This document shows positions 1 through 64,000 of a DNA stretch of 64,000 nucleotides, piece by piece. A program made the position numbers and the translations under genes. The notes below the pieces were generated by a model. The model made no database searches. It had not been told where the DNA came from and worked only from the letters and a program-made list of their open reading frames with translations. The DNA comes from Okamejei kenojei. Taxonomy: Eukaryota. The number at the start of each line of letters is the position of its first letter. Position 1 is the first letter of the stretch. The DNA lies in assembly GCA_035221665.1 (NCBI GenBank), contig CM069141.1, positions 16,120,001-16,184,000 on the forward strand, in the 5' to 3' direction.

Positions 1-831
1 ACCCTTGCAGAATAACAGAGAATCTTTTACCAATGTCAGTGAAATCTGGAGTACCTTCTATAATGTTAACTGCATTATTCATGAACCATGTCAGGTACAA
101 ATGAATTATTTTGGTATTTCACCAGTTGTATGCTTAAAACATAGACATTTACATTTTTATTTGTTATACCAATGTTATTTAACCTCATTTTTTAAAAGTA
201 ATGTTTGACTACTTTTATATGATACATTTGTTTGTAAAATGTGAAACCCTGCTTTTTTATTACTTCACTCTGCAATGTTTTAACAAATAAGCCAAAAGAG
301 GATTTCTTCATAAATTGAAAACAGAAAAGCTAAGCGCTATATTATTTCGCATCCCGTCTCCTCCCCTCCCCCCCCCCGCCCAGTTCCTTGTCCCTCTTGA
401 ACTCACTGAACTCATGACCCCCTCCCCTTTCCCTATCTTCTCACCGTGTATCCGAAGTCTCACTCTTAGGGGTTTCCCCACCACTCAGCCAGACTGGGAT
501 ATTGAAAACTCTCAGCAAAACATGGTAACTGGAAGACATGTCCTTGTATTGAAGCGCAAGCTAGACATTGAACCACACCTGGGTGTGGCAAGGGACCGCC
601 TTCACCAGTGAGTGTCTGGCACTCATCTACTCTGGTCTTTGGAGATCTTGCCACCTTCCAGCTAGAAAAATATGTAACCAGGGGTTGGCAACTTGGAAGA
701 TCCAACATAATATTTATAAAAGGTTCTCAAGTCATATAACCTGCTCAAACTCTCCCTATAGCTTTCAGTCCCATATGTCCTGGCAATATCCTGGTAAATC
801 CTCACTGAACCCCAGAGAGGGTGTTTATGAG

Positions 832-2730
832 GATAATTCTGCCTGGAGGTTTGTGACCAGCAGTGCTCCACAGAGATCTGTGCTGAGACCTCTGTTGTTT
901 GTGATATAAATAACGAGGATGAAATATAGATGGGTCGGTTTGTAAGTTTGCAGTTGACACCAAAACTGGTGGAGTGTGGATTGTGAAGTTAAGTGGAATA
1001 TAAATGGTTACAGTGGGATATAATCAGTTACAGATAAGGAGAGAGAAACGGCAGATGGAGTTTAATCCGAGCAAGGGTGAGGTGTTGAAATTTAGGAAGT
1101 CGAATGTAAGAGGAAAGCATACAGTTTAATGGCAAGACCCTCAAATGCATTGATGTACAGAGGGATCCTGTGGTCCAACTCCATAACTCCATGAAAATGT
1201 CAACACAAGCAGATGGACTGGTAAAGAAGACATAAGGTATGCTTGCCTTCATCAGTCGAAGTATTATAATATAAAAATCAGGAAATCATGTTCAGCTTTA
1301 ACAAACTTTGGATAGGCCGCATCTGGAGAGTAGCGCACAGTTCTGGTTGCCCCGTTACAGGAAGGATGTGGAGGCTTTGGGGAGGGTGCAGAAGAGATTT
1401 AGCAGAATACTGCCTGGATTAGAGGGTATTAGTTAGAAGGAGAGGTTGAACAAACTTGTATTGGCATTCATAGCAAAAGGATTTGAGTACAGGAGCAGGG
1501 AGGTTCTACTGCAGTTGTACAGGGTCTTGGTGAGGCCACACCTGGAGTATTGCGTACAGTTTTGGTCTCCTAATCTGAGGAAAGACATTCTTGCCATAGA
1601 GGGAGTACAGAGAAGGTTCACCAGACTGATTCCTGGGATGGCACGACTTCCATATGAAGAAAGACTGGATAGACTTGGCTTGTACTCGCTGGAATTTAGA
1701 AGATTGAGGGGTGATCTCATAGAGACTTACAAAATTCTTAAGGGGTTGGACAGGCTAGATGCAGGAAGATTGTTCCCGATGTTTGGGAAGTCCAGGACAA
1801 GGGGTCACAGTTTAAGGATAAGGGCGAAGTCCTTTAGGACCGAGATGAGAAAATCGTTTTTCTCACAGAGAGTGGTGAATCTGTGGAATTCTCTGCCACA
1901 GAAGGTAGTTGAGGCCAGTTCGTTGGCCATATTTAAGAGGGAGTTGGATGTGGCCCTTGTGGCTGAAGGGATCAGGGGGTATGGAGAGAAGGCAGGTAGA
2001 GGATACTGAGTTGGATGATCAGCCATGATCATATTGAATGGCGGTGCAGGCTCGAAGGACCGAATGGCCTGCTCCTGCACCTAATTTCTATGTTTCTATG
2101 TATTGTTTTCTCTGGAGCATCTGAAGTTGAGGGAAGAGCTGATAGATGGATCTAAAATTGTGAGAGAGATAGATAAGGTAGACAGTCTGAACCTTTTTCC
2201 CCAGGAGGGAAATGTCAAAGACTAGAAGGCATCGTTTTTAGGTGACAGGGGGAGTATAAAGGAGATGTTTTTTACACTGAGAACAGTGTGTGCCTGGAAG
2301 GTGCTGCCAGTGGTGGAGGCAAGTCTGATAGTGCCATTTAAGAGGTTTTCAGATAGGCACATGGATATATGCACAGTTATGTTTTGTTGACTTGAAGTTG
2401 ATTTTTAAAATGAAGAACTGAGACAGCACTTTGTGCCGTAGTTCTAACAATAAATGAATTCTACAAACTTTCTGTTCTGCATCTGTTCTCGCTCTTTCGA
2501 TCACTTGACATCATTACATCATGTACTTAATTTACCTGTCACAACATAGTTTCACTCATCATAACAATATAGCAGAGGGAATGGAGGGATATTGATCATT
2601 GATCACTTGCTAGCAGTGGGGATTAGTTTAACTTGGCACGATGCTTGGCTCAGGCAGGTACGATAGTGGCATTTAAGAGGCTTTAAGATAGGCACATGGA
2701 TCTGCAGTGAATGGAGGAATGTTGATCACG
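832..2730 (+). mobile_element. Old decayed CR1 LINE 3' half, interrupted by a younger CR1 (1464-2098) and a ~200 bp insert (~2371-2570)
   Basis: WRFVTSSAPQRSVLRPLLFVI matches the CR1 RT motif [15 protein letters not shown]; homology resumes at 2101 (LFSLE...), with many stops and frameshifts. Confidence 0.85.
1464..2098 (+). mobile_element. 5'-truncated young CR1 LINE (ORF2 C-terminus plus 3' UTR)
   Basis: ORF 1446-2009 LVRPHLEYCVQFWSP...LEFRRLRGDLIETYKI...FFSQRVVNLWNSLP; (TTTCTATG)n tail; TGTATTG at 1457-1463 and 2099-2105. Confidence 0.95.
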
Positions 2731-2997
2731 CGCTAACTGACCTTTATAAGTAGCTGCATAATCGCTGGAAGATCTTGAGTTCAGTTCCCTGGGTCTGCTG
2801 TGTAATCTTATCACATCTGGGATATAATTGCATGACATGTGGCCTCCAGTACCCTGGACCCGAGACCAGATGAAACCATGGACTTTTGATAGAGAAACAT
2901 TGGGAGCAGTAAAACAAATTTGTTCAGGACCTTCAGGGGAAGCACACACTCTGGAAAACAGGAACGTCGTTAATTGGAATTTTGAAAAACCAATGAT

Positions 2998-3087
2998 GGA
3001 CATAAACTGGTGTAGTAACTCAGCAGGTCGGACAACATCTCTGGAGAAAAAGGATGGGTGATGTTTTGGTTCGGGTCCCTCCTTCAA
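2998..3087 (-). mobile_element. Decayed Penelope-like 3' end with degenerate hammerhead
   Basis: Similar to the reverse complement of 17255-17346. Confidence 0.75.
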
Positions 3088-4080
3088 TGTTATTCGCTGT
3101 GTTTTTGATGGACATTGTGGATTTATTATGTATTTCCCGTCTTTTCCATTTATTTTATAGGTAGCTGAAAGACTGTTCAACTTGTAATGGTAATTCTCCT
3201 GCGATTTTGTTCTAATTTTTGTCCATTTTATTATTTATATAGAAATCTAGTTGCAGCAAAGTCCAGCCACCTAGTCTGCTTCTTTCAATACTCTGGCATA
3301 TTGAGTTGACAGCTGCCTTCCATAGCTGCCTTAGGTCAGAGTTGATCTTGCTAAAATTAGCACTCTCCAGACCATTTAATAAGGATTTGCTGTTAGCAAA
3401 ATATCAATGATGTCAAAGCTAAGGTTAAGTACCAACAAGATGGTGAATTTTATTGCACCAGACCAAAAAATAATTTTTGTTAGAAGACCAAATGTAAGCA
3501 AGTGCCCGTTTCACATTGGGTTCGATTAAATTTTAAATAGGATAAGATCGCAAAGAATAAATGGGAAAGGACTTTCAGGCCACTTGAGTGTAGCAAATAA
3601 TTAATATCAGATTTTATTCATTGCAAAGGATTAAAGGTCTTTGTACAAAATCAAGGAGAGTGTAACTAATTTAGGGAATGGTTTAATGATTTCCTTTGTC
3701 TCGCCATCTTCCCATGTTCCAGATGGGAAAAAGAAAAACTCAGTCCTGCTCATCAAAACAAATTCAGCATTGTTGACAGATAATTGGGCTTTGGTTAGAC
3801 TTAATAGTCTTTCAAATCCATTATGACCACAATTCTCAAAAGATTTAAACTTTTGGTAAGTGCATTATTGGGAGAGAAATAGCAGCTCAAATTAAATGCC
3901 TGAAAGATCTATTTCTTTTCAGAATGTGCCAATGCTATTGTGCATTCGCTCTCTATTGTGTGTTATTATTGAATTCATGAATTTATATTACCCATTGATC
4001 TGTTATGTATGGGGGTGTGTTCTGAACGTTATCGGTGATTTTGGTATGGAGGTGAGAATAGAAAAGTTAGCTGTGTTGGT

Positions 4081-4203
4081 GATAGACACAAAATGCCGGA
4101 CTAACTAGCGGGTTACGCAACATCGCTGGAGAAAAAGAAAAGGTGACGTTTCGGGTCAAGACCTTTTCAGTCTTAAGAAGAATCTTGACACAAAACGTCA
4201 CCT
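4081..4203. mobile_element. Penelope-derived inverted (head-to-head) hammerhead pair, decayed
   Basis: AGGTGACGTTTCGGGTCAAGACC...TCTTGACACAAAACGTCACCT inverted repeat. Confidence 0.75.
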
Positions 4204-4265
4204 GCAGGTATGCATCTAATTCTCCTTCAACTGTTGCTCCAGTTCATATAGAGGTAGGGATGCTT

Positions 4266-4497
4266 GGAATGGAATAATTTATTGTCACATGTGGCAAGGC
4301 GCAGTGAAGTTCTTTGCTTGCATACCCAAGGTAAATAGCAGCCACCTATGGTGCTGACAAAGTTTACAAAGTACCCCGGCTCCTCCTTTGATCCCCCCCT
4401 CCCCCCACAGTGGTTCCCCCACGCCGGGTCCCCATTGTCCATTGCTCTTCCCCCCTCCCTTACAGTGGTCCCCAAGCCGGGTCCTCCATTGTACCCC
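4266..4497 (-). mobile_element. 3' end of a non-LTR retroposon with (ATTCC)n tail
   Basis: GGAATGGAAT..TTTATTGTCACATG; second copy at ~28353-28530. Confidence 0.65.
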
Positions 4498-4610
4498 TCT
4501 CTGATCAGATGAATGTTTACACAAGACCTATCATGGGTGAAATGTGCCCCAACTGGGACTGAGGGGTGGAAGTTGATGGAGAATGCTCTTCTGGCTTAGG
4601 GCTGAGAATG

Positions 4611-4830
4611 TTTAGTTTAGAGATGCAGTGCAGAAATAGGCCCCACGCCGACCAACGATAACTGCACATTAACACTACCCCGCACACACTAGGGATCATT
4701 TTACATTTACACCAAGCCAATTAACCTACAAACCTGTACGTCTTTGGAGTGTGGGGGGATACCGAAGATCTCAGCAAAAGCCCGCGCAGGTCATGGGGAG
4801 AACGTACAAACTCCCTAGAAACAAGCACCC
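4611..4830 (-). mobile_element. HE1-like V-SINE, head truncated
   Basis: TTTAGTTTAGAGAT tail; CCAATTAACCTACAAACCTGTACGTCTTTGGAGTGTGG core. Confidence 0.9.
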
Positions 4831-5385
4831 AATTCTTCTCCATTAGAAAACATGTTAACTCTACTGCTCATTGGCACTTTGCTTTGCTGGTAGACTTGCT
4901 GTTATGTTCATGAGAGACAGATGTAGTGCAGCTCAGTGTGAGGAGGCGAGGAGTACGGTAGAAAATTTTGTTTAGGGGATAAAGTAAAATAAAAATAAAT
5001 TTGTTAGAAAACCCTTTCACTCTTATCCAAATGCATTAATTTACCCTCTGAGCACCCACTTATTTTACTTTTTTCTAGCCGTGCTTTCATCAGCTTGGGT
5101 CTTATCTCCTGAAATTATCTCCATAAGCATCCCACCTCAACACCTTTCCCACTTCCTTTCGGACTTGCTTGTTTTCTCAGCTTCTTGATCTTTGTCTTTT
5201 GGATGTCATTGGAAATGTTCCTACATTTACAAAATCGATGTACAAATACACACTGTGATTCTGGGCTTTAGATGCACAAGCTATCTGATGTTATAATCCC
5301 ACCGTTTACACAAACAGAGCAGTTGATCACAGCATAAGCCCACATGCTTGGAAGATATCTATCGTTTGGAAGATCTCTGGGTTAT

Positions 5386-5686
5386 TTTAGTTTCGCTTAG
5401 AGATACAGCAGAGAAACGGGTCCTTTGGCCCACCAAGTCCCTGCCTGGCAGCAATCACCAATACACCAGTCCTAACCTACACACTAGGGACAATTTACAG
5501 AAGCCAATTAACCTACCAACCTGCACGCCTTTGGAATGTGGAAGGAAACTGGAGCACCTGGAGAAAACCCACATGGTCACGGGGGCAACATACATACTCC
5601 ACACTGGCAGCACCCTTAGGACAGGATCGAACCCGGGTCTCTGGCGCTGTGAGGCAGCAACCCGACCGCTGCAACAGTGTGCCACC
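5386..5686 (-). mobile_element. HE1-like V-SINE, near full length
   Basis: B box GGTTCGATCC on the minus strand, V-type core, CR1-like tail. Confidence 0.9.
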
Positions 5687-6517
5687 GAATGGTTAACCTG
5701 CGATTTTTATGGAGGATTATTTTAATGATAGCTAAACTATGGGTTGCCCATTTTTTTAAATTTCCCTGGCTAGGCAGTGAATTTTATCCCATCATCGATT
5801 CTGTGGGTCAGGCAGACGGTGACGAAAGGAAGAGGGCAATGCAGGTGTACTTGTACACCTGAACATTTACAGTGGCTTCAAATCCGAAATTCTGCTTCCA
5901 ATGAAGAGACTTTAATGGATTTCTATTCCTGAAACAATGATTAAACAATGCATTGAAGAGAAACACTTTTCGAAAAGGTAAAAGGGACAGAGGCCCTGAA
6001 GTCTTTGACTAGATAATTACGGAGGGGGATGATTGCTGACAGAACCAGTATGTGTTTTACGGAATAGCAACTCTCCAGGAGAAATGTATTATAAACGGAG
6101 ATATCAAATTTGAACCATTTGGCAGCATGTAAAACTGCTGAGTGAAATCCTGCTAAAGCTATTTTGTGCTGTTCACCACATTTTCCAGGATATTAGTTGC
6201 AAGCATAATCTTGCTCTATGGAATAAAGGTTTGCAAGGAATGTTCTCAGTAATATTTATCCTAAACACACACACAGTCAGAATGCAGTGTTGTCTTTGCA
6301 GCACCAAGACATACTATATTCCTGATTTACATTAATGTTAATTACATTACATTAGTGTTCTGCATCTGATTTTCTCACTGTTTTCTATGATGAAAAAAAT
6401 GATGTGCTGTTCACAATTGCACTTTCAAACTCATTTTGACTAGGTGCGCAAAAGGCAACACTGCACGGGAATAGTTCCCTCGGCCCACAATGTCCGTGCC
6501 AGACATAATGGCAAGAT

Positions 6518-6655
6518 ATGTAGGAGGGGACTGCAGATGCTGGTTTATAACGAAGATAGACACAAAATGGTGGAGCAACTCAGCAGCTCAGGCAGCAACT
6601 TTGCAGAAAAGGAATAGGTGGTGTTTCGGGTCAAGACCCTTTTGAGTCTGAAGGA
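6518..6655 (-). mobile_element. Penelope-like 3' end, long-tail type, decayed hammerhead
   Basis: TGTAGGAGGGGACTGCAGATGCTGG...TGTTTCGGGTCAAGACCC. Confidence 0.75.
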
Positions 6656-6755
6656 ATGAATGGCGATCACAGAAAACAAAATCCTCAGAAGTGACAACTG
6701 GAACTGTGATTGGGGCTTCCAAAAAGTGAGCAAAGTATTTACCGAATTAAGATCA

Positions 6756-7045
6756 GGGCGGTACGGTGACACAGCGGTGGTGTTACTGCCTTACAGCACG
6801 TGTAGCATCAGAGACCTGGGTTCGATCCTGACTACGGGTGCTGTTTGTCTGGTGTTTCCACTTTCTCCCCGCGACCGTGTTGGTTTTCTCCCAGATCTTC
6901 GGTTTCCTCCCACATTCCAAAGACGTACAGGTTTGTACAGGTGTAACTTGTCCCTGGCGTGTGTAGGATAGTGTAGATGTGCGATGATCGCTGGTCAGTG
7001 CGGACTCTGTGGGCTGAAGGGCCTGTTTCCGCGTTGCTCTAAAAA
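6756..7045 (+). mobile_element. HE1-like V-SINE
   Basis: tRNA-like head with GGTTCGATCC; tail GGGCTGAAGGGCCTGTTTCCGCG. Confidence 0.9.
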
Positions 7046-7604
7046 TAAAAATATAAAACCCAAAAAAATTGAAGAAAAAAGATAATTGTTTTATTTACTT
7101 GCTTTTTGTAAACAAAAAGGTTTTCAAACCAAAATAGAGGCAACAACACTTTTAAACCAAAGGAGAACCTGATTTTCTCTAGATTGTTAAAGAGCCGGCA
7201 GTGGCGATAATTACGTGAGTCTGTTGTGAATGATGAGAGTTTCATGTCAGTTGTGTTAATTAATGTATATACTTAAACAATAAGCTGGTCTTTCCACCGA
7301 GGATGTTTCGTCCTTGTGGAATACAACTGAAGCCAATTAAGCTTTGTCAAGCAACTGCAGAAAAATAATTGGTCAGAAAATTAACAGTGTTTGCCAAGAG
7401 AAAAACATAATTTATTTTTTATTACTGAAAATGATATTTTTATGCATCTGATGTATATGTGTTTTTGCAAAAATAATTTCACTGTGCAGTTGCACGTGTG
7501 ACAAATAAAGCACCGTAGAATTGCCATTCTTTCTCTCTGCATCTGCATCGTTCTGTGGACCAAAGAGCCTGTTTCTGTGCTGTGCTGTTCTTTGGTCACC
7601 TTGT

Positions 7605-7708
7605 CTTCTTCAGACTGGTGAAGGGTCTCGACCCGAAACGTCAACAATTCCTTCTCTCCAGAGATGCTGCCTGTCCCGCTGAGTTACCCCAGCATTTTGT
7701 GTCTTTAT
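7605..7708 (+). mobile_element. Penelope-like 3' end with mutated hammerhead core
   Basis: CTGGTGAAGGGTCTCGACCCGAAACGTC...CAGCATTTTGTGTC. Confidence 0.8.
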
Positions 7709-7834
7709 TCCCATAGAACTGGATTATGCCCTCAACTAATATCCTGGAAAATGAGGCGAACTCCAGAGATTAAACACAAAATCAGATTTGATGTTCATTT
7801 GCACCTTTTACTGTCTCTCCTGCTACTCTGGTTG

Positions 7835-8170
7835 TACGTCTATGACCAGTGGAGTTCCACAGGGATCTGTGCTGGGACCTCTGTTTATAAATGTAAATGG
7901 GCGGTTGGTAAATTTGCAGATGGCACCAAGATTGCTGGATTGGCAGACAGTGAGGAAAACTTTCAAAGTATACAGTGGGATGCAGATCAACTACAGAAAT
8001 AACAGATAGTTCATAATCTGAGCAAGTGTGAGGTGTTGCACTTTGGGAGGTCAAATCTAAGGGTGAAGTAAATGTTTGATGGCAAGATTAGTTTAACTTC
8101 GCATTATGTTTGGCACAGACATTGCGGGCCAAAGGGCCTATTCCTGTGCTGTACTTTTTACTGTTCTATT
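7835..8170 (+). mobile_element. Old CR1 fragment with internal deletion
   Basis: [14 protein letters not shown]; KFADGTKIAG; 3' tail GGGCCAAAGGGCCT. Confidence 0.8.
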
Positions 8171-8734
8171 TGTACGTAGTAGAAATTTGCTACTTTGCAA
8201 AAGTCTTCCCTAAACACTAAAATAATATATATTTGTATATAGTATTGTATAATTGTTTATTTATTCTACCTACAATGCATCATGAATTAGTCGAATTAAA
8301 CTCATAATAAAATAATTGAGAACCGGTTACCTTGACAGAAAAAGATTTGTGCTTTCTTTGATATCTCTGTTTGTAGTCAATACGGGATTTGCTACCAGCT
8401 CACTTTGAATTCTTTTGTTGCCTTCTATTCTATTTTCTGTTAGTTTTGCTTCTACCAGATGACTTGGAACAGTGTAAGGTCTGCAGACTCTGTCTTATTT
8501 AAAATGACTGCTCAACCATTGATAACTGGGGACAGAAAAGTCAATAGAAATGATTTGTTAAGGCTTAAGTTATTAACAGGCAATGATGTTAAAGCTGATA
8601 CAATATGTACACATGTATGGCAAATGTGTTTTAAGGTGTGCATCTGAATTAAATGGCGATCAAATTAATCCTAACAATTTTTCTTTGCACAGCTTAACGG
8701 CAAACAGATTAGTCAGGATAGAAAATTATTTAAA

Positions 8735-10461
8735 ATGGGAGAATCTAGGATGAGAGATCATAGCATCAGAATTATCAGCTTCAGGATGTTCGTTTAGGAA
8801 GGAGGTGAGGGGCAATTGCTTTAGTCAGAGGATGGTGAACCTGTGGAATTCATTGCCGCAGAAGGCTGTGGAGGCCGTCAGTGGATATTTTCAAGGCAGA
8901 GAAAGATAGATTCTTGATTAGTACAGGTGTTTGGGGATATGGGGCAGGCATGTGCCGTCAGTGTAGGCAAGGTAGGCACTGCCTACCCTGACTAAAATTA
9001 TAACATAGTAATTACTAAATATAAATAGTAAAGGCATGGGAGAATTATGCCTATGTAAGAGACATATGCCTATGTAGGTAGGCATAATTCTCCGTACCTT
9101 TCATCCGCAGCGCTTGTAACACGGGAAGGTCTGTGCAGCCCACGTGCCGTCAGCGCTGCTTCAAGCGTCAATTTCAATCGGGGCTGAAGGCAGCAGAAAT
9201 TCTGCCTTTGCAGCACTGAGCATGCTCAGCAGTCTACTGCGCATGCGCAGCGCAAGTTTCTTGGCGGGTTTTCCAAATATGGTTTGTCGTGTACCAATGA
9301 TGTGGTAAGTACATTTCTTGGTGATGATTTTAACTACCATATTTCCCGGGGTGTGGGGGTGGGGGGAGAGCTCCTTTCCAAGTGTTTGGGGAGTCTGGCC
9401 CGGGGTAAAGTTGCGGGGAGGGCACAAATGTTATGAAGGAGGGGATTGGGATAATGCCACTTGCGACGCTCCTTGCACGGAGGCGTGGAATGCCACCGCA
9501 TTGAGGCCGGGGGGGGGGGGGGGGGGGGGGGGAGAGAAGTAGCTCGGGTGGCTGAGCAGCCGCCGGGCCGGACAGCGGAACCAGCCGCCACCTTAGCTCC
9601 TTCTGCCGGTTCCCACTCAGCTCTCCGTCTAAAAACCTCTCTCCTGCCGCTCGCTGGCCTCACTCATGTCCTTAAATTCCGACAGCGGGATTGAGGTTAC
9701 TCGGCTGTGGGAATTTAAGGATTTGCAGGAAGCCGCTGACATGAGCGAAGTCGGCGAACGGCAGGTGACAGGTGTTCCGACGGAGAGCAGTGCCAGAGGT
9801 GAGCGGGCCGGCAGAAGGCGCTGAAGTGGCGGCCAGTTCTGCTGTCGGGTACCGGCGGCCGCTCGCAGCTCCCCGAGCTGCTTCTATCCCCAGCTACAGT
9901 GCATGGCTTCGCGCCCGGAGTGCTGTGGTAGCGGTGAGTGAGTTACTGGCAGTATCCCCGACCTCCTCCTTCTCAACACTCCTGCCCTCCCCACAATTTT
10001 ACCCCTGGCACAGACTCTCCACACGCTGTGAAAGGAACTGTTCCCCCAATTGGTCCCTTGAACAAGTGTTGTCATTCAATAAGATGACAACTGATTCAAC
10101 TATTCCCTGCACTCCCATTATTCCCACCATCTCCACCTGCCATCACACTTCACCCCCCCCCCCTCCCACCCATTCAGTAATTCAGAATAAAGGAGACTAG
10201 GAAGCCTTGGGCAAATTGAATTGTCACTGTTTTTATTTATTTATTTTTTTAACGGAGAGAACAATATGCGCATGCGCGGTTTAATTTTTTTTAAGCCGAC
10301 TGAGTGCCTACCCTGAGTAATTACTCACGGCACGTGCCTGATATGGGGCGAAGGTAGGAGAATGGGGTTAAGAGGGAAAGATTGATCAACCATGATTGAA
10401 TGGCAGAGTAGACTTGATAGGCCGAATGGCCTAATTCTGCTCCTATCACTTATGAACATGA
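8735..10461 (+). mobile_element. CR1 3' fragment split by a hAT-like element (parts 8735-8944 and 10349-10461)
   Basis: CR1 3' end GGGATATGGGG|CGAAGGTAGGAGAATGG is continuous across the insertion. Confidence 0.85.
8945..10340. mobile_element. Non-autonomous hAT-like DNA transposon, copy 1
   Basis: 14-bp TIR CAGGCA(T/C)GTGCCGT (13/14 match); perfect 8-bp TSD ATATGGGG at 8937-8944 and 10341-10348; no transposase ORF. Confidence 0.92.
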
Positions 10462-10569
10462 AAATAGGCTTTTAAAAATTAATTTATATACCTCTATATT
10501 TGTCCTCTGTAACATTTTGGTGTAGATCATGTTTTTATTACCAAATAGATCACTGATTTTACGAATACT

Positions 10570-10921
10570 AGAAGGCCTGGATGGTGAATGTTGGGAGGAT
10601 GTTTCCATTAGTGGGAGAGTCAAGGATCAGAGGCCATAACCTCAGAATAAAAGAGCATACCTTTAGAAAGATGAGAAGGAATTTCTTTAGTCAGAGGGTG
10701 GTGAATCTGAGGAATTTGTTGCCAGAGACGGCTGTGGAGCCCAGTCAATGGATATTTTTAAGGCGAAGATTGACATAATCTCGATTAGTCGGGGTGTCAG
10801 GGGTTATGGGGCGAAGGCAGGAGAATGTGGTTGAGAGGGAAAGATAGATGAGCCGTGATTGAATGGTGGAGTAGACTTGATGTGCCGAATGGCCTCATTC
10901 TGCTCCTAGAACCTATGAACA
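10570..10921 (+). mobile_element. CR1 3' fragment
   Basis: RMFPLVGESRIRGHNLRIK...FFSQRVVNL plus 3' UTR. Confidence 0.9.
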
Positions 10922-11129
10922 CGATTATTTCCCATGTCTCTTTTAAAATCCAGTCTCAACCAATGGATTATTAACCATTGACTGTACCAAGTTTATTCGG
11001 TTTCAGTGCAATTTTTAATTGGGTGCCTGAGCACATATCAATTATTTCACAGCATTTCACCGTTGCAGACTGGTTCGGACGTTTGCCAGTATTCAAGTTC
11101 CAGCCAAGGAACCTGACCTCGTAACTTAG

Positions 11130-11395
11130 AATATAGAACAGTACGGCAGGTACAGGCTCTTCAGCCCACAATGTCCAGCGAATCATAATGCCAAGTTAAA
11201 CTAATCTTGTCCTGCTGCACATGATCTATATGCCTCCATTCCCTGCGTATACATGTGACTCTCTAAAAACCTCTTAAACACTACTATAGTATCGGCCCCC
11301 ACCACCGTCCAAGCACTCGCCAATCTCTGTGTCTTTTAAAAAAAAACTTGCCCCACGCATCGACTTTAAATTCTGCCCCTCTCAACTTTAAACTA
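11130..11395 (-). mobile_element. Old CR1 3' fragment
   Basis: Reverse complement of the tail type seen at 2570-2650 and 8085-8170. Confidence 0.7.
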
Positions 11396-11404
11396 ACCCT
11401 TCCG

Positions 11405-11570
11405 GCATTTAAGGTGACACTTCAATATAGTACCGTCAGAGTGATGTGAAGGTGTTAAAGTTACAGGGAGAAGGCAGGAGAATGGGGCCACAAGGGAAAA
11501 ATAAATCAGCCATGATGGGATGGCAGAGCACATTCGATGGGCCCAATTCTGGTCCGATGTCTTATGGTGC
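11405..11570 (+). mobile_element. Old CR1 3' UTR fragment
   Basis: GGGAGAAGGCAGGAGAATGGGG...TCAGCCATGAT. Confidence 0.65.
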
Positions 11571-11572
11571 AT

Positions 11573-11697
11573 TATCTCGGAGAAAACCCACGCAAGTCAC
11601 GGGAGAACGTACAAACTCTGTACAGACAGCACCCATAGTCAGGATCGAAACTGGGTCTCTGGCGTTGCAAGGTGGTAGCTCTACCTCTGCGCTACCG
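11573..11697 (-). mobile_element. HE1-like SINE head fragment
   Basis: Near-identical to 13254-13378. Confidence 0.85.
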
Positions 11698-11769
11698 AGA
11701 CTCTCTTTCACCTCAGCGTAGGGCTCAAGGAAAGAACGTTCACGTCACAGCTCCGTTTCCACCAATCTT

Positions 11770-12598
11770 TCAAGATCCAAGATACATTTATTTGTCACAT
11801 GACCAGTTGGTACAGTGAAATGTGTGGTCACCATACAGCCATACAAATAAAAAAAGAACATAACACACGATAGACTCCAACATAAAACGGCAGTATCAGT
11901 TTCCCACTGTGAGGGAAGGCACCAAAGTCAGTCATCTTCCTCTGATGTTCTTGATGTTCACCCGTGGTCGTGGTCTCCCGAGGTCTGCGCAGTCGCCGCT
12001 ACGGGCGGCCCGCTGCTCAGGCACGCTCGCCGGGATGATGGGACTCCGACGTCGGAACGGCAGGACAGCCTCAGCGGCTTGGACCTCCGAATCGGCCACT
12101 TCCTACCGGAGTCCGCGGCTCCCGAAGTCCACAGGCCGCGCTGGGCGGAGATTCACGCTGGCGGCCCTCGGCAAAGGGATCCCAGGACTCCACAATGTTG
12201 AGGTCAGCGCCGCCCGTGCTGGGAGCTCTACGAACCACAGCTCCGCGATGTTGATGCTGCAGGCCCAACGCTCCGGAGCTTCAAACGGCGATCCAGGTAG
12301 GTATCGCCCGCTCCGGGGTGAATCCAGCGCTGCGCCGCCGCTGCTGAAGCTCTGGTCCGGTCCCCGGCAGGAAAGGCCGCGCCAATCCAGTAGGTAGGCC
12401 GCGAGGGGGGGGGAGATGAGACTCGGAGAATAGTCGCATCCTCGCCAGGAAGTGACTGGGAAACGGTTTCCCCCTTACCCTACCCCCCTCCCCCACATAG
12501 AAAAACTAAAGAACCCTCCTTAAATTTTTTTTAAAGATAGAAAAAAACGGACAGACTGTGGGCAGAGGCTGCCATCAATGCTGCACCCCTAGTGGAGC
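11770..12598 (-). mobile_element. Unclassified GC-rich non-autonomous retroposon, copy 1
   Basis: Minus-strand AATAAA plus short-repeat tail; shares head and 3' motifs with 50959-51710 and 61776-62515. Confidence 0.7.
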
Positions 12599-13092
12599 AC
12601 AAGAAGCGACAAGACAGACACCGTTGTATGCAAATGCCGGGAAGTGTGTTCGGCTCTGGCTGAACAACATCTAATCTTGTGTGTGGACACGATAAGAAGA
12701 AAAACCTTTGCCTATTCCCGTTTAAATGTTTGTAAAAGATCCCAGGTACAATTTGAGGAATAACAGAAAAATTCTGCTGGCACCAACATTTATTTCTTGA
12801 TCATTCCTGCCAAATCAACTTGACTGTTCACTTATATTAGTTCTGCTTGTGAGATCCTGCAGCATACAGATAAACCTCAATGGAAAAGATAGTCAGCCAC
12901 AGTGAAAAGGTTTTATTGCCTATTTTCTGCCAAATTATACTTTGAATTTGAGCTCTTATGATCTAAAAAATGAAAAAGAGGAACTTGTTCAGGAGGAGAA
13001 TAACTTGAACTCCTGAGACAGCAGCCCAAGTAGGTACAGCCATTACATAAAGGCCTGTGCTTTGAGGTCTGGATTGCTTATGCACCAGGTAT

Positions 13093-13384
13093 GTTTAGCT
13101 TAGTTTAGAGGTGCAGCGCTGAAACAGTCCCTTCGGCCCACCAAGTCCGCACCAACCTGCGATCCCCACACATTAACACTACTACGGACAATTATACATT
13201 TACACCAATTGACCTACAAACGTATACGTCTTTGGAATGTGGGAGGAAACCGAAGATCTCGGAGAAAACCCACGCAAGTCACGGGAGAACGTACAAACTC
13301 TGTACAGTCAGCACCCATAGTCAGGATCGAACCTGGGACTCTGGCTCTGCAAGGCAGCAGCTCTACCTCTGCGCCACCTTGCCG
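13093..13384 (-). mobile_element. HE1-like V-SINE, full length
   Basis: A box and B box, V core, (TAAAC)n tail. Confidence 0.92.
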
Positions 13385-13521
13385 CTCAATGTGTGGTAGG
13401 GAATCAGGAAGGTCACCAGCCTTGAGTGACTGACTGACATTGCTCTGGCAGCTGTGTGTAGAGCTTTTATCATGTGCACAGAGGCCACGATAGAGATTCC
13501 AGTGCACAGACTGCATTGAGG

Positions 13522-13879
13522 GTTGCACAGCGCGCTGGAGCTGCTGCATCACCGCACCAGAAACCCGGGCTCAATCCTGACTATGGGTGCAGCCTGTACA
13601 GAGTTTGTACGTTCTCCCTGTAACTATGTGGGTTTTTCCTACAATTAACCTACAAACCTGCATGTCTTTGGAATGCGGGTGGGTTTTTCTCCGGGGGCTC
13701 CGGTTTTCTCCCACATTCCAAAGACGTGCAGGTTTGTAGGTTAATTGGCTTCTGTCAATTGCCCCGAGCATGTGGGTGCAAAACTGTGATAACTGAGAAC
13801 GAATGTGAATGGGTGATCGATAGTCCGCATGGACTCAGTGGGCCGAAGGATCTGTTTCTGTGCTGTATCTCTTTAAACA
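13522..13879 (+). mobile_element. HE1-like V-SINE with internal inverted duplication
   Basis: Head GGCTCAATCC, core and tail; 13642-13679 is an inverted copy of 13710-13747. Confidence 0.88.
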
Positions 13880-15542
13880 AGTACATCACCAGGTTTTTGT
13901 GATGACAATCAAAGCACAGTATTCCACACCTCAGAATTTTTAGCCTGTATTTTTTTCAGTCAGCTTTCTTCATTCCAATTCATTTTGAGCTTCACATGAC
14001 TGTCTCTCCTTTGCTGGTTAAGATATTTTCCACAGATCCCACTCAAATGCTCATTGTCCCTCTATTTTTTCCCCTAACTTCTCAGCCAGGATAAAGGTGT
14101 ACATGGAACTCCTTTGATTCATATTTGAATACTTAGTAATGGTTCACTTACATTAAAACCAACCAACTATTCTTCTCCCTTAAGGTATGTGTTTAAATAA
14201 TCCCCTGTTATTCCCAATTGTGGCTATCCCCAGCATAATTGATATGGAATGAGAAAAGCATAAACTGTCGGAATGTGCACGCTTGCGTTGACTTACAAGC
14301 GCATGACATTGACAAAGCAAGAAATCACTTTATTTTAAAATGTTGCACTTAAACATATCAAATTCTTTCTGTGCAGAATAAAAGGATTAAGCCTCCAATA
14401 ATGCAACAGTGAACAAGTATGTCATTGCTATTCAGTTGTATTCTTAGAATTATAATGAAAATGATACTATTCAGAAATGAAGTGGCAATGCAAGTTCCAA
14501 GTAAGTCTCTTCAGATCTAATAAGCAAATAAGGTGTGAATGAGAAGATGCAATGGATCTAGTTAGGTGGGAAATCCACATTTAAACCCAAAATATAACAG
14601 ATTGAGTTTCAGATCAACATTGATAGGAGCATTACCAGTAAATCTAGCACGTTACACTCAATCGGATGTTTGCATTTTGTACGATATTTAATACTGAGTG
14701 ACCTGTACTTTCCAATCCATATTGTAGTAGGGATATATTGCACATAACCTTTATTTTTATAATGTTCCCATTTCTATGCAACCATAAATCTTTTGCTACG
14801 ATGGTAAAATGAATATGTATCACCTCAAGACCTGCTGATGGAGAAATAACTATTATTTCTCAGGAAGGATTTAATAATTCCAGGACTATAAATTTGTTTT
14901 AATACTGCACGGCTGCAAAAGGGCACATTTGACATTTAATTCTGAAATTAAACTTTGTGTCAAGGAAATCATTTGCAGAAGATTTTTTTCGACCCAGTTA
15001 ATATTTGTGCAGCATGAGCTCATTAATGATAACTGGTAAAAAATATTTGTACATGAATGCAGGATGCATTTAATTTATAATTGTACTAAGATTGGAATAT
15101 TAATGTATTTGCAACCTATCACCAATGTGCAGGTGAAATTGATTTATTATCTTTAACTGAAAAATGTATTCCTACCTCTCTCATAATAATGATAGTTTCT
15201 TGCTTATTTTCCTGCAAGAAGTCACAAGATGTTTGTATTAATGCTTATGAAGGCGTATGGCATGGGCTTCTCTCAAATACTGAGTATTTGTTCAGTTTAC
15301 AGTTTAACCTTCTCTGTAGATTTCTGAAAATGTATTTTCCTTTACTATTGCCATGGCTATGATAAGTGACTGCTGCTTTATGTGTAATCGTGCACCTTTA
15401 ATGGGCGATGAGCAAAGTAGAATTAAAACGGTACCACCTTCCATATTTTGGTGTGTGACCTCACTGAGTAGAGTTATCAAAAAACAGATATTGAGGAAAC
15501 TGTGCCAATGTAATTTTTATCTGCCTTTTACCATAAGTAAAT

Positions 15543-15850
15543 GGGTGGCAAAGTGGCACAACGGTAGAGCTCGTGCCTTACAACACCAGAGACCCAGGGG
15601 CAATCCTGTCTATGGGTGTTTGTCTGTGTGCAGTTTGTACATTCTCACCGCAACCTGCGTGGGTTTACTCTGAGATGCGGGTTTCCTCGCCACACTCCAA
15701 AGACGTAGGTTAATTGGCTTGATATTAACGTAAAATTGACCGTCAGTGTGTGTAGGATAGTGTTAGTGTGTGGGGATCGCAGGTCGGTGCGGACTCGGTC
15801 GGCCGAAGGGCCTGTTTCCGCACTGTATCTGTAAACTAAACTAAAGTAAA
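15543..15850 (+). mobile_element. HE1-like V-SINE
   Basis: GTGGCACAACGGTAGAG head; GGCCGAAGGGCCTGTTTCC...TAAACTAAACTAAA tail. Confidence 0.9.
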
Positions 15851-15910
15851 TGATTTGCACGCACGGGCCCCAGCTACGTTTGCCTCTTTGTCGGGTACGT
15901 CGAACAATCC

Positions 15911-17016
15911 TTGTTCTCGGCGTACCAGGGCCCCATCCCCGACCTCTACCTCCGTTACATCGACGACTGCTTTGGTGTCACCTCCTGCACCCACACACAA
16001 CTGACTGACTTCATCCGTTTCACCACCAACTTCCATCCGGCACTCAAATACACCTGGACCATTTCCGACACTTCCCTACCATTCCTAGACCTCACCATCT
16101 CCATTGCAGGTGATACGCTCCTGACCGACATCCACTACAAACCAACTGACTCCCACAGCTACCAGGACTACTCTTCCTCCCACCCTGCTTCCTGTAAGGA
16201 CTCCATCCCCTATTCCCAATTCCTCCATCTACGCCGCATCTGCTCCCAGGATGAGGTGTTCCCCACCAGGTCATCACAAATGTCCTCATTCTTCAGAGAA
16301 CGGGGATTCCCCTCTCCCACTATAGATGAGGCTCGCACCAGGGTCTCCTCCATACCCCGCAACACTGCCCTCTCTCCCCATTCCCCCACTCGCAACAAAG
16401 GCAGAGTCCCCCTGGTCCTCACCTTTCACCCCACCAGCCGGCAAATACAACACATAGTCCTCCGCCAGTTTCACCACCTCCAACGTGACCCCTCCACTCG
16501 CCACATCTTCCCATCTCCCCCCCTGTCTGCCTTCCGCAAAGACCGCTCCCTCCGCAACTCCCTTGTCAATTCTTCCCTTCCCTCCCGCTCTACCCCTTCC
16601 CCGGGCACTTTCCCTTGCAACCGCAAGAAATGCTACACTTGTCCCTTCACCTCCCCTCTCCACTCCTTTCAAGGACCCAAGCAGTCCTGCCAGGTCCGAC
16701 AGAGGTTCACCTGCACCTCCTCCAACCTAATCTACTGCATCCGCTGCTCCAGATGCCAGATGATCTATATCGGTGAGACCAAGCGGAGGCTTGGCGATCA
16801 TTTTGCCGAACACCTCCGCTCGGTCCGCATTAACCAACTCGACCTCCCGGTGGCTCAGCACCAACTCCCCCTCCCATTCCGTATCCGACCTCTCGGTCCT
16901 GGGCCTCCTCCACGGCCAGAGTGAGCAACACCGCAAGTTGGAGGAACAACACCTCATATTCCGCATGGGGAGTCTGCATCCTCTGGGCTTGAACATTGAA
17001 TTTTCTCAATTCTGTT
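15911..17016 (+). pseudogene. Penelope-like RT/GIY-YIG ORF remnant
   Basis: 337-aa ORF; frameshift near 16862 (compare 53520); continues in another frame as ...EEQHLIFRMGSLHPLGLNIEFSQFC*. Confidence 0.92.
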
Positions 17017-17251
17017 AACCCTTGCTGTCTCCTCCCCTTCCCACCTCTCCCTCAGCCCTCAGGGCCTGGCATTCCCTCTCTCTCTATCTCTCTCCCCCAC
17101 CCTAGTCGCACTAGCTTCTCATTTTCACACTACAAACAGCTTACAATGGCTTGTTCCCTTTATCATCGATACTTTTTTGCATATCTTTCACTCATTGTTC
17201 TTTATCTCTCCACATCACCGTCTATATCTCTCGTTTCCCTGATCCCTGACC

Positions 17252-17285
17252 AGTCTGAAGAAGGGTCTCGACCCGAAACGTCGCC
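17252..17285 (+). ncRNA. Minimal type-I hammerhead ribozyme motif
   Basis: CTGAAGA A GGGTC TC GACCC GAAAC GTC; predicted cleavage after 17282; weak stem I. Confidence 0.75.
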
Positions 17286-18287
17286 TATCTCTTTCGCTCC
17301 TTAGATGCTGCTGCACCCGCTGAGTTTCTCCAGCCTTTTGTGTACCCTGACTTGCTGATTTGCTGACGGTTTTCATCTTGAATGCTTCAAACAATAGCTT
17401 AAACATTTAATATATGCTGTGACATTTCCACAAAGGTGCTTCACTGTTTTTTTTCCAAGGCGAGAACTGAAGGTTGGGCTTTCTTCAAGTAAGACTAATT
17501 CTTATGAATCACAAGCATCAATCTGTATGAAGGAATATAACCAGAGCTGAATATTATTAACCATCCCTGGCCACATAATTAAAGTCTAACAGGTGCAGCC
17601 AGCAGATATGGCTACCTTGAACAGATCCTTGAAAGCTTCATTGTCCTGGATTTTTATGAGCATTTTCCATTATTATTTGCAATTGGGTTCACTTAAAACC
17701 TTGCATTTCTCTTCTTTGAAGAGACTTATGACTAGCTAACTCACACATTAACATGTCTGCTGTGGCTGCCAAAGGTTTTATTTTTCCTCCTCTGCAATTT
17801 AACCTGGAGGCTGGTGTAGAAATGCCCTTCCCCACCAACAAATGTAAATTTAAATGTAATGTGTTGTGCATTATTTTCTGCATTGCACGAAAACGCTGCA
17901 TTTTTCTCCCTGTTGTGCCATTAAACAAAATCCAAATAAGAAACACCGCCAAATGACTTTTAGACAAAGTAACCACATTTCTCAGTGCTCTTAATTACTT
18001 CCTGGCCATAATATTGCAACAGTGTTTAGATCATTAACATGAAATGATTGCACCACATTACCAGTGACATTTCAAGTCCTGTTGCACCTATTCAAACACT
18101 CCATTGAATATCCAGCATTACTCACCCGAGATAATTGAACACTTCATTGCTGCAAAAAGCTTTTTTTTAAATTTCAAGATGAGCTCCAAGTTTTGCGGAG
18201 GAGTCGTGAGCATGTTTTTCATTGCTCACTAAATTCCAAAGAAATGTGCAGATTGGTTTGGGAACAGCCCCATCCAAGTTCCACTGC

Positions 18288-18392
18288 TGACGGCTTGATT
18301 GTAATCATGTATGGTCATGTCTTTAACTGGATAGCACAACAGACAAAAGCTTTTCACACTACGTCGGTACAAGTGACAATAATAAACTAAAC
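18288..18392 (+). mobile_element. LINE 3' tail fragment (Rex1-like)
   Basis: AAAAGCTTTTCACACT..GTGACAATAATAAACTAAAC; related tails at 28785, 45425 and 52241. Confidence 0.6.
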
Positions 18393-19052
18393 AATCTGGT
18401 AGAGGAGTGGAACTGATTGTTGGGGCCTTTCAGATGTCGGCACAGGCAAAGGCTGCCTCCTGTGCTGTATAAAGTTGTGATGTAGACATCTGTTGATTTG
18501 TCCAAATGCTATCACTTGGCTTGAAAGATACAAGGAAATGAGGTTGTCTGGTCATATTTCTTGTTAGTTGTGAAACAGCTCTATGATGAGATGTGTACAG
18601 ATTCTTTATTGACTGATATGTCCTGGTGTGAATAGAGTAAAGCAAGGTTATGTATTGTGCAGTATTATATTCCCATTCCTTTGGACAGTTGTGCTGATTG
18701 ATGTAGCCAAGAGTTGGAATACATATCTGCACGGTGGAGAAATTGTTCACTTTATCAATGGTGGATGCATTGACTAAAGACTTCAAAGAAATTATACCAG
18801 GAATTTGTGAGTTGCTGAATTACGAAGAGAAGCTTCAGCTGATGGCAGATGGGTTCGTAGTTTTTGCGAGCAGCTCTGGGCAGTTTATGAGTTTGGAGAA
18901 GATTACAAAAATATATATTAGTTCCTTGGATCGGATAATAATAAGACGGCAGCTAAAATGACTGAATTGAACGCAGACATATCTTGATTTATTGTGAGAT
19001 GATACAATCTTATGGTGCAGTGATTGATAAAGAAGTAACAGCTTGGGTTTAA

Positions 19053-19335
19053 TTTAGTTTAGTTTAGAGATACAGTCCGCACCGACCAGCAATCCCCGCA
19101 CATTAACGCTACCCTACACACATTAGGGACAATTTACATTTATACCAAGTCAATTAACCTACAAACCTGTACGTCTTTAGAGCGTGGGAGGAAACCGAAG
19201 ATCTCGGAGAAAACCCACGCGGTCACGAGGAGAACGTACGACCTCCGTACAGACAGCACCCGTAGTTGGGATCGAACCCGATTCTCTGGCGCTGCAAGCG
19301 CTGTAAGGCAGCAACTCTACCGCTGCGCCGCCGTG
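19053..19335 (-). mobile_element. HE1-like V-SINE
   Basis: Head with GGTTCGATCC on the minus strand, core, tail. Confidence 0.92.
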
Positions 19336-19537
19336 CAAAGACAAATGTTGCCTTTGGTGGACTGGAGGCTGTTAGCAATCTGGAGATATTTAGGATGCTA
19401 CTAAACTGGGAGTTTATGAGGCACTGTAAATTTTAGAGGATTTCAGGAAAGAAACCATTGTACATTTATCCATACATGAAGGCAAGATAATAGCTTTACC
19501 ATTCAGTCTGTGTTAGTTAATACTTTTAAGTGCAGTT

Positions 19538-19645
19538 TTTAGAGATACAGCATGGAAACGGTCCCATCAGGTCCAGGCCGAATATTGATTACCCGCATAC
19601 TAGTTCCATGTTATCCCACTTTAGCATGCTACGCACCAGGGGATT
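19538..19645 (-). mobile_element. SINE 3' fragment
   Basis: TTTAGAGATACAGCATGGAAACGG. Confidence 0.65.
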
Positions 19646-19649
19646 TTTA

Positions 19650-20255
19650 AAGCGTTCACTTTGGATTCTCCTTAATCCTATCTGCCAGGGCTAGCTCATG
19701 CCCCCTTTTTGTCCTCTTGATTTCTTTCTTAAGAATGCTCCTAAATTCCTGACACCCTCCTGGGTTATTCTTGATCCCAGCTGTTATACCTTCTTCTTCT
19801 GTCGCGTGGCGTGCACAGCCTAAAGTTGTTGGACAACTTCTTCTATTTGATCTTCCGTTTGTGCACGTCGAGTTGATTGCATTAGTCGAAACAGGGCGGA
19901 CCACGTGAAGGTTGCAATCTTCCACCCCAGGGTAGTGTTAATGTGCAGCGATCGCTGGTCAGTGTGGACTCGGTGGGCCGAAGGGCCTGTTTCCGCGCTG
20001 TATCTCTAAACTAAATCCAAGCCCTCTTATTTTCTCCCCCACCAGAGCCTCAATTTCTCTCGTCATCCAGGCTCCCTTACTTCTACCTACCTTGCCCTTC
20101 ACTCTAACAGAAACAGCACACCTTGAACTCTTACTATCTCACTTTTAAAAGCATCCCACTTTCCAGATGTCCCGTTGCCCGTAAGCAAACTACACCAATT
20201 AACTTTTGCAAGCTCTTGCCTAATGCTACCAAAGTTGACCTTGCCGCAATTGAAT
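19650..20255 (-). mobile_element. Old CR1 ORF2 fragment (endonuclease-RT linker), interrupted at 19791-20015
   Basis: KVNFGSIRQELAKVNW...KWDAFKSEI; LKKEIKRTKRGHELALADRIKENPK. Confidence 0.8.
19929..20015 (+). mobile_element. HE1-like SINE tail
   Basis: GGGCCGAAGGGCCTGTTTCCGCGCTGTATCTCTAAACTAAA. Confidence 0.85.
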
Positions 20256-21055
20256 TTCAAACTTTGTGCGTTCTTCCGAAAGGTCACCAGCGTGAAATGT
20301 TAAATTTGCATTCTCTCCACAGATGCTGCTTAATCAGCTGAGTACTTCAAGCATTTTCTGCTTTTATTTCAAATCTCCAATATCTACAATGTTTTGCCTT
20401 TCACTGAGTCTTGTGAAAGGCAATAGTTGTCACAGGTAATCAGTACACCCACCTATAACGTATCCTTTGTTTTTGGTACTTTCATCCATGACATTTGAAT
20501 ATTAAGTGACACAATATATGTACCTAATTAACTTCAACAAGCAGTTATCTTGTCACATTTCTTTTACAGGAAGAATATATTTTGTAAACATTCTATTGTC
20601 TACTCTGCTTGTAGTTAACAAGTCTACGTACTATAGTTGATTCAAATTGAGTGTAATTTTTCAAATCTTGGTTTCCAATTCAGAAACCTATTTACGTTAT
20701 TCCCTAATAACGTGGAATGTTGCCCTTCAAGTTTGTTTTCCTGCTGTTATTAATTTCTCACCTATTGCTACCTCTTCTTTTGTATAATTACTCAACTTGC
20801 ATAGAAGTTCCAAAATAAAATCTTAGTCTTCGAAGTAACTCCAACTATCAACTAATATCATGATTTATAACTTTCAATTCCAATAATGATATTGCACAGA
20901 TATTTCCCTGGTTTTCCAGATAGTATTTAAAGGGATGAAAATCGTTTATATTTCTACAACATTATAAATATCCTCAAAATAGCCAAGAAATTTGCTATCA
21001 AGTGTATTTGTTGTGTGAGAAATATGCGACTAATGTGGTTGGTTAGTAAGCGAAA

Positions 21056-21091
21056 AGGTCTGAAGAAGGGTCTCGACCCGAAACGTCGCCT
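21056..21091 (+). ncRNA. Minimal type-I hammerhead motif
   Basis: AGGT CTGAAGA A GGGTCTCGACCC GAAACGTC GCCT; 4-bp stem I including one G-U pair. Confidence 0.75.
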
Positions 21092-21152
21092 ATCTCCTTT
21101 GCTCCTTAAATGCTGCTGCACCCGCTAAGATTCTCCAGCCTTTTGTGTACCG
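21063..21152 (+). mobile_element. ~90-bp Penelope-like insertion (ribozyme plus tail only)
   Basis: Near-identical to 17258-17346; TSD-like 14-mers at 21049-21062 and 21153-21166 (12/14). Confidence 0.85.
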
Positions 21153-21553
21153 AGCAAAAAGATCTGTTCATTCACTTCAATTGGTTAAGGGATAATAATC
21201 TTTCCATGATAGAAATCAACTTCTCTCTAAAGAGTGCCATTGGAATTTCCGCAATGACTGAAATTGGCAGGCGGGATGTGTTGGATAAAATTCCATAAAT
21301 GAACTGCAAGTTAAATAAGGAGTTGTACAACTGACTTCATCACCAAGAATGATTGGTTCCCCAACGTGAGCACAATGTGCCATGTTAAATTAGATTGTGG
21401 TCCTTCATGTGTGGGATATGCTTCTGTAAGGTGGCTGCTGAAAGCACAGAATAACCTCAACTTCCTGCAAAGTACATTACTGCTGGAGTATCGCGGGATG
21501 AATACATTACAGGAAAGCATAGGTTCGAGCTATTCTTCTTTCCAGCAGATGAC

Positions 21554-23063
21554 CTGTATCCCAGGAGGTGGCTCCGGAAATTGTGGACGCATTGGTGATC
21601 ATTTTCCAAAGTTCTATAGATTCAGGATCACTTCCTGTGGATTGGAGGGTAGCAAATGTTGTCCCACTTTTTCAGAAAGGTGGGAGAGAGAAAACGGACA
21701 ATTATAGACCCATTAGCCTGACATTGGTGGTGGGAAAATGCTGGAGTCAATTATAAAAGATGAAATAGCGGCAGATTTGGATAGTAGTAACAGGATCGGT
21801 CTGAGTCAGCATGGATTTACGAAGGGGAAATCATGCTTGACTAATCTTCTGGAATTTTTTGAGGATGTAACTTGGAAAATGGACAAGGGTGAGCAGTGGA
21901 TGTAGTGTACCTGGACTTTCATAAAGCCTTTGACGAGGTCCCACATAGGAGATTAGTAGGCAAAATTAGCGCACATGGTATCTATATCAGTAGGGTACTG
22001 ATATGGATAGAAAATTGTTTGGCAGACAGGAAACAAAGAGTGGGGATTAACAGGCCCTTTTCAGAATGGCAGGCAGTGACTAGTGCGGTACCGCAAGGCT
22101 CGGTGCTGGGAACGCAGCTATTTACAATATATATTAATGATTAAATGAAGGGATTAAAAGTAACGTTAGCAAATTTGCAGATGACACAAAGCTGGGTGGC
22201 AGTGTGAACTGTGAGGAAGATGCTATGAGGATGCAGGGTGATTTGGACAGGTTGGGTGAGTGGGCAGACGCATGACAGATGTAGTTTAATGTGAGGTTAT
22301 TCACTTTGAGGCAAGAACAGGAAGGCAGGTTATTATCTGAATGATGTCAAGTTAGGAAAAGGGGAAGTACAACGAGAGCTGGGTGTCCTTGTACAGTCAA
22401 TGAAAGTAAGCATTCAGGTACTGCAGGCGGTGAAGAAAGCTAATGGCATGTTGGCGTTCATAACAAGGGGAGTTGAGTATAAGAGTAAAGAGGTCCTTCT
22501 GCAGTTGTACAGGGCCCTGGTCAGATCACACTTGGAGTATTGTGTGCAGTTTGGTCTCAGAATTTGAGGAAGGACAGTCTTGCTATTGAGGGAGTAGGTT
22601 CACGAGGTTAATTCCCGGGATGGTGGGACTGTCACATGCTGAGAGAATGGAGCAGCCTTGGAAGGATGAGAGGGGATCTTATTGAAACATATAAGATTAT
22701 TAAGGGTTTGGACACGCTAGAGACAGGAAACATGTTCCCGATGTTGGGGGAGTCCAGAACCAGGGGCCACAATTTAAGAATAAGGGGTAGGTCATTTAGA
22801 ATGGAGATAATGAAAAACGTTTTCACCCAGAGAGTTGTGAATCTGTGGAATCCTCTGCCTCAGAAGGCAGTGGAGGCCGATTCTCTGCATGCTTTCAAGA
22901 GAGAGTTAGATGGAGCTCTTAAATATAGCGGAGTCAAGTGATATGGGGAGAAGGCAGGAACGGGATACTGATTGTGGATGATCAGCCATGATCACAGTGA
23001 TTGGCGGTGCTGTCTCGAAGGGCCAAATGGCCTACTACTGCACCTATGGTCCATTGTCTATTG
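21554..23063 (+). mobile_element. 5'-truncated CR1 LINE (RT domain to tail), disrupted
   Basis: DWRVANVVPLFQKG..NYRPISLT; YLDFHKAFD; VPQGSVLG; (CTATTGT)n-type tail. Confidence 0.95.
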
Positions 23064-23156
23064 ATCTTTGTATGAAGAGAATTCACAACTCTTAGCCACT
23101 GCAGTAAGATCATATGAGCATTAGACAAAGGAGCAGAATCAGGCCATTCTGATACA

Positions 23157-23416
23157 GGGCGGCACAGCGGCGTAGCATTAGAGCTACTGTCTTACGCGCC
23201 AAAGACCCCGGTTCTATCCTGATTACGGGTGCTTGTCTTTACGGAGTTTGTACGTTCTCCCCATGACCAGCGTGGCTTTTCTCTGAGATCTTTGGTTTCC
23301 TCCCACACTCCAAAAACGTACGGGTTTGTGGGTTAATTGGTTTGGCATAAATGTAATTTGTCCCTAGTGCGTCGAAGGGCCTATTACTGTGCTGTTATCT
23401 CTAAAGTAAACTAAAA
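23157..23416 (+). mobile_element. HE1-like V-SINE with internal deletion
   Basis: Head GGTTCTATCC, core, tail. Confidence 0.88.
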
Positions 23417-23417
23417 T

Positions 23418-24080
23418 AGATATGTGCAAGGTGTCACATTTTGGAAATTCAGACACACAGTGAACGGCAGGCGAGGGGCTTTGGGACGTGTTGGAGAGCA
23501 GAGGAGTCTAGGAATTCAGGTACATAGTTCCTCATAGGTGGTGTCACAGGTGGTGTCACAGGTGGCCAGGAAGGCATTCAGCACATTGGCCTTCATCATT
23601 CAGATTATTGACCTATAACAATTGGGAGGTTTCAATGAGATATCCCCTCATCCTGGTAAACTCCAGTGAATACATCCCTAGAGCCATCAAATACTCCTCA
23701 TACATTATCTGCATTAAACTGCATCAACCATTCCTCAGCCCACCTGCCCATTCAGTCTAGATCCTGCTACAATTTTTGATTATCATCTTCGCTTTCCGCA
23801 ATGCCACCCCTTTCATGTTATCTGTAAACTTACTAATCGTTCCTCGCCTTGTACATTCTCATTCAAATCGTTGATATAAACCACAAACAGCATGGGGCCC
23901 AGCACTGACCCCTGAGGCACACCATCAGTGTCAGGTTTCCAGTCTGATAATCAACCTTCCATTAAGCCACTCTTCTGTCCTCGAACTAGCTCCCAGACCC
24001 TATGCGATCTAACCTTCCAGAGGAGCCTACCATGAGGAGGGAACCTTATCAAATGCCTTGCTGTTCCATAGACAAAGTCC
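23418..24080. mobile_element. Old rearranged CR1 fragments (plus strand ~23418-23627, minus strand ~23628-24080)
   Basis: GGCATTCAGCACATTGGCCTTCATC on plus; GGTGTGCCTCAGGGGTCAGTGCTGGG on minus. Confidence 0.7.
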
Positions 24081-24769
24081 AATGTCCTGAATGGATTAGA
24101 GGTGAATTGGACAGCATCCTAGTTTATGAAAAGACTGTTCAGAAGCCTGATAACGGAGGGAAAGAAGCTGTACCTGTGATACTTAAGCACACAACACATT
24201 ACAAACCCAAATAAAGTTATACCCATCAGCAACAAAAGGAATTGCTGCTTGTACCCATGCTGTACTAAATACCTTATGTCAGGAATAATGCAGGATTCTT
24301 TTGGCAGCTTATATAATGTACTTAGCTCCTCAAAATGTGCTTGAACGTGCAACCTTCTTTCTAACTTGAGAGGTGGATGACATTTAATCTTCATTCCCTC
24401 ATCTATATTGTCACTAATAAACAACAAATCTGATCTAACTATGTATTAATCCACTGTATTTAACTGCTTTTGTTAGGAACTGTATCAGTAGCTGCAGCTC
24501 AGTGGTATGTAAACATATCTAGTCGTTTGATCTTGGTCGGAATATGTCCATTTTATGCTTGTTTCTGCGAGCTGATTTATGAAATCTGCTCAATGTCTGG
24601 AGAAAAAACGTTTTTTCATTAATTCTAATCACTGTGCTGTGATGCAGCTGACAATATGGTGAGTCGTTTTGTGATTTTTAAAGATAAAATGTAAGGCGGA
24701 ACTGACAGTAACCATACATAATGGAACGTATCTTAGTGGCAAAAGTGCTTCAGAACTGGCAGATTTTCT

Positions 24770-24770
<1 letters not shown>

Positions 24771-24805
<35 letters not shown>
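24771..24805. repeat. Poly-C tract (35 nt)
   Basis: Direct read. Confidence 0.95.
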
Positions 24806-25011
24806 TTGATAGATATGCTTAAAGGAACATGTCCTATTGTAAGCAAAGAGGACAAAACGTATCCTTTTCATCGTCTCTCCCAAACAGCCCGTGGTTCCTA
24901 TGGCTTCCCCAGCATCTATAGGCCGAGACCCCATTTTATTATTATTGCTATTGTTACTATCACTATCACTGCTGGGTCCTATTGCTCCACCTCCTGGCAT
25001 GGGCTCATTAA

Positions 25012-25240
25012 GGGCCTGTCCCACTTGGCGACTTTTTTCGGTGACTGACGTATCAGGGTCGCCAAAAGATTTTGAACATTTCAAAATCCAGCGGCGACAA
25101 AAAAATGTTGCGACACTGGAGGAAGCATCGCGCATCAATACGTCATCGCGCCGCATCACGCCACGACTTTTTCAGTGACCTGATACGTCAGTCAATGATG
25201 CCGACAGACTCCGAAAAAAATCACCAAGTTGGACAGGCCC
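25012..25240. mobile_element. MITE (PIF/Harbinger- or Kolobok-like)
   Basis: TIR GGGCCTGTCC(C/A)ACTTGG extending to ~30 bp; flanked by TTAA on both sides. Confidence 0.88.
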
Positions 25241-25885
25241 TTAACACTGACGCTGTTACCCTTCCCAAAGTTGTAACCACACCACTTCTCCTGACCCCTC
25301 TTCTCATCCTCCCCCCCCCCGCCCCCTTCTCCCTGAACACTACTTCCACCCCCTCACCCCCACTGCCCTCCTCAGGCCATGCCCAAACCCATCCCCAACC
25401 CCTGTTGAGTTATCACCTCCTCCCCCCCCACCCACACCCTCAGACGCAATGCAGAACGTCAGATCTCAATAGAGGTTTTACCTTTGTACCCCTGCATCCA
25501 TAGCTCCAAGGATTCCGAGCCCACCATGATGTCAATCAGGCTCTTCTTCCTTCGCCTCCAGGCCTATTTCTCTGGCTAGGAAGGCATTCTATCTCCTTGT
25601 CTGCCAGTGACGGCTCCTTCTCCCATCTCCAACGTTCTTCCCCCTCGTGGATTTTCCCTGCTGAACTTCTCACCTCTCTTGATTTTTTCATCAACTGCTG
25701 CGGCAACGTCAGCCATCTTGAATTCTCATCTCTCCTTACCCACTCCAATCTCTTTCCCTCCGAATGCACAGCTCTCTGCTCACTCAGTACCAATCCCATT
25801 ATTCTAATCAAGCATTCCAGGAAGGGAGGTGCCATTATAGTCAAATAGTCTGACCTCTACCATGCTGAGGCCAGGCATCAGCTTA

Positions 25886-26159
25886 TTTTAGTTTAGAGAT
25901 TCAGCGAGGAAACAGGCCCTTTGACCCACAGAATCCGTGCCGACCAGCAATCCTCGCACACTAACGCTATCGTACACACGCTAGGGCCAATTTACAATTA
26001 TACCAAACCAATTAACATACAAACCTCTACATCTTAGGAGTGTGGAAGGAAACGAGAGGTCCCGAAGAAAACCCACGCACGACACACGGAGAACGTACAA
26101 ACTTCGTAAAGACAAATACCCATAGTCCAGAATCGAAGCTGCGTCCCTGGTGCTGTAAT
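25886..26159 (-). mobile_element. HE1-like V-SINE, head truncated
   Basis: Tail and V core on the minus strand. Confidence 0.88.
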
Positions 26160-26433
26160 GCCCCTGTCCCACTTAGGAAACCTGAACGGAAACTTCTGGA
26201 GACTTTGCGCCCCACCCAAGGTTTCCGTGCGGTTCCCGGAGGTTTTTGTCACCCTAATGGTTGAAAGTGGTTTCTATTTCTTCAATGTTCCGGAAATTAT
26301 TTCAAAAAATTCAAAACCGACCGCGACTAAAAATAGGTTGCCGTTTTAAAAATCAGTAATTTTTTAGTCAAAGCCAGTTGCGATGCTAGTTGAAGGTGGT
26401 TGCCGGAGGTTGCAGGTAGTGGAAGGTAAGACC
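26160..26433. mobile_element. Truncated MITE or DNA transposon (one TIR only)
   Basis: GCCCCTGTCCCACTT, related to the TIRs at 25012 and 59395. Confidence 0.6.
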
Positions 26434-26778
26434 TCCCTGGTGGAATTAAACTGGGTGAAAAAAAAGGTCTTGCTTTCCACTATGCCCTTAAATTCACTTG
26501 GAGTATTGCTGACACCACCCTCCCCTTTCTCGATCCCTCTGCCTCAAATGCCTGTTGTCCACAGCAAACCCACTGACTTCCGAAGCCACGTTGTCTACAC
26601 CTCCTCGCACCCTGCTTCATGCCAGGACACCATTTCTTACTCTCAGTTTCCCATTCTCCCTCGCTGCGTTGCAGGGTCGGCCTGGCCAAGCAAAGTTGTC
26701 AGTGCCCTCCATCGCTGCTCCGCCGCTCCGTGCTGCTGCAGGCTGCATCCGATCCACAAGCTAGTCTCTTGGAGCGGC

Positions 26779-27130
26779 GGTACACAAAAGGCTGGAGAAA
26801 CTCAGCGGGTGCAGCAGCATCTAAGGAGCGAAGGAGATAGGCGACGTTTCGGGTCGAGACCCTTCTTCAGACTGGTCAGGGATCAGGGAAACGAGAGATA
26901 TAGACGGTGATGTGGAGAGATAAAGAACAATGAATGAAAGATATGCAAAAAAGTATCAATGATAAAGGGAACAAGCCATTGTAAGCTGTTTGTAGTGTGA
27001 AAATGAGAAGCTAGTGCGAAGGGGGGGGGGGAGAGAGAGAGAGAGAGAGGGAATGCCGGGGCCCGAGGGCTGAGGGAGAGGTGGGAAGGGGAGGAGACAG
27101 CAAGGGTTAACAAAATTGAGAAAATTCAAT
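26779..27130 (-). mobile_element. Penelope-like 3' UTR insertion, same young subfamily as 15859-17346
   Basis: Highly similar to the reverse complement of 16997-17346; TSD-like CTCTTGGAG(C/A)GGC at 26766-26778 and 27221-27233. Confidence 0.92.
26840..26873 (-). ncRNA. Minimal type-I hammerhead motif
   Basis: Identical to 17252-17285; predicted cleavage at 26843. Confidence 0.75.
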
Positions 27131-27304
27131 GGGTCGATGTGCCCGGAATGAGGTGTCGGTGGAGAGGCCCTGCAGCAGCCTGGGGCTCAATTAGATCAGG
27201 TGCCGCTCCAATCCTGCTTCCTCTTGGAGAGGCACCTGATCTAATTGTGCCCCAGGCTGCTGCAGGGCCTCTCCACCGACACCTCATTCCGGGCACGTCA
27301 ACCC
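27131..27304. repeat. 81-bp-arm inverted repeat with 12-nt loop
   Basis: 27131-27211 vs 27224-27304, 77/81 match. Confidence 0.95.
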
Positions 27305-27862
27305 GCGAGCCGTTTGGCTCGAACCGCAAGCCAAACACTTGTTGATTTTCATGTGTTCAATCCTAACTTCTAAAATGAAACTGACCTTCACTGTTCACAT
27401 TTCTTACATCTGCTTTGCTGAGATATATTGCTTGGCTCACTATGAGTGGTAATAAATTAGTCCAATATTTTTTATCATGACATTTATGTCAACCCATCAC
27501 AAAGGTAATCATCTATCTCAATGAACAATGAAATATTAGCCTCTCATGCTGAACTTGTAAGAAAGGGCCAGAGATATTTCATCACTTAAAAACAACTATC
27601 CATGGAACTAGGCTGGCTGGGCTTAAATTTGAAATAACATTTATTTCTGTGGCATACACCTTGATTAAAATATCCAAAAGAGCAACTCTCCTCCTGTGAG
27701 TGGATTTTTGGCCTGGTTCCCATTAAAACAAGGTCCGAAGGGAGTATTATATTTTTTAATTTTAAATTCCCACCCATTACACACACACAACCACCGTTGA
27801 GAGTTACAATTCCCTCCTGGCGAGATTTTAACTATGTCATGTTAATTCAACATCTGAACTTG

Positions 27863-28023
27863 TGATAGACACAAAGCGCTGGAGTAGCTCAGCGGGACAG
27901 GCAGCATCACTGGAGAGATTAGGAATGGGTGACATTTTGGGTCAAGATCCTTCTTCAGAGTCTGTTACTCCAGCATTTTGTGTCAATCTTCGGTGTAAAC
28001 CAGCATCTGCAGTTCCTTGCGAC
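27863..28023. mobile_element. Penelope-derived inverted mini-element with internal deletion
   Basis: Minus arm with decayed hammerhead plus plus-strand long tail; flanks ACATCTGAACTTG / ACACCTGAACGTG. Confidence 0.75.
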
Positions 28024-28185
28024 ACACCTGAACGTGGCTACTTTCACAGGTGTTCAAAACTGAGCAGGAATATACCGACAAAAACTCTTTGGAGACAATT
28101 CTGCTACCTGGGATTCTCGTAGTTAAGGCTAGAACATGTTCTTTGATGTTCATTGCTCTGAACTTCCTGGAGGAAGGGGAGCAAC

Positions 28186-28278
28186 GTCTGAAGAAGGATC
28201 TCGACCCGAAAGGTCACCTATCCATGTTCTCCACAGATGCTGCCTGACCTGTTGAGTTACTCCAGCACTTTGTGTCCT
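28186..28278 (+). mobile_element. Penelope-like 3' end with mutated hammerhead
   Basis: CTGAAGAAGGATCTCGACCCGAAAGGTCACC. Confidence 0.8.
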
Positions 28279-28352
28279 TTCCTTGGGGAAGGAACTGGCT
28301 AATGCAAGCAGAACCCAAATATCTGGTCCTAAATATCTGAAACAGGCGTCGA

Positions 28353-28530
28353 TGGAATGGAATGGAATACTTTATGGTCACATGTGACAAACCACATTCT
28401 TTGCTTGCATGCAAGGCATGTAAATAGCAGCTACCTACAGCGCTGACAAAATTACAAAGTATGGCGGGTCCTCATTTGTCCCCCCTCAACCCCCTCCCTC
28501 ACGGCAGTCCCCCCACGCCGGGTCCTCATC
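28353..28530 (-). mobile_element. (ATTCC)n-tailed retroposon 3' end
   Basis: Homologous to 4266-4497. Confidence 0.65.
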
Positions 28531-28782
28531 AATGAACTTTTAGTGAGAGTGTCACCCAGTGCACCCTCAGTGGCCAATCCCAACACACCCCCAATTGCCA
28601 AGCCTGCCCGTATTTCATGCGACATTCTCGCATGAAATACTGTGAAGTCGCTGTCTGTGAAGTCGCTGGCTTTTTGTTCCAAGTGGTAATAGTCTTGATG
28701 GGACAGGCAGATCAAGAAATTTACAAAGACTCAGTTGACCAGTGAGTTTCACCAGTTTCATACCAGAGTTCTGTTGAAAGAT

Positions 28783-29390
28783 GAGTTTGAGTTTATTGTC
28801 ACGGCGTGTGCAGTGAAAAGCTTTTAGTTGCGCGCTAACCAGTCAGCGGAAAGATAAGACATGATTACAATCAAGCCATTCACAGTGAACAGATACCTGA
28901 TGAAGAGAATGGCGTTTAGTGCAAGATAAAGTCCGATCAAAGATAGTCCAAGGGTCTCCAATGAGGTAGATAGCAGTCCAGGACTGCTCTCTAGGTTATT
29001 TATTTTTTAGTTTGGAGATTCAGCGCGGAAACTGGCCCTTTCGGCCCACCAGGTCCGCACTGACCAGCGATCCCCACACATTAACACTATCCTATACCCA
29101 CTAGGGACAATTTACATTTATACCAAGCCAATTAACCTACAAACCTGTACGTCTTTGGAGTGTGGGAGGAAACCGAGGATCTCTGGGAAAACCCATGCAG
29201 GTGGTACGATGGTTCAGTTGTCTGAAAATAGCCGGGCCAAAACTGTCCCTGAATCTGGAGGTGTACGTTTTCACACTTTTATACCTTTTGCCCGATGGGA
29301 GAAGAGGAGTGGCCGGGGTGCGACTTGTCCTTGATTATGCTGGTTTGCCTTGCTAGGGCAGCGTGAGGTGTCAATGGGAGGTTGGTTTGC
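28783..29390 (-). mobile_element. Rex1-like LINE 3' fragment interrupted by a SINE
   Basis: GAGTTTGAGTTTATTGTCAC tail; resumes at ~29203 with AAACTGTCCCTGAATCTGGAGG. Confidence 0.7.
29006..29203 (-). mobile_element. HE1-like SINE 3' part
   Basis: Tail and V core. Confidence 0.88.
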
Positions 29391-29693
29391 GAGTATAATT
29401 GTGAGAGTTCTGGTATTTACATTCCGGGCTTAAGCTGCAGATTTGAGAAAATGAGTACACTGAAAATCAGCTCGCTTAATTTTCATGAACATGTCAATAA
29501 GTTAGTGGGTTGGAACATGGCTGATAATGCCTGTGTTGGTTTGGTCCTAAGCAGTATTTAAACTTATAAAAAAAACATGATGGGAGGATAGAGATGTGCT
29601 ACTGCAGGATGGAAAGCTACCATGTACTGGAGTAAATTAAATATTAAATATTTCATTCCAAACCAATTTTAAACCCAAAGAAAAAGGGGGTGG

Positions 29694-29997
29694 GGGGCAC
29701 AGTGGCACAGCGGTAGAGTTGCTGCCTCACACTGCCAGAGACCCAGGGTCGATCCTGACTACGGGTGCTGTTTGTATGGAGTTTTTATGTTCTCACTCCA
29801 TGTGGTCCGGAAGTTTTCTCCTTGTGGTCTGGCTTCCTCCCATTCCAGACGCACAGATTTGTAGGCTAATTGGCCTCTGTAAATTGTCCCTAGTGTGTAG
29901 GTTGGAACTGGTGTACGGGGTGATCGTTGGTCGGCTCGGACTCAGAGCGGCCAAAGAGCCTGTTTCTACACTGTATCGCTAAACGAAACTAAACTGA
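29694..29997 (+). mobile_element. HE1-like V-SINE
   Basis: GTGGCACAGCGGTAGAG...GGGTCGATCC head; TAAACGAAACTAAACT tail. Confidence 0.9.
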
Positions 29998-30766
29998 ACA
30001 AAGGTGATGTACTAGGAAAATATAGTTTTCATCGGATATGTGCAGAAATGTATTAAGTAATAACAGTTTTGAGCAGTTGAGCAGTTTTGTGGCATTCAGG
30101 TGATAAGAATATGTCCATTTGTGGTGGCAACATTTCCCTAAATTCAGAAACAAAAACTTGTGAGCAAATGTTGACAAAATACCTGGCAAATGAAGCAAAA
30201 GGAAATGCATTCAAATGCAAAATATTGAATTCATTATGGGCCACCTGAACTCCCATGGCACTGAAAATAGTGTAATGGCCAAGTGTTGTGTTCCAAGTTA
30301 AGCAGTGCTCTAAATATCAGGACATTAAAATTGAAATGGCTGGAAATAGTCAGCGGATGAGCTGAATAGATCTCAAAATAATTGGACTGGAATGTGCAGA
30401 TGTAATTCATCATTCTAAAATCGCGCAGTCTGTCCTTATTCGTGTATTTGGATTACTGATTCCTTTGGCTCTGCTTATAATAGAAACTGTCCATAACTGT
30501 AGCCTCTGGGCTTCCAGGTTTCCCAGAGGCAGTTTGTATGGCGAATGGGGCAGCCTGATTAAATATTAATCCAAGAAAATACATGCCGATGTTAAAACCA
30601 CACACGTTGTACAACCATAATAGTTCACAGTTCATCATATCCAATTTACATCACATTTTAGGTTCTGTTCCTTGGTTTATCTGTCTATTAAATATGGGAA
30701 TACCAGTGCCCAGATTGCCACACGCAAACCAACATCTTTCAAACTGTCTAGCAGTGATAACCTTTG

Positions 30767-30875
30767 TTTAGTTTAGTCCATTTAGAGATACTGCTTGGAA
30801 ACTGGCCCTTGGCCACTCTGAGTCCGTGCTGAGCGACGATCACCCTGTACACCAGTTCTATGCTACGCATTAGGG
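30767..30875 (-). mobile_element. SINE 3' fragment
   Basis: TTTAGTTTAG...TTTAGAGATAC...GGCCCTT. Confidence 0.7.
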
Positions 30876-31183
30876 AATGCATTCCACCAATACTTTTTGT
30901 GTCAGTCTGAGCATAATATTAATTGAATTTATGATGAACAATGTTCACTGTGTGTCATCTACAGTACATAATTAATTAAACTCCATCTGCTTTTAATTGT
31001 GCAGCAAAGAGTGATGCTCACACTGGCTGGAATTAATTCCAATTCTTCCTCCAAATTTGACTGAAACATCCATATATTTCCCCACAGCATTTTTCCCAGT
31101 TATTATTTTTTTCCCCCTTTGAATTGTTGCATGAGTAGATAGCTTCTGATTGGTTGCATGGGGGATTCTGAAATTTGATTTTC

Positions 31184-31455
31184 TTAGAGATACAGCGCGT
31201 GGAAACAGGCCCTTCGGCCCACCCAGTCCACGCCGACCAGCGATCCCCGCACATTAACTCTATCCTACACACACTAGGGACAATTTCTGCATTTATACCA
31301 AGCCAATTAACGTACAAACCTGTATGTCTTTGGTGCGTGGGAGGAAACCGGAGATCCCGGAGAAAACCCACGGGAAGAACGTACAGACTCCGTACAGACG
31401 GTACCCATAGTCAGGATCGAGCCCAGGTCTCAGGCACAAAAAGGCAGTTACCGTG
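31184..31455 (-). mobile_element. HE1-like V-SINE
   Basis: Tail, core and B box on the minus strand. Confidence 0.9.
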
Positions 31456-32551
31456 TCACTCAATGACAATGACAATGACAACCTATGACGGCCCTATGGA
31501 ATGCAATTTTTGCAAACCTTTCTTTTTGTTAAATGAAGGGCACATGAACTATCTTCACGTGAAGAACTGATGGAAATTGGTGAAATTGAATGAAACGTCT
31601 GGACATCACATCACATTATTGATCAGCCACAATCTTTATTTAACCTTTACTATACCGCAGCTAAATTAAGAAAACTGGCCGCAGCTTCACTCCTTGTCCT
31701 GAAACAGTACTTTCAGCGACAAAGTTTAGATATATATAAGGCATTGACCTGTTTGAATTGTGAGTAACCATACTGATTAACAGAGTGCTCACACCCGATT
31801 AGCTCAGAATCTGACCCTTTTTAACAAGTCTTCACCTGTTCAGTGTCTAATTATCTCATAGTGTTTTCTGAGGCAACTATCGATTCTAGAGGAAGAAATG
31901 TTTGATCCAACGAAGGCATGCAAATAATTAGACAAGACTGAAATGGCTGGACACAAAGTAATGCAGAAAATAGAATTGGAAACTGGTTAAGCACATAAGA
32001 TTTAGTTGTTAATTTCCTTGTAAGTGTTCATTTAGAGCATAGAGGCACACAGCGGGCTCTTTGGCCCATCTCGTCTATGCTGACCAAGATGCTAGTCCCA
32101 TTTGCCCACATTTGGCCCATATCCCTCAAAACCTATTAAACATTTACAGCATACATGCTTATCCTTGCAGATATAGCTCTGTCAGATAGAAAAAATGCCG
32201 CAGGGAATCGATCAATGCAAATGTTTAAAACCTAGAAATATGAATGCATAACACTTAAAGTGCCCCACAGTCTAAATTCGAGTTTACCCAAAATAGATTA
32301 GCAAACGTGTCCAGGGTGTCTGGTGCAACTGGGCACTTCCAGTCACGATCCATGTTGGCTTCCCCTGGCTTCAGACACATTCCTGACATTATTGTATAAG
32401 CATATTGCTGCGCGTGCCAAAGCTCCACATCACTACCATCTTGGAACAGTTCCAGTCGAATAGGGGGAACATCATGAGAAGTGGATGGACCATGGCTAGT
32501 CCGGTTGCTGTAGGTAAGATAGGAATGATTGTTAGTCCTTTAGGCCTTCAG

Positions 32552-32819
32552 TTCAGTTTAAGAATAAGGGGTAAGCCATTTAGAATGGAGACGAGGAAAC
32601 ACTTTTTCACACAGAGTCTGTGAGTCTGTGGAATTCTCTGCCTCAGAGGGCAGTGGAGGCCGGTACCCTGGATAGGGCTCTTAAAGATAGCGGAGTCAGG
32701 GGATACGGGGAGAAGGCAGGAACGGGGTACTGATTGTGGATGATCAGCCATGATCACATTGAATGGCGGTGCTGGCTCGATAGGCCGACTGGCCTACTCC
32801 TGCATCTATTGTCTATTGA
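32552..32819 (+). mobile_element. CR1 3' fragment with deletions
   Basis: SLRIRGKPFRMETRKHFFTQ; tail same as 23040-23063. Confidence 0.88.
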
Positions 32820-33587
32820 TGGCTGGCTGAGGGAGGAGAGGAAGCAGGGATATTGTCAGGGTAGAATGATTCACTGGATGTGAACAGAATCACAATCCTG
32901 CTCTGAGACTTGTTCACATCATCGGGTGGCGATGCACACGGCAGCCTCGCCAACAGTCTGTTCGTCCTTTCACCATTTTTGTTATTTTTAGTCTGATGGG
33001 GGAGGGAGGAAGAGGAAATTAGAACATGGATAAATATTTTCCTTTAACTGTTTTTCACTTTTCCGTGGCCAACCTGAATTTGAAACGCAAAAGGTTTTGT
33101 TGGAGAATTCTAGATCTTCACCACAGTGGAGTAAAAAATACACACCTTCATGCAGAACGATAAAGTGCATTTCATTATTCAGTCAATTCTGGGACTGGCC
33201 TGAAATTGTGGTGTTATCAGCCCTCAGCCTGAGGTCAGACCTATGGAGGATGCACTTGACTGATTGTTAATTGGTTCTGCACAATGTTGAATGACGTTCG
33301 ATAATGTGTGCAGACAGCTATTTCAGGCACTAGCTTGCATTTTTTTCTTGGACGGGTGCCTTGAAGGGAATTGTCGCTAATACTGGAGCCCCAAATGTAA
33401 TAGTGGCGAGGGCACTGAAATGCCTCGGGTCCAGGAACGTGAAGCAAAGAGCAAGGTAGAGGGCTGGCTCTCCTCTCCTCAACTGGAGGAGCGGATGATT
33501 GCAGACACGAGGCCGAGACACAGTGCTTGACTGGAAAGGTACTTGTGCCCAATGTTCCTGCCCATTCAGCAGCAGAAAGGAGTGAAG

Positions 33588-33685
33588 AGATAGACACAAA
33601 AAGCTGGAGTAACTCAGCGGGACAGGCAGCATCTCTGGATAGAAGGAATAGGTGATGTTTTGGGTCGAGACTCTTTTACAGACTG
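33588..33685 (-). mobile_element. Decayed Penelope-like 3' end
   Basis: GATAGACACAAAAAGCTGGAGTAACTCAGCGGG...GGGTCGAGAC. Confidence 0.8.
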
Positions 33686-33844
33686 CAATTTAAGAGTGGT
33701 GTATAAGAGAACAAAATGGGTAGAGAGTGTGGTGGAGACCCAGGATAGGTTCTGAGCAAGCTCTTGTCCATACAAGGTGGACTGTTTGGGAAGCTACCAC
33801 ATTTCCCTTCTCAAGTCACTACCTATGGACTGATACAACCTCTC

Positions 33845-35465
33845 TCACAACTTTGACTGATTTTTTTGAGGAGGTGTTTTCATGAGGGATGTGATATTAA
33901 ATGCTGGTATTGGGCTTGATGAGGTCTTTGACAAGCTCCTGCATGTTAGGTTGAGAGCCAATGGTGTACAGAGCAGACTGGCAAATTGGATGCAGAAGTT
34001 GATGGAGAGGAGTTTATTTTCTGATGAGAAATCCATAACCAATAGTGTACCGTAAGGATTGGTGCTGGCTGGGACCCCAGATCTTTACATGAATGACTCG
34101 GATATGTATGGAGAAGGAGTGATAAGTAAGAATACGGTTAATACGAACATTGGTAGCATCACAGACACTGAGGAAGGTTATCTAAGTGCCAGAGCTACTA
34201 CACTCCAAACTTTCCGAGTTGACTGTGCCTGAACCCATCTGTCGGTGGACCACCAGCTTCCTGACAGACAGGAAGCTGCACGTGAGGCTGGGAAAGCACA
34301 TTTCGGATCCGCAAACACTCAGCATAGGAGCACTGCAAGGCTGCATACTCTCCCCTACTCTCTCTATACCAACGACTGCACCTGTCAAGCTTCGCAAGTT
34401 TGCGGACGACACAACCCTGATTAGACTGATCCAGGATGGGGAGGAATCTGCCTACAGACAGGAAGTGTCACAGCTGGCGTCCTGGTGCCGTAGCAACAAC
34501 CTAGAGCTCAATGCTCTTAAGACAGTGGAATTAATTGTAGACTTTAGGAGAGCTCCCCCTCCCCTCACCCCACTCACCATCAACAACACCACAGTCTCAT
34601 CTGTGGAGTCTTTTAAGTTCCTGGGAACCATCATCTCCAAGGACTTTAAGTGGGGGGCTACCATCGACTCCACAGTCAAAAAGGCACAACAGAGGATGTA
34701 CTTCCTATGGCAGCTGAGGAAGCACAATCTGCCACAGGCAATGATGGTCCAATTCTACACGGCCATCGTAGAGTCTGTTCTCTCCTTCTCCATCATGGTC
34801 TGGTTTGGCTCAACCACCAAGCACGACACCTGGAGGCTGCAGCGAATCGTCCGATCAGCAGAGAAGGTTATTGGCTGCAACCTTCCCTCCATTGATGAAC
34901 TGTACACTGCAAGGGCCAGGAAGCGAATGTGTAAGACCATCTCTGACCCCTCTCACCCTGGCCACAAACTCTTTGAATCACTTCCCTCTGGAAGGCGACT
35001 CCGGACTGTCAAAGCTGCCACAGCCAGACATAAAAACATTTTTTATCCACGAGTAGTTGCTCTACTCAACAGCCAAAAATCTGCAGCCTCCCTTTGATCT
35101 GGTATTTTGTTGGTTCACATGCTTGAACAATGGTGTTTTATCATTAATGTTTTATTATTATTAATGTTTAGTGTTTTCTGAGTCATCCATAACTGTCACT
35201 GTATGCCACTTGTGGGCGGAGCACCAAGGCAAATTCCTTGTATGTGAATACTTGGCCAATAAACTTACTTACTTACTTAAAACTACAGCATGATACAGAG
35301 TAGCTGGAAAGTTATGTAGAATAATGTCAAATGGAATTCAATCTTGGCGAATGCGAGGTGATGCATGTTGGGAGGGCAAGCGAGGATATTACATTTGCAG
35401 CAAATGGTTGGCCTTAGGCAGTGTTGATGAACATAGGTACAAAGTGTTAGAGTATGTTGAAGGCA
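33845..35465 (+). mobile_element. Very old CR1 RT fragment split by Rex1 (parts 33845-34185 and 35280-35465)
   Basis: GAAGGTTATCTAA|AACTACAGCATGATA is continuous across the insertion. Confidence 0.7.
34186..35279 (+). mobile_element. 5'-truncated Rex1/Babar-like LINE (family A)
   Basis: 303-aa ORF SIGALQGCILSP, KFADDTTLI, NNLELNALKTVELIVDFR, KFLGTII; AATAAA(CTTA)n tail. Confidence 0.9.
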
Positions 35466-35939
35466 AGTGCATCTCATCCACAGCATCCCGTATTTATTCT
35501 TCAGCACACGTTAACCCTTTGTACCTCTAACATTTCATTGCTTTCCATTATAAATAGGCTCCTCAAGATTATTTTATGCATTTAGTATTCTTTGCTTTCT
35601 CCTTTTTCAAATTATTTGCAACTACCTCCCTTCCTTGTGCTTTGCTTACAATATTGGAAGAAAGCTTATCGGTAGGGCTGCGTGTTGTAGACATAACTAG
35701 TCGCACGCCTGATGACGTCACTCACAACAATCGGTGCAGAAACGGCAGGCAGCAAGCAGCAGGCAGCAGGTAGGTCCGTTAATCCCCCGTTTTTTCCCTT
35801 TTTTTCACGGAGCTGGCTGGCGTTGTCCTCTAGCCCTCCATAGCGCCACCGGAAAGCAAAACGACATAAAGTAGTGGATAATAATGATCTGTAGTCTTGT
35901 GTGCATAAAGATCATTTTCCCCTATGTTATCTCTTCAAG

Positions 35940-36470
35940 GTGGATTGGTAGACAAGCTCAGTCCGCCTGTACCTACCTGATCTCCCGGTTGCCAAACACT
36001 CTAATTCCCCTTCCCATTCCCACACTGACCGTTCTGTCCTAGGCCTCCTCCATTGTCAGAGTGAGGCCAAACGCAAATTGGAGGAACAGCATCTCACATT
36101 TCGCTGGAGCAGCCCAGTGGTATGAATATTGGTTTCTCTAACTTCATATAACCCCGCAATTCCTCTCTCTCCATCCCTTCCCCATCCAAGTCATACCAGC
36201 TTCAAAGTCGTCTTGTTGAGTCTCTGTCTAAACTCGTTCTCAGCTAACAAACAGCTAACAAATGGCCTGTTTCCTTTATCATGGTTACTTTTTTGCATAT
36301 CTTACATACATTTGTTACATATCCCTCTACATCACTGTCTTACATCTCTCATTTCCCTTTCCCCTGACTCTCAGTCTCATGAAAGGTTTCAACCCAAAAC
36401 ATCACCTATTCCTTTTCTCCAGGGATGTTGTCCGACCCGCAGAGTTACCTCGGCTTTTTGTGTCTATCTT
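35940..36470 (+). mobile_element. Old Penelope-like 3' fragment (GIY-YIG end, UTR, decayed hammerhead)
   Basis: CGCAAATTGGAGGAACAGCATCTC (RKLEEQHL). Confidence 0.85.
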
Positions 36471-37127
36471 AAGTGAAACTGTAACCCGTATCCAAAGTTG
36501 TTCAACACTGTTTTTCATTCTACCAAGTTAATTGAATTAAACATATTGTCCCCATCAATCCCCAAAACAGTGCTCTCTATAAATTAATCTCCTGTTGGAA
36601 GCACTAGCCTTCTTGTCTACTAGCAGCAAGCAACCGGCTTTGAAAGTAATGGAATTACATTTAAGAAACACAGTAGTGCAGACAACTGCAACATAACAGC
36701 CGATTCAGCACCGTTGACTGGGGATGGATTTCTTGCCATGCACCTGAGGGTACAAGACCAATTCTATTTTTTCAATAACTATACCTCATAGAGTGTAAAT
36801 CTGTTAAGGGAACATAAATACTTTTAACTGTTTTATTCATGAACACAATATTTTACATTTGCCTGTAATTCCCACTGTGGCAGATTACCAAATAAAGATC
36901 TTTGTGCTGTCTGAAATAGTCTCAGCTATTGGCATTGCTCCACTATTATCCAACAAACTGTGCACATCTCACAGAGTTATACTTATATAGCATAAATGTC
37001 ACCTATTCATGTTCTCCAGAGATGCTGCCTGACCTGCTGAGTTGCTCCTGCACTTTGTTTGTAAACCAGCATCTACAGTTCCTTGTTTCTACGTTTGGAC
37101 ATTTACCCTTTGTTACTTGGCAGAATT

Positions 37128-37255
37128 ATAAGGTCATAAGTGATAGGAGCAGAATTAGGCCATTCGGCCCATCAAGTCCATTCCACACATCAATCATGAC
37201 TGATCTTTCTCTCTTAACCCCATTCTCCTGCCTTCTCCCCATAAAGCCTTGACAC
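37128..37255 (-). mobile_element. CR1 3' UTR fragment
   Basis: Reverse complement of the 10349-10461 type. Confidence 0.8.
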
Positions 37256-37364
37256 CAAAATACACCAAAGTATCACCTATCTCTCGATATTTGTTGACTT
37301 TAAGAGGATGTAAATAGAACATAGTACAAATGTGTAGGATGTAACCACAGATGCAGGTTTAAAC

Positions 37365-37975
37365 ACAGTACAACACAGTGCTTCAGCCATTAATGTCTGC
37401 CAAACATGATGCCAAGTTAAACTAATCACCACTGCCTACACATGATCTGTATCATTCCTTTTCCTGCATTTCCATGTACCTATCTAAAGACCTCAAATGC
37501 CACTATCGTACCTGCCTCCACTCTCCCCTAGCAGCATGTTTCAGGCACCTACCACCTTCTGCGTTTAAAAAATAGTGCCCTGTGCATCTCCTCTGAACTT
37601 TCGTTCTCTCTAATACCCTCTAATATCCAGAAGATTAAGATGATGTCTTGGTTGTTTACATGCACACGCACACGCACCCCTATCACAAACAGAAGTGTGT
37701 AAAAAACTATGAGTAAGCCAATTCTTAAACTGAACAACCAAGTCACCATCTTAATCTTATGGGTCACCTTACCAGGAGATAACTTATCAAAATCCAAGTA
37801 GACAACGTCCACTGCCCTACCCTCATCAATCATCTTCATCACTTCCTCAAAAAGGTTAATCAAGTTCAAAGGTCATAACCTGACATGGACTAAGATATGC
37901 TCACTGCCCACAATTAGTCTTTTATCTTCCAAATGTGAGTAAATCCCATCCAAAGAATCCTCTCAAATACCTTCC
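37365..37975 (-). mobile_element. Old CR1 fragments
   Basis: NLINLFEEVMKMIDEGRAVDVVYLDF plus a 3' tail fragment. Confidence 0.75.
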
Positions 37976-39068
37976 CAGGCAAGGGCGCAGCAGGAGCAGA
38001 GTTGACTCTGCCTCCCAACTCCATCCCTCCCCTTCCCTTCCCTTACCTGGCTCCATATTTCCATCAGCCTTCACCCCTCCTCTGCCCCCCAGCCACCTCT
38101 TGCTTCTGCTCTCTGTGGATCCCTCTGCAATTGGATCCTTGACTTCCTCATCCACAAACCACAGTCTGTTCGAATTGGCAGAAATACTTAATCCTCATTA
38201 ACAATCAGTGTGGGAGCACCTCAAGGCTGCGTGCTCAGCCCCCTGCTCTACTCACTCTATACTCATGACTGTGTAGCCGGACTATGTGCAAACTCCTTCG
38301 TCAAGTTCGCCAACGACACCACCGTTGCGGGACAAATTACAGATGGTGATGAGTCAGAGTATAGAAGTGAGATCGACCGATTGACCAAATGGTGCCAGCG
38401 CAACAACCTGGCTCGCAATACCAGTAAGACCAAGGAACTGATTGGACTTTGGAAGAGGAATGATGAGGACACACAACCATGTTTATATCAATGGGACGAT
38501 GGTGGCGAGGGTCAAAAACTTTTAATTCCTAGGCGTGCATATTTCCGAAGATCTTTCCTGGACCCAGCACACTGATTCAATTATAAGGAAAGCACATGGG
38601 CGCCTCTACTTCCTGAGAAGATTACGGACATTTGGTATGTCAAAGAGGATTCTCTTGAACTTCTACAGGTGCACAGTAGAGAGCATGCTGACTGGTTGCA
38701 TCATTGTCTGGTTCGGCAACTTGAACGACCGGGAGCAGAAAATACTGCAAAAATGGTGTGAAAACTGCCCAGTCCATCACCGGCTCTGACCTCCCCACCA
38801 TCGAATGGATTTATTGGAGTCGCCGTCTCAAAAAGGCAGCCAGCATCATCAAAGACCCACACCACCCTGGCCTCATACTCATTTCACCACTGCCATCGGG
38901 AAGAAGGTACAGGAGTCTGCAACCTGTAATGTCCAGGTTCAGGAACAGCTTCTTCCCTACAACCATCAGGCTATTAAACACTATAAATATCGGCTCTGAA
39001 CTACAATAACTTTTATTATTATTGTTGCACTGTGTTTGTTTTTTGAGTATGTGTGTATGTGTATATAT

Positions 39069-40607
39069 CAGGCACGTGCCGTGAATATACACTCAAGGTA
39101 GGCAGTCAGTCGGCTTTTAAAAAAAATCTTAAACCGCGCATGCGCAGATTGTTCTCTCCCTAAAAATAAAAAATAAAAATAAGTAACAATTCCACATGCC
39201 CAAGGCTTCCAAATCTCCTTCATTTTTTTAATTACTGAATAGGTGGGGGATGGAGGATGAAGGCAGATGGAGAGATGGTGGGAATGACGGGATGACGGGA
39301 GTTCCTTTCACAGCGTGTGGAGAGGTTGTGCCAGGGGTAAAGTTGCGGGGAGGGCAGGTGTGGGGTCGGGGATTATATCAGTAACTCACTCACTCACCGC
39401 TGCCGCAGTGCTCTGGACACGGACAGCGGAACTGGCCACCACTTCCGGGGAGGGAAGCAGCTCGGGTGACTGTGGTGGGGGGGGGGGGGGGGTAGCTTCT
39501 TTTACAGCGTTTGGGGAGTCTGGCCCGGGGTAAAGTTGTGGGGAGGACAGGAGCGTTGTGAAGGAGGGGATCGGGGATCAGGCCAGTAACCCATTTGCGA
39601 CGATCCGGGCATGGAGCCACCGCATTGTGGCCAGGGGAGTGAATTAGCTCGGGTGGATGCAAATGGCTGCCGGGTCCCGACAGCTGAACCGGCCGCCACT
39701 TCAGCGCCTTCTGCCGGCCCGCTCATCTCTGGCAATGCTCTCCGACTGAACATCTCTCACCTGCCCCTCGCCGGCTTCGCTCATGTCAGCCGCTTCCTGC
39801 AAATCCTTAAATTCCCACAGCTGAGTAACCTCAATTGGTCCCTTGATCGTGCTGTCGGAGTTTAAAGATTTGCGTGAAGCGGCTGACATGAGCGAGGCCG
39901 GCGAGCGGCAGGAGAGGTTTTCAGACTGAGAGCACTGCCAGAGGTGAGCGGGGCCCGGCAGAAGACACTGTCCGGTCCTGGCGGCCACTCACAGCCACCC
40001 GAGCTAAGTCACTCCCCAGCCACAATGCGGTGGCTCCGTGCCCGGAGCGTCGCAAGTTGGTTACTGGCCTAATCCCCGATCCTCTCCTTCACAACGCTCC
40101 TGCCCGCCCTCCAACTTTACCCCGGCCAGACTCCCCAAACGCTGTGAAAGGAGCTCTTCCCACCCCCCCGCCCCCCATATATAGCACCAAGAAATGTACT
40201 TACCACACCATTGGTACACAAACTCCATTCTTCTCTCTTTGTTTCCTAAGATACTCTTAAAATAATGACAATCCATATTTGAAAAACCCGCCAAGGAGCT
40301 TGTGATGCGTATGCGCAGTAGGCTGCTGCACATGCGCAGTATTGCAAAGGCAGAATTTCAGCTGCCTTCAGCCCCGCTTGTCATTGATGGTTGAAGCAGC
40401 GCCGATGGCACGTGGCCTGCACAGACCTTCGCGTGTTGCAAGCGCTGCGGTTGAAAGGCGCGGAGAATTATGCCTACCTAAGAGATCGATCTCTTAGAGA
40501 GGCATAATTCTCCCATGCCTTTACTATTTATATTTAACAATTACCATTTCATAATTTTAGTCAGGGCAGGCAGTGCCTACCTTGCCTACCCTGACGGCAC
40601 GTGCCTG
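39069..40607. mobile_element. Non-autonomous hAT-like DNA transposon, copy 2, inverted relative to copy 1
   Basis: Perfect 14-bp TIR CAGGCACGTGCCGT; homologous to 8945-10340; no matching TSD. Confidence 0.9.
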
Positions 40608-40623
40608 CCCCATATCCCGGGTA

Positions 40624-40624
<1 letters not shown>

Positions 40625-40675
<51 letters not shown>
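40625..40675. repeat. (AT)n microsatellite
   Basis: Direct read. Confidence 0.95.
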
Positions 40676-40677
<2 letters not shown>

Positions 40678-41746
40678 GTATGTTGTGAGTATGTGTGTAT
40701 ATATATATATGCACTGAGCTTATCTTTTCTCTCTCATTTGTCATATCGTACTATGTTTATGTATTCTGTTGTGCTGCAGCAAGTAAGAATTTCATTGTTC
40801 TACATGGGACATATGAGAATAAAACACTCTTGACTCTCTAGACTCTCGCTTCACCATACTCTCCTCTGTACACTTGCTATCTTCCCTCTCTACTCCTGGT
40901 CCTGATGCAGGGCTTTGACACAAAACGCCAACCATTCCTTTCCACCCACTGAGTCCCTCCAACAGATTGTTTGTTGCTTTTAAACCAACATTAGTTGTAA
41001 AAAAATCATGTACTGATACCTTTGATTTCAACCAAAAAGTTAGCATTTTATACATGATTTTAAAAAATACAGAAATTAAGATGGTATGACTGAATCATTT
41101 GTGATGTGTGATTATCATGCAAATAACTTTTAGTGTAGTTATTTTCTGTAAATCTATATCATGATTGAATAAGATGATTTCTATGAAGAGCTTCACACTG
41201 GACACATTGGCAAACGCAATAGCAGTGCTTTTTTTTGTGACAGTATGAGCCAGTACGTCTGCAGAATAAAACACACAATAGTATAATAGTTTATTGCAAT
41301 CTGAGCAACATGTTAACCAAACAGGATTGTATCTTTCGTGTAGCAAAATGTTCACCAGGAATTTGTTGCAACTAATTCCTAATCAACTCAACAAAGGAAT
41401 AACTTCACAGGAAGTGCATCTTTACATTGTACTTCCAATGACACTATTTCAGTCGAGTGTGAAAAACAAATTCCTGAATGCAGCTTCTCGAGAAAGCGAG
41501 AGAGGCTGTTAAATCTAACAGCATTATTCTTTGTGAATTGTCCACCTACATTGTTATTATGGCTCTTCAGTGCAATTTCCAGAAATGTTTCAACAGTCAA
41601 TTATTTTTGGGCCCATTTATTGTGTTCAGTTCAATGGCCAAGCCTTTCACTACATTTCTAAGCATGAATCTTCACTTCCAGACATATCTATACATCCACT
41701 GAATCATTCAGGAGGATTTGTTATGTATTATATTAACAATGATTGC

Positions 41747-42028
41747 TTAGTTATACAGCATGGAAACAGGCCCTTCGGCCCTCTGAGTCCAATGCCGATC
41801 AACGATCACATTGTACACTAGTTCTATCGTACACACGAGGGACAATGTACAGAAACCAATTAAACTGCACATCTTTGCAATGTGGGAGGAAATCAGAGCA
41901 CCTGGGGAAGGCCCACACGGTCACAGGGAGAATGTTCAGACTCTGCTCAGCCAGCACCTGTAGTCAGGATCGAACCTGGGCCTCTGGTGCTGTAAGGCAT
42001 CAACTTTACCGTTGTGCCACTGTTCCGT
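41747..42028 (-). mobile_element. HE1-like V-SINE (older)
   Basis: B box GGTTCGATCC on the minus strand; tail. Confidence 0.85.
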
Positions 42029-42112
42029 GCTTTATAGGTCAGTATCATCACAAACATGAACAACGAATTATAATACAATGTCAATTCATATTTCCCCATG
42101 AACAAAGAATGA

Positions 42113-43418
42113 ATAATGAATTAATTAATTAATACGTTTATTGGCCAAGTATTCACATACAAGGAATTTGCCTTGGTGCTCCACCCGCAAGTGACAACAT
42201 GACATACAGGGACAGTTAAGTATGATACATAAAACATTAAACATTAATAATAAAACATTATTGACTAAACATATGAATTAAATAAAATACCAGAGCAAAA
42301 GTAGGTTACGGATTTTTGGTTATTGAGTAGAGCTACAACTCGTGGGAAAAAAGCAGTTTTTATGTTTGGCTGTGGCAGCTTTGACAGTGTGGAGTCGACT
42401 TCCCGAGGGAAGTGATTCAAAGAGTTTTGTGGCCTGGGTGAGAGGGGCCACTTGCTTCCTGGCCCTTACAGTGTACAGTTCGTCAATGGAGGGAAGGTTG
42501 CAGCCAATAACCTTCTTAGCTGATCGGACGATTCGCTGCAGCCTCCGGATGTCGTGCTTGGTGGCTGAGCCAAACCAGACCATGATGGAGAAGGTGAGGC
42601 AGACTCTACGAAAGCTGTATAGAATTGGGCCATCATTGCCTGTGGCAGATTGTGCTTCCTCAGCTGCCGCAGGAAGTACATCCTCTGTTGTGCCTTTTTG
42701 ACTGTGGAGTCAATGGTAGCCCCCCACTTAAGGTCCTTGGAGATGATGGTTCCACAGATGTGACTGTGGTGTTGTTGATGGTGAGTGGGGTGAGGGGAGG
42801 GGGAGCTCTCCTAAAGTCTACAATCAGTTCCACTGTCTTAAGAGCATTGAGCTCTAGGTTGTTGCGATGGCACCAGGATGCCCCAGCTGTGTCACTTCCT
42901 GTCTGTAAGCAGATTCCCCCCCATCCTGGATCAGTCCAATCAGGGTTGTGCCATTCACAAACTTGAGAAGCTTGACAGAGGTGTCTGTGGAGGTGCAGTC
43001 ATTGGTGTAGAGGAGAGGAGAGAGTACGCAGCCCTGCGGTGCTCCTATGCTGAGGGTGTGCGGGTCCAAGATATGCTTCCCCAGCTCACATGCTGCTTCC
43101 TGTCTATCAGGAAGCTGGTGATTCACCGACAGAAGGGTTCAGGCACAGTCAACTCGGAAAGTTTGGAGTGTAGTAGCTCTGGCACAATGGTGTTGAATGC
43201 AGAGCTAAAATCAACAAACAGGATCCTCGCATAGGTCCCCTGACGGTCTAGGTGCTGGAGGATGAAGTGCAGGCCCACGTTCATTGCGTCATCCACAGAT
43301 CTACTGGCCTGATATGCAAACTGCAGAGGGTCCAGCAGGGGGTTTGTGATATTTTTCAGCTTGGCCAGCACAAGCCTTTCAAGGGTCTTCATGACTACAG
43401 AGGTCAGTGCAACAGGCC
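42113..43418 (-). mobile_element. 5'-truncated Rex1/Babar-like LINE (family A)
   Basis: MKTLERLVL..LDPLQFAY..ILFVDFSSAFNTIVP; GAPQGCVLSPLL; homologous to 34186-35279. Confidence 0.9.
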
Positions 43419-43765
43419 ATGCTGACTATCCCTAATCCCTCCTTGCCTTGCCAAATGCATGTAAATCCTATCTTTCAGATTACCCTCCTATAACTTGCCC
43501 ACCACCCTGGCTTTCTCTGGTTTTTCCTTATCCTTGCAGTGTTTCATAGATGGAGACCTTACATTAGCGACTATTAACCTCGGCTATCGATGATACAAAC
43601 ATTCCTGCCAGTGACCATGCACTTTCTTCCCTGGTTTCCCACAATGTTCTAAAAACATTTGGATTCAGGCCCCAGGGATTTGTCTGCCTTGATGCATTTT
43701 AAGACCTCCAGCACCTCCTCTTCAATGATGTGGACACTCTGCACGATATCATTGTTACCTTCATT
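43419..43765 (-). mobile_element. Old CR1 fragment
   Basis: Minus strand encodes ..KADKSLGPE.. (cf. KSPGPD). Confidence 0.65.
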
Positions 43766-44042
43766 CATTCTTCAAGGCATACTTGCAGTATTCAGAAATC
43801 GTATAACTTCTAGGTGCAGCAGTATTCCAGTTCAGAAGTGAGGTGCAGTCTGTAAGTTTATGTTAAGCATTTATTTAAATCATGTAAGAGGTCAATGTTA
43901 CAGTTGTCAAAGTTGAAGTGGAGTGGAGAATGATATTAATGGGCATCAACCAGTGAATTGTTTGAGAAGCTTTGAACACATATTACATTCAGCATAAATC
44001 AAGTATCAGTGACTTTATAAAGAAGCTGTACTACACCCAGGA

Positions 44043-44600
44043 TCAATTTTACTTCGGAGTCACGTGAGTGACTTCGTGAAGACCCCGCGAGCACGTATGC
44101 GCGACCTTGGAATTGGCAAAATTGGCTGGCTCAGTCACCAAGCTCCTATTTCAAAAATCGGGGTTTATTATCCATCCAGACAAATCCAAGTTAAATGCCT
44201 TCCGGTGACTATGGATTTGGGATTCACGATTGACTCTGTTCATATGTCTGTCACCTTGCCAAAAAACAAAGCAACAGACTTGATAGAGGCATATAACAGC
44301 CTTGTTTGCGTCAGTAAACCATCTATTCGGCAAATAGCCAGGGTAATTGGGAAGCTCGTGGCTGCCTTTTTCCCAGCCACAATTTGGACCCTTACATTAC
44401 TAAAATCTACAAAGGGCCAAAACTACAGTACTCAAAACACCATGCTGGCCATTTTGACAGACCAGCCAAAGCAAATTGGAAATTACGATGGTGGATTAGC
44501 AATGTTCGACATTGCTCTAAATCCCATCACAGTCACAAACCCTTCGGTTGTGTTACAAACCAATACCACCTCCAGTTGTGGTGGTAGATGGAATACACAC
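44043..44600 (+). mobile_element. DIRS-like tyrosine-recombinase retrotransposon remnant (RT 3' part and RNase H start)
   Basis: GFIIHPDKS; LGFTIDSVHMSVTLPKNK..RQIARVIGKLVAAF; FGPLHY; LRWWISN; VVLQTN. Confidence 0.75.
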
Positions 44601-44605
44601 GACCT

Positions 44606-44915
44606 TACTTCAGGGTATCAATCATCAAAAGATGTTGGGAGCATCCACGGACTTGTGAGTTGGGTGAGAATGAGACTCAACAAGACAAATTTGAAGCTGA
44701 TATGACTTGGGTGGGGGAGGAATGGAGAGAGGGGGAATGCAGGGGTTACTTGAAGTTAGAGGAATCAATATTAATACCACTGGGTTGCAAGCTGCCCAAG
44801 CGAAATATGAGATGTTGTTCCTCCAATTTGCGTTTGACTTTCCTCTGACAATAGAGGAGGCCTCGGACAGAAAGGTCAACGTTGGAACGGGAATTAAAGT
44901 GTTTGGAAACCGGGA
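44606..44915 (-). mobile_element. Old Penelope-like GIY-YIG end fragment
   Basis: Reverse-complement homologue of 35990-36240. Confidence 0.8.
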
Positions 44916-45102
44916 GCTTGTTCCTTTGACCACAATAACGTTTAATAACTTTTTATTATGTATTTTTTTAAGTACTTCAAAAAGGACATTTATATCTCAG
45001 TATAAGCTGGAAAGATTCTGTGTATTTTTTTAAGTAATTAACATTTAATATCAGATTACGTGCAGATTAACCCTGGTTAAAAATACTTTCAGTTGTTGAG
45101 TG

Positions 45103-45317
45103 TAGACAAAAATGCTGGAGAAACTCAGCGGGTGAGGCAGTATCTATGGAGCGAAGGAATGGGTGACGTTTCGGGTGGAAACCCCTGTCCGAAGAAGGGT
45201 CTTGACCCGAAACATTACCTATTCCTTCGCTCCAAAGATACTGCCTCACCCGCTGAGTTTCTCCAGCATTTTAGTCCATCTTCGATTTTTCAAACATCGG
45301 CAGTTCTTTCTTAAACA
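45103..45317. mobile_element. 215-bp palindromic Penelope-derived mini-element with two inverted hammerhead remnants
   Basis: Perfect 15-bp TSD TTCAGTTGTTGAGTG at 45088-45102 and 45318-45332. Confidence 0.92.
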
Positions 45318-45424
45318 TTCAGTTGTTGAGTGCTATTTTTGTACTCATCAATAATTATTCTCAAAGTACTACTCTATTGCACAGATTCAGTTCAAATGTT
45401 ATGTATAGTGATGTGCAAATAAGA

Positions 45425-45672
45425 CTTAGTTTAACTTAGTTTATTGTCACGTGTACCGAGGTACAGTGAAAAGCTTTTGTTGCGTGCTAACCAGTCAGTG
45501 GAAAGACAATACATGATAACAATTGAGTCATTCACAGTGTATAGCTACACGATAAAAGGAATAACATGAGGATAAAGTCCAGTATTGTCCGATCAAAGAT
45601 AGTCCGAGGATCACAATGAGGTTCAACGTTGCTCTCTAGTTGTGGTAGGATGGTTCAGTTGCCTGATAACAC
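45425..45672 (-). mobile_element. Rex1-like LINE 3' tail fragment
   Basis: Homologous to 28783-29000 and 52241-52460. Confidence 0.7.
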
Positions 45673-46815
45673 CATTAATATGAATTGATCTCATCTATAT
45701 CAAAAATAAAAACAGAAAATCCTGGAAGAACTCGGCCAGTCGAGCAGTATCTGTGGAAAGCGAAACTTAAGCTTAGGGAAAGAGACAAGCTGGTATCAGA
45801 AACATTTGGCAATAATTTTAATGCCAATGTATAACAAAACTATTATATCACTTGCAGCAAACAATAAGATATGATCCAGCTCTCAATGCGGGAATTGTGT
45901 TACATCTTTTATGTTTTTACCACGTAAAATCAGAAAGTAGGAGGATTTCAAGACACTTGCTTGGAGGTTTGCAAAGACAAAATAATGAGTTACTGGAATA
46001 ATTAACAAGCTTCTTTCAGGATGGTCATTCCACAAACTTTAGTCCTTCCTGGGAATATTTTGTTTTAGCCTTATTATCAAATCTGTATGTTAATAAATCT
46101 GTTTTTTTCTGGCATGATGCATTCTACAGACTTGCATATTTTGATCAGCCTATTAGATATGTGGGCCAATTTGGTGCTAATGTTTTCAGTGGAGGATTTT
46201 AAATAACTTACTCAAACATTTAGCCAAATGCTTTGCATATGATTAAGCTGATTTTAGTTAATTGGAAATCGGCGACCATGTATTAAAGATGAGGCCACTT
46301 TTACGATTAACTCTAATTTTTGGTCAACTCATTTACAGAATACGGAGTTCGTTAGTGATTAGTGTTACAGTAACTAATTTATTCAGCGCATCGCCATCCA
46401 TGCAGAAGATTTGTCAAAGGCAGATCTGAAGTTCAGCAAATATTTAACTTGGCGGTTTTGTGTCCTCATTAATTCAGGTACTGAAGTATGAATAAAGAGC
46501 ATGCTTTTAGCAGCTTTTGGGCAGTTAATCTAACAAGTTTACTTCACAGTGTAATAATCAGATTCAAGGTACTATGAATTTAATTTGAGTGGTTGGGTCA
46601 TTACTTCTGGAGAATTCGAATAAATTGTCGCTTTCCAGATATAGTTTCTGCGAATTCCAAATGTCTCGAACATTTAAGCCAATTGCTTGGCATGTGATTA
46701 AGCTGATTTTACTTAATTGGAAATCAGCGACCGTGCATTAATGTTGAGGCCACTTTTACTATTAACTCTCAATTCTGGTGAATTTATTTATGGAATACGA
46801 AGTCACGGTTAATTC

Positions 46816-48996
46816 AGAGACTAGGGTCATGAACATAAAGAAAGTAGACTTTGATGGTATGAGATGGGAATTGGCTAGGATAGACTTGCAAATGGTACTT
46901 AAAGGGTTGACGGTGGAGATGCAATGGCAAAGATTTAAGGATTGCATGGATGAAGTACAAAAATTGTTCATCCCTGTCTGGCGAAAAAATATAACGGGGA
47001 AAGCGGCTCAACTGTGGCTAACGAGGGAAATTAAGGATAGTGTTAAATCCAAGGAAAAGATATATAAATTGGCCAGAGGAAGCAGCAAACCGGAGGACTG
47101 GGAGAAATATAGAACTCAACAGAGGACAAAGGGGTTAATTAAGAGGGGGAAATAGAGCACAAAAGAAAGCTTGCAGGGAATATAAAAATTGTAAAAGCAT
47201 TTTTAGGTATGTAAAGGGGAAAGGATTAGTGAAGACAAATGTAGGTCCCTTACAGTCAGCAACAGGTGAATTTATAATGGGAAACAAGGAAATGGCAGAC
47301 CAGTTAAACAAGTACTTTGGATCTGTTTTCACTAAGGAAGACACAAACAATCTCACAGAAATACTAGGTGCTGGGACCCCAGTTATTTACTTTATATATA
47401 TAAATTATTTAAACAAGAGAATTAAATGTGACATCTCCAAGTTTGCAGATGACACAAAGCTGGGTGGCAGTGTGAGCTGCAATGAGGATGCTATGAGGCT
47501 GCAGGGTGACTTGGATATGCTGGGTGAGTGGGCAGATGCATGGCAGATGCAGTAAAATGTGGATAAATGTGAGGTTATCCACTTTGGTGGCAAGAACAGG
47601 AAGGCAGATTATTATCTGAATGGTGTCAGATTAGGAAAAGGGGAGGTGCAACAAGACCTGGGTATGCTTGTACATCAGTTACTGAAAGTAAGCATGCAGG
47701 TGCAGCAGGCAGTGAAGAAAGCTAATGGCATGTTGGTCTTCATTGCTAGAGGATTTGAGTTTAGGAACAAGGAGGTCCTACTGCAGTTGTACAGGGCCCT
47801 GGTGAAACCACACCTGGAGTATTATGTGAAAGCCTTTGGTGTGCTGGCCTTTATAAATCAGAGCATTGAATATAGGAATAGGGAAGTAATGTTTAAAATT
47901 GTACAAGGCATTGGTAAGACCAATTCTGGAGTATGGTGTACAATTTTGGTCGCCTAGTTATAGGAAGGATATCAGCAAAATAGAGAGAGTACAGAGGAGA
48001 TTTACTAGAATGTTGCCAGGGTTCCAGCAACTATGTTACAGAGAAAGGTTGAACAAGTTAGGTCTTTATTCTTTGGAGCGCAGAAGGTTAAAGGGGGACT
48101 TGATTGAGGTCTTTAAAATGATGAAAGGGGTAGACAGAGTTGACGTGGATACGTTTTTCCCATTGAGGGTAGGGAAGATTCAAACAAGAGGGCATGACAT
48201 GAGAATTAAGGGACAGAAGTTTCGGGGTAACGTGAGGGGGAACTTCTTTACTCAGAGGGTGGTGGCTGTGTGGAATGAGCTTCCAGCAGAAGTGGTGGAG
48301 GCAGGATCGATTTTAACATTTAAGACTAAAGTGATAGGTATATGGACGTGAAGGGAATGGAGGGGTATGGTCTGAGTGCAGGTAGATGGGACTAGGGGAA
48401 AGCAAATGGTCGGCACGGACTGGAAGGGCCGAGAGGGCCTGTTTCCGTGCTGTAATTGTTATATGGTTATATGGTTATATGGTTATGTGCAGTTTTGGTC
48501 TCCTAATTTGAGAGTGTGGGAGTGTAGCGTAGGTTCACCAGGATAATTCCCGGGATGGTGGGACTGACGTATGAGGAAAGAATGGGTCGACTAGGCTTGT
48601 ATTCACTGGAATTTAGAAGGATGAGAGGGAATTTTATAGAAACATATAAAATTCTTAGGACAGGCTAGATGCAGGATAAATGTTCTCCGTGTTGGGGGAG
48701 TCCAGAACCAGGGGTCACAGTTTAAGAATAAGGGGTAGGCCATTTACGAGTGAGATGAGGAAAAACTTTTTCACCCAGAGAGTTGTGAATCTGTGGAATT
48801 CTCTGGCATAGAAAACAGTGGAGGCCAATTCACTGGATGTTTTCAAGAGAGAGTTATATTTAACTCTTAGGCTAATCGAAACAAGGGATACGTGGAAAAC
48901 GCAGGAATGGGATACTGATTTTGGATGATCAGCCATGATCATATTGAATAGCAGTGCAAATGGTCTACTCCTGCACCTATTTTCTATGTTTCTATA
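46816..48996 (+). mobile_element. CR1 LINE with large internal deletion, hosting a nested CR1
   Basis: KVDFDGMRWELARID; LNKYFGSVFTKED joined directly to KFADDTKLGG; TTTCTATG tail. Confidence 0.92.
47829..48482 (+). mobile_element. Young 5'-truncated CR1 with (ATATGGTT)n tail
   Basis: TTATGTG at 47822-47828 and 48483-48489; nearly identical to the reverse complement of 54379-55025. Confidence 0.95.
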
Positions 48997-50117
48997 TTTT
49001 TGCTGATGACAACATGTACCAGGTATTCAATTGCAAAAGTCAAAGGCTCAATTCTCTCTGATATTTACTGTTATGCCTGCTTTCCGCAGTCAGCATTATG
49101 GTTTATTGGCAGTGACAGTCGGGAGAGATGTGAAGTGGGTTAGTCTCCTTTACTGTGAGAAGCATAGACGTTTTATGTGAGGAGTTGCTGTACCTGCTGG
49201 CTTGTATTGTTTATCACAATCCACCTGAGATCTGATTTACCCATCCGGAAAATCAGAGTATTTCAACCACAAATTGGACAACTTTAGGATGTATTTGCAT
49301 CGTGTTCCTAGAAAATGGTCTGTATCACAATGTGCCACAGCGTGAAGCCATTTGTTCTGTCGAGAAACGCGAGTTGAAAAAAGTACATGTGTGTATATTT
49401 TTATTTTTTTCTGTAACAGTGAATCCAAATTCTGTAAGAGCAAATTTTATTCTGTATCTCAAACATTTGGAGTCATAGACTTGGATTCACATTTAGTCAT
49501 AGAATCACATTTGGATAATGATTTGTGAATTCTGTAAGGGAGAGTTTCCATTTGCTGAACGGCCATAACACAGGAGTCACAATTTGATCTGTTGTATTGG
49601 TTTAAAATACAAAGTGGTGGTAGTCTGTCCCATGCCTTCTCTCCCACCCAACCAACTTTAATTTTAAAAATTCTGCCTTTTTTTTAGATGTTTGGGCACA
49701 AATAGTTGCAGATAATATATCGGCACAATTTATCAATACATTCCAATGTTACTAGAAAATGTCCCTCGGAACTTTTTAAGTCAATTGGAGCTTAGTTCAT
49801 GAAACTCATAGATACTGAACTAGAGTAATAATTGAATAATTATGTTGCATTTTACAATAGGTCAAAATGCTGCCCAATTGCACTCTTTTCTGGAAGCTTT
49901 TATATTTTGCCACCGAATCTTTAAATTATAAAAGTAAATACAGTACATACAAATGTAATTTCATTACCATGGGTTTGAGCGACAATTTGGGGTTGGAAAA
50001 CCGTATTGCAAGGTTGTCATAAGTTGTATGCAGATTGCATATTGACGCCTCATAATATAATTACATTTGGCCAAAATATTTGAATTCAAACAACTATTAT
50101 CCAAATGGAATCCAACA

Positions 50118-50528
50118 TGTAGAAAGGAGCTGCACATGCACTGAATGTAGACACAAAACGCTGGTGTAACTCAGCGGGTCAGGCAGCATTTCTAGAGAAA
50201 ATTAACAAGTGATATTTCGGGTCGAGAACCTTCTTCAGACTGAGAGTCGGGAGAAGAAAATTAGTGTTTATAAAAGGTACATAGCACAAATGAATGAAAG
50301 ATAAGGAAAAAGCAACAATGATCAAGGAAAGGTGAAGCCCACAATGGCCCATTGTGGGCTGTAAGGAAAGGTGGTAACGGGTTATACAAACAGTGAAACC
50401 CAACAGTGAAACTAGTACGACGACAAGGGTGGTGGAGGGACAGAGACAGCGGGAATGCAAAGGTTACTTGATATTAGAGAAATTCATATTCATACCGTTG
50501 GGTTGTAAGCTGCCCCAGCAAAATATAT
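50118..50528 (-). mobile_element. Old Penelope-like 3' fragment with decayed hammerhead
   Basis: GATATTTCGGGTCGAGAACCTTCTTCAGAC; ORF-end homology at 50460-50528. Confidence 0.82.
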
Positions 50529-50569
50529 CTAACAATGAAAACAGTAGCAGCAAGAGACCAGCAGGCCAA

Positions 50570-50635
50570 CAGTCAAGTCAATTTTATTTCTATAGCATAT
50601 TTAAAAACAACTCTCGTTGACCAAAGTGCCTTAAC
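50570..50635 (-). mobile_element. L2-type 3' tail fragment
   Basis: Minus strand GCACTTTGGTCAACGAGAGTTGTTTTTAAATATGCTATAGAAATAAAATTGACTTGAC. Confidence 0.6.
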
Positions 50636-50639
50636 ATTA

Positions 50640-51905
50640 ATAGGATAATGATGGCCTTAACTCCTCTCATGTACATGTTCACCATAACCCTCACTTCCCT
50701 GATTTTTCAAATATCTTAATGCCATCTTAAATATTTCTCATGAGCTCGTTGCTAGTGCTTTCTGGAACAGAGAGTTCCAGCAATTCACTGCACTTTGAGG
50801 GAAGTAATTTCTATGGCTTCAATGTGAAATGACCATCCACTCATCTCGTAACTATGACCTCTGTCCAAGATACTTCCATTACTGAAAACAACTCAGCTCC
50901 TACCCTCTCAAGCCTTCTTAGGAGTTTGAATTAGGTCACCCCACATTATTCTAATCTCAATCACAATCACAATCACAATAATACTTTATTGCAAACCAAG
51001 TATGGTTTGCAATAAATGCGAGGAATTTCATTAACCAAGTCAGTCATACAAATAAAAAGCAACAGAACACACAAAACACATTTTAACAAAAACATCCACC
51101 ACAGAGACTGCTCCACATTCCTCACTGTGATGGAAGGCGAAAAAAAGTTCAATCCCTTCCCTTAACTTTCCGGCGGTGGGGGGCCTCGAGTCCTCTGTTG
51201 ACGGGACGATCCTGACTCCCGTAGTCAGCGGCATTTTGGGCCCTCCACGTGGGGGCGATTCAGCTCCTGCATCGGGGGGGGATGTCAGCTCCCCCGCGCC
51301 AGGCGATCGAACCCAGCGTCAGGGCTGGTCGAACCTCTGCGTTTGTCGGAGCTCCCGACTAGCCTCTACCGACTGCGAGCACTTGATGGTAAGTCCGCAG
51401 GCCGCGGTTGGTGCAATCCCAGGCAAGGGATCAGCTCCGATATTAAGTTCTTGCCCCGCGGTGGGGCCCAAGGTCAGTCTGAGGAGGCCTCCATCTCCGT
51501 CGATGGTAGGCCGCAAAGCAACCGGAGACGTGACCCGGAAACATTGCGTCTCCGGAAAGGTAAGAAACGGAAAAATAGATAGTTACCCCCTCCCCCCACA
51601 GTATAACAAACCAGAGAACATTTACACAAACTTACAAAACACCCTAAAACATTTTTAAAAACAAACAGACTGTTGGCAGGGCTGCTAATCGTTTGGCGCC
51701 CCTGGTGGTGAACAGGGGTTTGATGATCATCGAATAATGGATCCCTAGCTCTCCTGATATGACAACTCTCTCATCCCAGCAATAGGTTTCATGAGGTTCC
51801 TTTGTCTGACTCTAATGCTATCATATCTTTCTTATGTGTGGAGACCAAAACTGCGTGCAATACTTCAGATGTTTCCAACAATGCCTTATTCCTCTCTATT
51901 TTAAA
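50640..51905 (-). mobile_element. Very old CR1 3' fragment split by the GC-rich element
   Basis: GGAGACCAAAACTGCGTGCAATAC (minus: YCTQFWSP) near 51840. Confidence 0.6.
50959..51710 (-). mobile_element. Unclassified GC-rich non-autonomous retroposon, copy 2
   Basis: (GTGATT)n tail after AATAAA on the minus strand; shared motifs. Confidence 0.7.
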
Positions 51906-51918
51906 ACACAACCCCCAT

Positions 51919-52230
51919 GGGCGGCACAGTGGCGCATTCGTAGAGTTACAGTGCTTGCAACACCGGAGACCCGGGTTCGATCCCGACTACGGGTGCTGAA
52001 AGTACAGAGCTTGCACTTTCTCCCAGTAACCGCACGGGTTTTCTCCGAGATTCCTTTGGTTTCCTCCCACACTCCAAAGACATACAGGTATGTAGGTTAA
52101 TTGGCTCGGTGTACATGTAAATTGTCCATCGTGTGTGTGGGGTAGTGTTAATGTGCGGGGATCGCTGGTCGGCGTGGAACGGTGGGCCGAAGGGGCTATT
52201 TCCACGCTGTATCTCTAAACTAAACTAAAC
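51919..52230 (+). mobile_element. HE1-like V-SINE, full length
   Basis: GGGCGGCACAGTGGCGC...GGTTCGATCCC; TAAACTAAACTAAAC tail. Confidence 0.92.
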
Positions 52231-52240
52231 TTCACAATAA

Positions 52241-52460
52241 AGTTAGTTAATTTATTGTCACGTGTACCGAGGTAGAGTGAAACGTTTTTTCGTTGTGCGT
52301 TCTGCAGTCAGCGGAAAGATTATACATGATTACAATCGAGCTGTCCACAGTGTACAGATACAGGGTAAAGGGAATAATGTTTAGTGCAAGATAAAGTCCC
52401 GTCGTAAAGTCCGATTAAAGAAAATCCGAGAGATGATCCGAGAGGTACCTGATAACAGGA
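52241..52460 (-). mobile_element. Rex1-like LINE 3' tail fragment
   Basis: TTTATTGTCACGTGTACCGAGGTA. Confidence 0.7.
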
Positions 52461-53194
52461 CAAATTAAGGGCCAAAGGGGTGTTTGCTGCCTTAACGACT
52501 AGTTGGATCTGCCTATTAGCTTTTCATGTTTAGTGTACTAGAACACCTAAATCCCTCAGTACTTCACTCATTTGCCATCTCTCTCCGTTTAGAAAATAAT
52601 CCGCCTTTTACCAAAATGCAAGACCTCAAATATTTCCCCACAATAATCTCCATTTGTCAGTTTTTCGACAAATCATTCAATCCATTTGCATCCTTGTGCA
52701 ATGTCCTCACCACAACATGCCCTTCCTCCTATTTTTGTATCATCAGCATCCAATTTTAGAATGTGTTTTTTTAGCCTCCAGTCATATGCGACATCAAAAC
52801 ACGTGTAAACATTGATAATTACACAAAATGCTGGTGTAACTCAGTGGTTTAGTCAGCATCCCAGGAATGATCCCACAAGTGAGTAGGTTAACATATGATG
52901 AGCGTTTGACGGCACTGGGCCTGTATTCGCTGGAGTTTTGAAGAATGAGGGGGATCTCATTGAAACGTACAGAATAATGAAAGGCTTGGATAGAGTGGAT
53001 GTGGAGAGGATGTTTCCACTAGTGGGAGAGTCTAGGACTAGAGGTTATAACATCAGAATTAGAGGACGTTCGTTTAGGAAGGAGATGAGGAGGAATCTCT
53101 TTAGTCAGAAGGTGGTGAATCTGTAGAATTCTTTGTCACAGAAGGCTGTGGAGGCAAAGTCAGTGGATATATTTAAGACAGAGATAGATAGATT

Positions 53195-53883
53195 TTTTCC
53201 GCAGAGACCAGCTCCCTCCATAACTCCCTGGTCAATTCGTCCCTTCCCACACACACCACCCCTCCCCATGCACTTTCCCTTGCAACCAGAGGAAATGCTA
53301 CACTTGTCGCTTTACCTCCCCCTTTGACTCCAAGGACCTAAGCAGTCTTTCCAGATGAGGCAGAGGTTCACCTGCACCTCTTCCAACCTCATCTATTGCA
53401 TCCGCTGCTCTAGGTGTCAACTGCTCTACATCAGTGAGACCAAGCGCAGGCTTGGCGATCGCTTCGCCCAACACCTCCGCACCGTTCGCATTAACCAACC
53501 TGATCTCCCGGTGGCTCAGCACTTCAACTCCCCCTCCCATTCCGAGTCCGACCTTTCTGTCCTGGGCCTCCTCCATGACCAGAGTGAGTTCCACCGCAAA
53601 TTGGAGGAGCAGCACCTCATATTTCGCTTGGGCAGTTAACACCCCAGCGGTATGAACATTGACTTCTCCAATTTCAGGAAGTCCTTGTTTTCTCCCTCCT
53701 TCCCCTCCCCTTCCCAGCTCTCCCACAGCCCACTATCTCCGCCTCTTCCTTTCTTCTTCCCCCCCCCCCCCCCCCCACCCCCACATCGGTCTGAAGAAGG
53801 GTCTGGACCCGAAACGTCACCTATTCCTTCGCTCCTTAGATGCTGCCTCACCCGTTGAGTTTCTCCAACATTTTTGTCTACCT
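53195..53883 (+). mobile_element. 5'-truncated Penelope-like element (GIY-YIG, 3' UTR, hammerhead)
   Basis: NLIYCIRCSRCQLLYISETKRRLGDRFAQH; 10-bp TSD TAGATAGATT at 53185-53194 and 53884-53893. Confidence 0.95.
53788..53821 (+). ncRNA. Minimal type-I hammerhead motif
   Basis: GGT CTGAAGA A GGGTC TG GACCC GAAACGTC ACC; stem I GGT:ACC. Confidence 0.78.
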
Positions 53884-54019
53884 TAGATAGATTCTTGATT
53901 AGTACAGGTGTCAGAGGTTCTGGGGAGAAGGCAGGAGAATGGGGTTAGAAGGGAGAGGTAGATCAGCCATGATTGAATGGCGGAGTAGACGTGATGGGCC
54001 GAACACTTATAATTTTATG

Positions 54020-54298
54020 ATCTCTGGAGAAAACAAATAGGTGACGTTTCGGGTCAGGACACTTCTCCAGCCTGAAGAAGCGTAGCAACCTGAAACAACA
54101 CCTATATTTTTTTTATCAGTGATGCTGCCTAACCCGCTGAGATACACCAGCATTTTGTGTATATCTTCAGTACAATATTAAGCAGATGCTGGTATACACC
54201 AAAGATAGACACAAAGTGCTGGAGTAACTCAACGGGTCAGGCAGCATCTCTGGAGAAAAAGGATGGGTGATGTTTCGGGTCGGGACCCTTCTTCAGAC
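54020..54298. mobile_element. Cluster of three decayed Penelope 3'-end/hammerhead units (minus, plus, minus)
   Basis: Cores near 54040-54070, 54072-54100 and 54267-54296. Confidence 0.78.
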
Positions 54299-54378
54299 AT
54301 ATTCAATGTCTGTGTTGACTCCATAATCATTGCTGCTATTTTATTGCATGCTTGAAATTTTGTACTGGGAACCCGATT

Positions 54379-56790
54379 AACCATATATAACCATATAACA
54401 ATTACAGCACGGAAACAGGCCCTCTCGGCCCTTCCAGTCCGTGCCGACCATTTGTTTTCTCCTAGTCCCATCTACCTGCACTCAGACCATACCCCTCCAT
54501 TCCCTTCACGTCCATATACCTATCCACTTTACTCTTAAATGTTAAAATCGATCCTGCCTCCACCACTTCTGCTGGAAGCTCATTCCACACAGCCACCACC
54601 CTCTGAGTAAAGAAGTTCCCCCTCACGTTACCCCGAAACGTCTGTCCCTTAATTATCATGTCATGCCCTCTTGTTTGAATCTTCCCTACCCTCAATGGGA
54701 AAAACGTATCCACGTCAACTCTGTCTATCCCTTTCATCATTTTAAAGACCTCAATCAAGTCCCCCCTTAATCTTCTGCGCTCCAAAGAATAAAGACCTAA
54801 CTTGTTCAACCTTTCTCTGTAACATAGTTGCTGGAACCCTGGCAACATTCTAGTAAATCTCCTCTGTACTCTCTCTATTTTGTTGACATCCTTCCTATAA
54901 TTAGGGGACCAAAATTGTACACCATACTCCAGAATTGGTCTTACCAATGCCTTGTACAATTTTAACATTACTTCCCTACTCCTATATTCAATGCTCTGAT
55001 TTATAAAGGCCAGCACACCAAAGGCTTTCTTTACCACCCTATCTACATGCGATTCCACCTTCAGGGAACTATGCACAGTTATTCCTAGATCCCTCTGTTC
55101 CACAGCATTCCTCAATTCCCTACCATTTACCATGTACTTCCTATTTTGATTTGTCCTGCCAAGATGTAGCACTTCACACTTAACAGCATTAAACTCCATC
55201 TGCCATCTTTCAGCCCACTTTTCCAAATGGCCCAAATCTCTCTGTAGACTTTGAAAATCTACTTCATTATCCACACACCACCTATCATAGTATCATCTGC
55301 ATACTTACTTATCCAATTTTCCACCCCATCATCCAGATCATTGATGTAAATGACAAACAACAGTGGACCCAACACAGATCCCTGAGGCACCCCACTGGTC
55401 ACCGGCTTCCAGCCTGACAAACAGCCATCCACCATTACTCTCTGACATCTCCCATTCAGCCACTGTTGAATCCATCTTGCTACTCCGCCATTAACACCCA
55501 AAGATTGAACCTTCTTAACCAACCTTCCATGGGGAACCTTGTCAAAGGCCTTACTGAAATCCATATAGACAACATCCACTGCTTTACCCTCATCAATTTC
55601 CCTAGTTACCGCTTCAAAAAATTCAAGAAGGTTTGTCAAACATGACCTTCCAGCACAAATCCATGTTGACTGTTCCTGATCAGACCCTGTTTATCCAGAT
55701 GCTTATATATATTACCTCTAAGTATCCTTTCCATTAATTTGCCCACCACTGACGTCAAACTAATAGGTCTATAATTGCTAGGTTTATTCTTTGAACCCTT
55801 TTTAAACAATGGAACAACATGCGCAGTACGCCAATCCTCCGGCACTATTCCCGTTTCTAATGACATTTGAAATATTTCTGTCATAGCTCCTACTATTTCT
55901 ACACTAACTTCACCCAATGTCCTAGGGAATATCCTGTCAGGACCTGGAGACTTATCCACTTTTATATTTTTCAAAAGTGTCAGTACTTCCTCCTCTTTGA
56001 ATCTCATAGTTTCCATAGCTACTCTACTTTTTCCCTTTAACTCACAGAGTTCAATATCCTTCTCCTTGGTGAATACCGAAGAAAATAAATTGTTCAATAT
56101 CTCCCCCATCTCTTTTGGCTCTGCAGATAGCTGTCCATTCTGGTTCTCTAATGGTCCAATTTTATCCCTCGTTATCCTTTTGCTATTAATATAACTGTAG
56201 AAACCCTTTGGGTTTACTTTCACCTTTCTTGCCAAAGCAACCTCATATCTTCTTTTAGCCTTCCTAATTTATTTCTTAAGATTCTTTTTACATTCTTTAT
56301 ACTCCTCTAGCACCTCATTTACTCCATGCCTCCTATAATTATTGTAGATATCTCTCTTTTTTCGAAACAAGTGTCCAATTTCCCTTGAAAACCATGGCTC
56401 TTTCCAATTTTTACTATTTCCTTTCAACCTAACAGGGACATAAAGATTATGTACTCTTACAATTTCCCCTTTAAATGTCCTCCATTTCTCTTCTACATCC
56501 TTCCCATGAAACAAAGTGTCCCAATTCACTCCTTTAAAATCCTTACGCATTCCCTCAAAGTTAGCCTTTCTCCAATCAAAAATCTCCACCCTAGGTCCAG
56601 TTCTGACTCTCTCCATAATTATATTGAAACTAATGGTATTTTGATCACTGGTCCCGAAGTGCTCACCAATGCATACCTCCGTCACCTGACCTGCCTCATT
56701 TCCTAACAGGAGGTCCAGCACTGCCCCTTCTCTGGTCGATACCTCTATGTACTGCTGCAAAAAAACTATCCTGCACACATTTTACAAACT
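54379..56790 (-). mobile_element. Young 2.4-kb 5'-truncated CR1 LINE (endonuclease end, RT, tail)
   Basis: Four consecutive ORF pieces: [39 protein letters not shown]; (ATATGGTT)n tail. Confidence 0.97.
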
Positions 56791-56989
56791 AATTAATAGA
56801 ATGAATTGGAAGAATGGAAATAGTCTGACATAAATTAATTCATTTCTAATTACATTGAAAAATAATGTTTTTAGTTGCAATCTGCTTTTGACTGAAATAC
56901 GTTAGATTTTATTTTGAAGGTGTGACCTTGAACCAGATGTTAATTATGTAGCGGTGTTCTTGTGCGTCAGTAGATGCATAAATACCTTC

Positions 56990-57148
56990 CAACCTCTTGG
57001 TTCCCATTCTCCTGACTCTGTCTGAAGGAGACTAGCCCTAGCCCTAACCCGAAGCATCACCTATTGCTTTTCCCCAGTGACGCTGCCTGACCCGCTGAGT
57101 TACTCCAGCATTTTGTGTCTATCTTCGGTTTAACCTTCCTTCCTACAC
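56990..57148 (+). mobile_element. Decayed Penelope-like 3' end
   Basis: GTCTGAAGGAG...CCCGAAGCATCACC...CAGCATTTTGTGTCTATC. Confidence 0.75.
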
Positions 57149-57699
57149 ATGCATCGAATATCTATTTGTTATCTCATGGAATTTACCTTTTGTTCCATTG
57201 GTTGCTTTTGGGTGCTATCGTCTTCATATCTTAAAGATTCTATGACGTCCTAAGGGCCTAATCGTTCTTTCAAAAATCAAAACGTGGAAACAAATTCACA
57301 CATAAGTTTATTAATTAGGTTGTTTGCACTGCATGAATAGGTTGGGATTCTCTAACATCTAGTAATCATGTAAAAGGCTCACTGGTAGATTTGGTAAATC
57401 AGATTACACTGTTCACCTGAAAACTGTTCTATTTAACATCTCACAAACTGAATTTATGCAGTTACACCTATTAATTTCCAACATTATAATTTGCCTGCTG
57501 GGGATCAAATACTGAGATTTCAGAAGACAAACAAAATATCAGAATACTGCAGCAGTTATTAAAAAAAAATAAAACTATAGAAGGCACATTTGAGGACATT
57601 CAATTTTAAAATTAATCTTGTACTCTTGTTGGTGATTGTTTGTATTTGGTAAAACAGTGAGAACTTGACTTTCCTTTCAAGTGGAAATCCTTATTACGC

Positions 57700-59132
57700 A
57701 AGGTGCTTTGAGAGGTTGCTTATAGTGCATATCAACTCCTACCTCAACAAGAACCTCGACCCACTACAGTTTGCCTACTGTCACCACAGGTCACTGGCAT
57801 CTCACTGGCACTTCACTCCACTCTGGGCCACTTGGACAATAAAAACACTTATATCAGGCTGTTGTTTATAGACTACAGCTCAGCATTCAATGCCTTCATT
57901 CCCTCCAAACTGGTTACCAAGCTCACCAAGGAGCTGAGTCGCTGTGCATCCCTCTGCAATTGGATCCTCGACTTCCTCATCCACAGACACAGTCTGCTCG
58001 AATTGGCAGAAATACTTCTTCCTCATTAGCAATCAGTACGGGAGCACCTCAAGGCCGCGTGCTCAGCCCCCTGCTCTATTCACTCTATACTCATGACTGT
58101 GTAGCCGGACACAGTGCAAACTCCATCTTCAAGTTCGCCGACAACAACACCATTGTTGGATGACTTTCAGATGGTGATGAGTCGGAGAAGAGAAGTGAGA
58201 TCGATCGATTGACCAAATGATGCCAGCACAACAACCTGGCTCTCAATATCAGTAAAACCAATGAACTGATTGTGGGCTTTGGAAGAGGAAGGATGAGGAC
58301 CCACGATCCTGTTTATATCAACGGGACAACGGTGGAGAGGGTCAAAAAACGTCAAATTCCTGGGCGTGCATATTTCCAAAGATCTTTCTTGGACACAGCA
58401 CACTGATGCAATTATAAATAAAACGCATCAACATCTCTACTTCCTGAGAAGATTACAAAGATTCAGTATGTCAGAGAGGATTCTCATGAACTTCTACAGG
58501 TCTACAGTAGACAGCACATTGACTGGTTGCATCACGGCATGGTTCGGCAACTTGAACGCCCAGGAGCGAAAAAGACTGCAAACATTTGTGAACACTGCCC
58601 GGTCCATCACCGGCTCTGACCTCCCCACCGTCGAAGGGATTTATCGATCGTTGCCTCAAAAAGGCAGCCAACATAATCAGAGACCCACACCATCCTGGCT
58701 ACACATTCATTTCTCCCCTGCCATCGGGAAGAAGTTACAGGAGCCTGAAAACTGTAACATCCAAGTTCAGGAACAGCTTCTTTGCTTCTTCCATACAGCC
58801 ATCAGGCTATTAGAACAATCTCAAATAAGCGCTGAACTACAATAGACTATTATGATTATTATATATTACGNNNNNNNNNNNNNNNNNNNNNNNNNNNNNN
58901 NNNNNNNNNNNNNNNNNNNNNNNNNNNNNNNNNNNNNNNNNNNNNNNNNNNNNNNNNNNNNNNNNNNNNNNNNNNNNNNNNNNNNNNNNNNNNNNNNNNN
59001 NNNNNNNNNNNNNNNTTCTCATTTATTATATTGTTTACAGTGTACTATATTTACATATTCTGTTGTGCTGAAGCAAATAAGAATTTAATTGTTCTATCTG
59101 GAACATATGATAAAAAAACACGCTTGACTTGA
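57700..59132 (+). mobile_element. Rex1/Babar-like LINE (family B), spanning the assembly gap
   Basis: CFERL..LDPLQFAY; LFIDYSSAFN; GAPQGRVLSPLLYSLYTHDC; homologous to 38108-39060. Confidence 0.9.
58871..59015. other. Assembly gap (run of N)
   Basis: Ns within the Rex1 3' UTR, where the 38108 copy has TA/TG microsatellite. Confidence 0.99.
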
Positions 59133-59394
59133 AATATTAGTAGTTACACAGGTAAATTCCAGCACTAAAACGCCTCATAAGAAATAAATCAGACCCAAAT
59201 GCTTGGATTGTAAACACTATAGTGCAGAATAATATTCCCATTCCACATAATTATAAATGCACCATCTAACTCAAGCAGAGAGTAGAAGGTTGGCCCAGTT
59301 GGTAAAGCTGTTAAAATATACAAACACAATGGCTAAAAATATTGAATAATTGTTTCACATTTTCCTACTCACCTTTCTGTCATGACTGCTGTTC

Positions 59395-59501
59395 AGGGGC
59401 TGTCCCACTGCGGCGACCTAATCCGTGAGTTAAGAAGACTATCTTCGACCTTCAAGCTCGAGGGCACTCTCCTGGAAAACCACGAGCTGGATCGACTGAG
59501 C

Positions 59502-59540
<39 letters not shown>

Positions 59541-59852
59541 GGTCAGCGAAGGAGATTGCCTATGGTTGTCCTCGACTGCCTGTAACTAAATAGCGACCCC
59601 ACTCCACTGCACTACGAGTTAAAAAGAACCATGCCAACCAAATTTTACTTGCGGAAAATTTTCCAACATGCTAAAAAGATGTCCGCGACCTAGTTGAGGC
59701 CGCGAGTATTCGGGAACTTCCCTCGAGCATCTAGGAGAGTTCCAGTGACCCATAGGACCTCCTAGGACCACGTGTCAACAATGCTGCGAGTTTGAGTCGT
59801 GGGCAAATTCGTCTAAACTTGCATATTAGCTCACCGCAGTGGGACAGCCCCT
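59395..59852. mobile_element. MITE (PIF/Harbinger-like) containing (CA)n
   Basis: 19-bp perfect TIR AGGGGCTGTCCCACTGCGG; flanks TTC / TTA. Confidence 0.88.
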
Positions 59853-59855
59853 TTA

Positions 59856-61218
59856 GTATCGCAACGTTTAAGAAACATTTAGACGGGTACACGGATAGAA
59901 ACATAGAAAATAGGTGCAGAAATAGGCCATTTGGCCCTTCGAGCCAGCTCCTCCATTCCAATATGATCATGCCTGCTCATCCAAAATCAGTACCCCGTTC
60001 CTGCTTTCTCCCAATATCCCTTGATTCCATTCGCCCTAAGAGCTATATTTAACTCTCTCTTGAAAACATCCAGTGAATTGGCCTCCACTGCCTTCTGTGG
60101 CAGAGAATTCCACAGATTCACAACTCTCTGAGTGAAAAAAATATTCCTCATCTCAGTCCTAAATGGCTTACCCTTATTCTTAAACTGTGACCCCTGGTTC
60201 TGGACTTCCCCAGCATTGGGAACATTTTTCCTGCATCTGGCCTGTCCGAACCCTTAAGAATTGTATATGTTTCTAAAAGATATCCTCTTATCCTTCTAAA
60301 TTCCAGTGAATGTGAGCCCAGTCGATCCATTCTTTCATCCATATGTCAATCCCGTCATCCCAGGAATTATCCTGGTGAACCTAAGCTGCATTCCCTCAAT
60401 AGCGAGAATGTCTTTCCTCAAATTAGGAGACCAAAATTGCACACAATACTCCAGGTGCGGTCTCACCAGGGCCCTGTACAACTGCAGTAGGACCTCCTCG
60501 TTCCTTCACTCAAGTCCTCTCACAATGAAGGCCAACATGCCATTTGCTTGCTTCACTGCCTGCTGTACCTGCATGCTTCAGTGACTGATGTACAGGCACA
60601 CCAAGGTCTTGTTGCACCTCCGCTTTTCCTAATCTGACACCATTCAGATAATAATCTGCCTTCCTGTTCTTGCCACCAAAGTGGATAACCTCCCATTTAT
60701 CCACATTATACTGCATCTGCCATGCATCTGCCCACTAACCCAACCCATCCAAGTCACCCTGCAGCCTCATAGCATCCTCCATGCAGCTCACACTGCCAAC
60801 CAGCTTTGTGTCATCCGCAAACTTGGAGATGTTATGTTTAATTCCTTCGTCTAAATCGTTAATCTATATTGTAAATAACTGGGGTCCCAGCATTGAGCCT
60901 TGCGGCACCCCATTAGTCACTGCCTGCCAATCTGAAAAAGACCCGTTAATTCCTTCTCTTTGCTTCCTGTCTGTCAACCAGTTCTCCATCCATTTCAATA
61001 CCCCACCCCTAATACCATGTGCTCTAATTCTGAACACTAATCTTCTGTGTGGGGACCTTTGAAAGCCCAGATACAGCACATCCACTGACCTAGGACAGGC
61101 TTAGAGGGATATGGGCCAAACGCAAGCAGGTGGGACTAGTGTGGATGGGGAACGTTGGTCAGTGCAGGCAAGTTGCGTGGAAGGGCCTGTTTCCACGCTG
61201 TATGACTCTATGACTCTC
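59856..61218 (+). mobile_element. CR1 3' tail fragment split by an antisense CR1 (parts 59856-59898 and 61091-61218)
   Basis: GGTACACGGA TAG|GACAGGCTTAGAGGGATATGGG is continuous; (CTCTATGA)n tail. Confidence 0.75.
59896..61088 (-). mobile_element. 5'-truncated CR1 LINE, disrupted
   Basis: GVPQGSMLGPQLFTI; EVIHFGGKNRK; TAGAAACATAGAAA tail. Confidence 0.93.
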
Positions 61219-61775
61219 TCAAGTAAGTGATGTGAAACTAGGTTGCATGCGATTGTGCACCGATGGGAGGTTTGGTGTCCTGATTTAGTCGTGATCCACA
61301 TCACTTGGCGCATCCCATGTACCTTTTGGACCAGACTACCATGTGGGAGCTTGCGTATGCCTTACTAAAGTCGATATAGCCATCACCTTTCACCCTGCCT
61401 TCATCAGTCTTCTGCCATCTATTGGATATGGACTGCGTGGCTGTTCTGTGCAATCTGTACTGACCAGAAATAACTGTGCTTATGTACTTGGATGATCTTG
61501 CTGATCTGTATGCAAAAAGTGTATTACATTGTACCTGGAACATGTAACAATACATAAACCATTGAACAATTCTTTGTTCATTCCTCTAAAATCTCAATTA
61601 AATTAGTGAAGCAGAGTTGTCCTTGCACGAAGCCATGCTGACTATAAGACCTGCTTTATCAAATGTACATAAATCTTATCCCTTGCTGTTTTCTCTAATA
61701 ATTTTCCTACCACTGATGTATCTCCAACTCCATTCAAGAGAAATCTCAAATCAATAATAGTTTGGGCTTTATATA

Positions 61776-62515
61776 TAGAATGGAATAGAATAGAATGCCT
61801 TTTATTGTCATTCAAACAACAATTACATTTTCTACAGTTTTACATTACAAAAAAACCCAAGACATACACTTAACACAGGTTACATAAACATCCATCACAG
61901 TGAATCTCCAACATCTCCTCATTGTGATGGAAGGCAACGTCTTATCTCTTCCCTTTGTTCTTCTCCCGCGGTCCAGCAGTCCAACTGCAGCGTTGAGGCG
62001 AACTGGGGCTCCCGATGTTAAAGCCCCCAGCGGACGATGGTAAGTCCTGTGGCCGTTTAAGCCGCACCGGGCGATATTAGGCCCCACTCCGAGTCCTTTA
62101 AACCCCTCGATTCTGGCGGGAGAAGTTGCCGTTGCGGGAGCTCCGAAAAGCGCTCTCCCACCGGGCCTGCGGCCGGAGCCTCCGAAGCACCACAGCTCTT
62201 CCCGCTCCGAAGTCGGCCAGCTCCGTGATGTCAGGTCCGCAGGCTGCGTGACTGAAGCTCCCAGGTTAGTCCCGGCCGGAGGCCGCCGCCAGCTCCTCGG
62301 TGTTAGGCCCATTGACATCGGAGATCCGACAGGGAAAAAGTCAGGTCCCCGTACAGGGAAGAGATTAACGGTTTCCCCCACAGCCACCACACCCTCCACA
62401 TATACACAGCTAAAAAAAGAATAAAAACTAGACTCAAGACATATATTTAACAAGACAAAAAATTAAAAAAAACAGACGGACTGTAGTCGAGCTGCTGCCG
62501 ATAGGCGCCGTCACA
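61776..62515 (-). mobile_element. Unclassified GC-rich non-autonomous retroposon, copy 3
   Basis: (ATTCT)n tail after AATAAA on the minus strand; shared motifs. Confidence 0.7.
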
Positions 62516-62528
62516 CTCACAAATCAAT

Positions 62529-62719
62529 GATAGGCACAAAATGTTCGCGTAATTCAGCGGGTCAGGCAGCATCTTTGGAAAAAATGGATGTGACGTTTCG
62601 GGTCTGGACCCTTCTTCAGACCCGGCCCGATCCATTTTCTCCAGAGATGCTGCTTGACCCGCCTAGTTACTCCAGCGTTTTGTGTCTATCTTTGGAATCT
62701 GCAGTTCCTTTTTATTACA
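62529..62719. mobile_element. Palindromic Penelope-derived mini-element; minus-arm hammerhead core intact (62592-62619)
   Basis: Minus strand CTGAAGAAGGGTCCAGACCCGAAACGTC; plus arm with long tail. Confidence 0.82.
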
Positions 62720-63659
62720 TTGGGTACATCAATGTTTTTCTATTGTGGCTTCTACTCTGGTGATCATGGTGATCTTGCTTTCCATCAGAGAATGAGAATG
62801 TTCTGCTAACTTACTGCCCGACTTGTTCAGAGGTTTAAAACTCCCACCCTTCAAATGTAATTGCATCATTGGATTCCTGTCAAAAATGTACAGTCTTGTA
62901 TAGTTTATATTTGTCTTATTCACAATGAAAGACTTTGTTAACAAACTGAAGCAAGCATTTTCTGCACAGGAGAGCAATGTAAAATATTACATTATCAATC
63001 AATATTATTAAATCAGCATGTCTCAATCAACAAACTCAGATGAACTATTTCCTACGCTGCTGCTAATCGTCACATATCTCAGGATATATGATCACAATTT
63101 GATTTTAAACCACAAAAGTATGTTCAAGTCACAGATAAACTGGTGGTTTGGGGAAATTGACAGCTTTGAAAATTTATCATTCTCAATTGATGCTACATTT
63201 AATATTCTAGCTTCCTTTATTGCTTATCCTCACCGCAGTATGAAGTTTATCTTGGTTGCTATGCAATGTTAACATTTTGCTGAACATGAAAGTTTTGGAT
63301 AAATTGCAATCCACGTGCCTGTTGGGATTACTCAGTGGAAATATGGTTGCAAAAGGGCTGCATTTGATGTCATCCTTCATAAAAACAACCTAAATAAGAA
63401 TGATATGTTGAATATTTGCATCTCTCCTCTGGAGTTAAGATCATACAAAAGAATTATATAAAATGGTTGATACTTAGCACAGTATCTGTCAAATGATTGT
63501 GCACAGAAGATTAATGTCCTCTGTAAAATTATTTTGTCTAGAAATTGGATATTTGCTTTTTTTAATAGGTGATAATCACCCCAAATACACTTTTACTTGA
63601 AATAAGTGGGCAGTGATGCTGCTGGTGGAGATGACTGCCTATTAGGACTGAGATCTATG

Positions 63660-63927
63660 TTTCTATGTTTTTATTTTCTATGAGATGAGGGAAAACTTTT
63701 TCATCCAGAGAGTTGTAAATCTGTGGAATTCTCTTCCACAGAAGGCAGTGGAGGCCAATTCACTGGATGTTTTCAAGAGAGTTTGATATAGCTCTTAGAG
63801 CTAACGGAATCAAGGGATATGGGGAGAAAGCAGGAACGGGATACTGATTTTGGATGGTCAGCCATGATCATGTTGAATGGTTTGAAGGACCAAATGGCCT
63901 ACTCCACCTAATGTCTATGTTTCCATG
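63660..63927 (+). mobile_element. CR1 3' fragment
   Basis: Homologous to 48752-48996. Confidence 0.88.
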
Positions 63928-64000
63928 TTGCCTCGTAGCACTGGAGACCCGCGTTCAATCCTGGCCTTGAGTGCTATCTGTGTGGAGTTTGCACATGCTC
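63928..64000 (+). mobile_element. HE1-like SINE head running off the window edge
   Basis: GAGACCCGCGTTCAATCCTG. Confidence 0.7.

Follow-up and report, generated by a model that had tools for sequence, protein, structure and literature searches.

Most short Penelope-like inserts in an Okamejei kenojei window share a fixed 5' edge beside a predicted minimal hammerhead motif

The part played by the hammerhead in the Penelope cycle has been called unclear (PMC8557442), and a locus in which a hammerhead motif recurs many times among the remains of such an element raises the question of where these copies begin and end and which RNA they record. We addressed this question in a window of 64,000 nucleotides of Okamejei kenojei (the whole stretch analyzed, contig CM069141.1, positions 16,120,001 to 16,184,000), in which the original prediction, made from the letters alone, had recognized a Penelope-like family carrying a minimal hammerhead ribozyme.

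The motif itself is well supported. The exact 28-nt pattern was found without mismatch at all five cores that had been cited as intact (17255+, 21060+, 26870-, 53791+, and 62619-), and, with up to 3 mismatches, 12 matches occur in the window against none in 100 of 100 shuffles. The core CUGANGA ... GAAA ... NUH of the Penelope-like class is present and agrees with the published consensus (Cervera and de la Pena 2014, PMC4209133). The extra base that had been noticed between A9 and G10.1 is real, being A at 17262 and invariant in all 20 rows of the alignment described below; the G10.1-C11.1 pair is G-C in 19 of these rows and G-U in one, and helix III (positions 15.2 to 16.2) is palindromic and loopless as first described, with ACGU in 19 of the 20. 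The other stem had been drawn from GGGTC/GACCC as 5 bp with a 2-nt loop, but predicted folds make its closing unlikely and are better described by a helix II of 4 bp with a C-N-N-G loop. The variation reported for the two apical bases was found again (TC, TC, TC, TG, and CA in the five intact copies), whereas the CC and TT given with them belong to damaged copies only, where TT is consistent with CpG decay. Selection on a 5-bp stem, as read from these two bases, was considered and rejected, CpG decay accounting for part of the pattern. Helix I, which the earlier description lacked, has merely 2 to 3 bp in the window family, 2 bp being the commonest form and 3 bp occurring at 53791.

Within the window, the core shows slightly higher conservation than the tail (0.92 vs 0.85, p=0.06, among 15 selected copies). 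The more telling comparison, across species, used the 80 metagenome loci that ranked highest among 417 confirmed relatives, at 37 to 57% protein identity. A minimal-hammerhead descriptor gave 24 hits on these 80 loci, against none in nine shuffles and 1 in another; 14 of the 24 are on the coding strand, 255 to 298 nt downstream of the query end. We aligned 17 of the 24 hits with three of the five intact window copies, leaving out near duplicates and two odd hits. In the resulting 20 rows, 93.5% of 200 cells are paired compared with 19 to 38% in slid controls, a share that is partly built in because the rows were selected by a descriptor that requires pairing and whose chance level is 0 to 1 hits; 51 cells are changed on both sides, and none of 500 shuffles came as high. 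The expectation that the core would be better kept than its flanks is borne out at this distance, the core being invariant across distant relatives while helices I and II covary. A model built from the aligned rows gave 53 matches in the 80 related loci and 18 in the window, and the published Acropora digitifera Neptune row is the motif of three of the relatives (L017, L043, and L076) from helix I strand to helix I strand (PMC4209133). Rfam covariance models detected no hammerhead family in the window at E<=1, the exact motif was not found in viral or metagenome contigs, and no relative turned up in viral contigs. Altogether, on the evidence of sequence and covariation, the motif is a minimal type I hammerhead in the pLTR of a Penelope-like element with RT and GIY-YIG endonuclease, a class that is known.

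The reading frame that precedes the 17255 copy has one frameshift near 16860 and a stop codon at 17016-17018. It carries YIDD, a C-x4-C-x2-C linker, and, at its C-terminus, a GIY-YIG-type endonuclease with a Cys pair between both motifs (LIYC..C..C..IYIGET), and the linker cysteines C255, C260, and C263 are nearly invariant across 29 aligned rows. Among 2542 longer candidates, 151 match the frame fragment at E<=0.001; RVT_1 is present in many of these and PF01541, the GIY-YIG family, in some, and the most identical named protein match is from Chiloscyllium punctatum (64% over 72% of the query); Pfam gave no match on the window's own fragment, nor did the protein profile against solved structures. 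A C-terminal GIY-YIG with a Cys pair and a C-x2-5-C-x2-C linker are marks of Neptune (and Nematis) elements (PMC8557442), and the sharing of the published Acropora Neptune hammerhead by the relatives lends indirect support to this clade. The element is, thus, probably a Neptune-type Penelope-like element, a placement drawn from motifs and the relatives' hammerhead rather than from a tree of named references. Two more pieces of Penelope-like elements stand without a hammerhead piece, namely an endonuclease/UTR piece at 44709-44892(-) and an RT piece at 26484-26694, which is inverted beside the 26870 copy.

A motif-plus-tail profile built on 15 well-aligned window copies found 28 pieces in the window, 15 on the plus and 13 on the minus strand, and no piece in the reversed window that served as control. 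The earlier count of about 20 insertions is correct because several of the 28 pieces are two arms of one insertion. Only five pieces are intact, and the 28 sum to 2293 bp. The location downstream of a GIY-YIG reading frame, given before for the family, holds for the 17255 copy (237 nt past the stop) and fails for most others, since element UTR lies upstream of only 6 of the 28 (17255, 26870, 36376, 50238, 53791, and weakly 57022); most pieces are short pLTR-only inserts (Table 1). At 40902-40975 lies a divergent variant, possibly of another Penelope-like subfamily, whose tail is shorter and whose core opens with a CUGAUG-type sequence.

Table 1. Positions in the window of the predicted hammerhead motif, the element reading frame, and selected copies
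Feature	Position	Strand	Remarks
5'-truncated, probably Neptune-type Penelope-like reading frame, RT C-terminal part to endonuclease	15854..17018	+	relatives, aligned rows
Pyrimidine-rich 3' UTR / upstream pLTR part, terminal CCAG	17019..17252	+	
Predicted minimal type I hammerhead motif	17253..17284	+	pattern match, relatives, published consensus
Helix I 5' strand	17253-17254	+	part of 17253..17284 motif
Hammerhead core	17255-17261	+	
Extra A	17262	+	
Helix II and loop	17263-17274	+	
GAAA	17275-17278	+	
CGUC	17279-17282	+	predicted cut after 17282
Helix I 3' strand	17283-17284	+	
Tail downstream of motif to short 3' end	17283..17346	+	other copies extend ~35 nt to second, long end
94-bp pLTR-only insert, start -2 (GT), intact motif	21058..21151	+	94.7% identity to 17253-17346
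UTR-linked copy, intact motif (core at 26870)	26779..27131	-	96.6% identity to 17255 copy
Copy with endonuclease fragment, shorter C-rich UTR, intact motif at 53791, 3-bp helix I	53197..53882	+	
Short pLTR-only copy, start -2, helices II and III damaged	28186..28279	+	
Short decayed copy, start about -4/-3	33588..33684	-	
Short copy starting at core, few inverted bases before	7613..7708	+	
Short decayed copy, long tail, start at core	6515..6646	-	
Older UTR-linked copy, decayed motif	35956..36469	+	
Older UTR-linked copy, helix II damaged	50146..50330	-	
Head-to-head inverted pair, short tail end left, long right	45103..45317	.	between 15-bp direct repeats
Head-to-head inverted unit, short end left, long right, one arm internally deleted	27864..28020	.	
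Head-to-head inverted unit, intact motif 62619(-) from -3	62528..62720	.	second arm: start near cut site, long tail
Decayed inverted pair, center at helix I edge	4081..4204	.	
Decayed inverted pair centered on 54071	54020..54298	.	
Short minus-strand copy, start -2	54182-54298	-	

The rest of the window holds large pieces of other LINE-type retroelements at 54462-56781(-), 46766-48351, 34186-35097, and 42320-43425, presumably CR1-like and Rex/Babar-like; the piece at 34186-35097 has an RVT_1 match below the cut-off. A 230-codon open frame at 44013-44705 has no Pfam match and gave us the impression of a DIRS-type retroelement fragment. By the 5' end of the copy at 26779-27131 lies a long near-perfect hairpin (27142-27294), on which Rfam microRNA models stay below their gathering scores, and an assembly gap of 145 N covers 58871-59015.

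Most of the short inserts begin at nearly the same base. Among the 22 pieces without linked UTR, a count in which a very divergent UTR could be overlooked at 33681 and 40902, 14 start at -3 to +2 of the first base of the core (C3), three by +5, and five deeper, which compared with even truncation over 100 nt corresponds to a binomial p of about 1e-13, the arms of one insertion being non-independent. Helix I pairing ends at the same 5' edge. The commonest insert is a pLTR piece of 94 to 130 bp with the uncut motif inside, and the 3' side likewise has two fixed ends, ~64 and ~100 nt downstream of GUC. From the short to the long end, the sequence (TTTGTGT ... CAGCA ... CAGTT) is conserved with metagenome relatives of ~45% protein identity, the comparison being of window 6512-6580(-) with the tails of four of them (L007, L026, L043, and L080).

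Beyond the window, the edge was followed in contigs of public runs, from which all counts at the scale of the genome are taken. Loose ends before 17251, 17252, and 17253 number at least 1220, 647, and 635, respectively, in the contigs of run X1, and 222, 96, and 102 in those of run X15. The flanks of the 17252 and 17253 piles are unrelated (agreement 0.31 to 0.33). Summed contig depth rises 3- to 5-fold at the 5' edge, and part of this step reflects subfamily divergence because the 17251 pile is partly another C-rich UTR subfamily. Contigs of both runs also contain several joints that go back from 17282-17289 to 17250-17253, hinting at very short hammerhead repeats, in tandem or as palindromes, at other places in the genome; one of these forms would give a 6-bp helix I, and the joints may be assembly-graph artifacts.

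The 5' edge of the short inserts lies ~30 nt upstream of the predicted cut site, with the whole motif inside, and hence they were not templated by the 3' cleavage product. A start of the inserts at the cut site was considered and rejected, as only 2 of the 28 pieces begin near it (36994 and 62627); among the 19 loose-end rows listed of 1173, none starts there (17283). A parallel exists in PAc, the Poseidon element of Anolis carolinensis (Frangieh et al. 2024), in which the substrate is mainly uncut RNA, RT initiates at either of two sites in the tail, a 5'-truncated template gives a shorter product, and both DNA strands are extended (PMC11167929). A fixed 5' edge, together with RT starting at two tail sites, is most simply explained by run-off of RT at the 5' end of the RNA. 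We propose a model based on the following: (i) by analogy with PAc, RT would initiate at one of two tail sites inside the RNA, (ii) it would run off at the 5' end of uncut RNA starting 2 to 3 nt ahead of the core, which would place the transcript start at -3/-2, (iii) the inverted pairs would be two such cDNAs, each primed from one of the nicked strands, in a head-to-head junction, and (iv) the ribozyme of the window family would cut only with the help of the element's protein. That most copies are dead inserts of 94 to 130 bp, produced as run-off cDNAs of an uncut RNA with its 5' end at helix I, is the reading that we favor, with a confidence slightly above even. The edge sequence TCAGTC presumably fits the metazoan initiator consensus. 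In all four consensus rows of the 17252 and 17253 piles, the base before the edge is G, and in the window a G precedes two of the four lone copies with a GT/GGT start (21058 and 62621, but not 28186 and 54298). The case for this G as a copied cap is weak, and in the 17253 rows it could come from a GGT subfamily or from fold-back instead.

Head-to-head copies bear on the same edge. The units 45103-45317, 27864-28020, and 62528-62720 each combine one short with one long end, and perfect 15-bp direct repeats at 45088-45102 and 45318-45332 flank the first of them. Target duplications are clear in 1 of the 14 cases tested; three other cases score 6 to 7, values that 13 of 300 random pairs reached or exceeded. 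The unit 27864..28020 has a possible decayed 13-bp target duplication, and the insert 21058..21151 a possible but weak one of 9 bp with one mismatch. In relatives, two of eight paired inverted copies start near the edge, one (L046) at -3, which is the edge of its own 3-bp helix I, and one (L012) just inside the core, while the other six start far upstream, from -46 to -589.

Such pairs, and the edge itself, could also result from fold-back or self-priming at the palindrome TCAG-T-CTGA, which spans helix I and the core, whether the nascent cDNA primes itself or an antisense template is used. This palindrome indeed lies at the center of the pairs at 4172 and 54071 and of the few inverted bases found at 7615 and 6646, and head-to-head junction palindromes of rotifer Penelope elements have been read as antisense-template self-priming (PMC3846280). 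Nevertheless, lone copies without an inverted arm (21058, 28186, 54298, and 33684) begin at the same bases, the sequences flanking the 17252/17253 piles are not inverted element sequence, and PAc uses sense RNA in vitro (PMC11167929). We therefore regard fold-back as an unlikely origin of the edge.

A protein could set the edge, either because RT stalls at a protein bound immediately 5' of the hammerhead or because the GIY-YIG endonuclease trims the UTR-hammerhead junction. We consider this rather unlikely. The PAc protein does bind the region, help the ribozyme, and cleave DNA at its own ORF-pLTR junction (PMC11167929), and UTR homology between subfamilies ends at the same point. A structural block by the hammerhead fold, however, should halt RT 3' of helix I and not 5' of it.

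The edge also looks like a 3' splice site, with a pyrimidine tract, CAG, and T at 17254, in which case the upstream exon would be variable or lost. Four of the five UTR-linked copies checked have the tract and CAG followed by T, and in D. virilis Penelope transcription starts 46 nt upstream of a 75-nt intron that ends at helix I (PMC2377424, PMC4209133). However, starts at -3/-2 are upstream of the acceptor, no GT..AG joint occurs among the 15 joints listed of 103, the flanks are unrelated whereas a shared exon would leave a consensus, the 53791 copy has no AG, and no donor-like site was found in the checked UTR stretches of the 26870 and 50238 copies, all of which make splicing a very unlikely source of the edge.

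The run-off model leaves the capacity of the ribozyme to cut as a separate matter. In ViennaRNA predictions, the active form of the 17255 dimer reaches -6.7 vs -19.7 kcal/mol for the best fold, and that of the 53791 dimer -13.1 vs -30.2 kcal/mol, and the pairing probability of helix I is near 0 once the tail is included; ViennaRNA leaves out the tertiary core, so that a low active-fold score means merely that help would be needed. The dimer requirement of minimal hammerheads comes from work on other families, in which dimer cutting in vitro is weak (PMC4209133), and the anole PAc hammerhead cuts only with protein (PMC11167929). G12 is altered in 6 and G16.2 in 7 of the 18 copies aligned without gaps, mostly from G to A at CpG sites, changes that by their pattern are ordinary decay after insertion. 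RNA contigs of run X16 span the motif and reveal no strand, start, or cut, and 3 reads of the raw-read run X21 were placed. As modeled, the window family's ribozyme may not cut at all.

A hammerhead that no longer cuts could be retained at the RNA 5' end as a signal for protein binding or folding, which would be compatible with the run-off model. This is possible but doubtful: helix I has 2 bp in the commonest form vs 3 to 6 bp in most relatives, the predicted folds favor other pairings, and PAc insertion in vitro does not need cleavage (PMC11167929), whereas the catalytic core, the G10.1-C11.1 pair, and the palindrome are kept in young copies, and 2-bp helix I forms are also published for the Culex and D. 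virilis families (PMC4209133).

At the other extreme, the original prediction had extended cutting to the host, proposing that sense copies in a host intron pair and then cut host pre-mRNA. Two intact plus-strand copies with 3.8 kb between them and the weak dimer cutting of minimal hammerheads in vitro (PMC4209133) would permit it. Still, these copies, 3805 bp apart, are the nearest intact pair on one strand, the other 23 of the 28 pieces are damaged, and the G12 and G16.2 changes described above have accumulated. Moreover, with a helix I of 2 to 3 bp the active dimer is not favored in predicted folds, no strand bias exists across the pieces in the window, and the 150 longest of 644 non-repeat reading frames revealed no host exon, only two weak matches below Pfam cut-offs. 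We find this extension extremely unlikely.

Several observations count against the run-off model as well. The D. virilis start is not at the hammerhead because it lies upstream of the intron that ends at helix I, six of the eight inverted pairs of relatives start far upstream, and the active fold is disfavored; likewise, a target duplication is clear in a single case of 14, and the preceding G is found in half of the four lone copies.

A more elaborate form of the run-off model involves a strong-stop cDNA, for which the RNA would start at helix I, RT would start 95 to 130 nt inside it and run off at the capped end, and strand transfer would follow. The stretch from helix I to GUC would then be a terminal repeat, present at both ends of an RNA that is cut solely at its 3' hammerhead, and the two hammerheads could pair via ACGU, bringing the RNA ends together. 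Failed transfers would be fixed as the 94- to 130-bp inserts and the head-to-head pairs. This proposal is speculative and, on the whole, unlikely.

Much of what the window contains has counterparts in known systems. The minimal hammerheads of metazoan Penelope-like elements share the consensus (CUGANGA, the extra base, G10.1-C11.1, GAAA, the loopless palindromic helix III, and NUH), lie in the pLTR, occur mostly as dispersed single motifs from truncated elements, and form close opposite-strand pairs, as in the window, whose helix I is at the short end of their range (PMC4209133). Thousands of dispersed single motifs per genome are known from coelacanth and Xenopus (PMC4209133), so that dispersal as such is not new; the class is known, as the original prediction stated. 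The rows of Table S1 and Fig. S3 of the same study compared here include none from cartilaginous fish, and a fixed 5' edge of the truncated copies is not described in the sections used (PMC4209133). Neptune elements resemble the window family in their C-terminal GIY-YIG, linker, 5' truncation, head-to-head inverted copies, tail of 30 to 40 nt on one end only, and variable target duplication (PMC8557442), whereas the commonest insert of the window is a pLTR piece with a sharply fixed 5' edge. PAc has the same two fixed 3' ends and an uncut hammerhead inside its inserts, but belongs to another clade, and its ORF starts in helix II, where the 17255 copy has no start codon; the sections of its main text used here report no fixed 5' edge (PMC11167929). 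Finally, non-LTR retrozymes are also short, non-coding, and pLTR-related, with type I hammerheads (10.64898/2026.07.22.740005; PMC7229834), yet they form head-to-tail tandem arrays, whereas the window copies are lone or head to head and mostly decayed; the 2026 preprint, which includes one chondrichthyan genome, has tandem arrays as its subject (10.64898/2026.07.22.740005). A retrozyme array reading of the window was rejected, as no head-to-tail array occurs among the 28 pieces. Nothing found in the mostly open-access literature searched described the hammerhead of the window family, nor a 5' edge fixed at helix I. Hence, the hammerhead class and its dispersal were already known, and what is added here is that most short inserts have a fixed start.

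Our analysis indicates that about 3.6% of the window is dead pLTR debris and not working ribozymes. With the uncut motif kept inside the inserts, their fixed edge at helix I records in the genome a discrete end of an RNA or a cDNA, and it argues against the cut 3' product as the template. If the strong-stop proposal were true, the hammerhead would have a specific function in the cycle of these elements, and the formation of the pLTR would be explained.

Follow-up and report, generated by a model that had tools for sequence, protein, structure and literature searches.

Head-to-head Penelope-like terminal repeats within a single target-site duplication in Okamejei kenojei

The insertion at 45088-45332 of the window (the entire 64,000-nucleotide stretch of Okamejei kenojei contig CM069141.1 under analysis) is built from two pieces of the end of a known Penelope-type retrotransposon, set head to head, and it is most likely a by-product of the copying of Penelope-like elements (PLEs). 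As a feature it belongs to a kind already known, the head-to-head PLE insertion with no ORF. An exact 15-bp direct repeat on the + strand (45088-45102 at left, 45318-45332 at right) flanks a unit of 215 bp, just as the original prediction described, and this target-site duplication (TSD) scores above all 1500 of 1500 random flank pairs.

The insertion and its source element

Positions within the arms are counted from the hammerhead cleavage site, +1 being 45217 on the + strand and 45164 on the - strand. The inverted arm (45103-45184, - strand) runs from -20 to +62, a short 3' end also used by solo copies, while the direct arm (45185-45278, + strand) runs from -32 to +62, carries subfamily-A bases and matches the ORF-linked terminal repeat at 53789-53888 at 87%. 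A 39-nt "tail" (+63 to +101; 45279-45317, + strand) extends one end only and aligns with the tails of seven other copies. The measured outer ends, +62/+63 for the inverted arm and +101 for the direct arm, agree with those predicted (near +63 and near +101). At the head-to-head junction (45184-45188), position -20 of the inverted arm meets -32/-33 of the direct arm with an overlap of 1-2 nt; the same letters read equally well as a junction centred on -29 minus 5 nt. The unit contains a hairpin (arms 45105-45184 and 45197-45276, 80 nt each and 90% complementary) that folds at -149.6 kcal/mol, with z at -18.7 and none of 200 shuffles equal to it. Selection on this hairpin is unsupported, as one change is common to both of its arms against 11 differences.

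To judge from sequence, each arm derives from the terminal repeat (pLTR) of a PLE of Neptune/Nematis type, the repeat in which the hammerhead lies. The same pLTR stands downstream of the ORF at 15854-16924 and of the fragment at 53197-53731. The former is part of a 5'-truncated PLE (15854-17346, + strand) comprising the C-terminal part of the RT, a CX4CxxC linker, a GIY-YIG endonuclease region and a pLTR with an intact hammerhead motif (17255-17282); the latter is part of a second ORF-linked PLE 3' end (53197-53888, + strand), with an intact core at 53791-53818 and a pLTR that is the nearest relative of the insertion in the window. The proposed link to the Penelope enzyme is borne out by these matches to pLTRs attached to RT/GIY-YIG sequence. 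Of 2327 candidates compared with ORF 15854-16924, 649 are relatives at E 1e-20 or better; those that match best, at 60-68% identity, come from sharks and rays, and among the matches listed for this ORF many are annotated PF00078 (RT) or PF01541 (GIY-YIG). A direct Pfam scan of two ORFs, this one included, returned 0 families, and a PDB search returned two chance matches only (E about 0.9). The translation shows the CX4CxxC linker at residue 255 and a CxxC between the GIY and YIG boxes at residue 292. A CX2-5CxxC linker together with a GIY-YIG domain containing an internal CxxC is described as the mark of Neptune/Nematis PLEs (PMC8557442), and it is from these linker and CxxC motifs that the assignment is drawn, the RT core being mostly missing from the window copy. 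Three features of a derived insertion of an EN+ Penelope-like element are found: a pLTR linked to RT/GIY-YIG sequence, a minimal type I hammerhead (damaged in this insertion), and an inverted 5'-truncated copy with tail and TSD.

PLE insertions of this plan, in which the inverted pLTR is 5'-truncated, one end has a tail and a TSD is present, have been described before (PMC8557442, PMC3846280). Craig 2021 (PMC8557442) describes PLE insertions whose 5' end bears an inverted, 5'-truncated copy and which have a tail of 30-40 bp at one of their ends, a tail of that length being described in PMC11167929 as well, and Arkhipova 2013 (PMC3846280) describes inverted junctions with TSDs and junction palindromes. 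EN+ Neptune/Nematis PLEs in these accounts resemble the insertion in the head-to-head inverted copy, the one-end tail, the TSD, the small junction palindrome and the hammerhead in the pLTR; the insertion differs in having no ORF at all, and in a TSD of 15 bp as against 8-10 bp in the rotifer cases reported there. How PLEs make inverted pLTRs is stated in PMC8557442 to be still open. Literature searches found no title or opening of an abstract on pLTR-only palindromes of sharks or rays; Repbase or Dfam may already list the family.

The window is repeat-rich DNA of vertebrate type, and many of its ORFs are broken and LINE-like. Just left of the insertion lies a 230-aa stop-free frame (44013-44705), which we take to resemble a decayed DIRS-type RT/RNase H piece. 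A fragment of a PLE endonuclease region without pLTR (44672-44916, - strand; 82% to 35982-36224) ends 170 bp left of the insertion, outside the TSD. Elsewhere in the window, 25008-25244 and 59395-59852 have related terminal inverted repeats of 43-44 bp, MITE-like and with no relation to the pLTR; 39525-40125 is a nested 600-bp palindrome (arms of 112, 50 and 66 bp), which a GC-rich inverted set at 9398-10009 resembles; and 13205-13748 is an inverted pair of an abundant SINE-like repeat of about 300 bp, with another copy at 15541-15845. An assembly gap of 145 N occupies 58871-59015.

Head-to-head loci and the damaged hammerhead

A profile built from 13 arms of the window gives 29 matches, 28 of them with E below 1e-3 and making up 23 loci; the match at 37366 (E 0.24) was dropped, and the reversed window gives 0 matches. 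The pLTR arms total 2737 bp, or 4.3% of the window. Head-to-head pairs make up five of the loci; at another two, 7604 and 6648, 6-9 nt of a second arm survive. The original prediction saw the plan of the insertion at four other places, and all four do hold head-to-head pLTR arms, of subfamily B, but a significant TSD is found at only two. One of these (27866-28023) has an inverted arm from -29 to about +65 and a direct arm mostly deleted with its tail kept (TSD 9/10, p 0.014); the other (62530-62727) has an inverted arm with an intact core and a direct arm from about +5 plus the tail, and its 7/7 TSD (p 0.014) sets the end at 62727 instead of the 62719 first given. The remaining two, 4083-4204 and 54020-54170, are partial copies centred on -29 (at 4171 and 54071) with no significant TSD, and for 12 of 19 boundary sets the TSD search gave p above 0.05. 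The description of these loci as hairpins of about 80 bp at high density is overstated, with arms of at least 60 bp in only 2 of the 5 pairs.

At 21058-21151, 28186-28277, 33588-33685, 54184-54298 and 2996-3086 there are solo pLTR arms with their start at -27 to -32, immediately ahead of the core. Such solo arms of 90-130 bp, a SINE-like population, are possibly full-length copies of a short pLTR transcript. A tail-to-tail pLTR pair (54067-54299, a 59-bp inverted repeat) lies beside a head-to-head copy and 130 bp from the end of an ORF-linked PLE, a possible case of repeated insertion into its own kind. The divergent pLTR-like arm at 40902-40997, with stem II altered, is probably a third PLE subfamily. 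The commonness of solo arms, and the neighbours at 54067-54299, might suggest that the insertion at 45088 is simply two independent solo insertions side by side; a DNA-transposon MITE is the other reading of this sort. Both are highly improbable, given that a single 15-bp TSD bounds both arms, that the arms are of the same subfamily, and that the ends are asymmetric and pLTR-derived.

The direct arm carries a minimal type I hammerhead motif (45189-45216, + strand; presumed cleavage after 45216) that core scoring finds damaged and that the core pattern does not match. It has two lesions in the core, U4 to C, and G16.2 to A, which breaks a stem III pair. The inverted arm ends at -20, so that stem II, GAAA and the cleavage triplet are kept and the CUGAnGA half (the C3-A9 core) is missing. 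The term "double hammerhead" must therefore be withdrawn for this unit, whose two arms lie on opposite strands. Across the window an intact core occurs in 5 of 21 scored pLTR arms, none of them in the insertion and never two in one locus; the five core-pattern matches, as against 0.01 expected by chance, are all in pLTR arms. In Rfam the window as a whole gives 13 weak matches, none at the insertion and none to a hammerhead family, and an intact pLTR copy gives no hammerhead match at E up to 10. The minimal type I hammerheads of metazoan PLEs are known as thousands of dispersed truncated copies, and opposite-strand pairs 100-700 bp apart have already been reported (Cervera and de la Pena 2014, PMC4209133). 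The motif here is like those described in that paper in its core, the extra base before stem II, the lack of a stem III loop and the palindromic 15.2-16.2, and differs from them in a stem II of 4 bp and in the insertion's own broken cores.

The head-to-head order places an antisense arm ahead of the sense motif in transcripts of either strand. The cost of a ribozyme-compatible fold is 18.7 and 19.1 kcal/mol on the two strands of the insertion; of four isolated arms, three require 3.5-3.9 kcal/mol and one 7.9. In all six palindromic transcripts folded, stem II has a pairing probability of 0.0, and the cost is 5-25 kcal/mol. (The stem II probability is also low in isolated arms, 0.005-0.04, and it is the difference in cost that carries the point.) On these folding models, the antisense arm masks the ribozyme whichever strand is transcribed.

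These results bear on the suggestion that the unit is retrozyme-like, with two ribozymes excising a monomer that is circularised and re-inserted. Animal non-LTR retrozymes are described as head-to-tail tandem units with same-sense ribozymes and circular RNA (PMC7229834; bioRxiv 10.64898/2026.07.22.740005). Like the insertion they are short, non-coding, hammerhead-bearing, related to pLTRs and dependent on PLEs, and they are reported from a chondrichthyan (bioRxiv 10.64898/2026.07.22.740005); the presence of intact core motifs in the window is also in favor of this reading. Unlike them the insertion is head to head and has no working core. With its arms on opposite strands, only one sense motif would appear per transcript; the eight TRF rows of the window include no head-to-tail tandem array of the retrozyme kind, and no locus of the window has two complete same-sense hammerheads. 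Together with the missing core half and the predicted masking, this leaves a retrozyme origin with very little probability. An LTR retrozyme of the plant type (direct LTRs, type III hammerheads, 4-bp TSD) was rejected, the arms here being inverted, the motif type I and the TSD 15 bp.

Ancestry of the arms

A private variant in both arms had been taken as proof of one template. The variant, G>A, is indeed present in both arms and in none of 19 other aligned arms, but it is a single column, 11 of the 84 aligned columns distinguish the two arms, and simulations produce a parallel non-CpG change by chance in 4-10% of cases. Because of these differences and this chance rate, the shared variant suggests one source allele rather than one template molecule. 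Each arm is as near to the ORF-linked copy at 53819 (75/84 and 73/84) as to its partner (73/84). A more distant fragment (45716-45764), outside the alignment, has the same letters as the shared variant.

The arm tree draws on 21 arms and 84 columns from one window of old copies, and 10 of its 18 inner branches are unresolved. The insertion's arms group with the ORF-linked 53819 and 17283, plus 26842 and 21088 (support 96/92). Over five diagnostic columns the insertion has three subfamily-A bases in both arms and a fourth in one arm, the fifth being absent; the four other head-to-head loci have none of the five and fall outside this group. A single clade for the seven arms of the five head-to-head loci is rejected (p-AU 0.018, for a group chosen in the original prediction), as are clades joining the insertion with 27866 (0.003) or with 62530 (0.005) and, post hoc, a clade of the four subfamily-B loci (0.027). 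A clade made up of just the insertion's two arms is not recovered, but nor is it rejected (p-AU 0.32). Prokaryotic genomes, scanned twice for host-contaminant copies, gave 0 matches.

These trees bear on the view that the palindrome is itself a replicating non-autonomous family (a retro-MITE), in which read-through transcription would keep the tail single-stranded and the PLE protein would re-insert the whole hairpin. The recurrence of the plan, the -29 centre common to subfamily-B loci and the position of the tail outside the long stem all speak for it, and non-autonomous PLE derivatives and pLTR action in trans have been published (PMC8557442, PMC3846280). We hold it to be unlikely: one clade is rejected, three loci have different junctions, there is no evident route to a precise RNA 5' end at antisense +62, and the RT would have to get through a duplex of 80 bp. 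Non-monophyly would also result if each PLE subfamily had a palindrome family of its own. Of the two outcomes first offered, a family or recurrent by-products, the latter has fared better, since the loci do not form one clade and their breakpoints cluster at the 5' edge of the ribozyme. The proposed contrast of shared junctions with unique ones would not separate the two: 4 of 7 head-to-head junctions do share one centre, but a hot spot predicts sharing as well as a family does.

Breakpoints and the mode of insertion

Breakpoints were read by eye at the 22 loci whose 5' end could be made out (40902, unreadable, was excluded), using the longer-reaching arm of each pair. Twelve of the 22 break at -27 to -33, the 5' edge of the ribozyme; in six the arm extends beyond this on the upstream side, and in four it starts only downstream of the core. 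The 7-nt window was chosen after the breakpoints were seen, and the cluster has p at most 4e-6 when exponential truncation (mean 50-300 nt) is scored in its most favourable 7-nt window. The available text of published EN+ PLE accounts (PMC8557442, PMC3846280) contains no such sharp cluster of 5' ends. The ribozyme had been named as the fold-back point, which holds for its 5' edge but not for the cleavage site, where none of the 22 breakpoints (at +1) is found. As 5 of the 12 clustered breaks are in solo arms (one being 21058-21151, where the TSD is 8/9 at p 0.049), the stop point needs no palindrome. Of seven head-to-head junctions, four have their centre at -29, within a CAG-N-CTG, and those of the insertion, 27866 and 62530 are different; the middle base varies over the four loci (T, C, A, T), as is expected for a mismatch between annealed cDNA ends. 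The 3' ends fall into two groups, about +62 to +67 and about +100, and all three TSD-bounded head-to-head loci have one end near +62/65 and the other near +100. Eight tails fold at only -0.6 to -6.7 kcal/mol and show no conserved stem-loop.

The -30 site might mark the start of a transcript. An Inr-like motif is present at -33 in 4 of 6 long copies, and a TATA-like stretch lies about 29 nt upstream of it in the 17283 type. The motif is missing from the nearest relative, 53819, so a transcript start near -33 is weakly indicated. The site also reads as a splice acceptor, a possibility raised by the D. virilis intron, which is described as ending at helix I (PMC4209133); of the 6 long copies, 2 lack the AG.

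The evidence on the ends is thus as follows: one TSD surrounds both arms, both arms are pLTR 3' ends, the outer ends are the two 3' ends of solo copies (about +62 and +100), and the inner ends are at or near the 5' edge of the ribozyme. We consider it probable that the insertion is a recurrent by-product: short cDNAs, primed at both of the target nicks, become joined head to head. An RT-endonuclease of a Neptune/Nematis-type PLE would make the minimal ORF-less insertion in one event, dead on arrival. Its GIY-YIG domain would nick both strands 15 nt apart in AT-rich DNA. With uncleaved PLE RNA of a single source allele as template, each 3'-OH would then prime reverse transcription, starting at one or other of two internal initiation sites. 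The two cDNAs would stop near -30, probably at the 5' end of a pLTR-initiated transcript or else at a strong stop, and their 3' ends would be joined by microhomology, helped in most copies by the self-complement CAG-N-CTG (-32 to -26). The ribozyme would be a passenger, unable to fold inside the hairpin.

In L1 twin priming, a second cDNA is primed at a second target nick, and the resulting inversion lies within one TSD. There a single template is split and no part of it duplicated, whereas the insertion holds the same stretch twice. A closer precedent is the Anolis Poseidon element PAc, for which Frangieh 2024 (PMC11167929) shows in vitro that both strands of an AT-rich target are cut and extended, that the tail is bounded by two internal RT start sites, and that uncleaved RNA is used with no need for ribozyme cleavage. 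On the reading above the insertion is like PAc in the two start sites bounding the tail, the extension of both strands, the AT-rich target and the dispensable ribozyme cleavage, and the fit of all three TSD-bounded loci to the two-start-site pattern argues for two-nick priming. PAc belongs to a different clade, Poseidon, and head-to-head pLTR-only units are not derived in the accessible text of that paper (PMC11167929).

Counting against two-nick priming, Arkhipova 2013 prefers self-priming for inverted-pLTR junctions, reading the palindromes there as its trace (PMC3846280). Applied to the insertion, this would mean that a cDNA running from +101 to about -30 snaps back on CAG-N-CTG, copies itself and joins the second nick, which is still a by-product. 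The shared non-CpG variant, the junctions centred on the mini-palindrome and the very short second arms at 7604 and 6648 would suit such a fold-back, as would a snap-back of host flank at 27131-27304. Its stem would be only 2-3 bp, however, the CAG half is missing in the nearest relative, 53819, and nothing in it explains a copied arm that ends at about +62 in every TSD-bounded locus; we regard it as distinctly unlikely.

The host-flank case lies in a young 5'-truncated PLE (26779-27131 within 26766-27304; 96.6% to the 17283 copy). Inside its 12/13 TSD (26766-26778 and 27221-27233) there is also, at the PLE 5' junction, an inverted duplicate of 81 bp of the right host flank (77/81), together with about 9 nt of filler. 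This inverted flank is a product of snap-back synthesis at the 5' junction, and it follows that inversions arise at 5' junctions in this window, which supports inversion as a side effect. The same region gives the window's best spurious miRNA matches in Rfam.

The value of the insertion is mechanistic, in that fixed outer ends together with a hot spot for inner ends permit two-nick priming and self-priming to be told apart from genome data alone. By extrapolation from one window, such hairpins may be a notable source of dsRNA and a cause of false MITE or miRNA annotation. A more far-reaching and doubtful idea is that in this cartilaginous-fish lineage PLEs mass-produce pLTR-only hairpins by two-nick priming at their two RT start sites and that some of these have become self-propagating retro-MITEs, one set per PLE subfamily. 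If so, the hairpins would be recognised through their single-stranded tail, with the antisense arm silencing the ribozyme, and they would represent a class of palindromic non-autonomous retroelements that mimics DNA-transposon MITEs and seeds dsRNA.
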